Of a stretch of DNA of 37,706 nt, positions 1 through 37,706 are shown one piece after another. Numbering within the stretch: the first letter of the stretch is position 1; every line of letters begins with the position of its first letter. Under the pieces are notes generated by a model. The model had not been told where the DNA came from. It was given only the letters and a program-made list of their open reading frames with translations, and did not search any database. The stretch is from Micavibrio aeruginosavorus (GTDB lineage Bacteria; Pseudomonadota; Alphaproteobacteria; Micavibrionales; Micavibrionaceae): contig QFNK01000001.1 in NCBI GenBank assembly GCA_003240795.1, positions 1 through 37,706 of the forward strand, given 5' to 3'. A program made the translations under genes and the position numbers.

Positions 1-162
1 GCTGTAGGCTGCGCTGCCATCTTGGTGGAAGCCGCAATATTCGCCCGGAAAGGCGTTCAGGAACGCCTCAAGCCGTGATTTTTCCAGCGCAAGGCGGTCC
101 GCACCCGTCAGGGGTGCGAGCAAGGTGCCGAAGAAGGAAGATGGTTGACGGGCGGGTTTCAT
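1..162 (-). CDS. hypothetical protein, N-terminal 54 codons only (gene continues past the left edge)
   Basis: ATG at 162-160 is open to the window edge. Translation: MKPARQPSSFFGTLLAPLTGADRLALEKSRLEAFLNAFPGEYCGFHQDGSAAYS. Third codon positions are GC-rich like neighbouring genes. No clear SD, and too short to appear in the ORF track. Confidence 0.3.
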   Translation of the reverse strand, partial: MKPARQPSSFFGTLLAPLTGADRLALEKSRLEAFLNAFPGEYCGFHQDGSAAYS

Positions 163-224
163 AATTTCTGGTTAATTTTACGGGTACGCCGCAAAGAAGG
201 AAACAGAAAAATGAAACTGCGGCG

Positions 225-641
225 TCAGGAAATAACGAGGGCGAAGCGCGATTGCATGCGCGGCGCATTTTCCGTGATGAAACGGGCGAATTCGCGCCTG
301 TCGTCATCATTTCCCAATTGATGTATGTGATTGCCGACCATCTCCAGAGTTTCCTGGGTGGTATTCCATGGCGTGTTCGCATGCGATTTGTAATCGCCAT
401 ACAGGCCGTTGAATTTTGCCATGGTAAGACCCGGCATGATCGCCTGCATGTCGGCATCGGTGCATTCCGTCCAATGGCGTCCCTGCAGAACCTGATTGCG
501 CGCCGTGTTGAGTGTTACGGACGTGGCCGCCTCGTCCTTGCGAAGAAAGCTTCGCAATGCATCGAGGTAGCTGCTTTGGGCATCCGACATGGATGCGGGA
601 TTGCTTTCGGCGGTTTGCCTGAAGATTTTTTGCATTTTCAC
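225..641 (-). CDS. hypothetical protein (orphan, no recognisable domain)
   Basis: 138-aa ORF in the track. The GTG at 641 is followed by an ATG at 635 that has GAAGG about 7 nt upstream, so the real start is probably 635. No family recognised. Confidence 0.5.
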   Translation of the reverse strand: MKMQKIFRQTAESNPASMSDAQSSYLDALRSFLRKDEAATSVTLNTARNQVLQGRHWTECTDADMQAIMPGLTMAKFNGLYGDYKSHANTPWNTTQETLEMVGNHIHQLGNDDDRREFARFITENAPRMQSRFALVIS

Positions 642-753
642 ACCTTCTTTTGGTTGTGCAGTAACAGTCTGACTTAACTTATGTCAATAAATTTGTTGTT
701 TTTGGTACGGTCAGAGCCTATAAGGCTCAAAATCAGATAAGGAGAAGTGCCCA

Positions 754-1200
754 ATGTCCCTGTCCCAAATCTTTGTCCAGCCATTCTACGAAGGCGCAGA
801 CGACCGCCTTACCGCGTGCCTGAACCGCATGGCTGCCCTTGTACCCGTTCAGGAAACGCAGGCCGTCAGCCCCAGCGCAGTGAGCAGCGCCGCCGCCGCT
901 GCCGATGGTATAGGCACGAACAAAGCATTCCGCGAACTGGCGTCCAGCATTTCCTCTATGGTGCATCTCGATGGAAATCAGAATATCTGCGCGAAACCGG
1001 ATATTCAGAACAAGCTGTTCAATGCGTTTGAAGCCTTCAATGCGGCGATTGTGAATGATCAGACGGTTTCCCTGACGGATGCGGGCAAGCAGCATTTTGC
1101 GGATTGCAAACGCTCCCGCGAGGTTTATGCCGGCATGCTGCATGGCGGTCTGGGTGCCACGACTTATCAGGTCAACTGGCCGGCCATGAAAATCGCGTAA
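754..1200 (+). CDS. hypothetical protein (orphan)
   Basis: 148-aa ORF with AAGGAG 9 nt upstream of the ATG. A strong hairpin terminator follows immediately. No family recognised. Confidence 0.6.
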   Translation: MSLSQIFVQPFYEGADDRLTACLNRMAALVPVQETQAVSPSAVSSAAAAADGIGTNKAFRELASSISSMVHLDGNQNICAKPDIQNKLFNAFEAFNAAIVNDQTVSLTDAGKQHFADCKRSREVYAGMLHGGLGATTYQVNWPAMKIA

Positions 1201-1202
1201 AT

Positions 1203-1233
1203 AAAAAACCCGCCGGATGGCGGGTTTTCTTTT
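1203..1233. terminator. bidirectional rho-independent terminator between the convergent orphan gene and ahcY
   Basis: Stem AACCCGCC / GGCGGGTT with loop GGAT. A-run upstream and T-run downstream, so it is usable on both strands. Confidence 0.8.
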
Positions 1234-1248
1234 GATCCTTGCAATCGT

Positions 1249-2562
1249 TTAGTAGCGGTAGGCGTCCGATTTGAACGGGCCTTGCTGTTCCACGCCGATA
1301 TAATCGGCCTGTGCTTTGGACAGTTTCGTCAGTTTCGCGCCGAGCTTTTCGAGGTGCAGCATGGCCACTTTCTCGTCCAGGTGTTTCGGCAGAACATAGA
1401 CCTTGTTTTCGTACTTGTCGGCATTGTTCCAGAGTTCGATCTGCGCCAGCGTCTGGTTCGTGAAGGAAGACGACATCACGAAAGACGGGTGGCCCGTCGC
1501 GCAGCCGAGGTTCACAAGACGGCCTTCGGCCAGCAGGATGATACGCTTGCCGTCCGGGAATTCGATCTCGTCAACCTGCGGCTTGATGTTGTGCCATTTC
1601 ATGTTGCGAAGGCCTTCGACCTGAATTTCGTTGTCGAAGTGACCGATGTTGCAGACGATCGCACGGTCTTTCATGGCGCGCATGTGGTCAACCGTGATGA
1701 TGTCGATGTTGCCCGTCGTCGTAACGAAGATGTCGGCGCGCGGTGCGGCTTCTTCCATCGTGACGACTTCATAGCCTTCCATGCAGGCCTGAAGCGCGCA
1801 GATCGGGTCGATTTCCGTGACCAGAACGCGGACGCCCTGGGACGCCAGAGATTCCGCGGAGCCTTTGCCCACGTCACCGAAACCGGCAACAACGGCAACC
1901 TTACCGGCCAGCATGACGTCCGTCGCGCGGCGGATACCGTCCACGAGGGATTCGCGGCAGCCGTATTTGTTGTCGAATTTGGATTTCGTCACGGAGTCGT
2001 TGACGTTGATGGCAGGAACGGCGAGCGTGCCTTTTTTCGCCATTTCATAGAGGCGGAGAACACCCGTCGTCGTTTCTTCGGAGATGCCCTTCACATCCTT
2101 CATCAGGTCCGGATAGTCCTTGTGCATGATGGAGGTCAGGTCGCCGCCGTCATCGAGGATCATGTTGGCCGTCCAGCCGTTCGGGCCCTTGATCGTCTGG
2201 TGAATGCACCATTCGGCTTCCTCGTTCGTCTGGCCTTTCCAGGCGAATACCGCGCAGGTGCCTTTTGCGGCGATAGCAGCCGCGGCGTGATCCTGCGTCG
2301 AGAAAATGTTGCAAGAAGACCAGCGCACTGTCGCGCCCAGAGCTTCGAGCGTTTCGATCAGGACGGCCGTCTGGATCGTCATGTGAAGGCAGCCCGCAAT
2401 GCGCGCGCCTTTCAGCGGCTGGGACGCGCCGTATTCCTTGCGCAGAGCCATCAGGCCCGGCATTTCGGTTTCTGCGATGTCGATTTCCTTGCGGCCCCAT
2501 TCGGCGAGGGAAATGTCTTTGACCTTGTAGTCGTTTTCGACGGTTTTCGGCTGGGCTGTCAT
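1249..2562 (-). CDS. ahcY: adenosylhomocysteinase (S-adenosyl-L-homocysteine hydrolase)
   Basis: 437 aa. N-terminus [28 protein letters not shown] and NAD-binding region [15 protein letters not shown] are typical of AhcY. Confidence 0.97.
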
Positions 2563-2651
2563 GTTTGCTCCTCATCTTGAGAGAATGTTAAGAATTCCGT
2601 GCCAAGACTTAGTGGGATAGACCCTAAAAAGCAAGCGACAAAGACATCCGC

Positions 2652-3143
2652 ATGAAGACATCAGATTTCAATGAAAAGGCAGGCCCGGCAAGGTATGGAA
2701 GCCTGCCCAGCCCCGTCCATCCGCATGGTTTCCAGATCCTCCTGAAAGACCAGAATGGCCGCGATGTGCCGGTTGGCGAGTATATCGTTCTGAATACAAA
2801 GGAAGATCCGGCGATCTCCGCCCGCAAGGTGTCAAACCTTGTGTCCGTTCTGGGCGGCCGGGACGATGCCGTTCCCCTTGGCGCGGATGTTGAGGCAAGG
2901 ACGCTGTATCAGGTCGTCAGCGAGAAGGACGATAAAGGATTTGCGAATATCATTTTCTATGAGCTGGGGTTTGAGGGCGTTTCTTCGGAAAACGCGCTCT
3001 TGAAAATCAAATCCGCGGGCAGCGATGTCCGCGCATATTGTGAAGGATTTGCGGAGGCATGCAGCGCGTTCCCGTTGAAGAGGGCGGTTGCACCTGTGCA
3101 GGTATCGACGACGGTGCCGGAAGGACCGTCGCGCCAGATTTAA
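2652..3143 (+). CDS. hypothetical protein (orphan)
   Basis: 163-aa ORF followed 27 nt later by a very strong plus-strand intrinsic terminator (3170-3206). No SD and no family recognised. Confidence 0.5.
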   Translation: MKTSDFNEKAGPARYGSLPSPVHPHGFQILLKDQNGRDVPVGEYIVLNTKEDPAISARKVSNLVSVLGGRDDAVPLGADVEARTLYQVVSEKDDKGFANIIFYELGFEGVSSENALLKIKSAGSDVRAYCEGFAEACSAFPLKRAVAPVQVSTTVPEGPSRQI

Positions 3144-3156
3144 CGGATTGGCGCAA

Positions 3157-4005
3157 TCAGAACCGATTTATATCCCTGTGCTCGATCGAGACAGGGATAT
3201 TTTTTTGCTGCAGCCACGCGCCGATTTCTTCTGCAACAAAAACGGAGCGGTGCTTGCCGCCCGTGCAGCCGAGGGCGATCGTCAGATAGCTTTTCCCCTC
3301 TTCGCCGTACAGGGGAAGCAGGGGTTCGATCATCGTTTTAAAATTGTTCAGGAACGGCGCGAGCGCGGCATCTTTGGCGATGTAATCCTGCACTGGCTTG
3401 TCCCGGCCTGTCTGGGGACGGAGGGTTTCATCCCAATGCGGGTTTTTCAGGAAGCGCACATCCATAACCATGTCCGCCTCACGCGGAAGGCCGTTTTTAA
3501 ATCCGAAAGACAGGATCGTAACGGAAACCTTGTTCTCCGCCGCGCCGCCGCACAATCCGGCAAGGACGCGGCGTAGGTCGTGAATGGAAAGCTCAGTTGT
3601 ATCGATGATGGAATCCGCAATGCCGCGCAGGTCGTAAAGCAGCGCCAGCTCCCGTTTGATGCCCGCGCTGACGGGGCGGTCGACGGCGAGGGGATGTTTG
3701 CGCCGCGTTTCGGAGAAGCGTTTTTGCAGCACGGCCTCATCACAGGTGATCATGAACAGGCGGGATTGAAGCGATTTTACCTTGGCGATGATCGCCTGCG
3801 GATCAAAACCGCGGGTACGGGTGTCGATGCCGATGGCGATAGGTTTGGCCTGATCCGTCGTTCCTTCTAGCAGCGCGTCCAGCAGGGTCAGGGGGAAATT
3901 GTCGAAAACCTCATAGCCGAGGTCTTCGAGCACCTTGAGCGCGGAGGACATTCCGGCGCCTGACAGGCCTGTGATGAAGAGGGGAGGATTGATCGGCTGA
4001 CTCAT
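3157..4005 (-). CDS. rapZ: RNase adapter protein RapZ (YhbJ family P-loop protein)
   Basis: 282 aa. Walker A ITGLSGAGMSSALKVLEDLGY and C-terminal IALGCTGGKHRSV motif are typical of RapZ. Confidence 0.93.
   Translation of the reverse strand: MSQPINPPLFITGLSGAGMSSALKVLEDLGYEVFDNFPLTLLDALLEGTTDQAKPIAIGIDTRTRGFDPQAIIAKVKSLQSRLFMITCDEAVLQKRFSETRRKHPLAVDRPVSAGIKRELALLYDLRGIADSIIDTTELSIHDLRRVLAGLCGGAAENKVSVTILSFGFKNGLPREADMVMDVRFLKNPHWDETLRPQTGRDKPVQDYIAKDAALAPFLNNFKTMIEPLLPLYGEEGKSYLTIALGCTGGKHRSVFVAEEIGAWLQQKNIPVSIEHRDINRF
3170..3206 (+). terminator. rho-independent terminator of the 2652-3143 gene, embedded in the 3' coding end of convergent rapZ
   Basis: ATATCCCTGT(g)CTCGA/TCGAGACAGGGATAT hairpin (10 bp plus an inner palindrome), followed by TTTTTT on the plus strand only. 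Confidence 0.75.
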
Positions 4006-4092
4006 GAAAATTGATTTTAAGCGTTTTCAAAGACCTTGCATTAAAATTCTGTGTCACAGCTTCGCGGCTGGCGAGAAGTGCGAGAGAGTTCT

Positions 4093-4869
4093 TTATGCCT
4101 TATTCAGAACGACGTTGAAGCGTGCGCCGATGATGTCGCCCGCGGCGTTGCGGAGGTTTTCCGCCCAGATCTGGCCGCCATGGGCTTCGACGATCTGTTT
4201 GGAGATGGAGAGGCCGAGGCCGGAGTGGTTGCCGTAATTTTCATGCGGCCGTTCGGTGTAGAAGCGTTCGAAAATCGTGTTCAGCTTGTTCTCCGGAATG
4301 CCGGGGCCTTCGTCTTCCACGGTGATGACGATGCGCTCGCCCTGAATTGCGGCACGAACGGTGACGCGGCCATCATCGGGAGAGAAGGACAGGGCATTCG
4401 TTATGAGGTTGCCGAAAACCTGTGAGAGGCGGTCGCGGCTGCCTTTGACGAAAATGCCTTCGCCTTCGGGCAGGTTCAGGACAATCTTGCTGTCTTCTGC
4501 CTCGTCATTGTCATTGCCGCGCTTGAGCGGTGCCTTATAAGCGTCGCGCAGGCCGTAGAGCAGGACTGAAAGATCGACCGTGCTCATTTCCTCGCGGCTC
4601 AATTCCGCATCGATACGGGACGCGCTGGAGATGTCGGAGATCAGGCGGTCCAGCCGCTGGACGTCGTGCTGGATGATATCGAGCAGTTTTTTGCGGTTGT
4701 TTTCGTCCGTGATGCGAGCGGCGGTTTCCACCGCGCTGCGCAGGGAGGTTAGCGGGTTTTTGATTTCATGCGCCACATCCGCACCGTATCGACGAAGAAA
4801 CTGGAAACGCGCATTTTGTCCGCGATCCAGTTCACGGCGGATATGCTCGACATGAACGAAGCGTATGTT
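4093..4869 (-). pseudogene. 5'-truncated ChvG/ExoS-like sensor histidine kinase remnant (H-box, DHp and HATPase_c only)
   Basis: The frame is open only from the in-frame TGA at 4872-4870. The first usable start is the GTG at 4776, one codon before the phospho-accepting His (ADVAHEIKNPLTSLRSAVET). N, G1 and G2 boxes are present (GNLITNALSF, DEGPGIP, GLGLSI). No TM, sensor or HAMP region is encoded in any frame upstream. Confidence 0.7.
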
Positions 4870-5091
4870 TCAAAAACGCTTGCCGATATGGGCCTGCGTG
4901 CGCCGCGCCGCGCGTTTCCGGAAGCTTACCTTAGCCATGTATCGGAAGCACTGACCCGTGCGAACTGGGAAGTGGGCGGGCCGAGCGCTTCGACCATCGA
5001 TATGAAACGCTTCTGGGACGATATCGGTGATATTGAACCAGCACCGCGCAAGGATGTCAGCCGTCAGGACACATCCGTCGGATTATCCTGA
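4852..5091 (+). CDS. hypothetical small protein occupying the position of the missing kinase 5' part
   Basis: MNEAYVSKTLADMGLRAPRRAFPEAYLSHVSEALTRANWEVGG... (an alternative ATG is at 4843; the track start 4768 lies inside the kinase remnant). No SD and no family recognised. Confidence 0.3.
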   Translation: MNEAYVSKTLADMGLRAPRRAFPEAYLSHVSEALTRANWEVGGPSASTIDMKRFWDDIGDIEPAPRKDVSRQDTSVGLS

Positions 5092-5100
5092 CGCATTGCG

Positions 5101-7104
5101 TTAGTCGTTGAACTGCCATTGATGGCGGCCCATCGGCGTGACTTCGTTGCCTTGCGGTTGCTGTTGCTCTTGTTCCGGCTGGGGCGTTGTGAGCGGGTTT
5201 TGCTCTTGTTCAGATCCGATCAGGCGGCCGAGAAGGTCATCGAAGCTGAATTCATTCGAGACATCGCGAATGTTGTAATAACTTTTCGCCGGTTTGCCTG
5301 ATGCCGTCGTCATGATGTCGCGCCAGACGCTTGCGGGGATCATACCGCCTGTGACCCGTTTCATCGGGGAGTTGTCATCGTTTCCAACCCATACCGCGCC
5401 CGCATATTGATTGGTGAAACCGATGAACCACGCGTCGCGTGATTCCTGTGACGTTCCGGTTTTTCCGGCGGCGGTGTAGGGGCCCTGTGCCGCGCGTCCG
5501 GTTCCGTATTGAACCACGTTCTGCATCATGCCGGTCAATTGATAGACGTAGCCGCGGGCAATGACCTGGCGTGCGGTCACGTCTTTGGGGCGTTCGTAAA
5601 TGGTTGTGCCTTGCGCGTTCTTTATATTGATGATCGCGAACGGTTCAACCGCGACACCGCCGCGCCCCAGCGTAGCATAGGCTGTGGTCATTTCGATCAT
5701 CGGTACGCCGTTGCTGCCCAATGCCAGGGAAAGGTTCGGCTCCAGCATCGCGGTGATGCCGAGGCGGCGGGCGAGGGAGATGACGTTGCTTGCGCCCACA
5801 TCCTGCATCAACTGCACGGACACGGTGTTCAGCGAGCGGGTCAGCGCTTCGGTCAATGTGACCTCGCCGAAATATTCCCCGCCGTAGTTTTTCGGTGTGT
5901 AGCCGTTGATCGTGATGGGCGAATCCATGATCGTCGAATTCGGGTTCCAGCCATGTTCGAGGGCGGCCAGATAAACGATCGGCTTGAACGATGAACCGGG
6001 TGAGCGGAGCGCGTGGGTCACGCGGTTATATTCGCTCAAATCATAATCGCGGCCGCCGACCATCGCGACGACGGCGCCGTCCAGCGCCATGATCATCGCG
6101 GCGCCTTGCGTGACCTTGTATTGTTCACCGTAGGTTTGAAGCGCGTTGGTGATGGAAGATTCGGCCCGTGCCTGAATGTCCTTGTCGAGCGTTGTCTCTA
6201 CGATGATGTCTTCTTCGGGAATGCCGATGGCGCCTTCGATCTGGCTTACGACGTAATCGGTGAAGTAGCGGATCGTGTCACCGCTGGACGGTTTGCGCGG
6301 CGGGGCGGGCGGCAGTTTATCAAGCTTTTTAAATTCCGCATCCTTCAGGTATCCGGCGTCATGCATCGCGGCCAAGACCACGCGCGTTCTTTGCGCCGAC
6401 AGGCTCGGGTTCGAGGACGGCGAATAGCGCGAAGGGGCCTTCAAAAGGCCTGCGAGTGTCGCGGCCTCACGGATCGTCAGTTCTTTTGCGGATTTGTTGA
6501 AGTATACGCGTGATGCGGCGTCGATGCCGTATGCGCCGGCGCCCAGATAGACGCGGTTCAAATACGCGCTCAGGATTTCATCCTTGGTCAGTTTCGTTTC
6601 GAGCCACAGGGCGAGCATCGCTTCCTGAACCTTGCGTTTGAGCGTGCGGTCGCGGGAGAGGAACAGGTTTTTGGCGAGCTGCTGCGTGATGGTCGATCCG
6701 CCCTGCGCGTAGGTGCCCTTTACGATGTTCACGGCGAAGGCGCGCGCTATGCCGATTGGGTCGATGCCGAAATGGTAATAAAAACGTCTGTCTTCGATGG
6801 CGAGGATCGCTTCGGGAACGTGTGGGGGCAATTCCTTTACCGATACCGTGTCGCCCTTGATATCGCCGTAGCGGTCTATGATGGTGCCGTCATTCGCCTT
6901 GATCGTGATGGTCGGGCGGCGTTCGAAGATCATCTGCTCCGTAATGTCGGGCAGTTCGCGCGCGAACCAGGCGAGCGTCAGGCCGATCAGCAGCGCGCCC
7001 CAGAGGGCGCAGACGAATGCCCATTTGATGCCTGTCTTCATGAATGCGCCCATGCCGCCTTCATCCTTTGCGTTCGATCTTCTGTTGTTTGCTTTTTTGG
7101 CCAT
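5101..7104 (-). CDS. mrcA: class A penicillin-binding protein (PBP1A family, transglycosylase plus transpeptidase)
   Basis: 667 aa with an N-terminal TM helix. Glycosyltransferase-51 motifs (EDRRFYYHFGIDP, GGSTITQQLAKN) and transpeptidase motifs (SSFKP, KTGTS) are present. Confidence 0.95.
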   Translation of the reverse strand: MAKKANNRRSNAKDEGGMGAFMKTGIKWAFVCALWGALLIGLTLAWFARELPDITEQMIFERRPTITIKANDGTIIDRYGDIKGDTVSVKELPPHVPEAILAIEDRRFYYHFGIDPIGIARAFAVNIVKGTYAQGGSTITQQLAKNLFLSRDRTLKRKVQEAMLALWLETKLTKDEILSAYLNRVYLGAGAYGIDAASRVYFNKSAKELTIREAATLAGLLKAPSRYSPSSNPSLSAQRTRVVLAAMHDAGYLKDAEFKKLDKLPPAPPRKPSSGDTIRYFTDYVVSQIEGAIGIPEEDIIVETTLDKDIQARAESSITNALQTYGEQYKVTQGAAMIMALDGAVVAMVGGRDYDLSEYNRVTHALRSPGSSFKPIVYLAALEHGWNPNSTIMDSPITINGYTPKNYGGEYFGEVTLTEALTRSLNTVSVQLMQDVGASNVISLARRLGITAMLEPNLSLALGSNGVPMIEMTTAYATLGRGGVAVEPFAIINIKNAQGTTIYERPKDVTARQVIARGYVYQLTGMMQNVVQYGTGRAAQGPYTAAGKTGTSQESRDAWFIGFTNQYAGAVWVGNDDNSPMKRVTGGMIPASVWRDIMTTASGKPAKSYYNIRDVSNEFSFDDLLGRLIGSEQEQNPLTTPQPEQEQQQPQGNEVTPMGRHQWQFND

Positions 7105-7213
7105 GGGCTTTTATGTACGGAAAATGGTGAAATCATGACGATTTCGTCGAGGTTTAGCGGAAAAAGGCTAGTTTCTCAACGGTTTTCGCCGCGAAGGGCA
7201 AGGTTGTGCCCCG

Positions 7214-8638
7214 TCATGTCATAAACAGTGTCGCCAGCCCGAGAAAGGCGAAAAAGCCGGTGACGTCGGTAATCGTCGTCAGGAATACGGAGGACGAAAT
7301 CGCCGGGTCCTGCCCGTATTTGTGGAGAAGAATCGGCACGCCCGCGCCGAAGATACCGGCGGTGATCAGGTTGATGATCATCGCCATCGCGATGACGAGG
7401 CCGAGCGTGACGTTGTGGAACCACAATCCCGCGATCAGGCCGACGGCACAGGCGAAAATACAGCCGTTGATAAAGCCGACAAGCCCTTCCTTGATAATCG
7501 CGCGGCGGGCGTTGGAGCTGGAGAGTTCGCGCATGGCGAGGGCGCGCACGGCGACGGTGAGTGCCTGCGTTCCGGCATTGCCGCCCATGCCTGCGACAAT
7601 CGGCATCAGCACGGCGAGGGCCACGACCTTTTCAATCGTCGCGCCGAATAGGGATACAACGCTTGCGGCCATGAAGGCGGTGACGAGATTGACGGCAAGC
7701 CAGCGGGAGCGGGACAGGCTGGTTTTCAATACCGCCTGATAAAGGTCGCTTTCCTCAACCCCGGCGAGTTTCAGGATATCTTCCCCGGCCTCTTCGTCGA
7801 TAACGTCGATGATGTCGTCGATGGTGATAACGCCGACAAGGCGGCCGTCTTCGTCCACGACAGGGGCGGAGCCAAGGTCGTCGCGGCGGAAGAGGTGGGC
7901 GACTTCCTCCTGGTCCATCGTGGCCGGAATGATGTGGACGTCGTCGAGCGTGAGTTCGTCGATTTTTTCGGAGCGTTTCGCGCGGACGAGGCGGTTGAGC
8001 GGAATTTCCCCCACCACATGATAATAAGGGTCGATGACGACGAGAAAGTTGAAGTCGTCGGGCAGCTCGTCGGCGGCGGCGCGCAGATAGTCGATGGTTT
8101 TACCGACCGTCCAGAATTGCGGGATCGCGACATATTCGCGTTGCATCAGACGTCCGGCGGATTCTTCCGGATAGCTCAGACCTTCTTCGAGGACAATACG
8201 GTCACGCGCGGAAAGTTTTTTCAGGATTTCCTTCTGGAAGACGGGGTCCAGATCCTCGATCAGATCCAGCGCGTCATCGGATTCCAGTTCGGAGACGATC
8301 TTCGCGACTGCCGCCGGCGGCATGTCGGACAGGATTTCCGCGCGCATCTGGTAATCAAGGTGCGCGTAAACATACGGGTCGATCAGGCCGCTGTATTTTT
8401 CGAGGAAGTCGTGGCGGTCCTGGCGGTCGATCTTGTGGAAGAGGTCGGCCATGTCCGCTTCGGACAGGTCGCCGAGCAGATCTTTCAGCTGCTCGGCATC
8501 TTCTTCATAGAGAGCATCAAGGATCGCCGCGATACGTTCGTCACTTAAGGAAAAGCCTTCTTCGGCCATTTCCTCGAGCAGTTCAGCCGTCGTTTCGGCT
8601 TCCCTTTCCCTCAGCGTGGAGGGCGACGTATCGTTCAT
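7214..8638 (-). CDS. mgtE: magnesium transporter MgtE
   Basis: 474 aa with an MgtE N-domain, a CBS pair and a C-terminal 5-TM domain (GNAGTQALTV, DPAISSSVFLTTITDVTGF). Confidence 0.95.
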   Translation of the reverse strand: MNDTSPSTLREREAETTAELLEEMAEEGFSLSDERIAAILDALYEEDAEQLKDLLGDLSEADMADLFHKIDRQDRHDFLEKYSGLIDPYVYAHLDYQMRAEILSDMPPAAVAKIVSELESDDALDLIEDLDPVFQKEILKKLSARDRIVLEEGLSYPEESAGRLMQREYVAIPQFWTVGKTIDYLRAAADELPDDFNFLVVIDPYYHVVGEIPLNRLVRAKRSEKIDELTLDDVHIIPATMDQEEVAHLFRRDDLGSAPVVDEDGRLVGVITIDDIIDVIDEEAGEDILKLAGVEESDLYQAVLKTSLSRSRWLAVNLVTAFMAASVVSLFGATIEKVVALAVLMPIVAGMGGNAGTQALTVAVRALAMRELSSSNARRAIIKEGLVGFINGCIFACAVGLIAGLWFHNVTLGLVIAMAMIINLITAGIFGAGVPILLHKYGQDPAISSSVFLTTITDVTGFFAFLGLATLFMT

Positions 8639-8661
8639 AGGCGTCCCCTTGGGTCATAGTG

Positions 8662-10959
8662 TTAAGCGGCGTTAGCTTTCTTTTCTTCCTCGTTCGCCTG
8701 CACTGCTACGCTGGCGATTGCGGAAATATTCAGGATGCCGCGCGGCGTGACCGACGGCGTCAGGATATATGACGGTTTCGCCATGCCAAGCAGCATCGGG
8801 CCGATTGGAATACCTTCGCCCAGAACCTTCAGAAGGTTGAAGGAAATGTTCGCGGCCTCCAGATTAGGCATGATGAGCAGGTTCGCATCGTTTTTCAATG
8901 TCGAATTCGGCATCAGCGTTTTGCGGACTGTTTCGGACAGCGCGGTATCAGCATGCATTTCGCCGTCGATCTCTAGTTCCGGCGCGCGTTGTTTCACATC
9001 GATGGTGGCCGCGCGCATCTTGAACGCGCTGCCCCCTTTGTGGCTGCCGAAGTTGGAGTAGGAGAGCATGGCGACGCGCGGCACGATACCGAAGCGGCGG
9101 ATTTCCTCTGCCGCCATCAGCGTCATTTCGGAGATTTGCGCGATGCTCGGGTCCGGGTTCACGTGCGTGTCGCAGATGAAATAGATCCCTTTCGGCACCA
9201 GCAGGGCGCGGAGCGCGGCCGCCGTTTCTACACCGGGTTTCAGGCCGATGATGTCCTGAACATGCTTCATATGATCCTGGAAATCACCGACGGTGCCGCA
9301 GACGATAGAGTCCGCTTCGCCCAGATGAACCATCAATGCGCCGATCACGGTCGGCGACGTGCGCACGACCAGCTTTGCAACGGCAGGGGTCACGCCGCGG
9401 CGTTCCATGATCGTGTGATAGGTTTCCCAGTATGTCTTGTAGCGCGGGTCATCCTGCGGATCGCAAAGGTCGAAATCCACGCCTTCCTGCATACGCAGGC
9501 GCTGGCGCTTGATGCGGGTCATGACGACGTCGCGGCGGCCGATGATGATCGGGCGGGCGATTTTTTCATCCAGAACCATCTGGATCGCGCGGAGGACGTG
9601 GTCTTCTTCCCCTTCGCAATAGACGATGCGTTTCGGCGCTTCCTTCGCGTGGCTGAACACGGGGCGCATGACCATGGTCGAGCGCGTGTTGTTCTGCTGG
9701 AGCTTTTCACGGTAGGCGTCCCAGTCCTTGATCGGACGCGCGGCGACGCCCGTGTCCATTGCGGCCTTTGCCACCGCCATCGACAGTTCGATGATCAGGC
9801 GCGGGTCGAACGGTTTCGGGATCATGTATTCGGGGCCAAATTCAAGAGCCTCGCCCGGATAGGCGGCCATGACTTCGTCCGTGGGTTCGCGGCGTGCGAG
9901 GGCGGCGATCGCCTTGACGCACGCGATTTTCATTTCTTCGTTGATCGCCGTTGCGCCGACGTCAAGCGCGCCGCGGAACAGGAACGGGAAGCAGAGGACG
10001 TTGTTCACCTGGTTCGTAAAGTCGGAGCGTCCCGTGCAGATGATGGCGTCAGGCTTACCCTTGCGTGCTTCGTCCGGCATGATTTCCGGTGTCGGGTTCG
10101 CGAGTGCCATGATGAGGGGCGCTTCACCCATTTTTGCGACCATTTCGGCGTTCAGTGCTTTCGGGCCCGAAAGGCCGAGGAAGATGTTCGCGCCTTCGAG
10201 CGCGTCAACCAGTTCGCGCGCGTTCGTGTCGTTCGCGAATTGCGCCTTGTACGGGTCCATGCCTTCCGGACGGCCTTTGTAGATGACGCCGTTGCGGTCG
10301 CAGACGATGATGTTGTCTTTCGGCATGCCGAGCGAGACCAGCAAATTCAAGCAGGCCAGAGCGGAGGCGCCCGCGCCGTTGGCGACGAGTTTGACGTCCG
10401 TGATTTTTTTCTCTTTCAGTTCCAGCCAGTTCAGGATGGCGGCGGAGACGATGATCGCCGTGCCGTGCTGGTCATCGTGGAAGACGGGGATTTTCATGCG
10501 CTCACGCAGGCGGCGTTCGACTTCGAAACATTCCGGCGCCTTGATGTCTTCAAGGTTGATACCGCCGAAGGACGGCTCCAGACGCGCGATGGTTTCCACC
10601 AGCATGTCGACATCGGTTTCATCTATTTCGATATCGACGGAGTCGATGTTCGCGAATTTCTTGAAGAGGACGGATTTACCCTCCATCACAGGCTTGGACG
10701 CCAGAGCGCCGATATTGCCGAGGCCGAGAACGGCGGTGCCGTTGGAGATAACTGCAACAAGGTTTCCGCGCGATGTGTAGTCCAGCGCTTTCAGCGGGTC
10801 TTTTTCGATCTCAAGGCATGGAATGGCCACGCCGGGGGAATAGGCGAGCGCAAGGTCGCGCTGCGTCGTCAGCGACGTCGTCGGTTTGATGGAGATCTTA
10901 CCGGGGGTCGGCAGGCGGTGGTAATCTAAAGCTGCCTGGCGGAGTTCATCATCGGACAT
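8662..10959 (-). CDS. maeB: NADP-dependent malic enzyme (malic enzyme fused to a PTA-like domain)
   Basis: 765 aa. N-terminus ALDYHRLPTPGKISIKPTTSLTTQRDLALAYSPGVA is followed by a C-terminal phosphate acetyltransferase-like domain. Confidence 0.96.
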   Translation of the reverse strand: MSDDELRQAALDYHRLPTPGKISIKPTTSLTTQRDLALAYSPGVAIPCLEIEKDPLKALDYTSRGNLVAVISNGTAVLGLGNIGALASKPVMEGKSVLFKKFANIDSVDIEIDETDVDMLVETIARLEPSFGGINLEDIKAPECFEVERRLRERMKIPVFHDDQHGTAIIVSAAILNWLELKEKKITDVKLVANGAGASALACLNLLVSLGMPKDNIIVCDRNGVIYKGRPEGMDPYKAQFANDTNARELVDALEGANIFLGLSGPKALNAEMVAKMGEAPLIMALANPTPEIMPDEARKGKPDAIICTGRSDFTNQVNNVLCFPFLFRGALDVGATAINEEMKIACVKAIAALARREPTDEVMAAYPGEALEFGPEYMIPKPFDPRLIIELSMAVAKAAMDTGVAARPIKDWDAYREKLQQNNTRSTMVMRPVFSHAKEAPKRIVYCEGEEDHVLRAIQMVLDEKIARPIIIGRRDVVMTRIKRQRLRMQEGVDFDLCDPQDDPRYKTYWETYHTIMERRGVTPAVAKLVVRTSPTVIGALMVHLGEADSIVCGTVGDFQDHMKHVQDIIGLKPGVETAAALRALLVPKGIYFICDTHVNPDPSIAQISEMTLMAAEEIRRFGIVPRVAMLSYSNFGSHKGGSAFKMRAATIDVKQRAPELEIDGEMHADTALSETVRKTLMPNSTLKNDANLLIMPNLEAANISFNLLKVLGEGIPIGPMLLGMAKPSYILTPSVTPRGILNISAIASVAVQANEEEKKANAA

Positions 10960-10966
10960 GGTATTC

Positions 10967-11650
10967 TTAAGCCTCTATTTCGGTTTTTGTCGTAAACGGA
11001 TTAAAGTTCGTGTTCGTATCGTAGTGGTCTTCTTGCTCCGCCACCTTGATCCTTCGCACAACATATAATGTGATCGGCATTGCCGCCAGCTCCCATAACA
11101 CTTTTGCCGCCCACATGGAAAGCCCGATCATAAGCAGGTCTGCCATGCCGTAAACCCCGGCAAAGGCGAGGGCGGTAAAGATCGCCGTGTCGAAAAACTG
11201 CCCGGCGAGGGTGGAGGCTGCGAAGCGCGTGGCCATGTGGCGGCCCTGAAATGCGACCTTCATTCGGGCCAGTACATAGGAATTAACAAATTCCCCAGCG
11301 AGATAGGCGGCCATGGAGGCCGCGACAATGCGCGGAACGCTGCCCAAAGTCTGGGCAAAAGCGTCCTGATGCGCCCAGAAATCCGCTGGCGGGACGATGA
11401 TTGCAAGGTGGTAGAAGGCCGACATCAGCAGGAGGGACGCAAATCCCGTCCAGATGACCCGCCGGGCGGCGGCGTAGCCGTAAACCTCGGTCAGCACGTC
11501 ATTAAAAATATAGGCGAGGGGGAAAATCAGCGTTCCGGCCGTCAGGTCGAACGGGCCGGCCGCGAAAACCTTGCTTTCCAGCGTGTTGGAAATAAGCAGC
11601 GTCGCGGTGAAAAGGCCTGTAATGGGAAGGAGGTATTTATGATTTTTCAA
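10967..11650 (-). CDS. yhhQ: queuosine precursor transporter (YhhQ / VUT family)
   Basis: 227 aa and polytopic. Motif PLAYIFNDVLTEVYGY. TTG start; only 7 nt upstream of maeB. Confidence 0.85.
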   Translation of the reverse strand: MKNHKYLLPITGLFTATLLISNTLESKVFAAGPFDLTAGTLIFPLAYIFNDVLTEVYGYAAARRVIWTGFASLLLMSAFYHLAIIVPPADFWAHQDAFAQTLGSVPRIVAASMAAYLAGEFVNSYVLARMKVAFQGRHMATRFAASTLAGQFFDTAIFTALAFAGVYGMADLLMIGLSMWAAKVLWELAAMPITLYVVRRIKVAEQEDHYDTNTNFNPFTTKTEIEA

Positions 11651-11713
11651 TAAGATACGCCCTTCGCTCTGCAGGAAACTTTTATTTTACCGTCCGTTCT
11701 TGAAAAAGAAGGA

Positions 11714-11800
11714 TGGTGCGGCCAAGAAGACTCGAACTTCCACGGGATTTCTCCCACAGCGACCTCAACGCTGCGCGTCTACCAATTCCGCCATGGCCGC
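11714..11800 (-). tRNA. tRNA-Leu (anticodon GAG), class II, CCA encoded
   Basis: Folded by hand. Acceptor GCGGCCA/UGGCCGC; 3-bp D stem; anticodon stem CAGCG/CGCUG with loop UUGAGGU; long variable arm GGGA..UCCC; T arm GGAAG-UUCGAGU-CUUCU; 3' ACCA. Confidence 0.95.
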
Positions 11801-11831
11801 GGATTACCCTATCGGGCAGAGGTTTCCTATC

Positions 11832-11866
11832 AAAACGAAAGCGCGGGGGCAAGAACCTCCTGCGCT
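11832..11866 (-). terminator. possible intrinsic terminator after the tandem-wHTH gene
   Basis: Minus strand AGCGCAGG...CCCCCGCGCT (one mismatch) followed by TTCGTTTT. Confidence 0.35.
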
Positions 11867-11916
11867 GCGTCGCAAGATATCTAGAGAAAGGATTTCCTTC
11901 CGTCAATAGATTGTTT

Positions 11917-12816
11917 TTAGGAAGGTAGGCTTATGCAGTAGCAGCCGGCGCGCGTAGGTTTCTGGCTGTTTATGTCGCAGAATCCGGCCTTTCTGTAACC
12001 GGACGTAATACTTGAACAAAGAATTTCTATCCGTTCAGGCGGGACGCAGTCTTTTAAAGATTCGCGAATATTGAAGCGAAGAAGCGACATATAAACAGCC
12101 GTATTTTGGACAAGTGTGTTTTGACGTATCGGCGTAACTTCCGCGAATTTTTCCGGTGCTGTCAAATTGTCGCCTCTGGCAATAAGTGTGGCAAGGATGG
12201 CTTTTAGGCAAGGAGGAAGTTTTACCGGATTTCCATCAACGGTCACAACGGCCTTTGAAAATGCCTGCTGCGGTGATTTTGTTATGACGAACGGCCCATA
12301 TGCCAGAATATTGTTATTAAACATTTTGGACAGGCGCTTTTCGGCCTGAATTTTTAACTCCTGACGGATTGATTTTTTTTCTTCTACCTGTTTTTTAAAT
12401 TCAACGCCTTTGGGATCCCACGTGTAAAGCCCTTTCAGCGTGATACATTTTGTGATCTTTTCCAAATCATCCAAAGGTATTTTATTTTCAAGCTGTGCTT
12501 TTATCCGTTTGCGCATATTGCAAAGATGGACGTGTGCAGGCTTTCGATTGTCTTTCGATATGGCTGTGTCAGGAATGGCTTGCTGTATCGCGTTGATTGT
12601 CAATTTCTTGCCTTGGAGGGCGATGAGCAGGGCTAACAACTTCTTTTCAGCGTGCCTAAGCTCTACAGCGTGTTCTCTGACATAAACCTGTCCATCGCCT
12701 GCTGCGATACTCTTATCCCCTTTCTCGATCCTGAAATCCTTATGAGAGATTGATTTTTCAAACAGAAACAGATTGTCCAAATCCACGGCGTTGGCCATGT
12801 GGAAGCTTTCATTCAT
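11917..12816 (-). CDS. receiver-less protein with two tandem OmpR/PhoB-type (trans_reg_C-like) winged-helix DNA-binding domains
   Basis: 299 aa. Repeat 1: VELRHAEKKLLALLIALQGKKLTINAI...HVHLCNMRKRIKAQL...TLKGLYTWD. Repeat 2: YGPFVI...VTVDGNPVKLPPCLKAILATLIARGDNLTAPEKF...VYMSLLRFNIRESL...ITSGYRKAGF. Sampled lines are about 37-42% GC, clearly below flanking DNA. Confidence 0.6.
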   Translation of the reverse strand: MNESFHMANAVDLDNLFLFEKSISHKDFRIEKGDKSIAAGDGQVYVREHAVELRHAEKKLLALLIALQGKKLTINAIQQAIPDTAISKDNRKPAHVHLCNMRKRIKAQLENKIPLDDLEKITKCITLKGLYTWDPKGVEFKKQVEEKKSIRQELKIQAEKRLSKMFNNNILAYGPFVITKSPQQAFSKAVVTVDGNPVKLPPCLKAILATLIARGDNLTAPEKFAEVTPIRQNTLVQNTAVYMSLLRFNIRESLKDCVPPERIEILCSSITSGYRKAGFCDINSQKPTRAGCYCISLPS

Positions 12817-12924
12817 TACACACCTTCATTTTTTTAGGCGGGTATACAGCGATAAGTTGCGAAAAGTCAACTTTTATATGGAAATATTTTGACGGTTTGC
12901 AATATTCGCCCGGCTTGCTACATC

Positions 12925-13554
12925 ATGGCTATGGAATTCAAAACGTCCGCAGGTCTGATCGATTACCCATCCGCTATCGAGTTTATGGAGCGGCGGGTGG
13001 CAGATATTCGTGCCGAAACAGCGGAAGAGTGTGTCTGGCTGCTGGAGCATCCGCCGCTTTATACGGGCGGGACGAGCGCCGACCCCGCCGATCTTCTGAA
13101 GGCGGAATTTCCCGTCTATGAGACAGGACGGGGCGGGGAATATACGTATCACGGCCCGGGACAGCGCGTGGCCTATGTGATGCTGGATCTTAAAAAGCGC
13201 CAACAAGCTCCTGATATTAAAAAATATGTATGGCAGTTGGAAGAATGGGTGATCCGTTCTTTGGCGCATTTTGGGGTCATAGGGGAGCGCCGTGAGGGGC
13301 GGGTCGGCATTTGGGTTGTCACGGCCGAAGGTGAAAAAAAGATTGCCGCGATCGGTGTGCGTATTCGTCACTGGGTGGCGTATCATGGTGTAGCCATCAA
13401 TGTCAGTCCCGATCTTTCCCATTTTGCGGGGATCGTGCCGTGCGGCATCCACGGTTTCGGCGTTACATCGATGGAGGATCTTCGAAAGCCTATATCTATG
13501 AATGATTTGGATTTGGTTCTTCGGGCGGAATTTGAAAATGTTTTTGGCGCATAA
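12925..13554 (+). CDS. lipB: octanoyltransferase (lipoyl(octanoyl) transferase)
   Basis: [19 protein letters not shown]...[16 protein letters not shown]...[12 protein letters not shown]...AAIGVRI is typical LipB. The track ORF starts at 12889, but the in-frame ATG at 12925 (MAMEFK) is more likely. Confidence 0.93.
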
Positions 13555-13574
13555 TGCGTCAATAAAAGGTCATT

Positions 13575-14216
13575 TCAGGCGAATTTTGCCTGCATGAACT
13601 GGCTGTATTTTTGGCGGTCCATATCCTGATAAGGACGGTTTTCCAGATTCAGATATGCGCCGGATTTTTCGGCAAATGTTTTTAATGACAGTCGTGCGTC
13701 ATTGAAATTGCTGAGCGAGTTTTTGATTTTTTTGGCGCAGTCCAATACGATCAGGCGGTCGAAATCATCCAGCATGTCCACATTTTCGAGCACGTCGCTT
13801 TCGACCCAGTGGCTTATTTCATGATAGCAGCGCTCAAGCGCTTCTCCGGATGTTTCCCGCTGTGCATCCAGCTGGGTGACTTTTGCAAGCTGGCTCGGTT
13901 TTGAAAGGAAGGCGCGGGAATATTCCTCAATACCCATGACGATGAGCGTTTCGGGTGCGGATTGTCTGTTAAACACGTTTTTCAGATAATTGTGAAAAAT
14001 CATGCCCGCTCCATTCCAGAGTTCGCCGCGCAGGCCGGTATGGCCGACAAGGCGGTTCTGTTTTTCCTCGGTGATCGGGAAGATTTTGGCGATGTCTATA
14101 ATGTTGGAAACTATAGCTTCGCTTTCGGCTTTTATAACGTCGTGCGCGCCGCCTTTTTTAACCAGCGGGACAAGCGCGGCCAGCATGTCTTCGCGCGTGG
14201 CGAATGCATCGGTCAT
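13575..14216 (-). CDS. hypothetical protein (orphan, lower GC)
   Basis: 213 aa. Strong SD GAGGGAGG 8-9 nt upstream of the ATG. The upstream gene has its own terminator, so this is an independent transcription unit. No family recognised. Confidence 0.6.
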   Translation of the reverse strand: MTDAFATREDMLAALVPLVKKGGAHDVIKAESEAIVSNIIDIAKIFPITEEKQNRLVGHTGLRGELWNGAGMIFHNYLKNVFNRQSAPETLIVMGIEEYSRAFLSKPSQLAKVTQLDAQRETSGEALERCYHEISHWVESDVLENVDMLDDFDRLIVLDCAKKIKNSLSNFNDARLSLKTFAEKSGAYLNLENRPYQDMDRQKYSQFMQAKFA

Positions 14217-14272
14217 GCCTTATGTCCTCCCTCAGGTTTGCGTTTCAGCGGTCTGTATATTGAAAACTATAC

Positions 14273-14302
14273 AAAAAAAGCAAGAAAATGGTGTTTTCTT
14301 GC
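14273..14302 (-). terminator. rho-independent terminator of the FGase-family gene
   Basis: Minus strand GCAAGAAAA-cacca-TTTTCTTGC followed by TTTTTTT. Confidence 0.8.
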
Positions 14303-14335
14303 CCTGTTTACGACATTTTTTCCCCTGATTTGGGG

Positions 14336-15241
14336 TTAATCAGCGGCTAAAGGCATTTTTTGCGCGCTTACATAGGCGGCGCAATGGTTCATCATTCTAT
14401 TAATATCGTCTTTTAAGATATTGAATTTTCTTATTTTTTCACCTGTATCTTCATCCATATAGAGATTTCGGGCGACTTCGATCTGGAGCGAATGGCGACC
14501 CGTGGCCGGAGAGGAGTAGCGGCGAACCAGTTCGACCCCCTTATACGGGTCATTGATCGACACCCTGTATCCCATATTTTTAAGGAAGCCGCTGATTTCA
14601 TGCGTAAAATCGATATCGCATGTTGTGCCGTCGCGGTCGCCGAGCACGAAGTCGGCCTGACGCAGCGGGCTGGCGCGGAAGGCGCTGCTTTCCTGTGTCG
14701 GCATGGAGTGACAGTTGATATGCCAGACATGGCCGTAAAGGTAATGGGCGTCCTCGATCAGAGTTTCGAGCGCGGTATGATACGGGCGGTAATATGCGTC
14801 GATCCGATGGCGGATTTCGGCGGCGGTCAGCGCGCGGTCGTAAAGCGGCACACCCGGACGGACAAGGCGGCGGATCAGGCCGATACCGGCGTGTGAGCGG
14901 GGCGTTGCGTCGATATCATCCGTCCACGGCTCCCCCAGAAGATCCAGGTCGATGTCCCGTTCGCACCGGTTCGCGTCGATGTAGGAACGGGGAAATTCCG
15001 CGCAGAGTAGGGCGGCGCCATAGTCCGGCGCGGCGGCGAAAAGCTGGTCCACATATTTGTCTTCCGCGCGTTCCAGCATCTTGAAATCACAGGCATAGCC
15101 GAAATCTTCGGGGTAGTTCGTGCCGCTGTGCGGGGAGTCGAACACCAGCGGCAGCGCCTTTTCAGGGCGCACCCATGTGTAAATTCCCGGTAGAGATTCC
15201 TTTTGCAAAGAGCGCATTCCCTTATATAGTCTTGCCTGCAA
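14336..15241 (-). CDS. N-formylglutamate amidohydrolase family protein
   Basis: 301 aa. LVFDSPHSGTNYPEDF, PRSYIDANR and HINCHSMP are typical of the FGase family. No other hut genes are nearby. Confidence 0.85.
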   Translation of the reverse strand: MQARLYKGMRSLQKESLPGIYTWVRPEKALPLVFDSPHSGTNYPEDFGYACDFKMLERAEDKYVDQLFAAAPDYGAALLCAEFPRSYIDANRCERDIDLDLLGEPWTDDIDATPRSHAGIGLIRRLVRPGVPLYDRALTAAEIRHRIDAYYRPYHTALETLIEDAHYLYGHVWHINCHSMPTQESSAFRASPLRQADFVLGDRDGTTCDIDFTHEISGFLKNMGYRVSINDPYKGVELVRRYSSPATGRHSLQIEVARNLYMDEDTGEKIRKFNILKDDINRMMNHCAAYVSAQKMPLAAD

Positions 15242-15316
15242 CGATCAAAGCCGTTGTAAGGGCTTGATTCCCAAACATGATACTATAAACGACCTTGCCA
15301 AAAAGTTGAGAGAAAG

Positions 15317-16594
15317 ATGCACGATATAAAGGCCATCCGCCAAGACCCCGCCGCCTTCGATAAAGCCATGGCCCGCCGTGGGCTTTCCGCGCAAAGCGAG
15401 GGGATTTTGGCGCTGGATGAGAAGCGCCGCGCCGCGCAGACGGAACTGCAATCCCTGCAGACGGAGCGGAACGACAAATCCAAGCAAATCGGTGCGATCA
15501 AGGGCAAGGGCGGCGATGCGTCGGCGTTGATGGACGACGTGGCCTTGATCAAGGACAAGATGACCGCGCTTGAAGTTCAGGAGCGGGAGCTGGATATCCA
15601 GCTAAACGAAATACTGGTTTCCCTGCCGAACGTGCAGGATGTGTCTATCCCCGACGGGCCAGATGAAGAGCATAATGTTGAGCTTCGCAAAGTTGGTGAA
15701 CCAAAGCGTCAGAACGCAAAAACGCCTGACCACACGGATATCGGCGAAGCGCTGGGCATGATGGATTTCGAGACAGCGGCCAAAATGTCGGGTTCTCGTT
15801 TCGTGATGATGCATTCCGGCCTTGCAAGGCTGGAACGCGCGCTGGCGCAATTCATGCTGGATACGCATACGGGTGAGCATGGCTATACCGAAGTTTCCCC
15901 GCCGCTAATGGTCAATGACAAGACGATGTTCGGCACGGGACAATTGCCGAAATTCCGCGACGACCAGTTCCAGACGACGCGCGGTGACTGGCTGATCCCG
16001 ACGTCCGAGGTGCCGCTGACGAACATTGTCGCCGATATGATTATCGAGGATCTCGAAGCGCCGCGCCGCTATACGGCCTTTACGCCGTGCTTCCGTCAGG
16101 AGGCGGGAGCGGCGGGACGCGATACGCGCGGCATGATCCGCCAGCACCAGTTTTATAAAGTGGAAATGGTGTCCATCACGCGTGCCGAGGACAGTGTATC
16201 CGAGCATGATCGCATGACAGAATGTGCCGAGAACATTTTGAAAAAGCTTGAACTTCCGTTCCGGACGATCGTGCTTTGCACGGGCGATGCAGGTTTTTCG
16301 TCCTACAAAACGCATGACATCGAAGTGTGGCTGCCGTCGCAGGAGCGTTACCGTGAAATTTCCAGCTGTTCTAACTGCTGGGACTTCCAGGCGCGCCGCA
16401 TGAATGCGCGTTACCGCGAGAAGGGCGACAAGAACACGAAGTTCGTCCATACACTCAACGGTTCCGGCCTTGCTGTCGGCCGTGCGCTGATTGCTGTTCT
16501 GGAAAATTATTACGATCCTGCTGATGGCGGCGTGTTCGTTCCGGCGGTGCTGAAGCCATATATGGGCGGGCTCGAAAAGATCGTGAAAGCGTAA
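15317..16594 (+). CDS. serS: serine--tRNA ligase
   Basis: 425 aa with an N-terminal coiled-coil arm and class II motifs ([42 protein letters not shown]). Confidence 0.97.
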
Positions 16595-16686
16595 GTTTTT
16601 CAGGCATCCGCGATACAAAACTGGACAAGATTCCCGTGATTGACCACAATGGGGTGCGCGTGTTCACGTGCACCTTTTCATGTCCC

Positions 16687-17409
16687 ATGTTTTCTTCAGA
16701 AAGGCCCTACGCCTTGAACCGCATAAACGACAAAAAACAAAGGCTTCTGGCGCTTCTTCATGACGAGGCGGGAATTTCCGACGGGCGCGTTCTGGGCGCG
16801 ATCGAATCCATTCCGCGCGAGCGATTCGTGTTCGGCGCGATGGTTCATGACGCGTGGGAGGACATTGCCATTCCCATCGGCGAGGGGCAGACGATTTCAC
16901 AGCCGACCGTGGTTGCCACGATGACGCAGGTGCTTGAGCTGACCGACCGCCACAAGGTTCTGGAGATCGGAACCGGATCCGGATATCAGGCGTGCATCCT
17001 CTCCAAACTCTGCCGCCGCGTTTACACGATCGAGCGTCACAAGCCGCTTCTGGATGGTGCGGAGAGAATGTTCAGGGATCTGAAATTGGAAAATATTACA
17101 ACGATTTGCGCGGACGGGATGAAGGGCTGGCCGAAGATTCACGGCATGGAGCAGCATCCGTTCGACCGCATCATCGTGACGTGCGCCGCGCGCACGAACC
17201 CGCCGCCCGCGCTGATCGACCAGCTTGCCGTCGGCGGTATCATGGTTATTCCCGTCGGTCCGCCGGGGGAGCAGATGCTCCGCCGTTATAAAAAGGAAAG
17301 CGACGAGACCTATTCCTATTCCAACATCATGCCGGTGCGGTTCGTACCGCTTCTGCCCGACCTTCCGACCGCCGGGCGCAAAAGTGATCTTGAGGTGGAG
17401 GCCGCGTGA
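16687..17409 (+). CDS. pcm: protein-L-isoaspartate O-methyltransferase
   Basis: IPRERFV, GQTISQPTVVA and VLEIGTGSGYQ motifs. The track ORF (16636) is over-extended; the ATG at 16687 gives a normal N-terminus. Confidence 0.92.
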   Translation: MFSSERPYALNRINDKKQRLLALLHDEAGISDGRVLGAIESIPRERFVFGAMVHDAWEDIAIPIGEGQTISQPTVVATMTQVLELTDRHKVLEIGTGSGYQACILSKLCRRVYTIERHKPLLDGAERMFRDLKLENITTICADGMKGWPKIHGMEQHPFDRIIVTCAARTNPPPALIDQLAVGGIMVIPVGPPGEQMLRRYKKESDETYSYSNIMPVRFVPLLPDLPTAGRKSDLEVEAA

Positions 17410-18518
17410 GCGCGAAAAGGAACCATTCCTTTCTTCTAGCTGCGCTTCTTCTGTCCGGTTGCTGGACCCCGACGGGCAGGCAGGCGCCTGTCAATGTCGT
17501 CAATTACGGTACCCATGGCGGCGCTGGCACGACGGGGATGCACACGGTGCGTTCCGGCGATACGGTTTACACGGTGTCGCAGCGTTACAATCTGCCGCTA
17601 CGCGAGATTATTTCCCTCAACAGCCTTTCCGCGCCTTACAGGCTTTCAAGCGGTTTGCGCCTGAAACTGCCGCCGCCGCGCGAATACAGGGTGCAGCCGG
17701 GTGATACGCTCAACGGCCTGTCGCGCACATTCAATGTGAGCGTTAGCGAGATGGCTTCGCTCAACAATGTTCCATCGCCCTATGTGATCAAGCGCGGACA
17801 GGTTCTGCGCCTGCCAACGCCGCAGCCCGCGCTGGAAGCGGATCTTTCGCAAAAGGCGTCGTCCTCCGTCAATCTGCCCGACCGCGTCGCGCCATCGGGA
17901 TATGACGAAACGACCGCGCCCGCGGTCAAGGTTGCAAGTGTCGAGCGCGAGGTTTTGTCCGCGCCGCAGGACGCATCGAAGCAGGAGCCGGAAAAGGTTA
18001 TACCGGCTGCCGGACTTCCGGCGGCAGGGTTTCCGCCTCAGCCAGCGGCAAAGCCGGCATCCGGTGTTTTACAGCCGCCTGCCGCGAAGGTTGAAAAAGT
18101 ATCCGTGCCGCCGTCCGTCGCGCCGAAAATTCCGGCGCGCGCGGCGGCCGGGCGTTTCATGCGTCCTGTCGAGGGTAAGGTCATTTCCGGTTACGGGCCG
18201 AAGGCCGACGGGCTTCACAATGACGGGATCAATATCAAAGCGGCGCGCGGCACGGCCGTGCGCTCCGCCGAAAACGGTGTCGTTGCTTATGTCGGAAACG
18301 AGATGACGGGATACGGCAATCTGGTTCTTGTCCGTCACGCCGATGGGTGGATGACGGCCTATGCCCATATGGACAAAACGCTGGTCACCAAAGGCCAGAC
18401 GGTCAAGGCGGGGCAGAGTATCGGGACGGTAGGCTCGACAGGCGGCGTCGATTCTCCGCAGCTCCATTTCGAGGTCCGCAAAGGGACGAAAGCCGTTGAT
18501 CCGGCAAGCTATATCTAG
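17406..18518 (+). CDS. LysM-domain M23 metallopeptidase lipoprotein (NlpD-like)
   Basis: GTG start overlaps the pcm stop (GTGA). Lipobox LLLSGC, two LysM repeats (HTVRSGDTVYTVSQRY, YRVQPGDTLNGLSRTF), a Pro/Ala linker and a C-terminal M23 domain (GNLVLVRHADGWMTAYAH...PQLHFEV). Confidence 0.9.
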   Translation: MSAKRNHSFLLAALLLSGCWTPTGRQAPVNVVNYGTHGGAGTTGMHTVRSGDTVYTVSQRYNLPLREIISLNSLSAPYRLSSGLRLKLPPPREYRVQPGDTLNGLSRTFNVSVSEMASLNNVPSPYVIKRGQVLRLPTPQPALEADLSQKASSSVNLPDRVAPSGYDETTAPAVKVASVEREVLSAPQDASKQEPEKVIPAAGLPAAGFPPQPAAKPASGVLQPPAAKVEKVSVPPSVAPKIPARAAAGRFMRPVEGKVISGYGPKADGLHNDGINIKAARGTAVRSAENGVVAYVGNEMTGYGNLVLVRHADGWMTAYAHMDKTLVTKGQTVKAGQSIGTVGSTGGVDSPQLHFEVRKGTKAVDPASYI

Positions 18519-19009
18519 TCCGCGTTCCGCGCCTCGGTTTTTATCACTTCATAATCTCCCTCTATAATTTCCCCGTCGCGGACGCGGGAGAGGGAGTGTC
18601 GCAATTCGCTGGCCAGCATGATGGCGAAAGACGCGCCTGCGCCGAAAACGATCCAGAGCGGGATGGCGACAGCGCCGAACGCTCCGGCGATTCCGACCTG
18701 TCCGGGGACAAGCATAGCGGCCGCCGCGGTCAGTCCGACGCCAAAGCGGAACGAGGTTGAGCGGTCGTCCCACAAAACAGATTTCAGGGCGCGCAGGAGC
18801 GGCAACAAGTTCGAGACATGGCGGAAGGACGCGAAAATGCGGCGGAGTTTTTCCCGTTTTCTCTGGCCGCTGTTCCGGATGGCGAGCAGTTCGTCCAGCC
18901 AAGAAAGAAGAGCGCGTTTGTCGCGGTCGTCCGTCTCACGCATGATCAATGCCACGGCCTTCTGCTCGCGGCTGTCATTCGTGTTTCCTGTTTCGTGATT
19001 ATCGTTCAT
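18515..19009 (-). CDS. small membrane protein translationally coupled to the DUF815 ATPase gene
   Basis: The ATG at 19009 overlaps the upstream stop as ATGA. A charged N-terminal half is followed by a Gly/Ala-rich double TM segment (GVGLTAAAAMLVPGQVGIAGAFGAVAIPLWIVFGAGASFAIMLA). The track start at 19096 is over-extended. Confidence 0.55.
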   Translation of the reverse strand: MNDNHETGNTNDSREQKAVALIMRETDDRDKRALLSWLDELLAIRNSGQRKREKLRRIFASFRHVSNLLPLLRALKSVLWDDRSTSFRFGVGLTAAAAMLVPGQVGIAGAFGAVAIPLWIVFGAGASFAIMLASELRHSLSRVRDGEIIEGDYEVIKTEARNAD

Positions 19010-19863
19010 CCGATCCTCTTTTTCTGTGTTCCCGCGAGATGCTGGATATATTGCCAAGCGACACGGCCGGAGCGGTTGCCGCGCGTTCTGAACCATTCAA
19101 CCGCGCCCGCAGGATCGGCGTTCAAGCCATATGATTTCGCATAATTTTCGACCATTTCAAGATACTGGTCTTGCGAGCAGGGATAAAAACCGAGCCATAG
19201 GCCGAAGCGGTCGGAGAGGGAGACTTTTTCCTCTACACTTTCGCCCGGATGGATGGCGGTCGATTGTTCGTTCTCGATCATCTGGCGCGGAATCAAATGG
19301 CGGCGGTTTGAGGTTGCGTAGAAGATCACATTCTGCGGGCGCGTTTCGATGCCGCCTTCAAGAACGGCTTTCAGCGATTTGTATCCGCTGTCTTTTTCAT
19401 CGAAGGAAAGGTCGTCGCAGAACAGGATGAAACGCTTATCTCTTTCATCCCGCAGCAGGTCGAGAAGGAGCGGCAGCGCCGCGATATCCTCCCGGTAAAT
19501 TTCGATCAGGTGCAGCGGATGCGTTTTCGCAAGCTCCGCATGGATTGCCTTTACGAGCGAGCTCTTGCCCATGCCGCGTGCACCCCAGAGCAGGGCGTTG
19601 TTGGCGGCGTAGCCTTCCGCAAAACGCGCGGTGTTTTCGGCCAATGTCTCTTTCTGCTGTTCGATGCCGACCAGCATGCCGGCGGGCAGGGCGCCGGTAT
19701 CAGCGACGGGTTTGAGGGTTTTCGAGGCTGCCTGCCACAGCCAGGCGCGCGCGGCATCCCAGTTTTCCGGCTTTCTGGCCGCGCCGGTGCCTGCGCCGGA
19801 CTCCAGGGCATCAGCGATGCGGTTCAAGGTTTCGAGGAGGCTTTTTGCCTGTTGATCGTCCAT
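19006..19863 (-). CDS. DUF815-family AAA+ ATPase
   Basis: 285 aa. Walker A GARGMGKSSLVKA and Walker B ILFCDDLSFD. It lies divergent from yajC-secDF. Confidence 0.85.
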   Translation of the reverse strand: MDDQQAKSLLETLNRIADALESGAGTGAARKPENWDAARAWLWQAASKTLKPVADTGALPAGMLVGIEQQKETLAENTARFAEGYAANNALLWGARGMGKSSLVKAIHAELAKTHPLHLIEIYREDIAALPLLLDLLRDERDKRFILFCDDLSFDEKDSGYKSLKAVLEGGIETRPQNVIFYATSNRRHLIPRQMIENEQSTAIHPGESVEEKVSLSDRFGLWLGFYPCSQDQYLEMVENYAKSYGLNADPAGAVEWFRTRGNRSGRVAWQYIQHLAGTQKKRIG

Positions 19864-19950
19864 CTTTTCCTTCTTGCCTTTGAGTTTCAGGACGTTATAG
19901 TCCCGACGTCATTCAATTCCAATAATTTAGATGAAAAGGATCCTGTGTCC

Positions 19951-20343
19951 ATGCTGATATCCAACGCTTTCGCCCAAGAAGTCCCAGTGCCGCAAACGAC
20001 GGCGGAAACAGCCGTTCCCGGCACGGACCCCGCCGCTGTCCAAGCGCCGGACACGCAAAGCATCCTGATCCAGAATGTGGGCATGATCGTCCTTCTGGTC
20101 GTCATGTTCTACTTCCTTCTGATCCGTCCGCAGCAGAAGCGTTTCAAGGAACACAAGGAAATGGTCGATGCGCTGAAACCGGGTGACCGCGTTATCGTCG
20201 CCGGCGGCCTGATCGGCAAAGTCGATTCTTTTGTCGGCACGGACGAGGCTGTTGTCGACCTTGGCAACGGCACGAAAGTGACGGCGCTCCGCGGCATGCT
20301 TCAGGTGCGTGCTGAAAAAGGCGCGAACGAAAACAAGAAATAA
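19951..20343 (+). CDS. yajC: preprotein translocase subunit YajC
   Basis: MIVLLVVMFYFLLIRPQQKRFKEHKEMVDALKPGDRVIVAGGLIGKV is the YajC signature. The track ORF from 19510 is an over-extension across the divergent promoter. Confidence 0.9.
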   Translation: MLISNAFAQEVPVPQTTAETAVPGTDPAAVQAPDTQSILIQNVGMIVLLVVMFYFLLIRPQQKRFKEHKEMVDALKPGDRVIVAGGLIGKVDSFVGTDEAVVDLGNGTKVTALRGMLQVRAEKGANENKK

Positions 20344-20374
20344 GCCTTACGGCTTTTAAAGACTGGGAAGTCCT

Positions 20375-21946
20375 ATGGTCCAGATCCCCCTGTGGAAACG
20401 TATCCTTATTATCGGCGCGGTCGTTTTGTCCGTGCTGTTTTCCGCGCCGAATTTTGTTCCCAAGGAATCGCGGGAACAAATTCTGGGGGCTCTGCCATCC
20501 TGGCTTCCGCATAAAACGGTCAATCTCGGCCTCGACCTTCAGGGGGGATCGCATATCCTTCTGCAGGTCGATCTGGCCAGCGTAACGAAACAGCGTTCGG
20601 AAGATCTGGTCGCAAGCTTGCGTCCTGCGCTGCGTGATCAGAAAATCGGTTACAAACGTCTGGCCGTCCTGCCGAACGGCGGTATCCGCGTGCAGATGCG
20701 TGACGCAAATGACGCGGCGGCCGTCCGTAAGGCGATTGCGTCGCTGGACAATACATTGTCCCTGTCCGCGCCGTCGCCGGACACGATCGAGGGGATTTTC
20801 GCTGAAACGGCGATCCGCCAGATCAAAGACGACATTATCAACCAGTCGCTGGAAATCGTCCGCCGCCGTAGCGACGAGACGGGAACGAACGAGCCGACCA
20901 TCCAGCGTCAGGGCGAGGACCGCATCGTGGTCCAGCTTCCGGGCCTCGATGACCCGGACCGCGTGAAGCAGCTTCTGGGACGCACCGCGAAACTGTCGTT
21001 CCATATGGTGAATATGAATGTCGCGGAGAGCAATGTCCGCACGGGTGGCGGCGACATGATCCTCCCAATGGCGGAGCAGCCGGGTCAGACGCTGGCGGTC
21101 GAACGCCGCGCGATGCTGACGGGTGATATGCTGACGGCGGCATCCTACGCGCAGGACCAGAACGGCCAGCCTGCCGTTTCCTTCCGTTTCAACCCGATCG
21201 GGACAAAGCGTTTCTGCGACCTGTCGCGTGAAAACGTCAACCGCCTGTTCGCCATCGTTCTGGACGGCGAGGTCATTTCCGCGCCTGTGATCCGTGAACC
21301 GATCTGCGGCGGTTCAGGCCAGATTTCGGGCAGCTTTACGCTCAAGGAAGCCAACGATCTTGCGATCCTGCTCCGCGCCGGTGCGCTTCCCGCGCCGCTT
21401 CATATTGTAGAAGAGCGCACGGTCGGCCCATCGCTGGGCGCGGACTCCATCGCGGCCGGTGAGAAGGCCGTTGTCATGGGGCTTGCCCTCGTTTTCGTCC
21501 TGATGGTCGGAACTTACAGCCTGTTCGGTATCTTCGCCTGTATCGGCATGATCGTGAACCTTGCCATCTGTATCGCGTTCCTGTCCGTTTTGCAGGCGAC
21601 GCTGACCATGCCGGGGATTGCGGGCCTTGTCCTGACCGTTGCCATGTCGGTCGATGCAAACGTCCTGATTTTCGAACGCATCCGCGAAGAGCTTCGTGAA
21701 GGGCGCTCCGCGATCTCGGCTATCGACAACGGATTCCGCATCGCGTTTGCGACCATTCTCGACTCCAACCTGACGGCGCTGTTCGCCGCGCTGATCCTGT
21801 TCTCCTTCGGAACGGGGCCTATCAAGGGCTTTGCCGTCACGACCGCCATCGGCGTCGTTGCCTCCTTCTTCACGGCCAGCACGGTTGTCCGCCTGATGAT
21901 CGTGTACTGGCTCGGCCGCAAACGTCCTGCAACGCTGCCCGTTTAA
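20375..21946 (+). CDS. secD: protein translocase subunit SecD
   Basis: 523 aa. LGLDLQGGSHILLQVD, a large periplasmic domain and a C-terminal 5-TM block with SVDANVLIFERIREE. Confidence 0.96.
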   Translation: MVQIPLWKRILIIGAVVLSVLFSAPNFVPKESREQILGALPSWLPHKTVNLGLDLQGGSHILLQVDLASVTKQRSEDLVASLRPALRDQKIGYKRLAVLPNGGIRVQMRDANDAAAVRKAIASLDNTLSLSAPSPDTIEGIFAETAIRQIKDDIINQSLEIVRRRSDETGTNEPTIQRQGEDRIVVQLPGLDDPDRVKQLLGRTAKLSFHMVNMNVAESNVRTGGGDMILPMAEQPGQTLAVERRAMLTGDMLTAASYAQDQNGQPAVSFRFNPIGTKRFCDLSRENVNRLFAIVLDGEVISAPVIREPICGGSGQISGSFTLKEANDLAILLRAGALPAPLHIVEERTVGPSLGADSIAAGEKAVVMGLALVFVLMVGTYSLFGIFACIGMIVNLAICIAFLSVLQATLTMPGIAGLVLTVAMSVDANVLIFERIREELREGRSAISAIDNGFRIAFATILDSNLTALFAALILFSFGTGPIKGFAVTTAIGVVASFFTASTVVRLMIVYWLGRKRPATLPV

Positions 21947-21965
21947 AGAATAGGAATTCAAGCAC

Positions 21966-22916
21966 ATGTGGACAGGCATTAAAGTTATCCCCGATCACAC
22001 GAATATCGATTTCGTCGGTCAGCGCTGGATTTCCTTCATCATTACCGGGACGATGATCGTCGCATCGATATTCCTGATCGCCACGCGCGGTCTGAATTAC
22101 GGGATCGATTTCACGGGCGGCACGCTGATCGAGATATCGACCGAGCAGACGCCCGACCTCGCGGCGCTTCGCGAAGACCTTAACAATCTTGATCTTGGCG
22201 ATATCTCGCTTCAGGAATTCGGCAATGCCAACACGCTTCTGATCCGCGTTCCGGCGCAGGGCGAAGATCCGGAAGTGCAGAAGGCAGCCATTGAAACGGT
22301 CCGCGCCGAGATAGAAAAGGATTACGCCGGTGTCGATTACCGCCGTGTCGAATTCGTCGGCCCGCAGGTGGGGGAGGAGCTGAAGCAAAAAGGCTTCCTC
22401 GCCATTATCTTCTCGCTTCTCGGCATCATGGCCTATGTCTGGTTCCGTTTTGAATGGCAGTTCGGTCTGGCCGCTGTTATCTCTCTGATCCATGACGTTC
22501 TCGCGGTTCTGGGCTTTATGGCGTTCACCGGCATGACGTTCGATCTTTCGACTCTGGCCGCCGTTCTGATGGTTGCGGGTTTTTCGATCAACGACACCGT
22601 CGTTATCTTCGACCGTATCCGCGAGATCATGCGCAAATACCGGAAGAAGCCTCTGGAAGAAGTCTGCAATATCGCGATCAACCAGACCTTGTCCCGTACC
22701 TTCATGACGGGGATGCTGACGCTTCTTGCGCTCCTATCCCTGTGGGTATTCGGCGGCGAGGTTATCCAGGTGTTCGTGGACGCGCTGCTGTTCGGCTTTA
22801 TCATCGGTACGTATTCGTCCGTTTACGTGGCCGCGCCGCTGCTGCTTTACATGCGCCTTCGCCCGCCGGCCGAACGTCCTGCGGATAAGGACGAGCCGGT
22901 TGCCGCGCGCGATTGA
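21966..22916 (+). CDS. secF: protein translocase subunit SecF
   Basis: 316 aa. GLNYGIDFTGGTLIE and FSINDTVVIFDRIRE. Confidence 0.96.
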   Translation: MWTGIKVIPDHTNIDFVGQRWISFIITGTMIVASIFLIATRGLNYGIDFTGGTLIEISTEQTPDLAALREDLNNLDLGDISLQEFGNANTLLIRVPAQGEDPEVQKAAIETVRAEIEKDYAGVDYRRVEFVGPQVGEELKQKGFLAIIFSLLGIMAYVWFRFEWQFGLAAVISLIHDVLAVLGFMAFTGMTFDLSTLAAVLMVAGFSINDTVVIFDRIREIMRKYRKKPLEEVCNIAINQTLSRTFMTGMLTLLALLSLWVFGGEVIQVFVDALLFGFIIGTYSSVYVAAPLLLYMRLRPPAERPADKDEPVAARD

Positions 22917-22996
22917 ATTGTTCCGTAAAACATTCTAATTTCGATGCCGTAGCAAGGCGTTGATCGTAAGCCTTGCATCCAAAGGGAGCCCGAATA

Positions 22997-24001
22997 ATGA
23001 CCAAATCCGTAACGAAAAATATCCTGCTTGTCAGCGTCGCCCTGGTTGCGCTCTCGGCCTGCGCTTCGGAAAAAGGGCCGGGCGCGATCGGCACGAAGAA
23101 CGATATCGTCGTTCGTAACAAGGGCATCCCGGGATATCAGGAACCACAGACGGCCGACGCCGCCGCGCCCGCACAGCAGGGTGATTTTACAACAGCGACG
23201 GAGCAGGGCGAAGCCGCTCCGGCCCCTGCGGTTGAAAGCGCGGAAGCCCTGCCGGAACAATCCCCGGCCGTCGATGCCGCCGCACAGCAGGCCACCGAGG
23301 CACAGGCGCCCATCCCCGCAACCACAAACGCGCCCATGAGCGAGGCGCCGAATGCGTCGCCCGCGGCATCCGCCGTTGCAACGCAGGCGGACCCTGTCGA
23401 TCAGACACTTCCCGTAGAACCTGTTCCACAAACGGCCACGACCAATGTGCCGCCGCCGGAAACTATTCCGTCCTCCGCACCCCAGCCTGTTCAACAGCGT
23501 ACATCGTCCGTTTATCCGGCCGGTGATTATCCGCAACAGCCCGCCGCGCCAGCGCCAGTGCCTACGGACGTTTCCGTTCCGCTGCAGCGTGCCGAGCAGC
23601 CGGCTGCCTCTGCATCTGCTGCTCCGGTTATGACGGAAGCAGCGCCTGCCGTTGAAACGCCGGCCGTTACATATGTTTACGCTCCGGCGCCATCGGGCTA
23701 CGTGCCTGCAAATCCGAATGCGCCATATTCGCCTAAAGATGCCGCTGCCTATGCCGCTTCCAAGGGAGCGGCTGCCACAGCTTCGCCGGACGTTCCGGGC
23801 GCACCGCTGAACCTGTCCGACAAGGTCGTGATCCGCTCGGCCCAGGCCGCGCTGAAGGCGAAGGGCAGTTATTCCGGTGTGGAGGACGGCACGATCAACG
23901 CCGAATTCCTCAACGCGCTCAGCCTGTATCAGGGGCAGAACAAACTGCCGCAGGGCGGTCTGAACAATGACACGCTGCGTTCCCTGGGCGTTATCGAATA
24001 A
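22997..24001 (+). CDS. Pro/Ala-rich lipoprotein with a C-terminal peptidoglycan-binding (PG_binding_1-like) domain
   Basis: AAAGGGAG lies 8 nt upstream of the ATG at 22997. Lipobox VALSAC, about 230 aa of low-complexity P/A/Q-rich spacer, then VIRSAQAALKAKGSYSGVEDGTINAEFLNALSLYQGQNKLPQGGLNNDTLRSLGV. Confidence 0.75.
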   Translation: MTKSVTKNILLVSVALVALSACASEKGPGAIGTKNDIVVRNKGIPGYQEPQTADAAAPAQQGDFTTATEQGEAAPAPAVESAEALPEQSPAVDAAAQQATEAQAPIPATTNAPMSEAPNASPAASAVATQADPVDQTLPVEPVPQTATTNVPPPETIPSSAPQPVQQRTSSVYPAGDYPQQPAAPAPVPTDVSVPLQRAEQPAASASAAPVMTEAAPAVETPAVTYVYAPAPSGYVPANPNAPYSPKDAAAYAASKGAAATASPDVPGAPLNLSDKVVIRSAQAALKAKGSYSGVEDGTINAEFLNALSLYQGQNKLPQGGLNNDTLRSLGVIE

Positions 24002-24010
24002 GGTTACCCC

Positions 24011-24388
24011 ATGGACGTAACGCCGCTTATCCCCGAAGGCCGTCAGGTCATCCAGAATTATGGCGGCGGCGGTTTCAAGGTCAGCGGTCAGGCGCATACT
24101 GGCGCTGTCATTGTTACGCCGGTCGCGACCGCGGCGTGGGATGTACCAACGAAATTTTCCGACCTTCGTGAAACGCATTTCGATGTGGAAATACTTGCGG
24201 ATTCCGGCATCGACATTCTGCTTCTCGGCTGCGGCGCGAAGGGGGAGTTCGTTTCTCCCGCGCTTCGCAAAGCCTTGAAGGAGAAGGGGCTTACCGTTGA
24301 TTCGATGGATACGGGCGCGGCATGTCGCACCTATAACGTCTTGATGGCGGAAGGCCGCCGTGTCGCCGCCGCCCTGATGCCATTTTAA
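24011..24388 (+). CDS. Mth938-like domain protein (DUF498, NDUFAF3-like)
   Basis: 125 aa. IQNYGGGGFKVSGQAHTGAVIV...IDILLLGCG...MDTGAACRTYNVLMAEGRRVAAALMP. Confidence 0.85.
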   Translation: MDVTPLIPEGRQVIQNYGGGGFKVSGQAHTGAVIVTPVATAAWDVPTKFSDLRETHFDVEILADSGIDILLLGCGAKGEFVSPALRKALKEKGLTVDSMDTGAACRTYNVLMAEGRRVAAALMPF

Positions 24389-24393
24389 AAACC

Positions 24394-24666
24394 ATGCGCC
24401 TTCTGTTCTGTCTGTTTCTTTTTCTATTCGGCGTTTTTGTGACCGTGCCGGTCATGGCAGATTCTTACGGGGTGATGGTTCCAACCGTGGAAACGGTTTC
24501 GGACGACCACCACCCGCAGGAAGGCGAGCCGGAAAAAATCGCCCGCTACAACTTCTCCAAGGTGCTTTATTTACCGCGCGATGAAACGCAATTGCCTTTT
24601 GCGTCGTTGTTGCTTACGCGTCTGTCCGTCAATTTATGGCGGCCACCGAAAAACGTTGCCGCCTGA
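24394..24666 (+). CDS. small predicted secreted protein, hypothetical
   Basis: 90 aa with a signal-peptide-like N-terminus (MRLLFCLFLFLFGVFVTVPVMA). It starts 6 nt after the Mth938 stop. No SD and no family recognised. Confidence 0.4.
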   Translation: MRLLFCLFLFLFGVFVTVPVMADSYGVMVPTVETVSDDHHPQEGEPEKIARYNFSKVLYLPRDETQLPFASLLLTRLSVNLWRPPKNVAA

Positions 24667-24727
24667 TAACAGGCGAAATTAAAAACACTACCCATTTATC
24701 TGATTTACCTTTTAGAAGGACATTTTT

Positions 24728-25462
24728 ATGCTCGAACTATTCTCCTCTCCCGAGGTGCTTGCCAGCTTGCTGACGCTGACCATCCTCGAAATCGTTCTCG
24801 GTATCGACAACATCATCTTTATCTCCATCGTGGCGTCCCGCCTGCCGAAGGAACAACAGGCGAAGGCCCGCACCATCGGTCTCGGCCTCGCGCTGATCAT
24901 GCGTCTTGTCCTTCTGTCTATGATCGCCTGGCTGGCAAGCCTTACAGCGCCGCTGTTCAACGCGTTCGGGCAGGAAATATCCTGGCGCGACATCATCCTG
25001 ATTGTCGGGGGATTGTTCCTGATGGTCAAAGGGACGATGGAAATTCACCACTCCGTCGAAGGAAGCCATGACCAGGACAAGAACACGCTGAAAAAAGTTA
25101 CGATGGGCGCGGTTCTGGCGCAGATCGTCGTGCTCGATATCGTCTTCTCGCTCGATTCCGTCATCACGGCGATCGGTATGGTGGACGAGCTGGCCGTCAT
25201 GGTCGCGGCCGTTATTATCGCGATGGCCGTCATGCTGTTCGCCGCCCGTCCGGTCAGCGAATTCGTCAACGCACACCCGACCGTGAAAATGCTGGCGCTC
25301 AGCTTCCTTCTGCTCGTCGGTATGGCGCTTGTGGCGGATGGTTTCGAATACCACATCGAGCGCGGGTTCCTTTACTTCGCCGTCGGCTTCTCCCTCGGCG
25401 TGGAGTGCCTCAACCTTTGGGCACAGAAGAACAAGCAAAAGAAGCTGGCCGCAGGCAAATAG
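24728..25462 (+). CDS. TerC family integral membrane protein
   Basis: 244 aa. LEIVLGIDNIIFISI and DIVFSLDSVITAIGM repeats are typical of TerC. GAAGGA SD. Confidence 0.9.
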   Translation: MLELFSSPEVLASLLTLTILEIVLGIDNIIFISIVASRLPKEQQAKARTIGLGLALIMRLVLLSMIAWLASLTAPLFNAFGQEISWRDIILIVGGLFLMVKGTMEIHHSVEGSHDQDKNTLKKVTMGAVLAQIVVLDIVFSLDSVITAIGMVDELAVMVAAVIIAMAVMLFAARPVSEFVNAHPTVKMLALSFLLLVGMALVADGFEYHIERGFLYFAVGFSLGVECLNLWAQKNKQKKLAAGK

Positions 25463-25478
25463 GCTTGCGATCAAATAA

Positions 25479-25508
25479 GAAAAAGGCCGGAGTGATCCGG
25501 CCTTTTTT
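25479..25508. terminator. bidirectional rho-independent terminator between TerC and sodB
   Basis: AAAAA-GGCCGGA-gtga-TCCGGCC-TTTTTT. Confidence 0.85.
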
Positions 25509-25525
25509 GTTGTGTTATCGGTATG

Positions 25526-26152
25526 TTATGCCGCGATTTTCAGCGGGCCTTTTTCGTAGAGTTCGGCCACGTAGTCCCAGTTGATCAGATTATCAACGAA
25601 CGCTTCCAGATATTTCGGGCGCGCGTTGCGGTAGTCGATATAGTAGGAGTGTTCCCACACATCGACGCCGAGCAAGGCGGTCTTGCCATGAACGACCGGA
25701 TTTTCACCGTTCGGCGTTTTCGTAATTTCCAGTTTGCCGGATGCGTTGTCGAGTGTCAGCCACGCCCATCCGGAGCCGAATTGCGTCGTGCCGGCCTCGA
25801 CGAGTTTCTTTTTAAAGCCGTCGAATCCTTCGAGATCCGACTGGATCTGCGCTTCCAGCTTGCCGGGGATCTTGTTCCCGCCGCCGTTTTTCTTCATCCA
25901 GTTCCAGAAATGAATGTGGTTGTAATGCTGGCCCAGCTGGTTGAACAGGCCGGCCTTGGATTTGTCCTTGAAGGCGGCGACCATGGCTTCTTCGAGCGAG
26001 AGGTTTTCAAGGCCCGTTCCGGCGATCAGCTCGTTGCCCTTGTCGACATAGGCCTTGTGATGTTTGTCGTGGTGGAATTCCAGCGTTTCCGCGGACATAT
26101 AAGGTGCCAGCGCGTCATAGGAATAAGGCAATTCGGGAAGTGTAAATGCCAT
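25526..26152 (-). CDS. sodB: iron superoxide dismutase
   Basis: 208 aa. AFTLPELPYSYDALAPYMSAETLEFHHDKHH and DVWEHSYYIDYRNARPKY are Fe-type signatures. Confidence 0.95.
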   Translation of the reverse strand: MAFTLPELPYSYDALAPYMSAETLEFHHDKHHKAYVDKGNELIAGTGLENLSLEEAMVAAFKDKSKAGLFNQLGQHYNHIHFWNWMKKNGGGNKIPGKLEAQIQSDLEGFDGFKKKLVEAGTTQFGSGWAWLTLDNASGKLEITKTPNGENPVVHGKTALLGVDVWEHSYYIDYRNARPKYLEAFVDNLINWDYVAELYEKGPLKIAA

Positions 26153-26242
26153 AACAATATCTCCTTCTTTTCATCGGTGAATCAAAATGCTAACTGCTAA
26201 CCTATAGCTTTTGTTCAATATCTCAAGACGGTTCGGGCGGTC

Positions 26243-27037
26243 ATGACGGCATCTTTTATAGTAGACGAATTGAAGGCGGTTGATTACGACCGCTACCTGC
26301 TCGGTTTTTTCGTGCCGCGTGCGGTGAGGGAAGGGGTGTGGGCGCTTTACCTGCTCAACCATGAAATCGCGCGAACGCGGTCGATGGTGACGGATACCAA
26401 TCTCGGGCTGATCCGTCTTCAGTGGTGGCGGGATGAAATTGCGCGTTTGTATGACGGGCGGGGCTGTGGACAAATTCCGGTGTTATCCACACTGGCACCG
26501 TATGTCGAGCGCTACGGATTAAAGCAGGATTATTTTGACCAGATCATTTACGCACGCGAATTCGATCTGGAGGATCGTCCGCCATCGAATGAGGAGGGCC
26601 TATGTAATTATGCACGTTTTTTGGGCGAGCCGTTGAACAGGCTGGCGCTGCAAATGATTGGTGGAAATGTCGATGATGGCGAAGTGATTGATATATCAAG
26701 AAATTTTGAATTGATGAAACTCATACGCGGCGTGCCGTTTATGCTGAGTGAGGGGCGATTTTATTTGCCGCAAAATTGGGTGGATTCAAAGGGACTTAGT
26801 GTCGATAAACTCGTTAATAACAATGAGAAAAGTGCAATTGTTGATATGGTTGAAAGGGCTTCTTCGCTTGTCGTTCCGTATCGAAAGCCTGAAAATCGTT
26901 TCTTATGTGTTCAGCAAAAAATGACTGACATTTGGCTGAAAAAACTAAGAAAAAATGGATTTGACGTTTTTAATAGCCATAATCACGTGAATCCAAAATT
27001 TTTTGGATTACGTCTATTGTTTTCGCCGCGTGGCTGA
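26243..27037 (+). CDS. squalene/phytoene synthase family protein (NDUFAF6-like)
   Basis: 264 aa. DYDRYL...ALYLLNHEIARTR...RLQWWRDEI pattern of the non-catalytic alphaproteobacterial NDUFAF6-like subgroup. The 3' third is noticeably AT-richer. Confidence 0.8.
   Translation: MTASFIVDELKAVDYDRYLLGFFVPRAVREGVWALYLLNHEIARTRSMVTDTNLGLIRLQWWRDEIARLYDGRGCGQIPVLSTLAPYVERYGLKQDYFDQIIYAREFDLEDRPPSNEEGLCNYARFLGEPLNRLALQMIGGNVDDGEVIDISRNFELMKLIRGVPFMLSEGRFYLPQNWVDSKGLSVDKLVNNNEKSAIVDMVERASSLVVPYRKPENRFLCVQQKMTDIWLKKLRKNGFDVFNSHNHVNPKFFGLRLLFSPRG
26465..26491. repeat. 27-bp palindrome of two head-to-head DnaA-box 9-mers, copy A (TGTGGACAA-N9-TTATCCACA)
   Basis: Read directly: TGTGGACAA attccggtg TTATCCACA, inside the NDUFAF6-like CDS. 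Arms and 9-nt spacing are the same as at 32577-32603. Confidence 0.6.
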
Positions 27038-27341
27038 CGTCATCCAATTGTCTGATGCTTAAATTTTGTGGGAAGGCCAAAATTTTTGTAGCGACGCATT
27101 TTGGGTTCGCTCTGTACGTCTCTTAAAGGCATAAAATTCCATCTTTCGATACAGTGGGTCTTTGAGTTTTTGGCTGTGTCTGGTCGTAGCGAAAATACGC
27201 ATTTTAATGTCCAAAATGCCTTTGAAATCGCCATTTTAAGCGTTTTTGAAGATTTTTAAAAACCGGAAGCTGGCGGGGATTTTTTGCCGTTCCCGACACC
27301 ATTGCCGTACTTGGCACTTTGCAAGTTTGTGTGGCCTGTGC

Positions 27342-27364
27342 CATGCAAATGGGAAGTTTGCATG
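27342..27364. repeat. perfect 8-bp inverted repeat CATGCAAA-N7-TTTGCATG in the AT-rich spacer
   Basis: Read directly. It sits 4 nt upstream of the orphan plus-strand terminator hairpin. Confidence 0.5.
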
Positions 27365-27368
27365 CGCC

Positions 27369-27395
27369 ATTGTGCGAAAAAGCGCACAATTTTTT
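27369..27395 (+). terminator. plus-strand rho-independent terminator with no annotated plus-strand gene in front of it
   Basis: ATTGTGCG-aaaaag-CGCACAAT followed by TTTTT on the plus strand only. It is 330 nt downstream of the nearest plus-strand stop and abuts the stop codon of the convergent hydrolase gene. Confidence 0.55.
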
Positions 27396-28089
27396 ATGCT
27401 TTATATTTCGTTTCAGGATGGTTGTTTTCGGGGCGGTCAAATCGGCCTTGCGTTAAAAAATACGTGACCTGGGCGACTGATTTTTCAAGCAGAAACGAGT
27501 GCGACATATTGATCGTATAATGGTCTTTGATGCTCGGTATGCGCGTGCTTTCCAAGGATACTAGGCCGTCATGAACGCCTGTTTTCTTCATCGTGGACAG
27601 GAATATCGGATATTCCCATGCTCGCGTTCCCGCGATGACGCCGACCTCGATATTTTCGGGGATGATGTAATCAATTGTTTTTCTGTATTCCGTCGTCAGC
27701 TGCTGTCCTGACGGGCCGAAAAAACGGCGGTACAGGAATGTCGGGGCGAGAAGGTCTGCAACCTCGCTGCCGCGATAGGGCGGCGCTATCAACACGGCCC
27801 GCGACACATTCCCGATCATATTCTGCTGCATGATTTCGAGCGCAACAAGGCTGCCCATGGAATGGGTCACGAAATGTGTTTTTGCGTAGTCTTTTATATC
27901 TTTCGCGGCTATTTTCTGCGCGATAAAACTCGCGCAGTTTTCGATGTTTTCTTTCAGCGAAGGGTAGGCGATATTGAGCGTGTCAAAACCCGCGCGGCGC
28001 AGCCCGAATTCCAGCCACGCCATACGCAGCGGCGACATGCCTATTCCATGAAGGATAACGACGAGTTCGTTCCGCGGGGCTGCCTTCAT
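27394..28089 (-). CDS. alpha/beta-fold hydrolase (esterase/lipase-like)
   Basis: 231 aa. [10 protein letters not shown] and the nucleophile elbow THSMGS. The ATG overlaps the trmFO stop as ATGA. Confidence 0.8.
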
Positions 28090-29456
28090 GCTGCTTTTAT
28101 TTGATGAAACTGCGACAGCCAGCCGTCGATATCTTCGAGGGCGCGGATGGCCATCAGTTTTTTCTTCTCCCGCGACTTGTCCTTGCTCTTCACCCCGACC
28201 GGATCGCCTATCGGCGGGAACAGGCCGAAATTGACGTTCATCGGTTGGAACGTGTCGGCGTTTCCGCCGCCCGTGATGTGCGAGATGATCGCGCCCATGG
28301 CTGTGGTCGGCGGGGGCGGCGTCATTTCCACGCCCAGTCTTTCACATGCCGCAAAACGTCCGGCCATGATGCCGACCGCAGCAGATTCAACGTACCCTTC
28401 GCATCCGGTGATCTGCCCGGCAAAACGGAGACGTGGCATCGCCTTCATCTGCAACTTTCCGTTCAGAAGGCGGGGGGAATTGATGAAGGTGTTGCGGTGA
28501 AGTCCGCCCAGACGGGCGAATTCGGCATTCTGAAGGCCGGGGATGAGGCGCAGGACACGTGTCTGCTCCGCATACTTCATTTTTGTCTGGAAGCCGACCA
28601 TATTGTAGAGCGTGCCGAGGGCGTTGTCCTGCCGTAGCTGAACCACCGCATAAGGGCGACGGTCCGTCCTGGGATCCGTCAGTCCGACGGGTTTCATCGG
28701 GCCAAAGCGTAGCGTATCCACGCCGCGCCCTGCCATGATCTCTATCGGCATACAGCCTTCGAAGTAGGGGGTGGACGTTTCCCAATCCTTGAATTCGGTT
28801 TTTTCGGAGGCCAGCAGCTCGTTGATGAAACGCTCGTATTCCTCTTTGTTCATTGGACAATTTATGTAGTCCGAGCCTGTTCCGGCGGGGCCTGCCTTGT
28901 CGTAGCGCGACTGCATCCATGCCGTATCGAAATCAATACTGTCCTTGTAAACGATCGGCGCAATGGCGTCGAAGAAGGCGAGTTCGTCTTCGCCGCCGAT
29001 GGCGCGAATTTTTTCCGCGAGCTCCAGCGATGTCAAAGGGCCCGTCGCAATGATGACGGAATCCCAATCTTCCGGCGGAAAATCGACATGTTCGCGCCGT
29101 ACCGTAATCAGCGGGTGAGCGTTGATTTTGGCTGTAACTGCGTCCGAAAAGGCATCTCTATCCACAGCCAGCGCGCCGCCAGCCGGAACCGCCGCGCGGT
29201 CGCCTTCGGCCATGATCAGGGATTCGCTACGCCGCATCTCCTCATGCAGGAGGCCGACCGCGTTATAATAGGTATCGTCGGATCGGAATGAATTCGAACA
29301 GACCAGCTCCGCGCATCCCTGACCCTTGTGTGCGTCGGTCATGCGAACGGGGCGCATTTCGTGAAGAATAACGGGCACGCCCATGTTGGCGGCTTGCCAT
29401 GCGGCTTCGGACCCTGCGAGGCCCGCGCCGATAATGTGAATAGGTTTCAATGTCAT
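28086..29456 (-). CDS. trmFO: methylenetetrahydrofolate--tRNA-(uracil-5-)-methyltransferase TrmFO
   Basis: 456 aa. [19 protein letters not shown] motif, [12 protein letters not shown] and [14 protein letters not shown]. Confidence 0.96.
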
Positions 29457-29606
29457 GGAAGGCTTATCTCATTTTTCGTTTGTAAAATCCACCCCGTTTA
29501 TCCGGCATTTGCTTAGCAGTTTTTGGCGGTTTTTCGGGCTTTTTCGTATCGAAACCAAACGAGGTTTCAAGACGGTTCTTCGCCCGGATATCGGACCGTT
29601 TTCACG

Positions 29607-30914
29607 TTATTCCGCGAATTCTTCCATGTCCGGCACGCGGGAGAAGGCGATTTTCGTGCCGACATGACCGGCCAGCGTTTTCGGTGGAAGCCCAACGGAT
29701 ACGGTTTCCTTTTCATACTTTTTGTTCAGCCGTTCCATCGCGGCGGTAAGGGATTCCCGTTTCGAGAGCTTTTCCCTTACGTCCTCGATCGCCGTGTCGA
29801 ACAGATCGTCGGTGACGACATCCGGTTTTTGAAGGCGGCCGAGAATGACGGAGACTTTTTTGCATATCATCCAGTTCGGCATGTCTTCGGGAAGAACGCC
29901 GAAATATTCCACCGTCATCGCCTTCCACAAATCATCCAGATGCGACAGGAAGGTGAACGGGTCCTGCGCCGCATGGAATTGCACCTCCGCCGCCCATTTG
30001 CGCCCGTCCAGAAAGCGCACGCCAAGGGCGAGGGAACCCGCGCAGAAACCCTTTCGCCGCAGGCGTAATGTAGCTTTGTACAGCAACCGCCGCGCCATCA
30101 GCCGCGCTTTTTCCGGCGTGCGAAGATCGGGATCGAGCACGCGGCTATGCCCGACCATGCAGGAGCTTGTCTCCGGCGTTGGCATGTCATAGCCGCGCAG
30201 CCAGTACCAGAACCGCTCGCCGCCGACGCTGCTCCAGATTGCACGCGCCTGTTTTGGGGAAATGTTCCACAAATCCTCGATCGAGCGCACGCCGTTTTTG
30301 AATAGCCGCTCCTCCATCCGCACGTTGATACCGGGCAGGTCCTTTAACTCCAGATCCAGCAGCCTGCCGGGCAGATCGTCGGGGCGGAGCATGACAAGGC
30401 CGTCCGGCTTTTGCATGTCGGTTGCGAGTTTGGCCAGAAAGCTGTTCGGCGCGATGCCGATGGAGCAGTTGATGGCGGGGCCGACATCCCGCCATATCTG
30501 GCGCTTGATGGCCTGCGCGATCGCCCGCGCGTTTTCCGGGTTTCTCTGGCGGCCGATCAGTTCGCAATGGAATTCATCGATCGACCAGATTTTCTTCACC
30601 GGCAAATGCTTGTCCGTCGCTTCCAATATCCGGTGGTGGTAGCGCACATACATGTCGTGGCGGGCGAGGACGCAGACCAGATGCGGGCACATGCGTTTGG
30701 CATCATATATTTTCGTGCCCGTGCGTATGCCGTAAGCCTTGGCCTCATACGACGCCGCGATGGCGCAGGTCGCATCCGTCATCATCGGCACCACGGCAAC
30801 AGGCTTGCCGCGCAGGGCGGGGTTTTCATTCTGCTCCACGCTTGCGAAATAGCTGTTCAAATCGAGGAACAGGGCGGAGCAGTCGTTTTCCTGCGGGGTT
30901 TTGATACCGGACAT
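29607..30914 (-). CDS. Y-family DNA polymerase (ImpB/MucB/SamB family), apparently catalytically intact
   Basis: Start taken at the ATG at 30914 (MSGIKTPQ...). LFLDLNSYFASVEQ, SIDEFHCEL and GIAPNSFLAKLATDMQKPDG are present. The track ORF to 31271 is an over-extension through the divergent promoter. Confidence 0.88.
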   Translation of the reverse strand: MSGIKTPQENDCSALFLDLNSYFASVEQNENPALRGKPVAVVPMMTDATCAIAASYEAKAYGIRTGTKIYDAKRMCPHLVCVLARHDMYVRYHHRILEATDKHLPVKKIWSIDEFHCELIGRQRNPENARAIAQAIKRQIWRDVGPAINCSIGIAPNSFLAKLATDMQKPDGLVMLRPDDLPGRLLDLELKDLPGINVRMEERLFKNGVRSIEDLWNISPKQARAIWSSVGGERFWYWLRGYDMPTPETSSCMVGHSRVLDPDLRTPEKARLMARRLLYKATLRLRRKGFCAGSLALGVRFLDGRKWAAEVQFHAAQDPFTFLSHLDDLWKAMTVEYFGVLPEDMPNWMICKKVSVILGRLQKPDVVTDDLFDTAIEDVREKLSKRESLTAAMERLNKKYEKETVSVGLPPKTLAGHVGTKIAFSRVPDMEEFAE

Positions 30915-30916
30915 TT

Positions 30917-30931
30917 GTTCCCTTTTTGTTC
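30917..30931 (-). promoter_or_regulatory. alphaproteobacterial-type LexA (SOS) box, GAAC-N7-GAAC on the gene strand
   Basis: Plus strand GTTC ccttttt GTTC. On the gene strand the second GAAC ends 2 nt before the polymerase ATG, overlapping the likely RBS. Confidence 0.65.
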
Positions 30932-31025
30932 TTTTTACATTTGCCCGGTGACCAGCGCAAGCGGGAAAAGGATTTTCGTTAAGACTATCCGTGTTATCCT
31001 GTTCCTTGCGGGAAAAGGGGAAATC

Positions 31026-31484
31026 ATGATCCGTGAAAATCAGGCAGTCGGCGAAAGCCGTTTCAACATGTGGCGGGCGGTCGTTTCCATGATCCATGTC
31101 GACGGGGTCGTCACACCGCACGAGGTTAACTGCATTATCGAATTCACACGCGATATCCCGTTCAGCGATGAGCAGCGCCGGATAATCGACGCGGATATTT
31201 CGTCGCCGCAAATGGTAAAAGATTTGTTCGCGGCGATTTCCAGTCCGCGTGACCGCGAGTATTTCTTCCACCTTGCGCGTGCGGTTTCATGGTCCGACGG
31301 CGATCTTGATGAAAAGGAAGAGGCCCTGCTGCGGGAACTCGGCGTTATCGGGCAGGAGGGGGATGTCCTGCTTGTGGCGAACCGGTCATTTGACGAGATT
31401 TATATAGAGGGCCGCCAGGCCAATCAGGATGATCTGAACATCGGCAAACTGATCCGCCGTCTGATGGGCAAGAAAACGGCCTGA
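31026..31484 (+). CDS. TerB-like (tellurite-resistance TerB / DjlA_N fold) protein
   Basis: 152 aa from the ATG at 31026, with AAGGGGA upstream. MIHVDGVVTPHEVNCIIEF and WSDGDLDEKEEALLREL repeats are typical of the TerB fold. Confidence 0.7.
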   Translation: MIRENQAVGESRFNMWRAVVSMIHVDGVVTPHEVNCIIEFTRDIPFSDEQRRIIDADISSPQMVKDLFAAISSPRDREYFFHLARAVSWSDGDLDEKEEALLRELGVIGQEGDVLLVANRSFDEIYIEGRQANQDDLNIGKLIRRLMGKKTA

Positions 31485-31487
31485 CCC

Positions 31488-32042
31488 TTACGGGAAGAAG
31501 CGGGCGCCGCCGAGGGACGCAAGGTCATAGGGCGAGTCGTCCATCATCTGCGGGTTCTCCGGATAGGCATCGCCATTGAATTTCAAAAGAACGCTGCGGT
31601 CGGAATGGTCTGTGCCGGACAATCTGACCCCGATATCCTCCCACCCGTTTGTCTGGGACCCGCCGACATGGATGGGGCCGCGGATGCGGGACGTTTCGGA
31701 GAGCAGGGTGAAGTTATCATCCTGCGCCTGGAACACGGCCATGGTGCAGCCGCTCCACCCGCACCAATAGCTGTGCGGCAGGTTGAAGAGGACAAGGCCT
31801 TCGCGCAGGCCGTCGCCGTTCAGGTCGCGGCGGACATATTCATATTGGGAATTGGTGGGGCCTTTGCGTTCGGCGAGGTATTTCTGGACAGCTGCCTGCA
31901 GATCGCCGTCGGACGGATCGACAGGCGTTGCGAACATGTCCGGTGCGGTGTAGGCGATCTCTTCCTCCCCCAGACCGCTGCACGCGGCGAGGGAAGGAAG
32001 GACCAACGCCGCCATAGCGGCCAGAAGTACTGTCTTACGCAA
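31488..32042 (-). CDS. hypothetical lipoprotein
   Basis: 184 aa with a TTG start and GAGGA 7 nt upstream. Lipobox SLAACS. No family recognised. Confidence 0.6.
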   Translation of the reverse strand: MRKTVLLAAMAALVLPSLAACSGLGEEEIAYTAPDMFATPVDPSDGDLQAAVQKYLAERKGPTNSQYEYVRRDLNGDGLREGLVLFNLPHSYWCGWSGCTMAVFQAQDDNFTLLSETSRIRGPIHVGGSQTNGWEDIGVRLSGTDHSDRSVLLKFNGDAYPENPQMMDDSPYDLASLGGARFFP

Positions 32043-32183
32043 CGAAAAATCCTCGAACGAGGTGAAGGGAAGAAACGAATCAACCTAGAAACACAGTCAT
32101 TGTCGCCTGTGTTTGGGCGGGATGGCTAGAGGGAGATGAAATTATTCCACATTTCGCGGGAACTCTTCGGGGTGGTATTCGTT

Positions 32184-32501
32184 CTACAGGCCTTTTTTCG
32201 GCACGTAGGTGCAGGGAATGACCGCCTTGCCGAAGGTGAGGGTGGCATCGATGCCCTTGTTCCAGAAGGTCACCGTGCTGTTGCCGTATTGGGCCCCGCT
32301 GGCCGAAACCTGACGTTCCAGCGCGTAGGACTTGCCCGCATAGGTCAGTTTGGCTTCATCCGGAGAGTAGAAGGTAATCTGCGCCGGCTGGCCGCCACAG
32401 GAAAGCGGGCGCGGTGTGACGACCGGACGTTTCTTCGGCGGCGACGCGCAGGAGGCGAGGGTCAGGGCAATCAGAAGGCAGGCGGCTATTCTGGACATCA
32501 C
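32184..32501 (-). CDS. mliC: MliC-family lipoprotein (membrane-bound inhibitor of C-type lysozyme)
   Basis: 105 aa. Lipobox LTLASC. SASGAQY matches the SxSGAxY motif, and FWNKG resembles the YxxxTKG motif of MliC/PliC. The GTG at 32501 (or ATG at 32498) abuts the gcvPB stop, and the AAGGGA RBS lies inside the last gcvPB codons. Confidence 0.75.
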   Translation of the reverse strand: MMSRIAACLLIALTLASCASPPKKRPVVTPRPLSCGGQPAQITFYSPDEAKLTYAGKSYALERQVSASGAQYGNSTVTFWNKGIDATLTFGKAVIPCTYVPKKGL

Positions 32502-34036
32502 TATTGCTGTCCCTTCCAGCGCAGTTTCGGTTCACGCGCGGCGCGAACTTCGTCGAGGCGGCGGGTGGGGGCGCTCTGTGGATAACTATGAAACTTATCC
32601 ACATCGCCGTTTCGGACATCCGACGCGATTTTCTTCATGACCCGGATGAACCGGTCCAGCGCGTCCTTGCTTTCCGTCTCCGTCGGTTCGATCAGCATGG
32701 CGCCCTGAACCACCAGCGGGAAGTAAACCGTCATGGGGTGGAAGCCATGTTCGACAAGCGCCTTGGCAATATCAAGCGTGGTCACGCCGACATCTTTCTG
32801 AACCTTGTCGGTCAGCAGGCATTCATGCATGCAGGGGCCGTCAAACGGTACGTGATAGTCCTGTTTTAATTGGGAAAGTATGTAATTGGCGTTCAGGACG
32901 GCATCCTCAGATACTTGGCGCAGCCCGTCCGAGCCGTGGGACATCATGTAGGTCAGCGCGCGGATGTGCATGCCGAACTGTCCGGCGAAACCCTTGATGC
33001 GTCCACAGTTCATCGGGCGGTCCGTTTCGGCTTCTAAACGATACGTATCATTATTATGAATAACGATTGGTTTTGGCATGTATTGCGCCAGTTCCTCGGT
33101 CACGCAAATAGGGCCTGAACCGGGGCCGCCACCGCCGTGGGGTGTGGAAAAGGTCTTGTGTAGATTAATGTGCATGACGTCCACGCCGAAGTCGGCAGGC
33201 CGGATTTTGCCGACCAAGGCGTTGAAATTTGCCCCGTCACAATAGAAATAACCGCCCGCGTCATGGAGCAGTCTGGAGATTTCTTGAATATCGCGTTCGA
33301 AAAGACCGCAGGTATTCGGGTTCGTAACCATCATGCCCGCGACATCGTGGCCATCGCCCAGGGCGGTTTTGAAAGCGTCAAGCGTGACGCGGCCGCCTTC
33401 ACGGGTAGGGATGACACGCAGGTCAAAACCGCACATGGCGGCGGTCGCGGGGTTTGTGCCGTGGGCAGAGTCGGGGACAAGAATCACTTTTTTGTGCGTG
33501 TTGCCCTTCGCCTGATGGGCGCGGGCAATGGTCATGATGCCGGCCAGTTCGCCGTGCGCGCCGGCGGCTGGTGTCAGACAGACGCCGGGCAGGCCGGTCA
33601 ATTCGCCGAGCCATTGCTGCAGCTCATGCATCAGTTGCAACGCCCCTTGCACCGTCGAGGCAGGCTGAAGCGGGTGGATATGCGCGAAACCGGGCAGGCG
33701 CGCCATCTTCTCGTTCAGGCGCGGATTGTGCTTCATCGTGCAGGAGCCAAGCGGGAAGAAGCCGGAATCGATGGAATAATTCTTGGTCGAAAGGCGCACA
33801 AAATGACGCACCACCTGCGGCTCGCTCACCTGTGGCAGGCCGATATCGCCGCGGGCGTTCTGGCCTGTACGAAGGGGCGTGTTCTTTGGCTGTGTCATGT
33901 CCACACCGGAATGGTCGGAACGCTGTTTCTCCCATAGCAGGTTTTCATGGTAGTGCAGACCGCGATTCAGATCGGCCGCTTGAAACGTGTCCACATCCTG
34001 CGTGTCAGAAGGTGATTTGAGAGAAGCGTTGGTCAT
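32501..34036 (-). CDS. gcvPB: glycine dehydrogenase (decarboxylating) subunit 2
   Basis: 511 aa. LGSCTMKHNP and the PLP-lysine context NLHKTFSTPHGGGGPG. Confidence 0.97.
   Translation of the reverse strand: MTNASLKSPSDTQDVDTFQAADLNRGLHYHENLLWEKQRSDHSGVDMTQPKNTPLRTGQNARGDIGLPQVSEPQVVRHFVRLSTKNYSIDSGFFPLGSCTMKHNPRLNEKMARLPGFAHIHPLQPASTVQGALQLMHELQQWLGELTGLPGVCLTPAAGAHGELAGIMTIARAHQAKGNTHKKVILVPDSAHGTNPATAAMCGFDLRVIPTREGGRVTLDAFKTALGDGHDVAGMMVTNPNTCGLFERDIQEISRLLHDAGGYFYCDGANFNALVGKIRPADFGVDVMHINLHKTFSTPHGGGGPGSGPICVTEELAQYMPKPIVIHNNDTYRLEAETDRPMNCGRIKGFAGQFGMHIRALTYMMSHGSDGLRQVSEDAVLNANYILSQLKQDYHVPFDGPCMHECLLTDKVQKDVGVTTLDIAKALVEHGFHPMTVYFPLVVQGAMLIEPTETESKDALDRFIRVMKKIASDVRNGDVDKFHSYPQSAPTRRLDEVRAAREPKLRWKGQQ
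32577..32603. repeat. 27-bp perfect palindrome of two head-to-head consensus DnaA boxes, copy B (TGTGGATAA-N9-TTATCCACA)
   Basis: Read directly: TGTGGATAA ctatgaaac TTATCCACA, inside the 3' end of gcvPB and about 75 nt upstream of the mliC-like start. Confidence 0.65.
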
Positions 34037-35316
34037 TGGATTGCTCCCTTCAGGGCGGCGGCGAAGGCTTTAATGGCTTCGTCCGTGGTCATCTCCGTTG
34101 CGGCGACGATCAATTTATCGCCTGCCGGAAGACCCGCGATGATTCCCTGTTGCGTCAGGTCCTGCACCATTTTTGCTGCATCGGTTCCTTGTGGCAGATG
34201 CAGCGTGAATTCGTTGAAGAAGGTCTGGTTTTTGATTTTCAGGCCGGCTTTGGCCAGTGCATCTGCCAGATCGCAGGCGCGTTCGTGATTCAAGCGGGCA
34301 ATCGTTTTGAAACCGTCTTCTCCCAGAAGCGCCATATGAACCGTAAAGGCGAGGGCGCACAGCCCCTGGTTCGTACAGATGTTCGATGTCGCTTTTTCGC
34401 GCCGGATATGTTGTTCCCGCGTCGAAAGGGTCAGGACGAAGGCACGGTTGCCGTCGGCATCCACCGTTTCGCCGCACAAGCGGCCGGGCATCTGACGCAG
34501 GTATTTTTCGCGGCAGGCGAAGAAGCCGAGATGCGGCCCGCCGAAGGACATGGGAAGGCCGATCGACTGCGCCTCGCCGCAGACGATGTCCGCTTCTACA
34601 GGGGCGGGGAGCAGGCCGAGGGAGAGGATTTCATTAATGACAACGATCAGGAGTGCACCGCTGTCGTCGCATTTTTTGCGCCATTCGGCATAGGCGTGGA
34701 CGTTGCCGAAAAAGTCCGGCGATTGCACGATCACGCAGGCTGTTTCGCTATCGGGCGAATCTTGCTGCGCAATATGACCCGCGCCTGAGTTGTGCAGATA
34801 CGATTCAAGAACCTCCTGATATTCAGGGTGAATGGCTGACCCATAAATAACCTTGCCGCGCTTGGTGACGCGCATGGCCATCAGGGCGGCCTCGGCCATC
34901 GCAGTCGCACCGTCGTATAAAGAAGCGTTGGCGACCTCCTGTCCGGTCAGAAGGGCGATAAAGCTTTGGAATTCATAGATGGCCTGTAAAGTACCTTGTG
35001 CGATTTCCGGCTGGTACGGCGTGTAGGCGGTCAGGAATTCGCTGCGCTGGATGATGTAATCGACGGTCGCGGGAATATGATGGTAATAACAGCCCGCGCC
35101 AAGGAAGAAGGGGCCCATTCCCGCATGATGGTTCTGGTTCGCGTAAACGGACAGCTTGCGCTCGATCTCCAGCTCACCCATATGGTCCGGCAGGTTCGCA
35201 GGGGCGGACATAAAGGCGGATTTGGGAACGTCGGCATACAGATCGTCAATGGATTTTGCGCTGATCTGCTGCAGCATTTCTTTCCGGTTTTCTGCGGTCA
35301 GGGGCAAATAGCGCAT
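34033..35316 (-). CDS. gcvPA: glycine dehydrogenase (decarboxylating) subunit 1
   Basis: 427 aa. FLGAGCYYHHIPATVDYI and TAYTPYQPEIAQGTLQ. 4-nt overlap with gcvPB. Confidence 0.97.
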   Translation of the reverse strand: MRYLPLTAENRKEMLQQISAKSIDDLYADVPKSAFMSAPANLPDHMGELEIERKLSVYANQNHHAGMGPFFLGAGCYYHHIPATVDYIIQRSEFLTAYTPYQPEIAQGTLQAIYEFQSFIALLTGQEVANASLYDGATAMAEAALMAMRVTKRGKVIYGSAIHPEYQEVLESYLHNSGAGHIAQQDSPDSETACVIVQSPDFFGNVHAYAEWRKKCDDSGALLIVVINEILSLGLLPAPVEADIVCGEAQSIGLPMSFGGPHLGFFACREKYLRQMPGRLCGETVDADGNRAFVLTLSTREQHIRREKATSNICTNQGLCALAFTVHMALLGEDGFKTIARLNHERACDLADALAKAGLKIKNQTFFNEFTLHLPQGTDAAKMVQDLTQQGIIAGLPAGDKLIVAATEMTTDEAIKAFAAALKGAIQ

Positions 35317-35341
35317 TGGCGGTTCTCCTTTGGGTCAGCTC

Positions 35342-35716
35342 TTACGAAAGGCTTTCCGTGAATTCGTCATAGGCGCCTTTGTCCATCAGGCCCTCGGCCT
35401 GCGCGATATCGTCAAGGCGGATGCGGATGATCCAGCCTTTGGAAAGGTCTTCTTTCAGGTCTTCGAGGTTGTCCTGCAGCGCCTCGTTGACCTCGACGAT
35501 TTCGCCGGACACGGGGGCGTAGATTTCGCTGGCGGCCTTGACGGATTCAATGACGGCGAAGTTCTCACCCTTGGCGAGTTTGCGCCCCGTTTCGGGAAGC
35601 TCCAGATAAACCAGGTCGCCGAGCGCATGGCGGGCATAGGTCGTGATGCCGACGAGGGCGGTATCGCCTTCGACTTTGATCCATTCGTGGTCGTTCGTGT
35701 ATTTGATATCGGCCAT
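35342..35716 (-). CDS. gcvH: glycine cleavage system H protein
   Basis: 124 aa. YTNDHEWIKVEGD and the lipoyl-lysine context IESVKAASEIYAPVSGE. Confidence 0.97.
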   Translation of the reverse strand: MADIKYTNDHEWIKVEGDTALVGITTYARHALGDLVYLELPETGRKLAKGENFAVIESVKAASEIYAPVSGEIVEVNEALQDNLEDLKEDLSKGWIIRIRLDDIAQAEGLMDKGAYDEFTESLS

Positions 35717-35719
35717 GTC

Positions 35720-36796
35720 CTAGTTCCTTTTTGTTTTCGGCGGTACGAAGGGGAACGGGGCCAATACGGCCTCTATATCCCGCCCGCGCACGCGGACGAG
35801 GACGGCATCCCCGGTTTTTCCAAGCTTTGGATCAATGTACGCCTGCCCGATGGCTTCGTTCAAGGTGGGGGAGAAGCCGCCGGACGTGACATCCCCAAGT
35901 TTTTCGCCGGACAGGGTGAATAGTTCGGCGCCTTCACGCGCTATGCCCTTGCCAGTCAGCTTGAATCCGGTGCGCAGGCGCGGCGCGCCTTTCTGGAGCT
36001 GTGCGCGCACTGTTTTCGCGCCGACATATCCGGTGCGGTCCTTGCCGATGATCCAGCGCAGGTCGGCCTCTACAGGGGTGGTATCGGCATCCAGATCATG
36101 GCCATAAAGCGGGTATCCCATTTCAAGGCGCAGGGAATCGCGGGCCGCAAGGCCTACGGGTTTCACATACGGATGTGCCATCAGGCGGTTCCATGCGGAT
36201 TCGGCATGATCGGCCTGCATGCTGATTTCAAATCCGTCTTCGCCAGTGTAACCCAAGCGGCTGACCCAGCAGGGACCGAATTCCATGATGCGCATGTAAC
36301 CGAGATTTGCTGCATCTATTTCCAGCGCTTCGCGCAGCACGGCTTCGGCTTTCGGGCCTTGAAGGGCGAGAAGGGCGCGATCCGTCAGATGCGTCAATGT
36401 TGCATCCTGCGGCAGGTTTTGCTGCAGCCAGGCGATGTCCTTATCCTTGCATCCAGCATTGATGACGGCGAAGAATTTGTCATCCGAGATGCGGGTGACG
36501 ATCAGGTCGTCCGTGATGCCGCCATGCTCGTTGGTCAGGACAGTGTATTTGGCGATGCCGTGTTTTTGCGAGGCGATGGCAGAGGGGGTCAGTTTTTCCC
36601 AGAAGGCGGCCGCGCCATCGCCTTCGACTACGATCTGACCCATATGGGATACGTCGAACAGGCCGCAATGCTCCCGCGTCCAGTTATGTTCAGCCAAGAC
36701 GCCGCTCTCATACTGGATCGGCATGTCATATCCGGCGAATTCGGCCATTCTTGCTTTTAATTCAAGGTGCCTGGCGTGCAGGGGCGTTGTTTTCAT
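35720..36796 (-). CDS. gcvT: glycine cleavage system aminomethyltransferase T
   Basis: 358 aa. TPLHARHLELKARMAEFAGYDMPIQY and HCGLFDVSHMGQI. Confidence 0.97.
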   Translation of the reverse strand: MKTTPLHARHLELKARMAEFAGYDMPIQYESGVLAEHNWTREHCGLFDVSHMGQIVVEGDGAAAFWEKLTPSAIASQKHGIAKYTVLTNEHGGITDDLIVTRISDDKFFAVINAGCKDKDIAWLQQNLPQDATLTHLTDRALLALQGPKAEAVLREALEIDAANLGYMRIMEFGPCWVSRLGYTGEDGFEISMQADHAESAWNRLMAHPYVKPVGLAARDSLRLEMGYPLYGHDLDADTTPVEADLRWIIGKDRTGYVGAKTVRAQLQKGAPRLRTGFKLTGKGIAREGAELFTLSGEKLGDVTSGGFSPTLNEAIGQAYIDPKLGKTGDAVLVRVRGRDIEAVLAPFPFVPPKTKRN

Positions 36797-36901
36797 GGTG
36801 CTTCTTGCCTTTCTACGGCCGCGTCCATATATTATTTCTTAAAGGTGTGATTGTAGAATTTTTACCACGCCGGATACCGGATTTGAAAAGGAGACACGGA
36901 T

Positions 36902-36994
36902 ATGTCCACAGACACGAAAAAAGAGACAGACAAAAAAGACGAACAAGGCAAAGGCGGCCATGGACATGGCTGCGGTTGCGGCCACAGCCACTAA
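36902..36994 (+). CDS. 30-aa His/Cys/Gly-rich small protein (candidate metal-binding peptide), not in the ORF track
   Basis: AAGGAG lies 8 nt upstream of the ATG. Translation: MSTDTKKETDKKDEQGKGGHGHGCGCGHSH. A TAA stop is followed 17 nt later by a strong terminator. The track shows only a spurious 240-aa read-through in another frame. Confidence 0.6.
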   Translation: MSTDTKKETDKKDEQGKGGHGHGCGCGHSH

Positions 36995-37010
36995 GCTTTA
37001 CATATTCAGA

Positions 37011-37037
37011 AAAACCCCGCTTCAAGCGGGGTTTTTT
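37011..37037 (+). terminator. rho-independent terminator of the small-peptide gene
   Basis: AAAA-CCCCGCT-tca-AGCGGGG-TTTTTT. Confidence 0.85.
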
Positions 37038-37095
37038 ATTGGAACCGTCGCGGCGTCCGGGCGTTTTCAAACGGATATTTGAAAGGAGCCTTATC

Positions 37096-37473
37096 ATGAA
37101 ACGCAAGAATGTTATTTTGCTGACACTGGCAGGCGTGGCGCTTTTGGCGGCTACCGCAGGTGCAAGTGCCTATATCGCTCATGAAAGAGCGATGGATGAA
37201 AAAGCGGCGCCCCAGAAAGTCGCGGCGAAAAAAGAAACCATTACGTGGAACAGCGAGCGTCAGGCCGCTAAGCCCCAGCCGCAGCAGCAGGCCGCGAACA
37301 CGTGCGATGATGCGAATATTGTCGGCGCTGCGATCGGTGCGGTTGCAGGCGGCTTTGCCGGTAATCAGGTCGGCAAGGGCAGAGGGCAGGATCTGGCCAC
37401 CGTTGGCGGTGCTATCGGCGGCGGTTATCTGGGCAAGGAATATATCCCGACCCGCAACGTTTTGTGCCCGTAA
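37096..37473 (+). CDS. glycine-zipper 2TM domain protein (SlyB / 17-kDa surface antigen-like)
   Basis: GAAAGGAG lies 7 nt upstream of the ATG at 37096. Signal/TM segment VILLTLAGVALLAATAGASA and C-terminal IVGAAIGAVAGGFAGNQVGKGRGQDLATVGGAIGGGYLG. Confidence 0.85.
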   Translation: MKRKNVILLTLAGVALLAATAGASAYIAHERAMDEKAAPQKVAAKKETITWNSERQAAKPQPQQQAANTCDDANIVGAAIGAVAGGFAGNQVGKGRGQDLATVGGAIGGGYLGKEYIPTRNVLCP

Positions 37474-37474
37474 A

Positions 37475-37706
37475 TCAGGCCAAACCGCCGACAGGCACGG
37501 CATATAAATCATAATCGTCCGCGTCTTCGACCATGACGGGGACGATATCTCCCGCCTTGAGGTTTGCGGCGTCGCGCAGGAAGACTTTACCGTCGATTTC
37601 CGGTGCATCCCCTTCGGAGCGGGCATCCGCACCGCCGTCTTCGCCGACTTCATCGATGATGACGTTGATGATTTTTCCGACTTTTTGTTGCAGCTTTGTT
37701 GCGCTG
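37475..37706 (-). CDS. rimO: ribosomal protein S12 methylthiotransferase RimO, C-terminal TRAM domain (5' end beyond the right edge)
   Basis: Hand translation of the minus strand: ...[66 protein letters not shown]. This matches the typical RimO C-terminus. Not in the track because there is no start in the window. Confidence 0.8.

Follow-up and report, generated by a model that had tools for sequence, protein, structure and literature searches.

Inverted DnaA-box pairs within two core genes of Micavibrio-like bacteria are candidate sites of DnaA control outside the origin

Introduction

[quoted passage not shown] Both datA and the DnaA-box clusters are intergenic, with several boxes packed into at most about 1 kb; datA additionally needs IHF. 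At E. coli oriC, the outer boxes R1 and R4 read TGTGGATAA at the left and TTATCCACA at the right. Distal boxes that point outward, or tail to tail, have been described as common in origins (PMC5043019). [quoted passage not shown] The same study places nucleotide synthesis, RNA metabolism and repair within the E. coli DnaA regulon (PMC11317965). The DARS core has a gap of 5 bp (PMC6868365), and the DARS1 core, as we read it from MG1655, runs TTATCCACT-N5-TGTGGATAA-N3-TGTGTATTA.

Here we describe two sites, A and B, in a stretch of 37,706 nucleotides from Micavibrio aeruginosavorus (contig QFNK01000001.1; hereafter the window, meaning the whole stretch of DNA that was analysed). In geometry the two sites are unlike the E. 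coli tandem double boxes, the DARS core, datA and oriC, although each of these systems shares something with them. Like the E. coli double box, which typically joins the consensus TTATCCACA to a weaker partner, sites A and B are pairs of 9-mers outside oriC; one of the bound E. coli regions is intragenic (in dnaN), as sites A and B are, and the species implied to bind is a DnaA dimer. The E. coli boxes, however, share one orientation across a gap of 2–3 bp, whereas those of sites A and B are inverted and 9 bp apart in all relatives. DARS1 and DARS2 are likewise non-origin elements in which two oppositely oriented DnaA boxes are essential, and they act on DnaA and not on a gene. In the DARS core, TTATCCACN-N5-TGTGGATAA, the CACA ends face each other, whereas in sites A and B the polarity is reversed and the gap is 9 bp; moreover, the DARS core has a third box in tandem with box II and is intergenic, whereas sites A and B lack a third box and are intragenic. 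datA and the B. subtilis clusters resemble the present sites, as we interpret them, in being high-affinity sites away from oriC whose value presumably lies in binding DnaA and not in regulation of the host gene, and sites A and B are close together on the chromosome, but they are two isolated pairs, 6.1 kb apart and in coding sequence. R1 and R4 of oriC have the same polarity as the arms of sites A and B but are separated by about 200 bp, in a setting that also holds weak-site arrays and a DNA unwinding element; the arms of sites A and B are 9 bp apart, without a cluster, a conserved AT-rich element or a GC-skew switch.

Results

Two pairs of inverted DnaA boxes lie within coding sequence

Site A is a 27-bp element, TGTGGACAA-N9-TTATCCACA, at 26465–26491. 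Its right arm (26483–26491, + strand) is a perfect DnaA box, TTATCCACA, and coincides with the codons TTA TCC ACA (L-S-T). Its left arm (26465–26473, − strand) is a weaker box that reads TGTGGACAA on the + strand and TTGTCCACA on the − strand; it matches the consensus at eight of nine positions, the exception being a C for T, and coincides with the codons TGT GGA CAA (C-G-Q). Between the arms lies the 9-bp spacer attccggtg (26474–26482). The host gene (26243–27037, + strand) encodes an SQS_PSY/NDUFAF6-like protein of the squalene/phytoene-synthase family (Pfam PF00494, E-value 2.7e-33), in which the site spans +222 to +248 and is read in frame as G-C-G-Q-I-P-V-L-S-T.

Site B, 6112 bp from site A, is a 27-bp element at 32577–32603, TGTGGATAA-ctatgaaac-TTATCCACA, in the 3′ end of gcvPB (32501–34036, − strand; glycine dehydrogenase subunit 2, with the Pfam domains GcvP2_C and GDC-P). 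Both of its arms are perfect boxes: the left arm (32577–32585, − strand) reads TGTGGATAA on the + strand and falls on the gcvPB codons (GA)T GTG GAT AA(G), the 9-bp spacer occupies 32586–32594, and the right arm, TTATCCACA, occupies 32595–32603 on the + strand. The site is about 25–34 codons ahead of the gcvPB stop codon and 76–102 bp upstream of the start (32501) of an mliC-like ORF. An earlier note on this DNA had reported site A with this sequence and these arms, spacing and coordinates, one arm perfect and the other with a single mismatch, in a plus-strand NDUFAF6-like gene, and had reported a copy with the same 9-nt spacing 6.1 kb away in the minus-strand gcvPB; re-reading of the sequence, a pattern search, and ORF and Pfam annotation bore out this description.

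The paired motif is rare in the window and in the clade

A search of the window with TGTGGAYAA-N9-TTRTCCACA, allowing up to two mismatches, returned two matches, sites A and B, and none of 100 shuffles contained any. Perfect TTATCCACA boxes in the window numbered three, all within the two sites, compared with 0.11 expected and with no shuffle out of 100 that reached three. Held against the DnaA-box consensus (TTATCCACA, or TTWTNCACA in relaxed form), the four arms are three perfect boxes and one 8/9 box, TTGTCCACA. Approximately 210 kb of DNA from the clade, outside both sites, held a single other perfect box, in relative L351. Within about 100 bp of either site there were no additional DnaA boxes (≤2 mismatches), and no arm of either site had a tandem partner box 2–3 bp away.

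The same pattern, TGTGGAYAA-N9-TTRTCCACA, occurred in 73 phage or mobile-element contigs of IMG/VR, in which the pairs of perfect boxes made up 29 sequence families. Unlike sites A and B, 54 of the 73 lay outside any ORF of at least 100 amino acids, and most of the 73 belonged to origin-like clusters of 3–12 boxes. When the gap was allowed to vary in a scan of the viral contigs, N9 was the largest bin among the matches listed (about 15 pairs, versus at most 11 for other spacings), but after dereplication a preference for N9 in the phage arrays was not clear and it appeared as one of several recurrent spacings; we therefore do not propose N9 as a spacing that DnaA favours.

Site A is conserved as DNA

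We compared site A across 16 related genomes, which range from 41 to 100% protein identity (lowest ~41%) and from 41 to 59% G+C. All 16 encode L-S-T, and all 16 do so with TTA TCC ACA, that is, with the right-arm box intact; the degeneracy of these codons is 6-, 6- and 4-fold, and neighbouring synonymous sites are saturated. The earlier note had held that relatives keeping the same residues through other codons would speak against a DNA-level function, and the outcome was the opposite. Among 40 degenerate columns at which the amino acid is invariant, the only ones to use a single codon were those of L-S-T and one Phe codon, and L-S-T was the sole run of three single-codon columns in the SQS_PSY-like gene. 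The other invariant Leu columns of the same gene used four or five codons, with TTA in 0–2 of the 16 genomes. In an alignment of 8 genomes over 8.7 kb, only four runs of at least 9 nt were fully conserved; the right-arm box was among them, and its run stopped exactly at the edges of the box.

The left arm followed the pattern (T/G)GTGGA(C/A/G)AA across the 16 genomes, with positions 2–4 invariant and GTGGA kept. Its Gly codon was GGA in 13 of 15 cases, versus 1 of 31 at the other invariant Gly columns (Fisher 1.4e-8). T was present at position 7 in none of the 16 genomes; a perfect left arm is ruled out at site A because TGT GGA TAA would create an in-frame stop codon. The spacer measured 9 bp in 16 of 16 genomes and varied in sequence (L274, for instance, has catcaggtt and L350 has agtcctatc).

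Among the 120 closest homologues of the SQS_PSY-like protein, L-S-T was found in 86 and [CG]G-x4-LST in 78; homologues that depart from the signature read L-S-I, L-S-A or F-S-T. More distant family members without the box carry H-E-V-L-x-P-L-A at the same place, and L-S-T therefore follows the DNA motif. Contigs from four metagenome runs contained no variant within 26465–26491, but their divergence was merely 1–2%, and for this reason the comparison of near-identical strains says little.

Site B is conserved in some lineages and lost in others

Both arms of site B are kept in 8 genomes, in which the left arm is TGTGGAYAA or TGTGGAAAA and the spacer and one residue vary. The spacers were always 9 bp (ctatgaaac, gtatgaaac, gcgtgaaac, gaatgaaac, ttgtgaaat and ttatgaaac). 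In L185, L349 and L351 the two arms have decayed jointly, and these three lineages are scattered in the gcvPB tree; because it has been lost at least three times, site B is dispensable. The Pro codon of the site was CCA in 8 of 8 genomes possessing the other arm, and CCG, CCG and CCC in the three without it (Fisher 0.006).

On the genomes compared, site A, which the earlier note had listed as a second copy, is not a degenerate one, and it is more deeply conserved than site B. Because the sites stay unchanged across distant relatives, selection on the DNA itself, beyond that on the encoded proteins, is strongly supported. The proposal in the earlier note that the element is independent of coding strand and reading frame is also supported.

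The neighbourhood of the two sites is syntenic

The genes of this region have the shared order sodB, SQS_PSY, (hydrolase), trmFO, Y-family polymerase, TerB-like, lipoprotein, MliC and gcvPB. Both order and orientation were kept in every relative examined except L352, whether site B was present or lost (L185, L349 and L351). In L352, trmFO is missing and a histidine-kinase gene has been inserted, and the segment is neither inverted nor absent. Relatives differ in whether they have, between the two sites, the hydrolase gene and a 228-aa ORF. Two further suggestions of the earlier note did not survive these comparisons: the window's most atypical content does not lie in the stretch bracketed by the sites, with G+C reaching its minimum (0.436) at 12–13 kb, adjoining a tRNA-Leu gene, and the synteny check gave no inversion or loss of a segment flanked by the site pair.

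Over the window the cumulative GC skew shows an overall rise and does not switch sign at site A or B, and the AT-rich spacer at 27038–27393 is reduced to 12–16 bp in L075 and L351. An origin of replication was considered and rejected, there being no GC-skew switch, no cluster of boxes and no conservation of the AT-rich spacer. A scan for promoters and terminators found nothing beside either site, and its overall counts equalled those expected from shuffles.

Discussion

From the motif, its non-random occurrence and its conservation at the DNA level, we infer that sites A and B are probably selected DnaA-binding sites outside the origin, most likely forming a candidate chromosomal DnaA-control locus. 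Each site would provide a binding place for two DnaA molecules through two inverted 9-bp boxes 9 bp apart, with a polarity (left box TGTGGATAA, right box TTATCCACA) like that of R1 and R4, the outermost E. coli oriC boxes. At site A the perfect box would anchor DnaA and aid a second DnaA onto the weaker partner, which is as near to the consensus as the reading frame permits. Selection acts on the DNA and has moulded the encoded peptides to accommodate the boxes: the SQS_PSY-like protein has C/G-G-x...L-S-T and GcvPB has V-D-K...Y-P-Q. The sites could serve as a high-affinity sink for DnaA or as a place where its activity is altered, and the copy number of such a locus would double upon passage of the replication fork. 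We consider DnaA control the most likely role because the sites are not an origin and neither of them lies in a recognisable promoter.

Several observations count against this explanation. The inverted geometry with a 9-bp gap is one for which cooperative DnaA binding is not established; the sites are isolated pairs, unlike datA or the B. subtilis clusters; lineages have lost site B on at least three occasions; and N9 is not clearly preferred in the dereplicated phage arrays.

An effect on local transcription is the second possibility, which we regard as conceivable but rather unlikely. DnaA would again bind, with the purpose of linking the expression of the host or neighbouring genes to replication. 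Bound at site A (+222 to +248), it would act as a roadblock to RNA polymerase elongating through the SQS_PSY-like gene; at site B it would control mliC and the lipoprotein gene, by way either of an internal promoter or of read-through out of gcvPB. The neighbours include the one-carbon genes gcvTHP, the gene for the folate-dependent tRNA methylase TrmFO and a Y-family polymerase gene; the NDUFAF6-like assembly factor and the lysozyme inhibitor, however, have no known link to the cell cycle. The distance from site B to the mliC start is constant, at 73–107 bp in relatives, but this is a trivial outcome of a site anchored in the C-terminus of gcvPB, and the mliC gene overlaps or abuts the gcvPB stop codon, which suggests that the two are co-transcribed. 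The promoter scan found no promoter-like site near A or B. In E. coli, DnaA does regulate transcription and form roadblocks within genes, but the classic precedent, the intragenic box of E. coli guaB, is unbound in vivo (PMC11317965).

It is improbable, if less so than the readings considered below, that some other clade-specific dimeric DNA-binding protein reads the 27-bp palindrome and that the likeness to DnaA boxes is a coincidence. Dyad symmetry and a fixed 9-bp gap at both sites are typical of homodimeric regulators, and the geometry is not an established DnaA arrangement. On the other hand, the invariant 9-mer is the exact universal DnaA consensus, with conservation ending at the edges of the box; site A is strongly asymmetric, joining a perfect half to a weaker one as DnaA double boxes do; and the same pair in phage contigs sits among further DnaA boxes. 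The tolerated variants, TTGTCCACA and TTTTCCACA, are known DnaA-box variants. We compared the sites with the motifs of Fur, CRP, NifA, OxyR, LysR (nod box), NrdR and dif/Xer, and rejected these because the spacer is not conserved and the conserved block is the DnaA 9-mer; dif/Xer and the other regulators also fail because sites A and B have no spacer identity. The Fur motif, GATAA-N9-TTATC, has the same outer spacing as sites A and B, and an unconserved spacer speaks against sites of the Fur, CRP or LysR type.

A hairpin in mRNA or single-stranded DNA, with a 9-bp stem and a 9-nt loop and acting for example on mRNA stability or in a REP-like manner, is very improbable. The mRNA of site B does have a predicted fold of −18.5 kcal/mol (z = −4.6), but site A folds no better than shuffles (z = −0.5), and the minimum-energy structure predicted for L077 lacks the hairpin. 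Changes in the arms are all one-sided and uncompensated (T>C in L074 and L265, and T>C in L184), the left arm of site A varies against an invariant right arm, and neither site matches an Rfam family, the only Rfam match of the window being a tRNA.

That the sites bound a mobile, invertible or recently inserted segment as recombination sites is scarcely credible: there are indeed two similar palindromes at a distance of 6.1 kb, G+C dips somewhat at 26–28 kb, and the hydrolase gene and 228-aa ORF come and go between them, but the idea is contradicted by synteny that is conserved but for L352, also in relatives without site B, Pfam annotation found no recombinase domain encoded there, both sites are inside conserved core genes, and their spacers share no identity and so leave no common crossover region. 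Chance or pure constraint on the proteins can be given next to no weight, for although all proteins of the subfamily share L-S-T and gcvPB is highly conserved, no shuffle out of 100 yielded the motif, all 16 genomes have the same codons, these include rare ones (TTA and GGA, with CCA at site B), and the peptides are confined to the clade that possesses the boxes.

With DnaA control as the preferred reading, the sites offer a concrete and testable candidate for such control in a new lineage. They also present a new geometry of boxes (inverted, with R1/R4 polarity and a 9-bp gap) whose effect on the formation of DnaA dimers can be measured. Beyond DnaA, they provide a clean example of a regulatory DNA motif that overrides the drift of synonymous codons and even dictates residues: a perfect box has been held inside a coding gene through shifts from 41% to 59% G+C, with the protein adapting to the DNA. 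Consensus boxes within genes should therefore not be written off as coding noise.

Our search of the literature on Micavibrio and DnaA, and on tail-to-tail or back-to-back boxes, found no prior description of such sites. It is a tentative idea, and one that we rate as less likely than not, that Micavibrio-like bacteria possess clade-wide a previously undescribed DnaA-control locus outside the origin, an analogue of datA or DARS that is built differently, from back-to-back pairs of boxes with a 9-bp gap in two housekeeping genes whose proteins have been bent to fit, and that helps to time initiation. The Micavibrio-like Alphaproteobacteria of this clade are probably predatory, and if the idea is true, such a locus could couple the initiation of replication to the switch from attack phase to growth phase.

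Two inverted DnaA-box pairs within coding sequence

Site A, described in the earlier note, reads TGTGGACAA attccggtg TTATCCACA at 26465–26491 and lies in frame (G-C-G-Q-I-P-V-L-S-T) within a plus-strand gene (26243–27037) for a squalene/phytoene-synthase-family (SQS_PSY; NDUFAF6-like) protein (Pfam PF00494, 2.7e-33). The second copy reported in gcvPB, with the same 9-nt spacing, was likewise present: site B, TGTGGATAA ctatgaaac TTATCCACA at 32577–32603, falls within the last 35 codons of the minus-strand gene (32501–34036). Searching the window for TGTGGAYAA-N9-TTRTCCACA with up to two mismatches returned these two sites as the sole matches, and none of 100 shuffles matched. All three perfect TTATCCACA boxes in the window (0.11 expected) lie inside site A or B, and no further DnaA boxes with up to two mismatches clustered near either site. 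The motif is real and non-random. One-mismatch boxes also occur in trmFO (CTATCCACA, 29158–29166) and gcvPB (TTTTCCACA, 33143–33151), both highly conserved genes, and at the orthologous positions of the relatives L074, L077, L078 and L079.

Codon-level conservation of site A

We compared the SQS_PSY-like gene in 16 distinct genomes (the window and the relatives' loci L074, L075, L077, L184, L185, L265, L274 and L345–L352), which range from 41 to 59% G+C and extend down to ~41% protein identity. The inference of a DNA-level function proved right: we looked for relatives encoding the same amino acids through other codons, and found the L-S-T of the right arm to be TTA TCC ACA in all 16, while the left-arm Gly codon was GGA in 13 of 15 genomes, a codon used just 1 time in 31 across the remaining invariant Gly columns of the gene (Fisher 1.4e-8). 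Only 4 of the 40 amino-acid-invariant degenerate columns used a single codon, namely the three consecutive L-S-T columns (6-, 6- and 4-fold degenerate) and one Phe; the remaining invariant Leu columns each used 4–5 codons, with TTA in 0–2 of the 16 genomes. Across 8.7 kb aligned at the nucleotide level from 8 genomes, just four runs of at least 9 nt were fully conserved; one of these was exactly TTATCCACA, with variable positions on either side, and was the sole such run in the weakly conserved SQS_PSY-like gene. These alignments show a motif kept at the DNA level far beyond what coding would need.

The left arm followed (T/G)GTGGA(C/A/G)AA, with positions 2–4 invariant and T at position 7 in none of the sampled genomes; the window's one left-arm mismatch is the best possible in frame, because a T there would give TGT GGA TAA and hence an in-frame stop. 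Read on the other strand, the left-arm variants are TTGTCCACA, TTTTCCACA and TTCTCCACA, all near known DnaA-box variants. The gap was 9 bp in every genome and variable in sequence; L274 has H-Q-V in place of I-P-V in the spacer and nonetheless keeps TGTGGACAA-N9-TTATCCACA. Site A was lost from none of the sample. More distant SQS_PSY-family members have H-E-V-L-x-P-L-A at this position, without a box, and among the 120 closest homologues L-S-T occurs in 86 and [CG]G-x4-LST in 78; the peptide thus follows the DNA motif.

Retention and loss of site B

Both arms of site B, perfect or with one mismatch, were present in the window and in L074, L077/L079, L184, L265, L347, L348 and L350, around differing spacers (ctatgaaac, ttgtgaaat, gaatgaaac, gtatgaaac, gcgtgaaac, ttatgaaac) and a varying residue between the arms (S/N/T/A). 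The GcvPB peptide V-D/E-K-F-H-x-Y-P-Q is restricted to the clade of the window; L185, L349 and L351 have T-E-K ... Y-P-(Q/V) instead, and both arms are degraded together. Every genome with the site used CCA for the Pro (8 of 8), whereas the three lacking it had CCG, CCG and CCC (Fisher 0.006). On a GcvPB neighbour-joining tree these three lineages are scattered among the positives, which implies that site B is old and was lost repeatedly. Across the compared loci, each site behaves as a single unit of two arms at constant spacing.

The sister lineage L194 has neither site, and in L352 site B has decayed to 3 mismatches. Outside the two sites, ~210 kb of clade DNA contained one perfect box, the extra TTATCCACA of L351 at 9793–9801, inside sodB. 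No other N9 pairs were found in 80 loci (1.3 Mb) of more distant Alphaproteobacteria.

Gene order around the two sites

Among 185,579 species genomes, the closest gcvPB loci belonged to MAGs labelled Micavibrio, Alphaproteobacteria or (mislabelled) Pseudobdellovibrionaceae. The local order, serS / pcm / M23 peptidase / yajC-secDF / TerC / sodB / SQS_PSY / (hydrolase) / trmFO / Y-family polymerase / TerB-like / lipoprotein / MliC / gcvPB-PA-H-T, was the same in relatives with SQS_PSY proteins 80%, 57% and 41–55% identical to the window's, and was unchanged in lineages without site B. The hydrolase gene and a 228-aa ORF are variably present: the alpha/beta-hydrolase gene (27394–28089 in the window) is absent from L077, L349 and L350. 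The AT-rich spacer after the SQS_PSY-like gene (357 bp, 27038–27393) is only 12–16 bp in L075 and L351. The exception is L352 (11509–15802), where trmFO has been lost and an inserted hybrid histidine-kinase gene separates the lipoprotein gene from the MliC gene.

The earlier note had suggested that the sites bracket the most atypical part of the window, and here it was wrong. The intervening segment was inverted in none and absent from none of the relatives examined, the spacers of the two sites have no sequence in common, no recombinase gene is encoded between them, and the window's lowest G+C (0.436) lies outside the segment, at 12–13 kb, adjacent to a tRNA-Leu gene. These results do not support the bracketing idea.

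The tRNA-Leu(GAG) gene (11714–11800, minus strand) directly adjoins this low-G+C stretch (11917–14216), whose 299- and 213-aa ORFs have no match in Pfam and which resembles a genomic island integrated at tRNA-Leu(GAG). Just upstream of the Y-family polymerase start (~30914, as inferred from relatives' 435-aa products), GTTCCCTTTTTGTTC at 30917–30931 fits the alphaproteobacterial LexA-type direct repeat GTTC-N7-GTTC, a pattern not rare by chance (2 matches against 1.5 expected).

Comparison with known DnaA sites

In E. coli, ChIP-seq found DnaA bound in vivo almost only at box pairs, usually a consensus box plus a weaker one, and the double boxes are tandem with a 2–3-bp gap (PMC11317965). The DARS1 core (PMC6868365), which we read from MG1655 as TTATCCACT-N5-TGTGGATAA-N3-TGTGTATTA, differs from sites A and B in its opposite polarity, 5-bp gap and third box. 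Boxes R1 and R4 of E. coli oriC share the polarity of our sites (TGTGGATAA left, TTATCCACA right); this "tail-to-tail" orientation of distal boxes is reported for many origins (PMC5043019), but in sites A and B it is squeezed to a 9-bp gap.

Dense DnaA-box arrays occur on many phage contigs (IMG/VR contigs L001–L073 and L080–L183). Among the matches listed, their perfect tandem pairs peak at gaps of 2–3 bp, as in the E. coli double box, which suggests genuine DnaA arrays. The N9 module of sites A and B also occurs on 73 phage contigs, its perfect-box pairs falling into 29 families; most copies are non-coding and sit within clusters of 3–12 boxes. Inverted pairs have several recurrent gaps (1–2, 9, 13, 20–23 and 30 bp), and N9 is recurrent yet not clearly preferred.

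A candidate role in DnaA control

DnaA is probably the protein that binds sites A and B, given that its exact consensus does not vary, that the pairing of a strong with a weaker box fits, and that the variants tolerated resemble DnaA boxes. We favour a role in DnaA control, in which the sites would act as a high-affinity sink or as modulators of DnaA activity, because they are intragenic, occupy unrelated genes, lie a short distance apart and account for almost every perfect box in the region. A literature search for DnaA sites in Micavibrio found none.

The main alternative is local transcriptional control via roadblock or read-through. Site B lies 76–102 bp upstream of where the mliC-like gene starts, a start that overlaps the gcvPB stop; a promoter scan gave no obvious promoter link for either site. 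The MliC-like lipoprotein ORF (32184–32501, minus strand) begins at the gcvPB stop codon with a 1-nt overlap in the window (in relatives the two are 7–10 bp apart or overlap by 4 nt) and is therefore probably co-transcribed with gcvTHP. Upstream of that operon (36797–37035), no glycine riboswitch or other Rfam family scored at the gathering threshold.

A hairpin element was rejected: the mRNA of site B is able to fold (−18.5 kcal/mol), but for site A folding is no better than in shuffled sequence; arm changes are all one-sided and uncompensated, and an Rfam search gave no match. An origin was also rejected: the overall trend of cumulative GC skew through the window is upward and the skew does not switch sign at either site, there is no DnaA-box cluster, and the AT-rich spacer at 27038–27393 shrinks to 12–16 bp in L075 and L351.

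Sites A and B, for which we favour DnaA control, are DnaA boxes outside the origin, a known kind of site with an unusual geometry, and they provide an unusually clear footprint of DNA-level selection within coding sequence.

Follow-up and report, generated by a model that had tools for sequence, protein, structure and literature searches.

Two protein-coding genes in a 37,706-nt stretch of Micavibrio aeruginosavorus DNA (hereafter the window, meaning the whole stretch that was analysed) each contain an inverted pair of 9-mers that fits the DnaA box, and comparison with orthologues indicates that both pairs are under selection at the DNA level, each arm being conserved in its own right at synonymous positions and even where a codon was replaced. 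Given this selection, the sites are most likely DnaA-binding sites away from the origin; the reading that we prefer, to which we assign a probability of roughly 0.55, is that they would be DnaA-bound pairs with an operator or roadblock role.

Away from the origin, DnaA boxes serve as titration sites, make up datA and DARS, and act as operators; to our knowledge, work on E. coli and B. subtilis, and on non-coding DNA, has supplied almost everything known about them. In the present case, two protein-coding genes of a little-studied lineage of predatory Alphaproteobacteria each contain a consensus box pair that has persisted for long, and rare codons and amino-acid replacements have been part of the price.

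Sequence and position of the two box pairs

Table 1. Positions in the window of the palindromic pairs, their component boxes, and the host and adjoining genes.
Feature	Positions	Strand	Description
Site 1	32577..32603	.	TGTGGATAA ctatgaaac TTATCCACA; two 9/9 DnaA-box 9-mers, inverted; inside gcvPB 3' end
Site 1 minus-strand box	32577..32585	-	TTATCCACA on minus strand; gcvPB codons gaT GTG GAT AAg
Site 1 plus-strand box	32595..32603	+	TTATCCACA; gcvPB codons agT TAT CCA CAg (minus-strand reading)
Site 2	26465..26491	.	TGTGGACAA attccggtg TTATCCACA; inside SQS_PSY-family ORF
Site 2 strong box	26483..26491	+	TTATCCACA; codons TTA TCC ACA = L-S-T
Site 2 weaker box	26465..26473	-	TTGTCCACA on minus strand
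gcvPB (glycine dehydrogenase subunit 2), host of site 1	32501..34036	-	Pfam GDC-P, GcvP2_C, Aminotran_5
MliC-domain ORF, directly downstream of gcvPB	32184..32501	-	Pfam MliC, E = 1.7e-14
SQS_PSY-family (squalene/phytoene-synthase-family) ORF, host of site 2	26243..27037	+	Pfam SQS_PSY, E = 2.7e-33
Fe/Mn superoxide dismutase gene (sodB-like), divergent from SQS_PSY ORF	25526..26152	-	Pfam Sod_Fe_N, Sod_Fe_C

The arms of site 1 are perfect reverse complements of each other, and those of site 2 match them at 17 of 18 positions; both sites, with their sequences, their coordinates and this degree of matching, had been described in the original prediction and were confirmed throughout. Each palindrome (Table 1) is 27 bp long, with box centres 18 bp apart, a distance that is also compatible with another dimeric regulator. 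Site 1 occupies codons D-V-D-K-F-H-S-Y-P-Q-S of gcvPB, and 76 nt separate it from the GTG start of the MliC-domain ORF further downstream; site 2 occupies codons C-G-Q-I-P-V-L-S-T of the SQS_PSY-family ORF, 222 nt past its start and 313 nt upstream of the start of the divergent sodB-like gene. The arms are read in different frames at the two sites and encode different peptides.

The recurrence of the pair in the window is not due to chance. At up to three mismatches, sites 1 and 2 are the only matches to the pair in the window, and none of 100 dinucleotide shuffles of the window yielded any match. When codons were redrawn according to usage in the window, with the proteins of all 30 ORFs kept fixed, 0 of 300 randomisations produced a site with one mismatch or none, against the two observed; shuffles and codon randomisations thus bear out the earlier estimate that a chance recurrence was unlikely. 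Perfect boxes number three in the window against 0.18 expected from base composition, and no perfect DnaA box was found in the window beyond sites 1 and 2.

The arms fit a DnaA box in sequence, in the positions where variation is tolerated, and in N9 geometry, which upholds the DnaA-box-like character originally proposed for them. Three of the four window arms match TTATCCACA and TT[A/T]TNCACA at 9/9 positions, the fourth being the weaker box of site 2. In a set of 34 orthologous arms, fixation reaches 94% or more at position 2 and at each of positions 4-8 (T2 and C5 in 34/34; C6, A7 and C8 in 33/34 each; T4 in 32/34), and the variation falls on position 3 (9/34), position 9 (5/34) and position 1 (4/34). 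The published consensus TT[A/T]TNCACA has a strict core at positions 4-8 (PMC6868365, PMC5043019); the clade's own box is presumed to follow this consensus, given that DnaA domain IV is generally conserved.

In the genome collection, the pattern TGTGGAYAA-N9-TTRTCCACA was found at no fewer than 120 loci; among those listed, 86 are clusters of four or more boxes in 500 nt, and at 35 dnaA lies no more than 8 kb away. Inverted N9 pairs are common in dnaA-adjacent box clusters of many phyla, and the same pair is present in one alphaproteobacterial iteron-type plasmid origin; no Micavibrio is among the matches listed. After removal of the seed pairs, the listed loci contain 5 other inverted box pairs at N9 and 10 at N30-31, counts too small for an N9 preference to be claimed. 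No dnaA was found among 92 loci, namely the window and L121-L211, and a search of the literature on Micavibrio DnaA or its replication origin found nothing relevant.

Conservation of the pairs among syntenic relatives

Each of the 10 syntenic genomes sampled carries site 2 at the corresponding place in the gene, with 1-4 arm mismatches; the relatives compared are related to one another phylogenetically, and these conservation counts, like those for site 1, are not independent. The SQS_PSY-family protein itself shows 48-63% identity among relatives. The 9-mer TTATCCACA of site 2 is the most conserved 9-nt window of the gene, with a pairwise identity of 0.968 vs. a gene mean of 0.61, and this strong box is perfect in 9/10 genomes; its Leu codon TTA has a usage of 3.3%. 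The weaker box has an invariant GTGGA core and differs between relatives at positions 1, 3, and 9. The codon GGA (usage 16%) is likewise invariant, and the codon before it alternates between Cys TGT and Gly GGT, with GT retained. The centre of the site, attccggtg, varies among relatives.

The arms of site 1 were compared in the 11 genomes that share the peptide DVDKFH.YPQ; mismatches number none in six genomes, one in two, two in one, and three in two. Among 507 nine-codon windows of gcvPB, the site 1 window ranks top for synonymous codon identity (0.81 vs. a mean of 0.53), and the codons that flank the site vary freely. GTG (usage 0.37) and CCA (usage 0.13) are each kept in 9/10 sequences, and GAT (usage 0.51) in 8/10. 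At the Ser/Ala/Asn position the codon switches among AGT, GCT, TCT, and AAT; its third-position T, the first T of the box, is retained, and T-ending Ser/Ala codons have a usage of about 0.1. Taken over both sites, rare codons are retained wherever the motif requires them, amid neighbouring synonymous sites that are saturated. The alignment of orthologues, which had been named as a check on the original prediction, found both sites conserved at synonymous positions in syntenic relatives, and the objection that the motif might lack conservation falls away.

The spacer behaves differently from the arms. The spacer codons AAG TTT CAT of site 1 are invariant in 10 sequences; the loci L213 and L122 carry the same codons but lack the palindrome, and in L216 the arms match at 16/18 positions while 3/3 synonymous sites of the spacer differ. 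The spacer is therefore not treated as part of the element. The spacers vary. As suggested earlier, the element behaves like two protein half-sites separated by a free spacer, rather than a duplicated block of DNA.

Site 1 is confined to a sub-clade, and its origin coincides with the amino-acid replacements that lead from DTEKFH.YP[QV] to DVDKFH.YPQ; relatives without the site have TTC, GCC, and CCG at the corresponding codons. In this comparison site 1 is younger than site 2 and was built via amino-acid replacements. The 27-nt stretch aligns with all orthologues residue by residue, without an indel. A metagenome scan for further relatives of gcvPB returned mostly distant ones, the close relatives being L121 and L144 only.

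Comparison with described DnaA-box systems

The boxes of the window pairs have the same mutual orientation, and the same 9-mer, as R1 (TGTGGATAA) and R4 (TTATCCACA) of E. coli oriC; an orientation of the R1/R4 type has been named tail-to-tail or outward (PMC5043019). A stretch of about 170 bp that contains arrays of weak sites lies between R1 and R4, whereas the boxes of the window pairs are separated by a 9-bp spacer. An origin of the oriC type was rejected for the window sites: each has two boxes, both are located in ORFs, no AT-rich unwinding element is present, and no dnaA is nearby. GC skew is positive throughout the window, with no switch.

The core of DARS, a non-origin chromosomal element, contains two oppositely oriented DnaA boxes, one of them of perfect consensus (PMC6868365); its boxes I and II are described as "head-to-head", TTATCCAC.-N5-TGTGGATAA (PMC6868365), and E. 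coli DARS1, read directly, has the sequence TTATCCACT attcc TGTGGATAA cca TGTGTATTA. DARS1 has the opposite orientation to the window pairs and a 5-bp spacer, as against 9 bp in the window; the "head-to-head" label of the original prediction is therefore unsupported, the window orientation being the reverse of that in DARS and the same as that of oriC R1/R4. DARS further needs a third box in tandem with box II and is non-coding, whereas the window sites are intragenic; no third box with at most one mismatch adjoins either site in the window. DARS was rejected as a match on account of orientation, spacer and third box; as far as we know, descriptions of it are limited to E. coli and related bacteria.

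At datA and at chromosomal titration sites, DnaA is retained by consensus boxes that lie elsewhere than in oriC (PMC12371093; PMC5742627). The datA locus is non-coding and combines about five boxes with an IHF site, whereas the window contains isolated intragenic pairs; a locus of the datA type was rejected, since neither site has more than two boxes and each lies in coding sequence.

In E. coli, DnaA sites in vivo are mainly promoter-proximal tandem boxes 2-3 bp apart, upstream of genes for nucleotide, replication, repair, and RNA metabolism (PMC11317965), and in this they differ from inverted intragenic N9 pairs; for guaB, a perfect box inside the gene has been reported (cited in PMC11317965). 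In B. subtilis, stable DnaA sites form intergenic clusters (PMC2533591). Boxes near or inside transcription units of the DnaA regulon, or acting as roadblocks, couple expression to the level of the initiator, as is proposed here. Compared to the DnaA operators of E. coli, the window pairs are inverted, have a 9-bp spacer, are intragenic, and are found by mliC, SQS_PSY, and sodB; the tandem operator of the E. coli type was rejected on account of inversion, N9 spacing and intragenic position. The binding sites parS and matS and those of SlmA and Noc are also short palindromes embedded in ORFs, in several copies per region; their consensus sequences are unrelated to the window arms, which equal the DnaA box.

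Possible binders and functions

The genes around the sites keep their arrangement among relatives. The GcvPB of the window has a 100% identical counterpart, named GcvPB, from a Micavibrio aeruginosavorus MAG; the order of gcvPB followed by the MliC-domain ORF, the first gene that transcription reaches beyond site 1, is common to all relatives, and the sodB-like gene adjoins the SQS_PSY ORF in every relative whose contig extends there. None of mliC, SQS_PSY, and sodB belongs to the classic DnaA regulon. Scans for promoters and terminators found no such signal next to either site. An internal promoter by site 1, one of the original suggestions, was not borne out: no sigma-70-like promoter was found near site 1, and the alignment from site 1 to the mliC start contains no conserved promoter-like block, its synonymous sites not being conserved.

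DnaA is probably the binder of both sites. Were DnaA to bind, a transcription-coupled role would stand at about even odds and a homeostatic role (titration, or a datA/DARS-like function) somewhat below even, with a small chance left for some other role; we infer both DnaA as the binder and the importance of DnaA occupancy to the cell. In the mechanism that we propose, each site would accommodate two DnaA molecules, with one domain IV on each 9-mer, and the tightly bound pair in the path of RNA polymerase would constitute an operator or roadblock set by DnaA occupancy. Site 2 would act at +222 of the SQS_PSY gene, beside sodB, and site 1 where the gcv operon ends, immediately ahead of mliC; expression of mliC, SQS_PSY, and sodB would be tied to the replication state of the predator, with the buffering of free DnaA as an inherent by-product. 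A Micavibrio-like predator switches between attack cells, which do not replicate, and attached cells, which do.

If DnaA binds, the sites would provide two handles on how replication initiation relates to gene expression or DnaA availability in a biphasic predatory life cycle, and the inverted N9 geometry would join the known paired binding modes of DnaA boxes; if another protein binds, the sites would define the operator of a regulator new to knowledge. Both sites can be altered by synonymous recoding.

The preferred operator or roadblock role has to be weighed against other uses of the same sites. DnaA might bind for the sake of homeostasis, with the pairs as a chromosomal sink or as a datA- or DARS-like element that times initiation, and not for local transcription; we consider this unlikely. 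The boxes are of consensus strength, two pairs fall within about 6 kb, and placement inside ORFs without a promoter signal would be expected of a position-independent function in a compact genome. There are hints of box turnover nearby: L206, where site 1 has decayed, has gained a perfect box 84 nt ahead of trmFO, and L210 has TTATCCATA at site 2 and TTATCCACG 10 nt downstream. The syntenic loci contain four extra perfect boxes against about 1.3 expected, an estimate from base composition, and for E. coli there is support for titration by boxes on the chromosome (PMC12371093). Yet one or two pairs would add little titration capacity, which is hard to reconcile with conservation over about 50% protein divergence; the orientation, 5-bp spacer and third tandem box of DARS are missing, as are the four to five or more boxes, IHF site and non-coding setting of datA. 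There is also a small chance that the two intragenic pairs form a dedicated DnaA-control locus, a functional analogue of datA/DARS with R1/R4 orientation in coding sequence, of which none has been described in Alphaproteobacteria as far as we know; such a locus would determine how much DnaA is free or active and, with it, the switch between attack phase and attached phase. It is improbable that the pairs are the operator of a different dimeric protein, whether a Fur-family or other global regulator or a chromosome organiser of the parS, matS or SBS type. The symmetric inverted repeat with its free spacer would suit such a protein, sodB adjoins site 2, and sites of chromosome-organisation proteins are typically intragenic and conserved at synonymous positions; moreover, GATAA-N9-TTATC is the outer frame of the 19-bp Fur box, which site 1 matches at 13/19 positions. 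The Fur box (GATAATGATAATCATTATC, with an AT-rich conserved centre) was nevertheless rejected, since the most conserved bases, TCCAC, are outside its frame and conservation reaches TCCACA, and since the centre at site 2 is GC-rich and variable. For any such regulator, a 9/9 DnaA consensus in three of four arms would be a very unlikely coincidence, a distance of 18 bp, or about 1.7 helical turns, from one half-site centre to the other would be atypical of compact helix-turn-helix dimers, and no regulator gene is linked in synteny among the relatives; the same N9 pair also occurs in real dnaA-adjacent clusters.

The pattern of substitutions bears on two further explanations that dispense with a DNA-binding protein. 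An RNA or DNA hairpin with a 9-bp stem and a 9-nt loop, acting in processing, pausing, attenuation, or as a cruciform, would account for the perfect complementarity at site 1, and it does appear in the minimum-free-energy fold of the gcvPB 3' end; the z-score of this fold is only -1.9. Compensatory changes number 0 in both alignments, and all changes disrupt pairing; of the pairs at site 2, one is never formed (0/7 sequences) and another fails in 5/7. Since changes never compensate across the arms, the element does not behave as an RNA hairpin, which we regard as very improbable; Rfam and tRNA scans of the window returned only a tRNA-Leu (11714-11800) and no Rfam match for the sites, a terminator-like tail is absent, and the two sites are transcribed from opposite strands and have unrelated loops. 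Hardly credible is the idea that the pairs are by-products of coding constraint or shared ancestry, or the ends of a mobile or recombining 6-kb block. The peptide GDVDKFHSYPQSAP is indeed conserved, and the conservation counts come from phylogenetically related genomes; yet codon randomisation never recreates the sites, and rare codons are held amid saturated synonymous neighbours. A terminal inverted repeat of a mobile element, a REP and a MITE were all rejected in view of the missing indel relative to orthologues and the variable DNA between the sites. The originally suggested pair of recombination or pausing sites bracketing a 6.1-kb block fares no better: the block measures 4.8-6.9 kb and differs in gene content among relatives, and L212 and L213 possess site 2 without site 1. 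Finally, the bases of the motif outlast changes in the amino acids that they encode, as at the Ser/Ala/Asn codon of site 1 and the Cys/Gly codon of site 2.

Sequence and conservation of the two inverted pairs

Sites 1 and 2 are the only matches in the window to the 18 arm positions when up to three mismatches are allowed, and the 37.7-kb window has three perfect TTATCCACA 9-mers (0.18 expected from base composition), all of which form arms of sites 1 and 2. The arm pattern was absent from all dinucleotide-preserving shuffles of the window (0/100, at most three mismatches); when the proteins of 30 ORFs were held fixed and codons redrawn according to the window's own usage, 300 trials yielded no site with at most one mismatch, against two observed. 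The original prediction that the recurrence of the pair is not due to chance therefore holds. The codons required by the motif are mostly unfavoured ones, both in gcvPB (site 1: gaT GTG GAT AAG TTT CAT AGT TAT CCA CAg; GTG 0.37, T-ending Ser/Ala about 0.1, CCA 0.13) and in the SQS_PSY ORF (site 2: TGT GGA CAA ATT CCG GTG TTA TCC ACA; Leu TTA 0.033, Gly GGA 0.16, Thr ACA 0.19, Cys TGT 0.215); the reading frame thus differs between the two sites, and the encoded peptides are unrelated. The start of an MliC-domain ORF lies 76 nt downstream of site 1, and this ORF overlaps the stop codon of gcvPB.

Coordinates of the sites, their host genes and further features of the window
Feature	Position	Strand	Remarks
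Site 1	32577-32603		TGTGGATAA ctatgaaac TTATCCACA, read from window sequence
Site 2	26465-26491		TGTGGACAA attccggtg TTATCCACA, read from window sequence
gcvPB, host of site 1	32501-34036	minus	site 1 within last 100 nt
SQS_PSY-family (squalene/phytoene-synthase-family) ORF, host of site 2	26243-27037	plus	site 2 222 nt into ORF
Fe/Mn superoxide dismutase gene, divergent	25526-26152		site 2 lies 313 nt upstream
TTTCGATACG copies	26877-26886, 28923-28932, 29545-29554	minus
TTTCGATACG copy, 1 mismatch	27144-27153	plus
TTTCGATACG copy, 1 mismatch	27185-27194	minus
Conserved block upstream of trmFO	~29460-29520	minus	trmFO start 29456
Longest dinB ORF	29607-31271	minus	554 aa from GTG start; relatives 432-435 aa
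tRNA-Leu(GAG)	11714-11800	minus	sole RNA gene detected in window
ORFs without Pfam match	11917-12816, 13575-14216
Lower G+C	12001-13000		0.44 (~0.56-0.60 elsewhere)
Lower G+C	26001-28000		0.465-0.474; spans SQS_PSY ORF and alpha/beta-hydrolase gene

Twelve contigs of other genomes (L201, L203, L205-L208, L210, L212, L213, L216, L121 and L144) were compared as syntenic and share the gene order gcvT-H-PA-PB, mliC, dinB, trmFO, SQS_PSY, sodB; the orthologue check envisaged with the original prediction found both sites kept at orthologous positions in syntenic relatives. The peptide DVDKFH.YPQ occurs in 11 genomes, with no arm mismatch at site 1 in six, one in two, two in one and three in two. The window containing site 1 ranks top for synonymous codon identity among 507 nine-codon windows of gcvPB (0.81 vs. 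a gene mean of 0.53), and the flanking codons, through to the mliC start, are freely variable. In 9/11 genomes the right-hand box keeps its first T, although the codon that supplies it, for Ser, Ala or Asn, may be AGT, GCT, TCT or AAT; L216 retains 16/18 arm positions, with all three synonymous positions of the spacer changed. The GcvPB proteins of L212 and L213 are 81-84% identical to that of the window and carry the peptide DTEKFH.YP[QV] with codons such as TTC, GCC and CCG; these two contigs have no site 1. The site is therefore younger and needed replacements of Thr by Val, Glu by Asp and Val by Gln. Among the 120 GcvPB clusters closest to the window's protein, 31 have both VDK and YPQ, 16 only YPQ, two only VDK, and 71 neither.

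Site 2 was found, with one to four arm mismatches, in all ten genomes that have the gene on the contig, where the SQS_PSY protein is 48-63% identical. No 9-nt window of the gene is more conserved than the TTATCCACA arm of this site (0.968 vs. a mean of 0.61), which outranks a Trp-Trp stretch, and in the other arm GTGGA is one of the gene's longest invariant runs; the codon preceding GGA is Cys TGT or Gly GGT, keeping GT either way, and the synonymous positions of the spacer vary. Within 1.29 Mb of related loci, all matches with at most three mismatches fall at these two orthologous positions; the more distant contigs L122, L123 and L174 (about 75% identity) have neither site. The sites are a real feature, selected at the DNA level.

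DnaA as the candidate binder

In both site alignments, compensatory changes were found at no base pair and every departure breaks pairing; in the seven sequences aligned for site 2, one pair never forms and another fails in five. An RNA hairpin is disfavoured by this lack of compensation and by the site 2 pair absent in 7/7 sequences (RNA fold z-score -1.9; no Rfam match at either site). Each arm is thus under its own constraint, as two protein half-sites would be, and with the spacer varying at the synonymous positions of site 2 and in L216 at site 1, the predicted protein-binding half-sites with a free spacer are supported. Of the nine positions in 34 orthologous arms, 2 and 4-8 are 94-100% fixed, and variation is found at position 3 (A, G or C), 9 and 1; this pattern fits the DnaA-box consensus TT[A/T]TNCACA with its strict 4-8 core (PMC6868365, PMC5043019).

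The pattern TGTGGAYAA-N9-TTRTCCACA occurs in at least 120 loci of the genome collection; among the 120 matches listed, 86 are accompanied by at least four DnaA boxes within 500 nt, a dnaA homologue occurs on the 8-kb stretch in 35, and isolated pairs number only 23. One match, in an Azospirillaceae bacterium (L058), reads TGTGGATAA aa TGTGGATAA ctgcaaaag TTATCCACA. This geometry is thus in use at places of expected DnaA binding, one of them in an alphaproteobacterium; with the seed pairs removed, too few counts remain to establish a preference for N9 among inverted pairs. We take the DnaA of the Micavibrio clade to read this consensus, given the general conservation of DnaA domain IV. In this predatory alphaproteobacterial clade the two sites most likely serve as non-origin binding sites for DnaA; consensus, position tolerance and N9 geometry support the predicted paired DnaA boxes as far as sequence evidence reaches.

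Another dimeric regulator, also proposed originally, is a possible but less likely binder; site 1 resembles a Fur box at 13/19 positions in our own alignment, yet that version fails, since the centre is variable and the conservation falls beyond the Fur frame. The proposal that the sites bracket the block between them as recombination or pausing sites is rejected because the interval varies in length (4.8-6.9 kb) and gene content and site 2 occurs without site 1.

Boxes of the DnaA-reactivating sequences (DARS) are described as "head-to-head" (PMC6868365); read directly, E. coli DARS1 is TTATCCACT-N5-TGTGGATAA-N3-TGTGTATTA, which differs from the window's pairs in its opposite mutual orientation, 5-bp spacer and third box, so that the "head-to-head" label originally given to the pair is inappropriate. 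The oriC boxes R1 (TGTGGATAA) and R4 (TTATCCACA) share the mutual orientation of sites 1 and 2 but lie about 170 bp apart. The in vivo preference of E. coli DnaA is for tandem boxes with 2-3 bp between them, located upstream of genes (PMC11317965), and stable DnaA sites of B. subtilis are intergenic clusters (PMC2533591). From these comparisons neither oriC, DARS, the DnaA-inactivating locus datA nor the E. coli operator type fits; the Micavibrio sites are a variant, namely isolated, intragenic, R1/R4-oriented pairs with a 9-bp spacer.

Among the matches listed, N9 pairs are widespread, occurring in clusters of DnaA boxes in Deinococcota, Poribacteria, Pasteurellaceae, Methylophaga, Lactobacillus, Bifidobacterium, Clostridia and others, and 14 isolated pairs lie within long open frames in other phyla; tandem boxes in L001-L120 show strong spacing peaks at 2-3, 12-14, 23-25 and 34-35 bp. 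L058 4770-5090, with at least six copies of ATGCCTCGTATCCCGAATGCCC, flanking DnaA boxes and an adjoining 345-aa ORF on the opposite strand, looks like an iteron-type plasmid origin.

Possible roles and neighbouring features

Transcription passes through both sites, at +222 of the SQS_PSY gene for site 2 and, for site 1, at the gcv operon's end shortly before mliC; promoter-like or terminator-like signals were found at neither. One possibility is a roadblock or operator dependent on DnaA occupancy, formed by a tightly bound pair of DnaA molecules; DnaA is a known transcription factor, and guaB is reported to contain an intragenic box (cited in PMC11317965). A second possibility is that they buffer DnaA itself or modulate it (PMC12371093). 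Weak hints in this direction come from L206, where site 1 has decayed (three mismatches) and a new perfect TGTGGATAA (7932-7940) lies 84 nt upstream of trmFO; from L210, with TTATCCATA at site 2 and TTATCCACG 10 nt downstream (~18285-18293); and from four extra perfect boxes in the syntenic loci, where about 1.3 are expected as estimated from base composition. The two roles are inseparable by sequence alone. A 4-mismatch N9 pair lies in the dinB/trmFO intergenic region of L207 (11062-11088); DnaA-box turnover is possible in L206, L207 and L210.

The remaining window is ordinary housekeeping DNA, with genes for S-adenosylhomocysteine hydrolase (AdoHcyase), a RapZ-like protein, a penicillin-binding protein (PBP), MgtE and malic enzyme, and with serS, secDF, a TerC-family gene, trmFO, dinB and gcvTHP; it contains no dnaA and no GC-skew switch, and no glycine riboswitch was detected upstream of gcvT at the Rfam threshold. 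Besides the long dinB ORF, two further annotation oddities were noted: one JGI protein of 610 aa (P0017) is called as a GcvPB-MliC fusion, and in L208 (8814-9272) and L209 an inserted acetyltransferase gene separates gcvPA from gcvPB.

A second recurrent motif, TTTCGATACG, has nine matches with at most one mismatch (3.5 expected); its copy inside the SQS_PSY ORF, CGTATCGAAA, is among the gene's most conserved 9-mers. In relatives, the dinB/trmFO intergenic region has a single copy or two copies spaced by about 35 nt, upstream of trmFO in L203, L205 and L210. A non-coding block, GGTGGATTTTAC...AAAAATGA(G/C)ATAA, is kept just upstream of trmFO in all relatives (L201-L210) and is probably the trmFO promoter.
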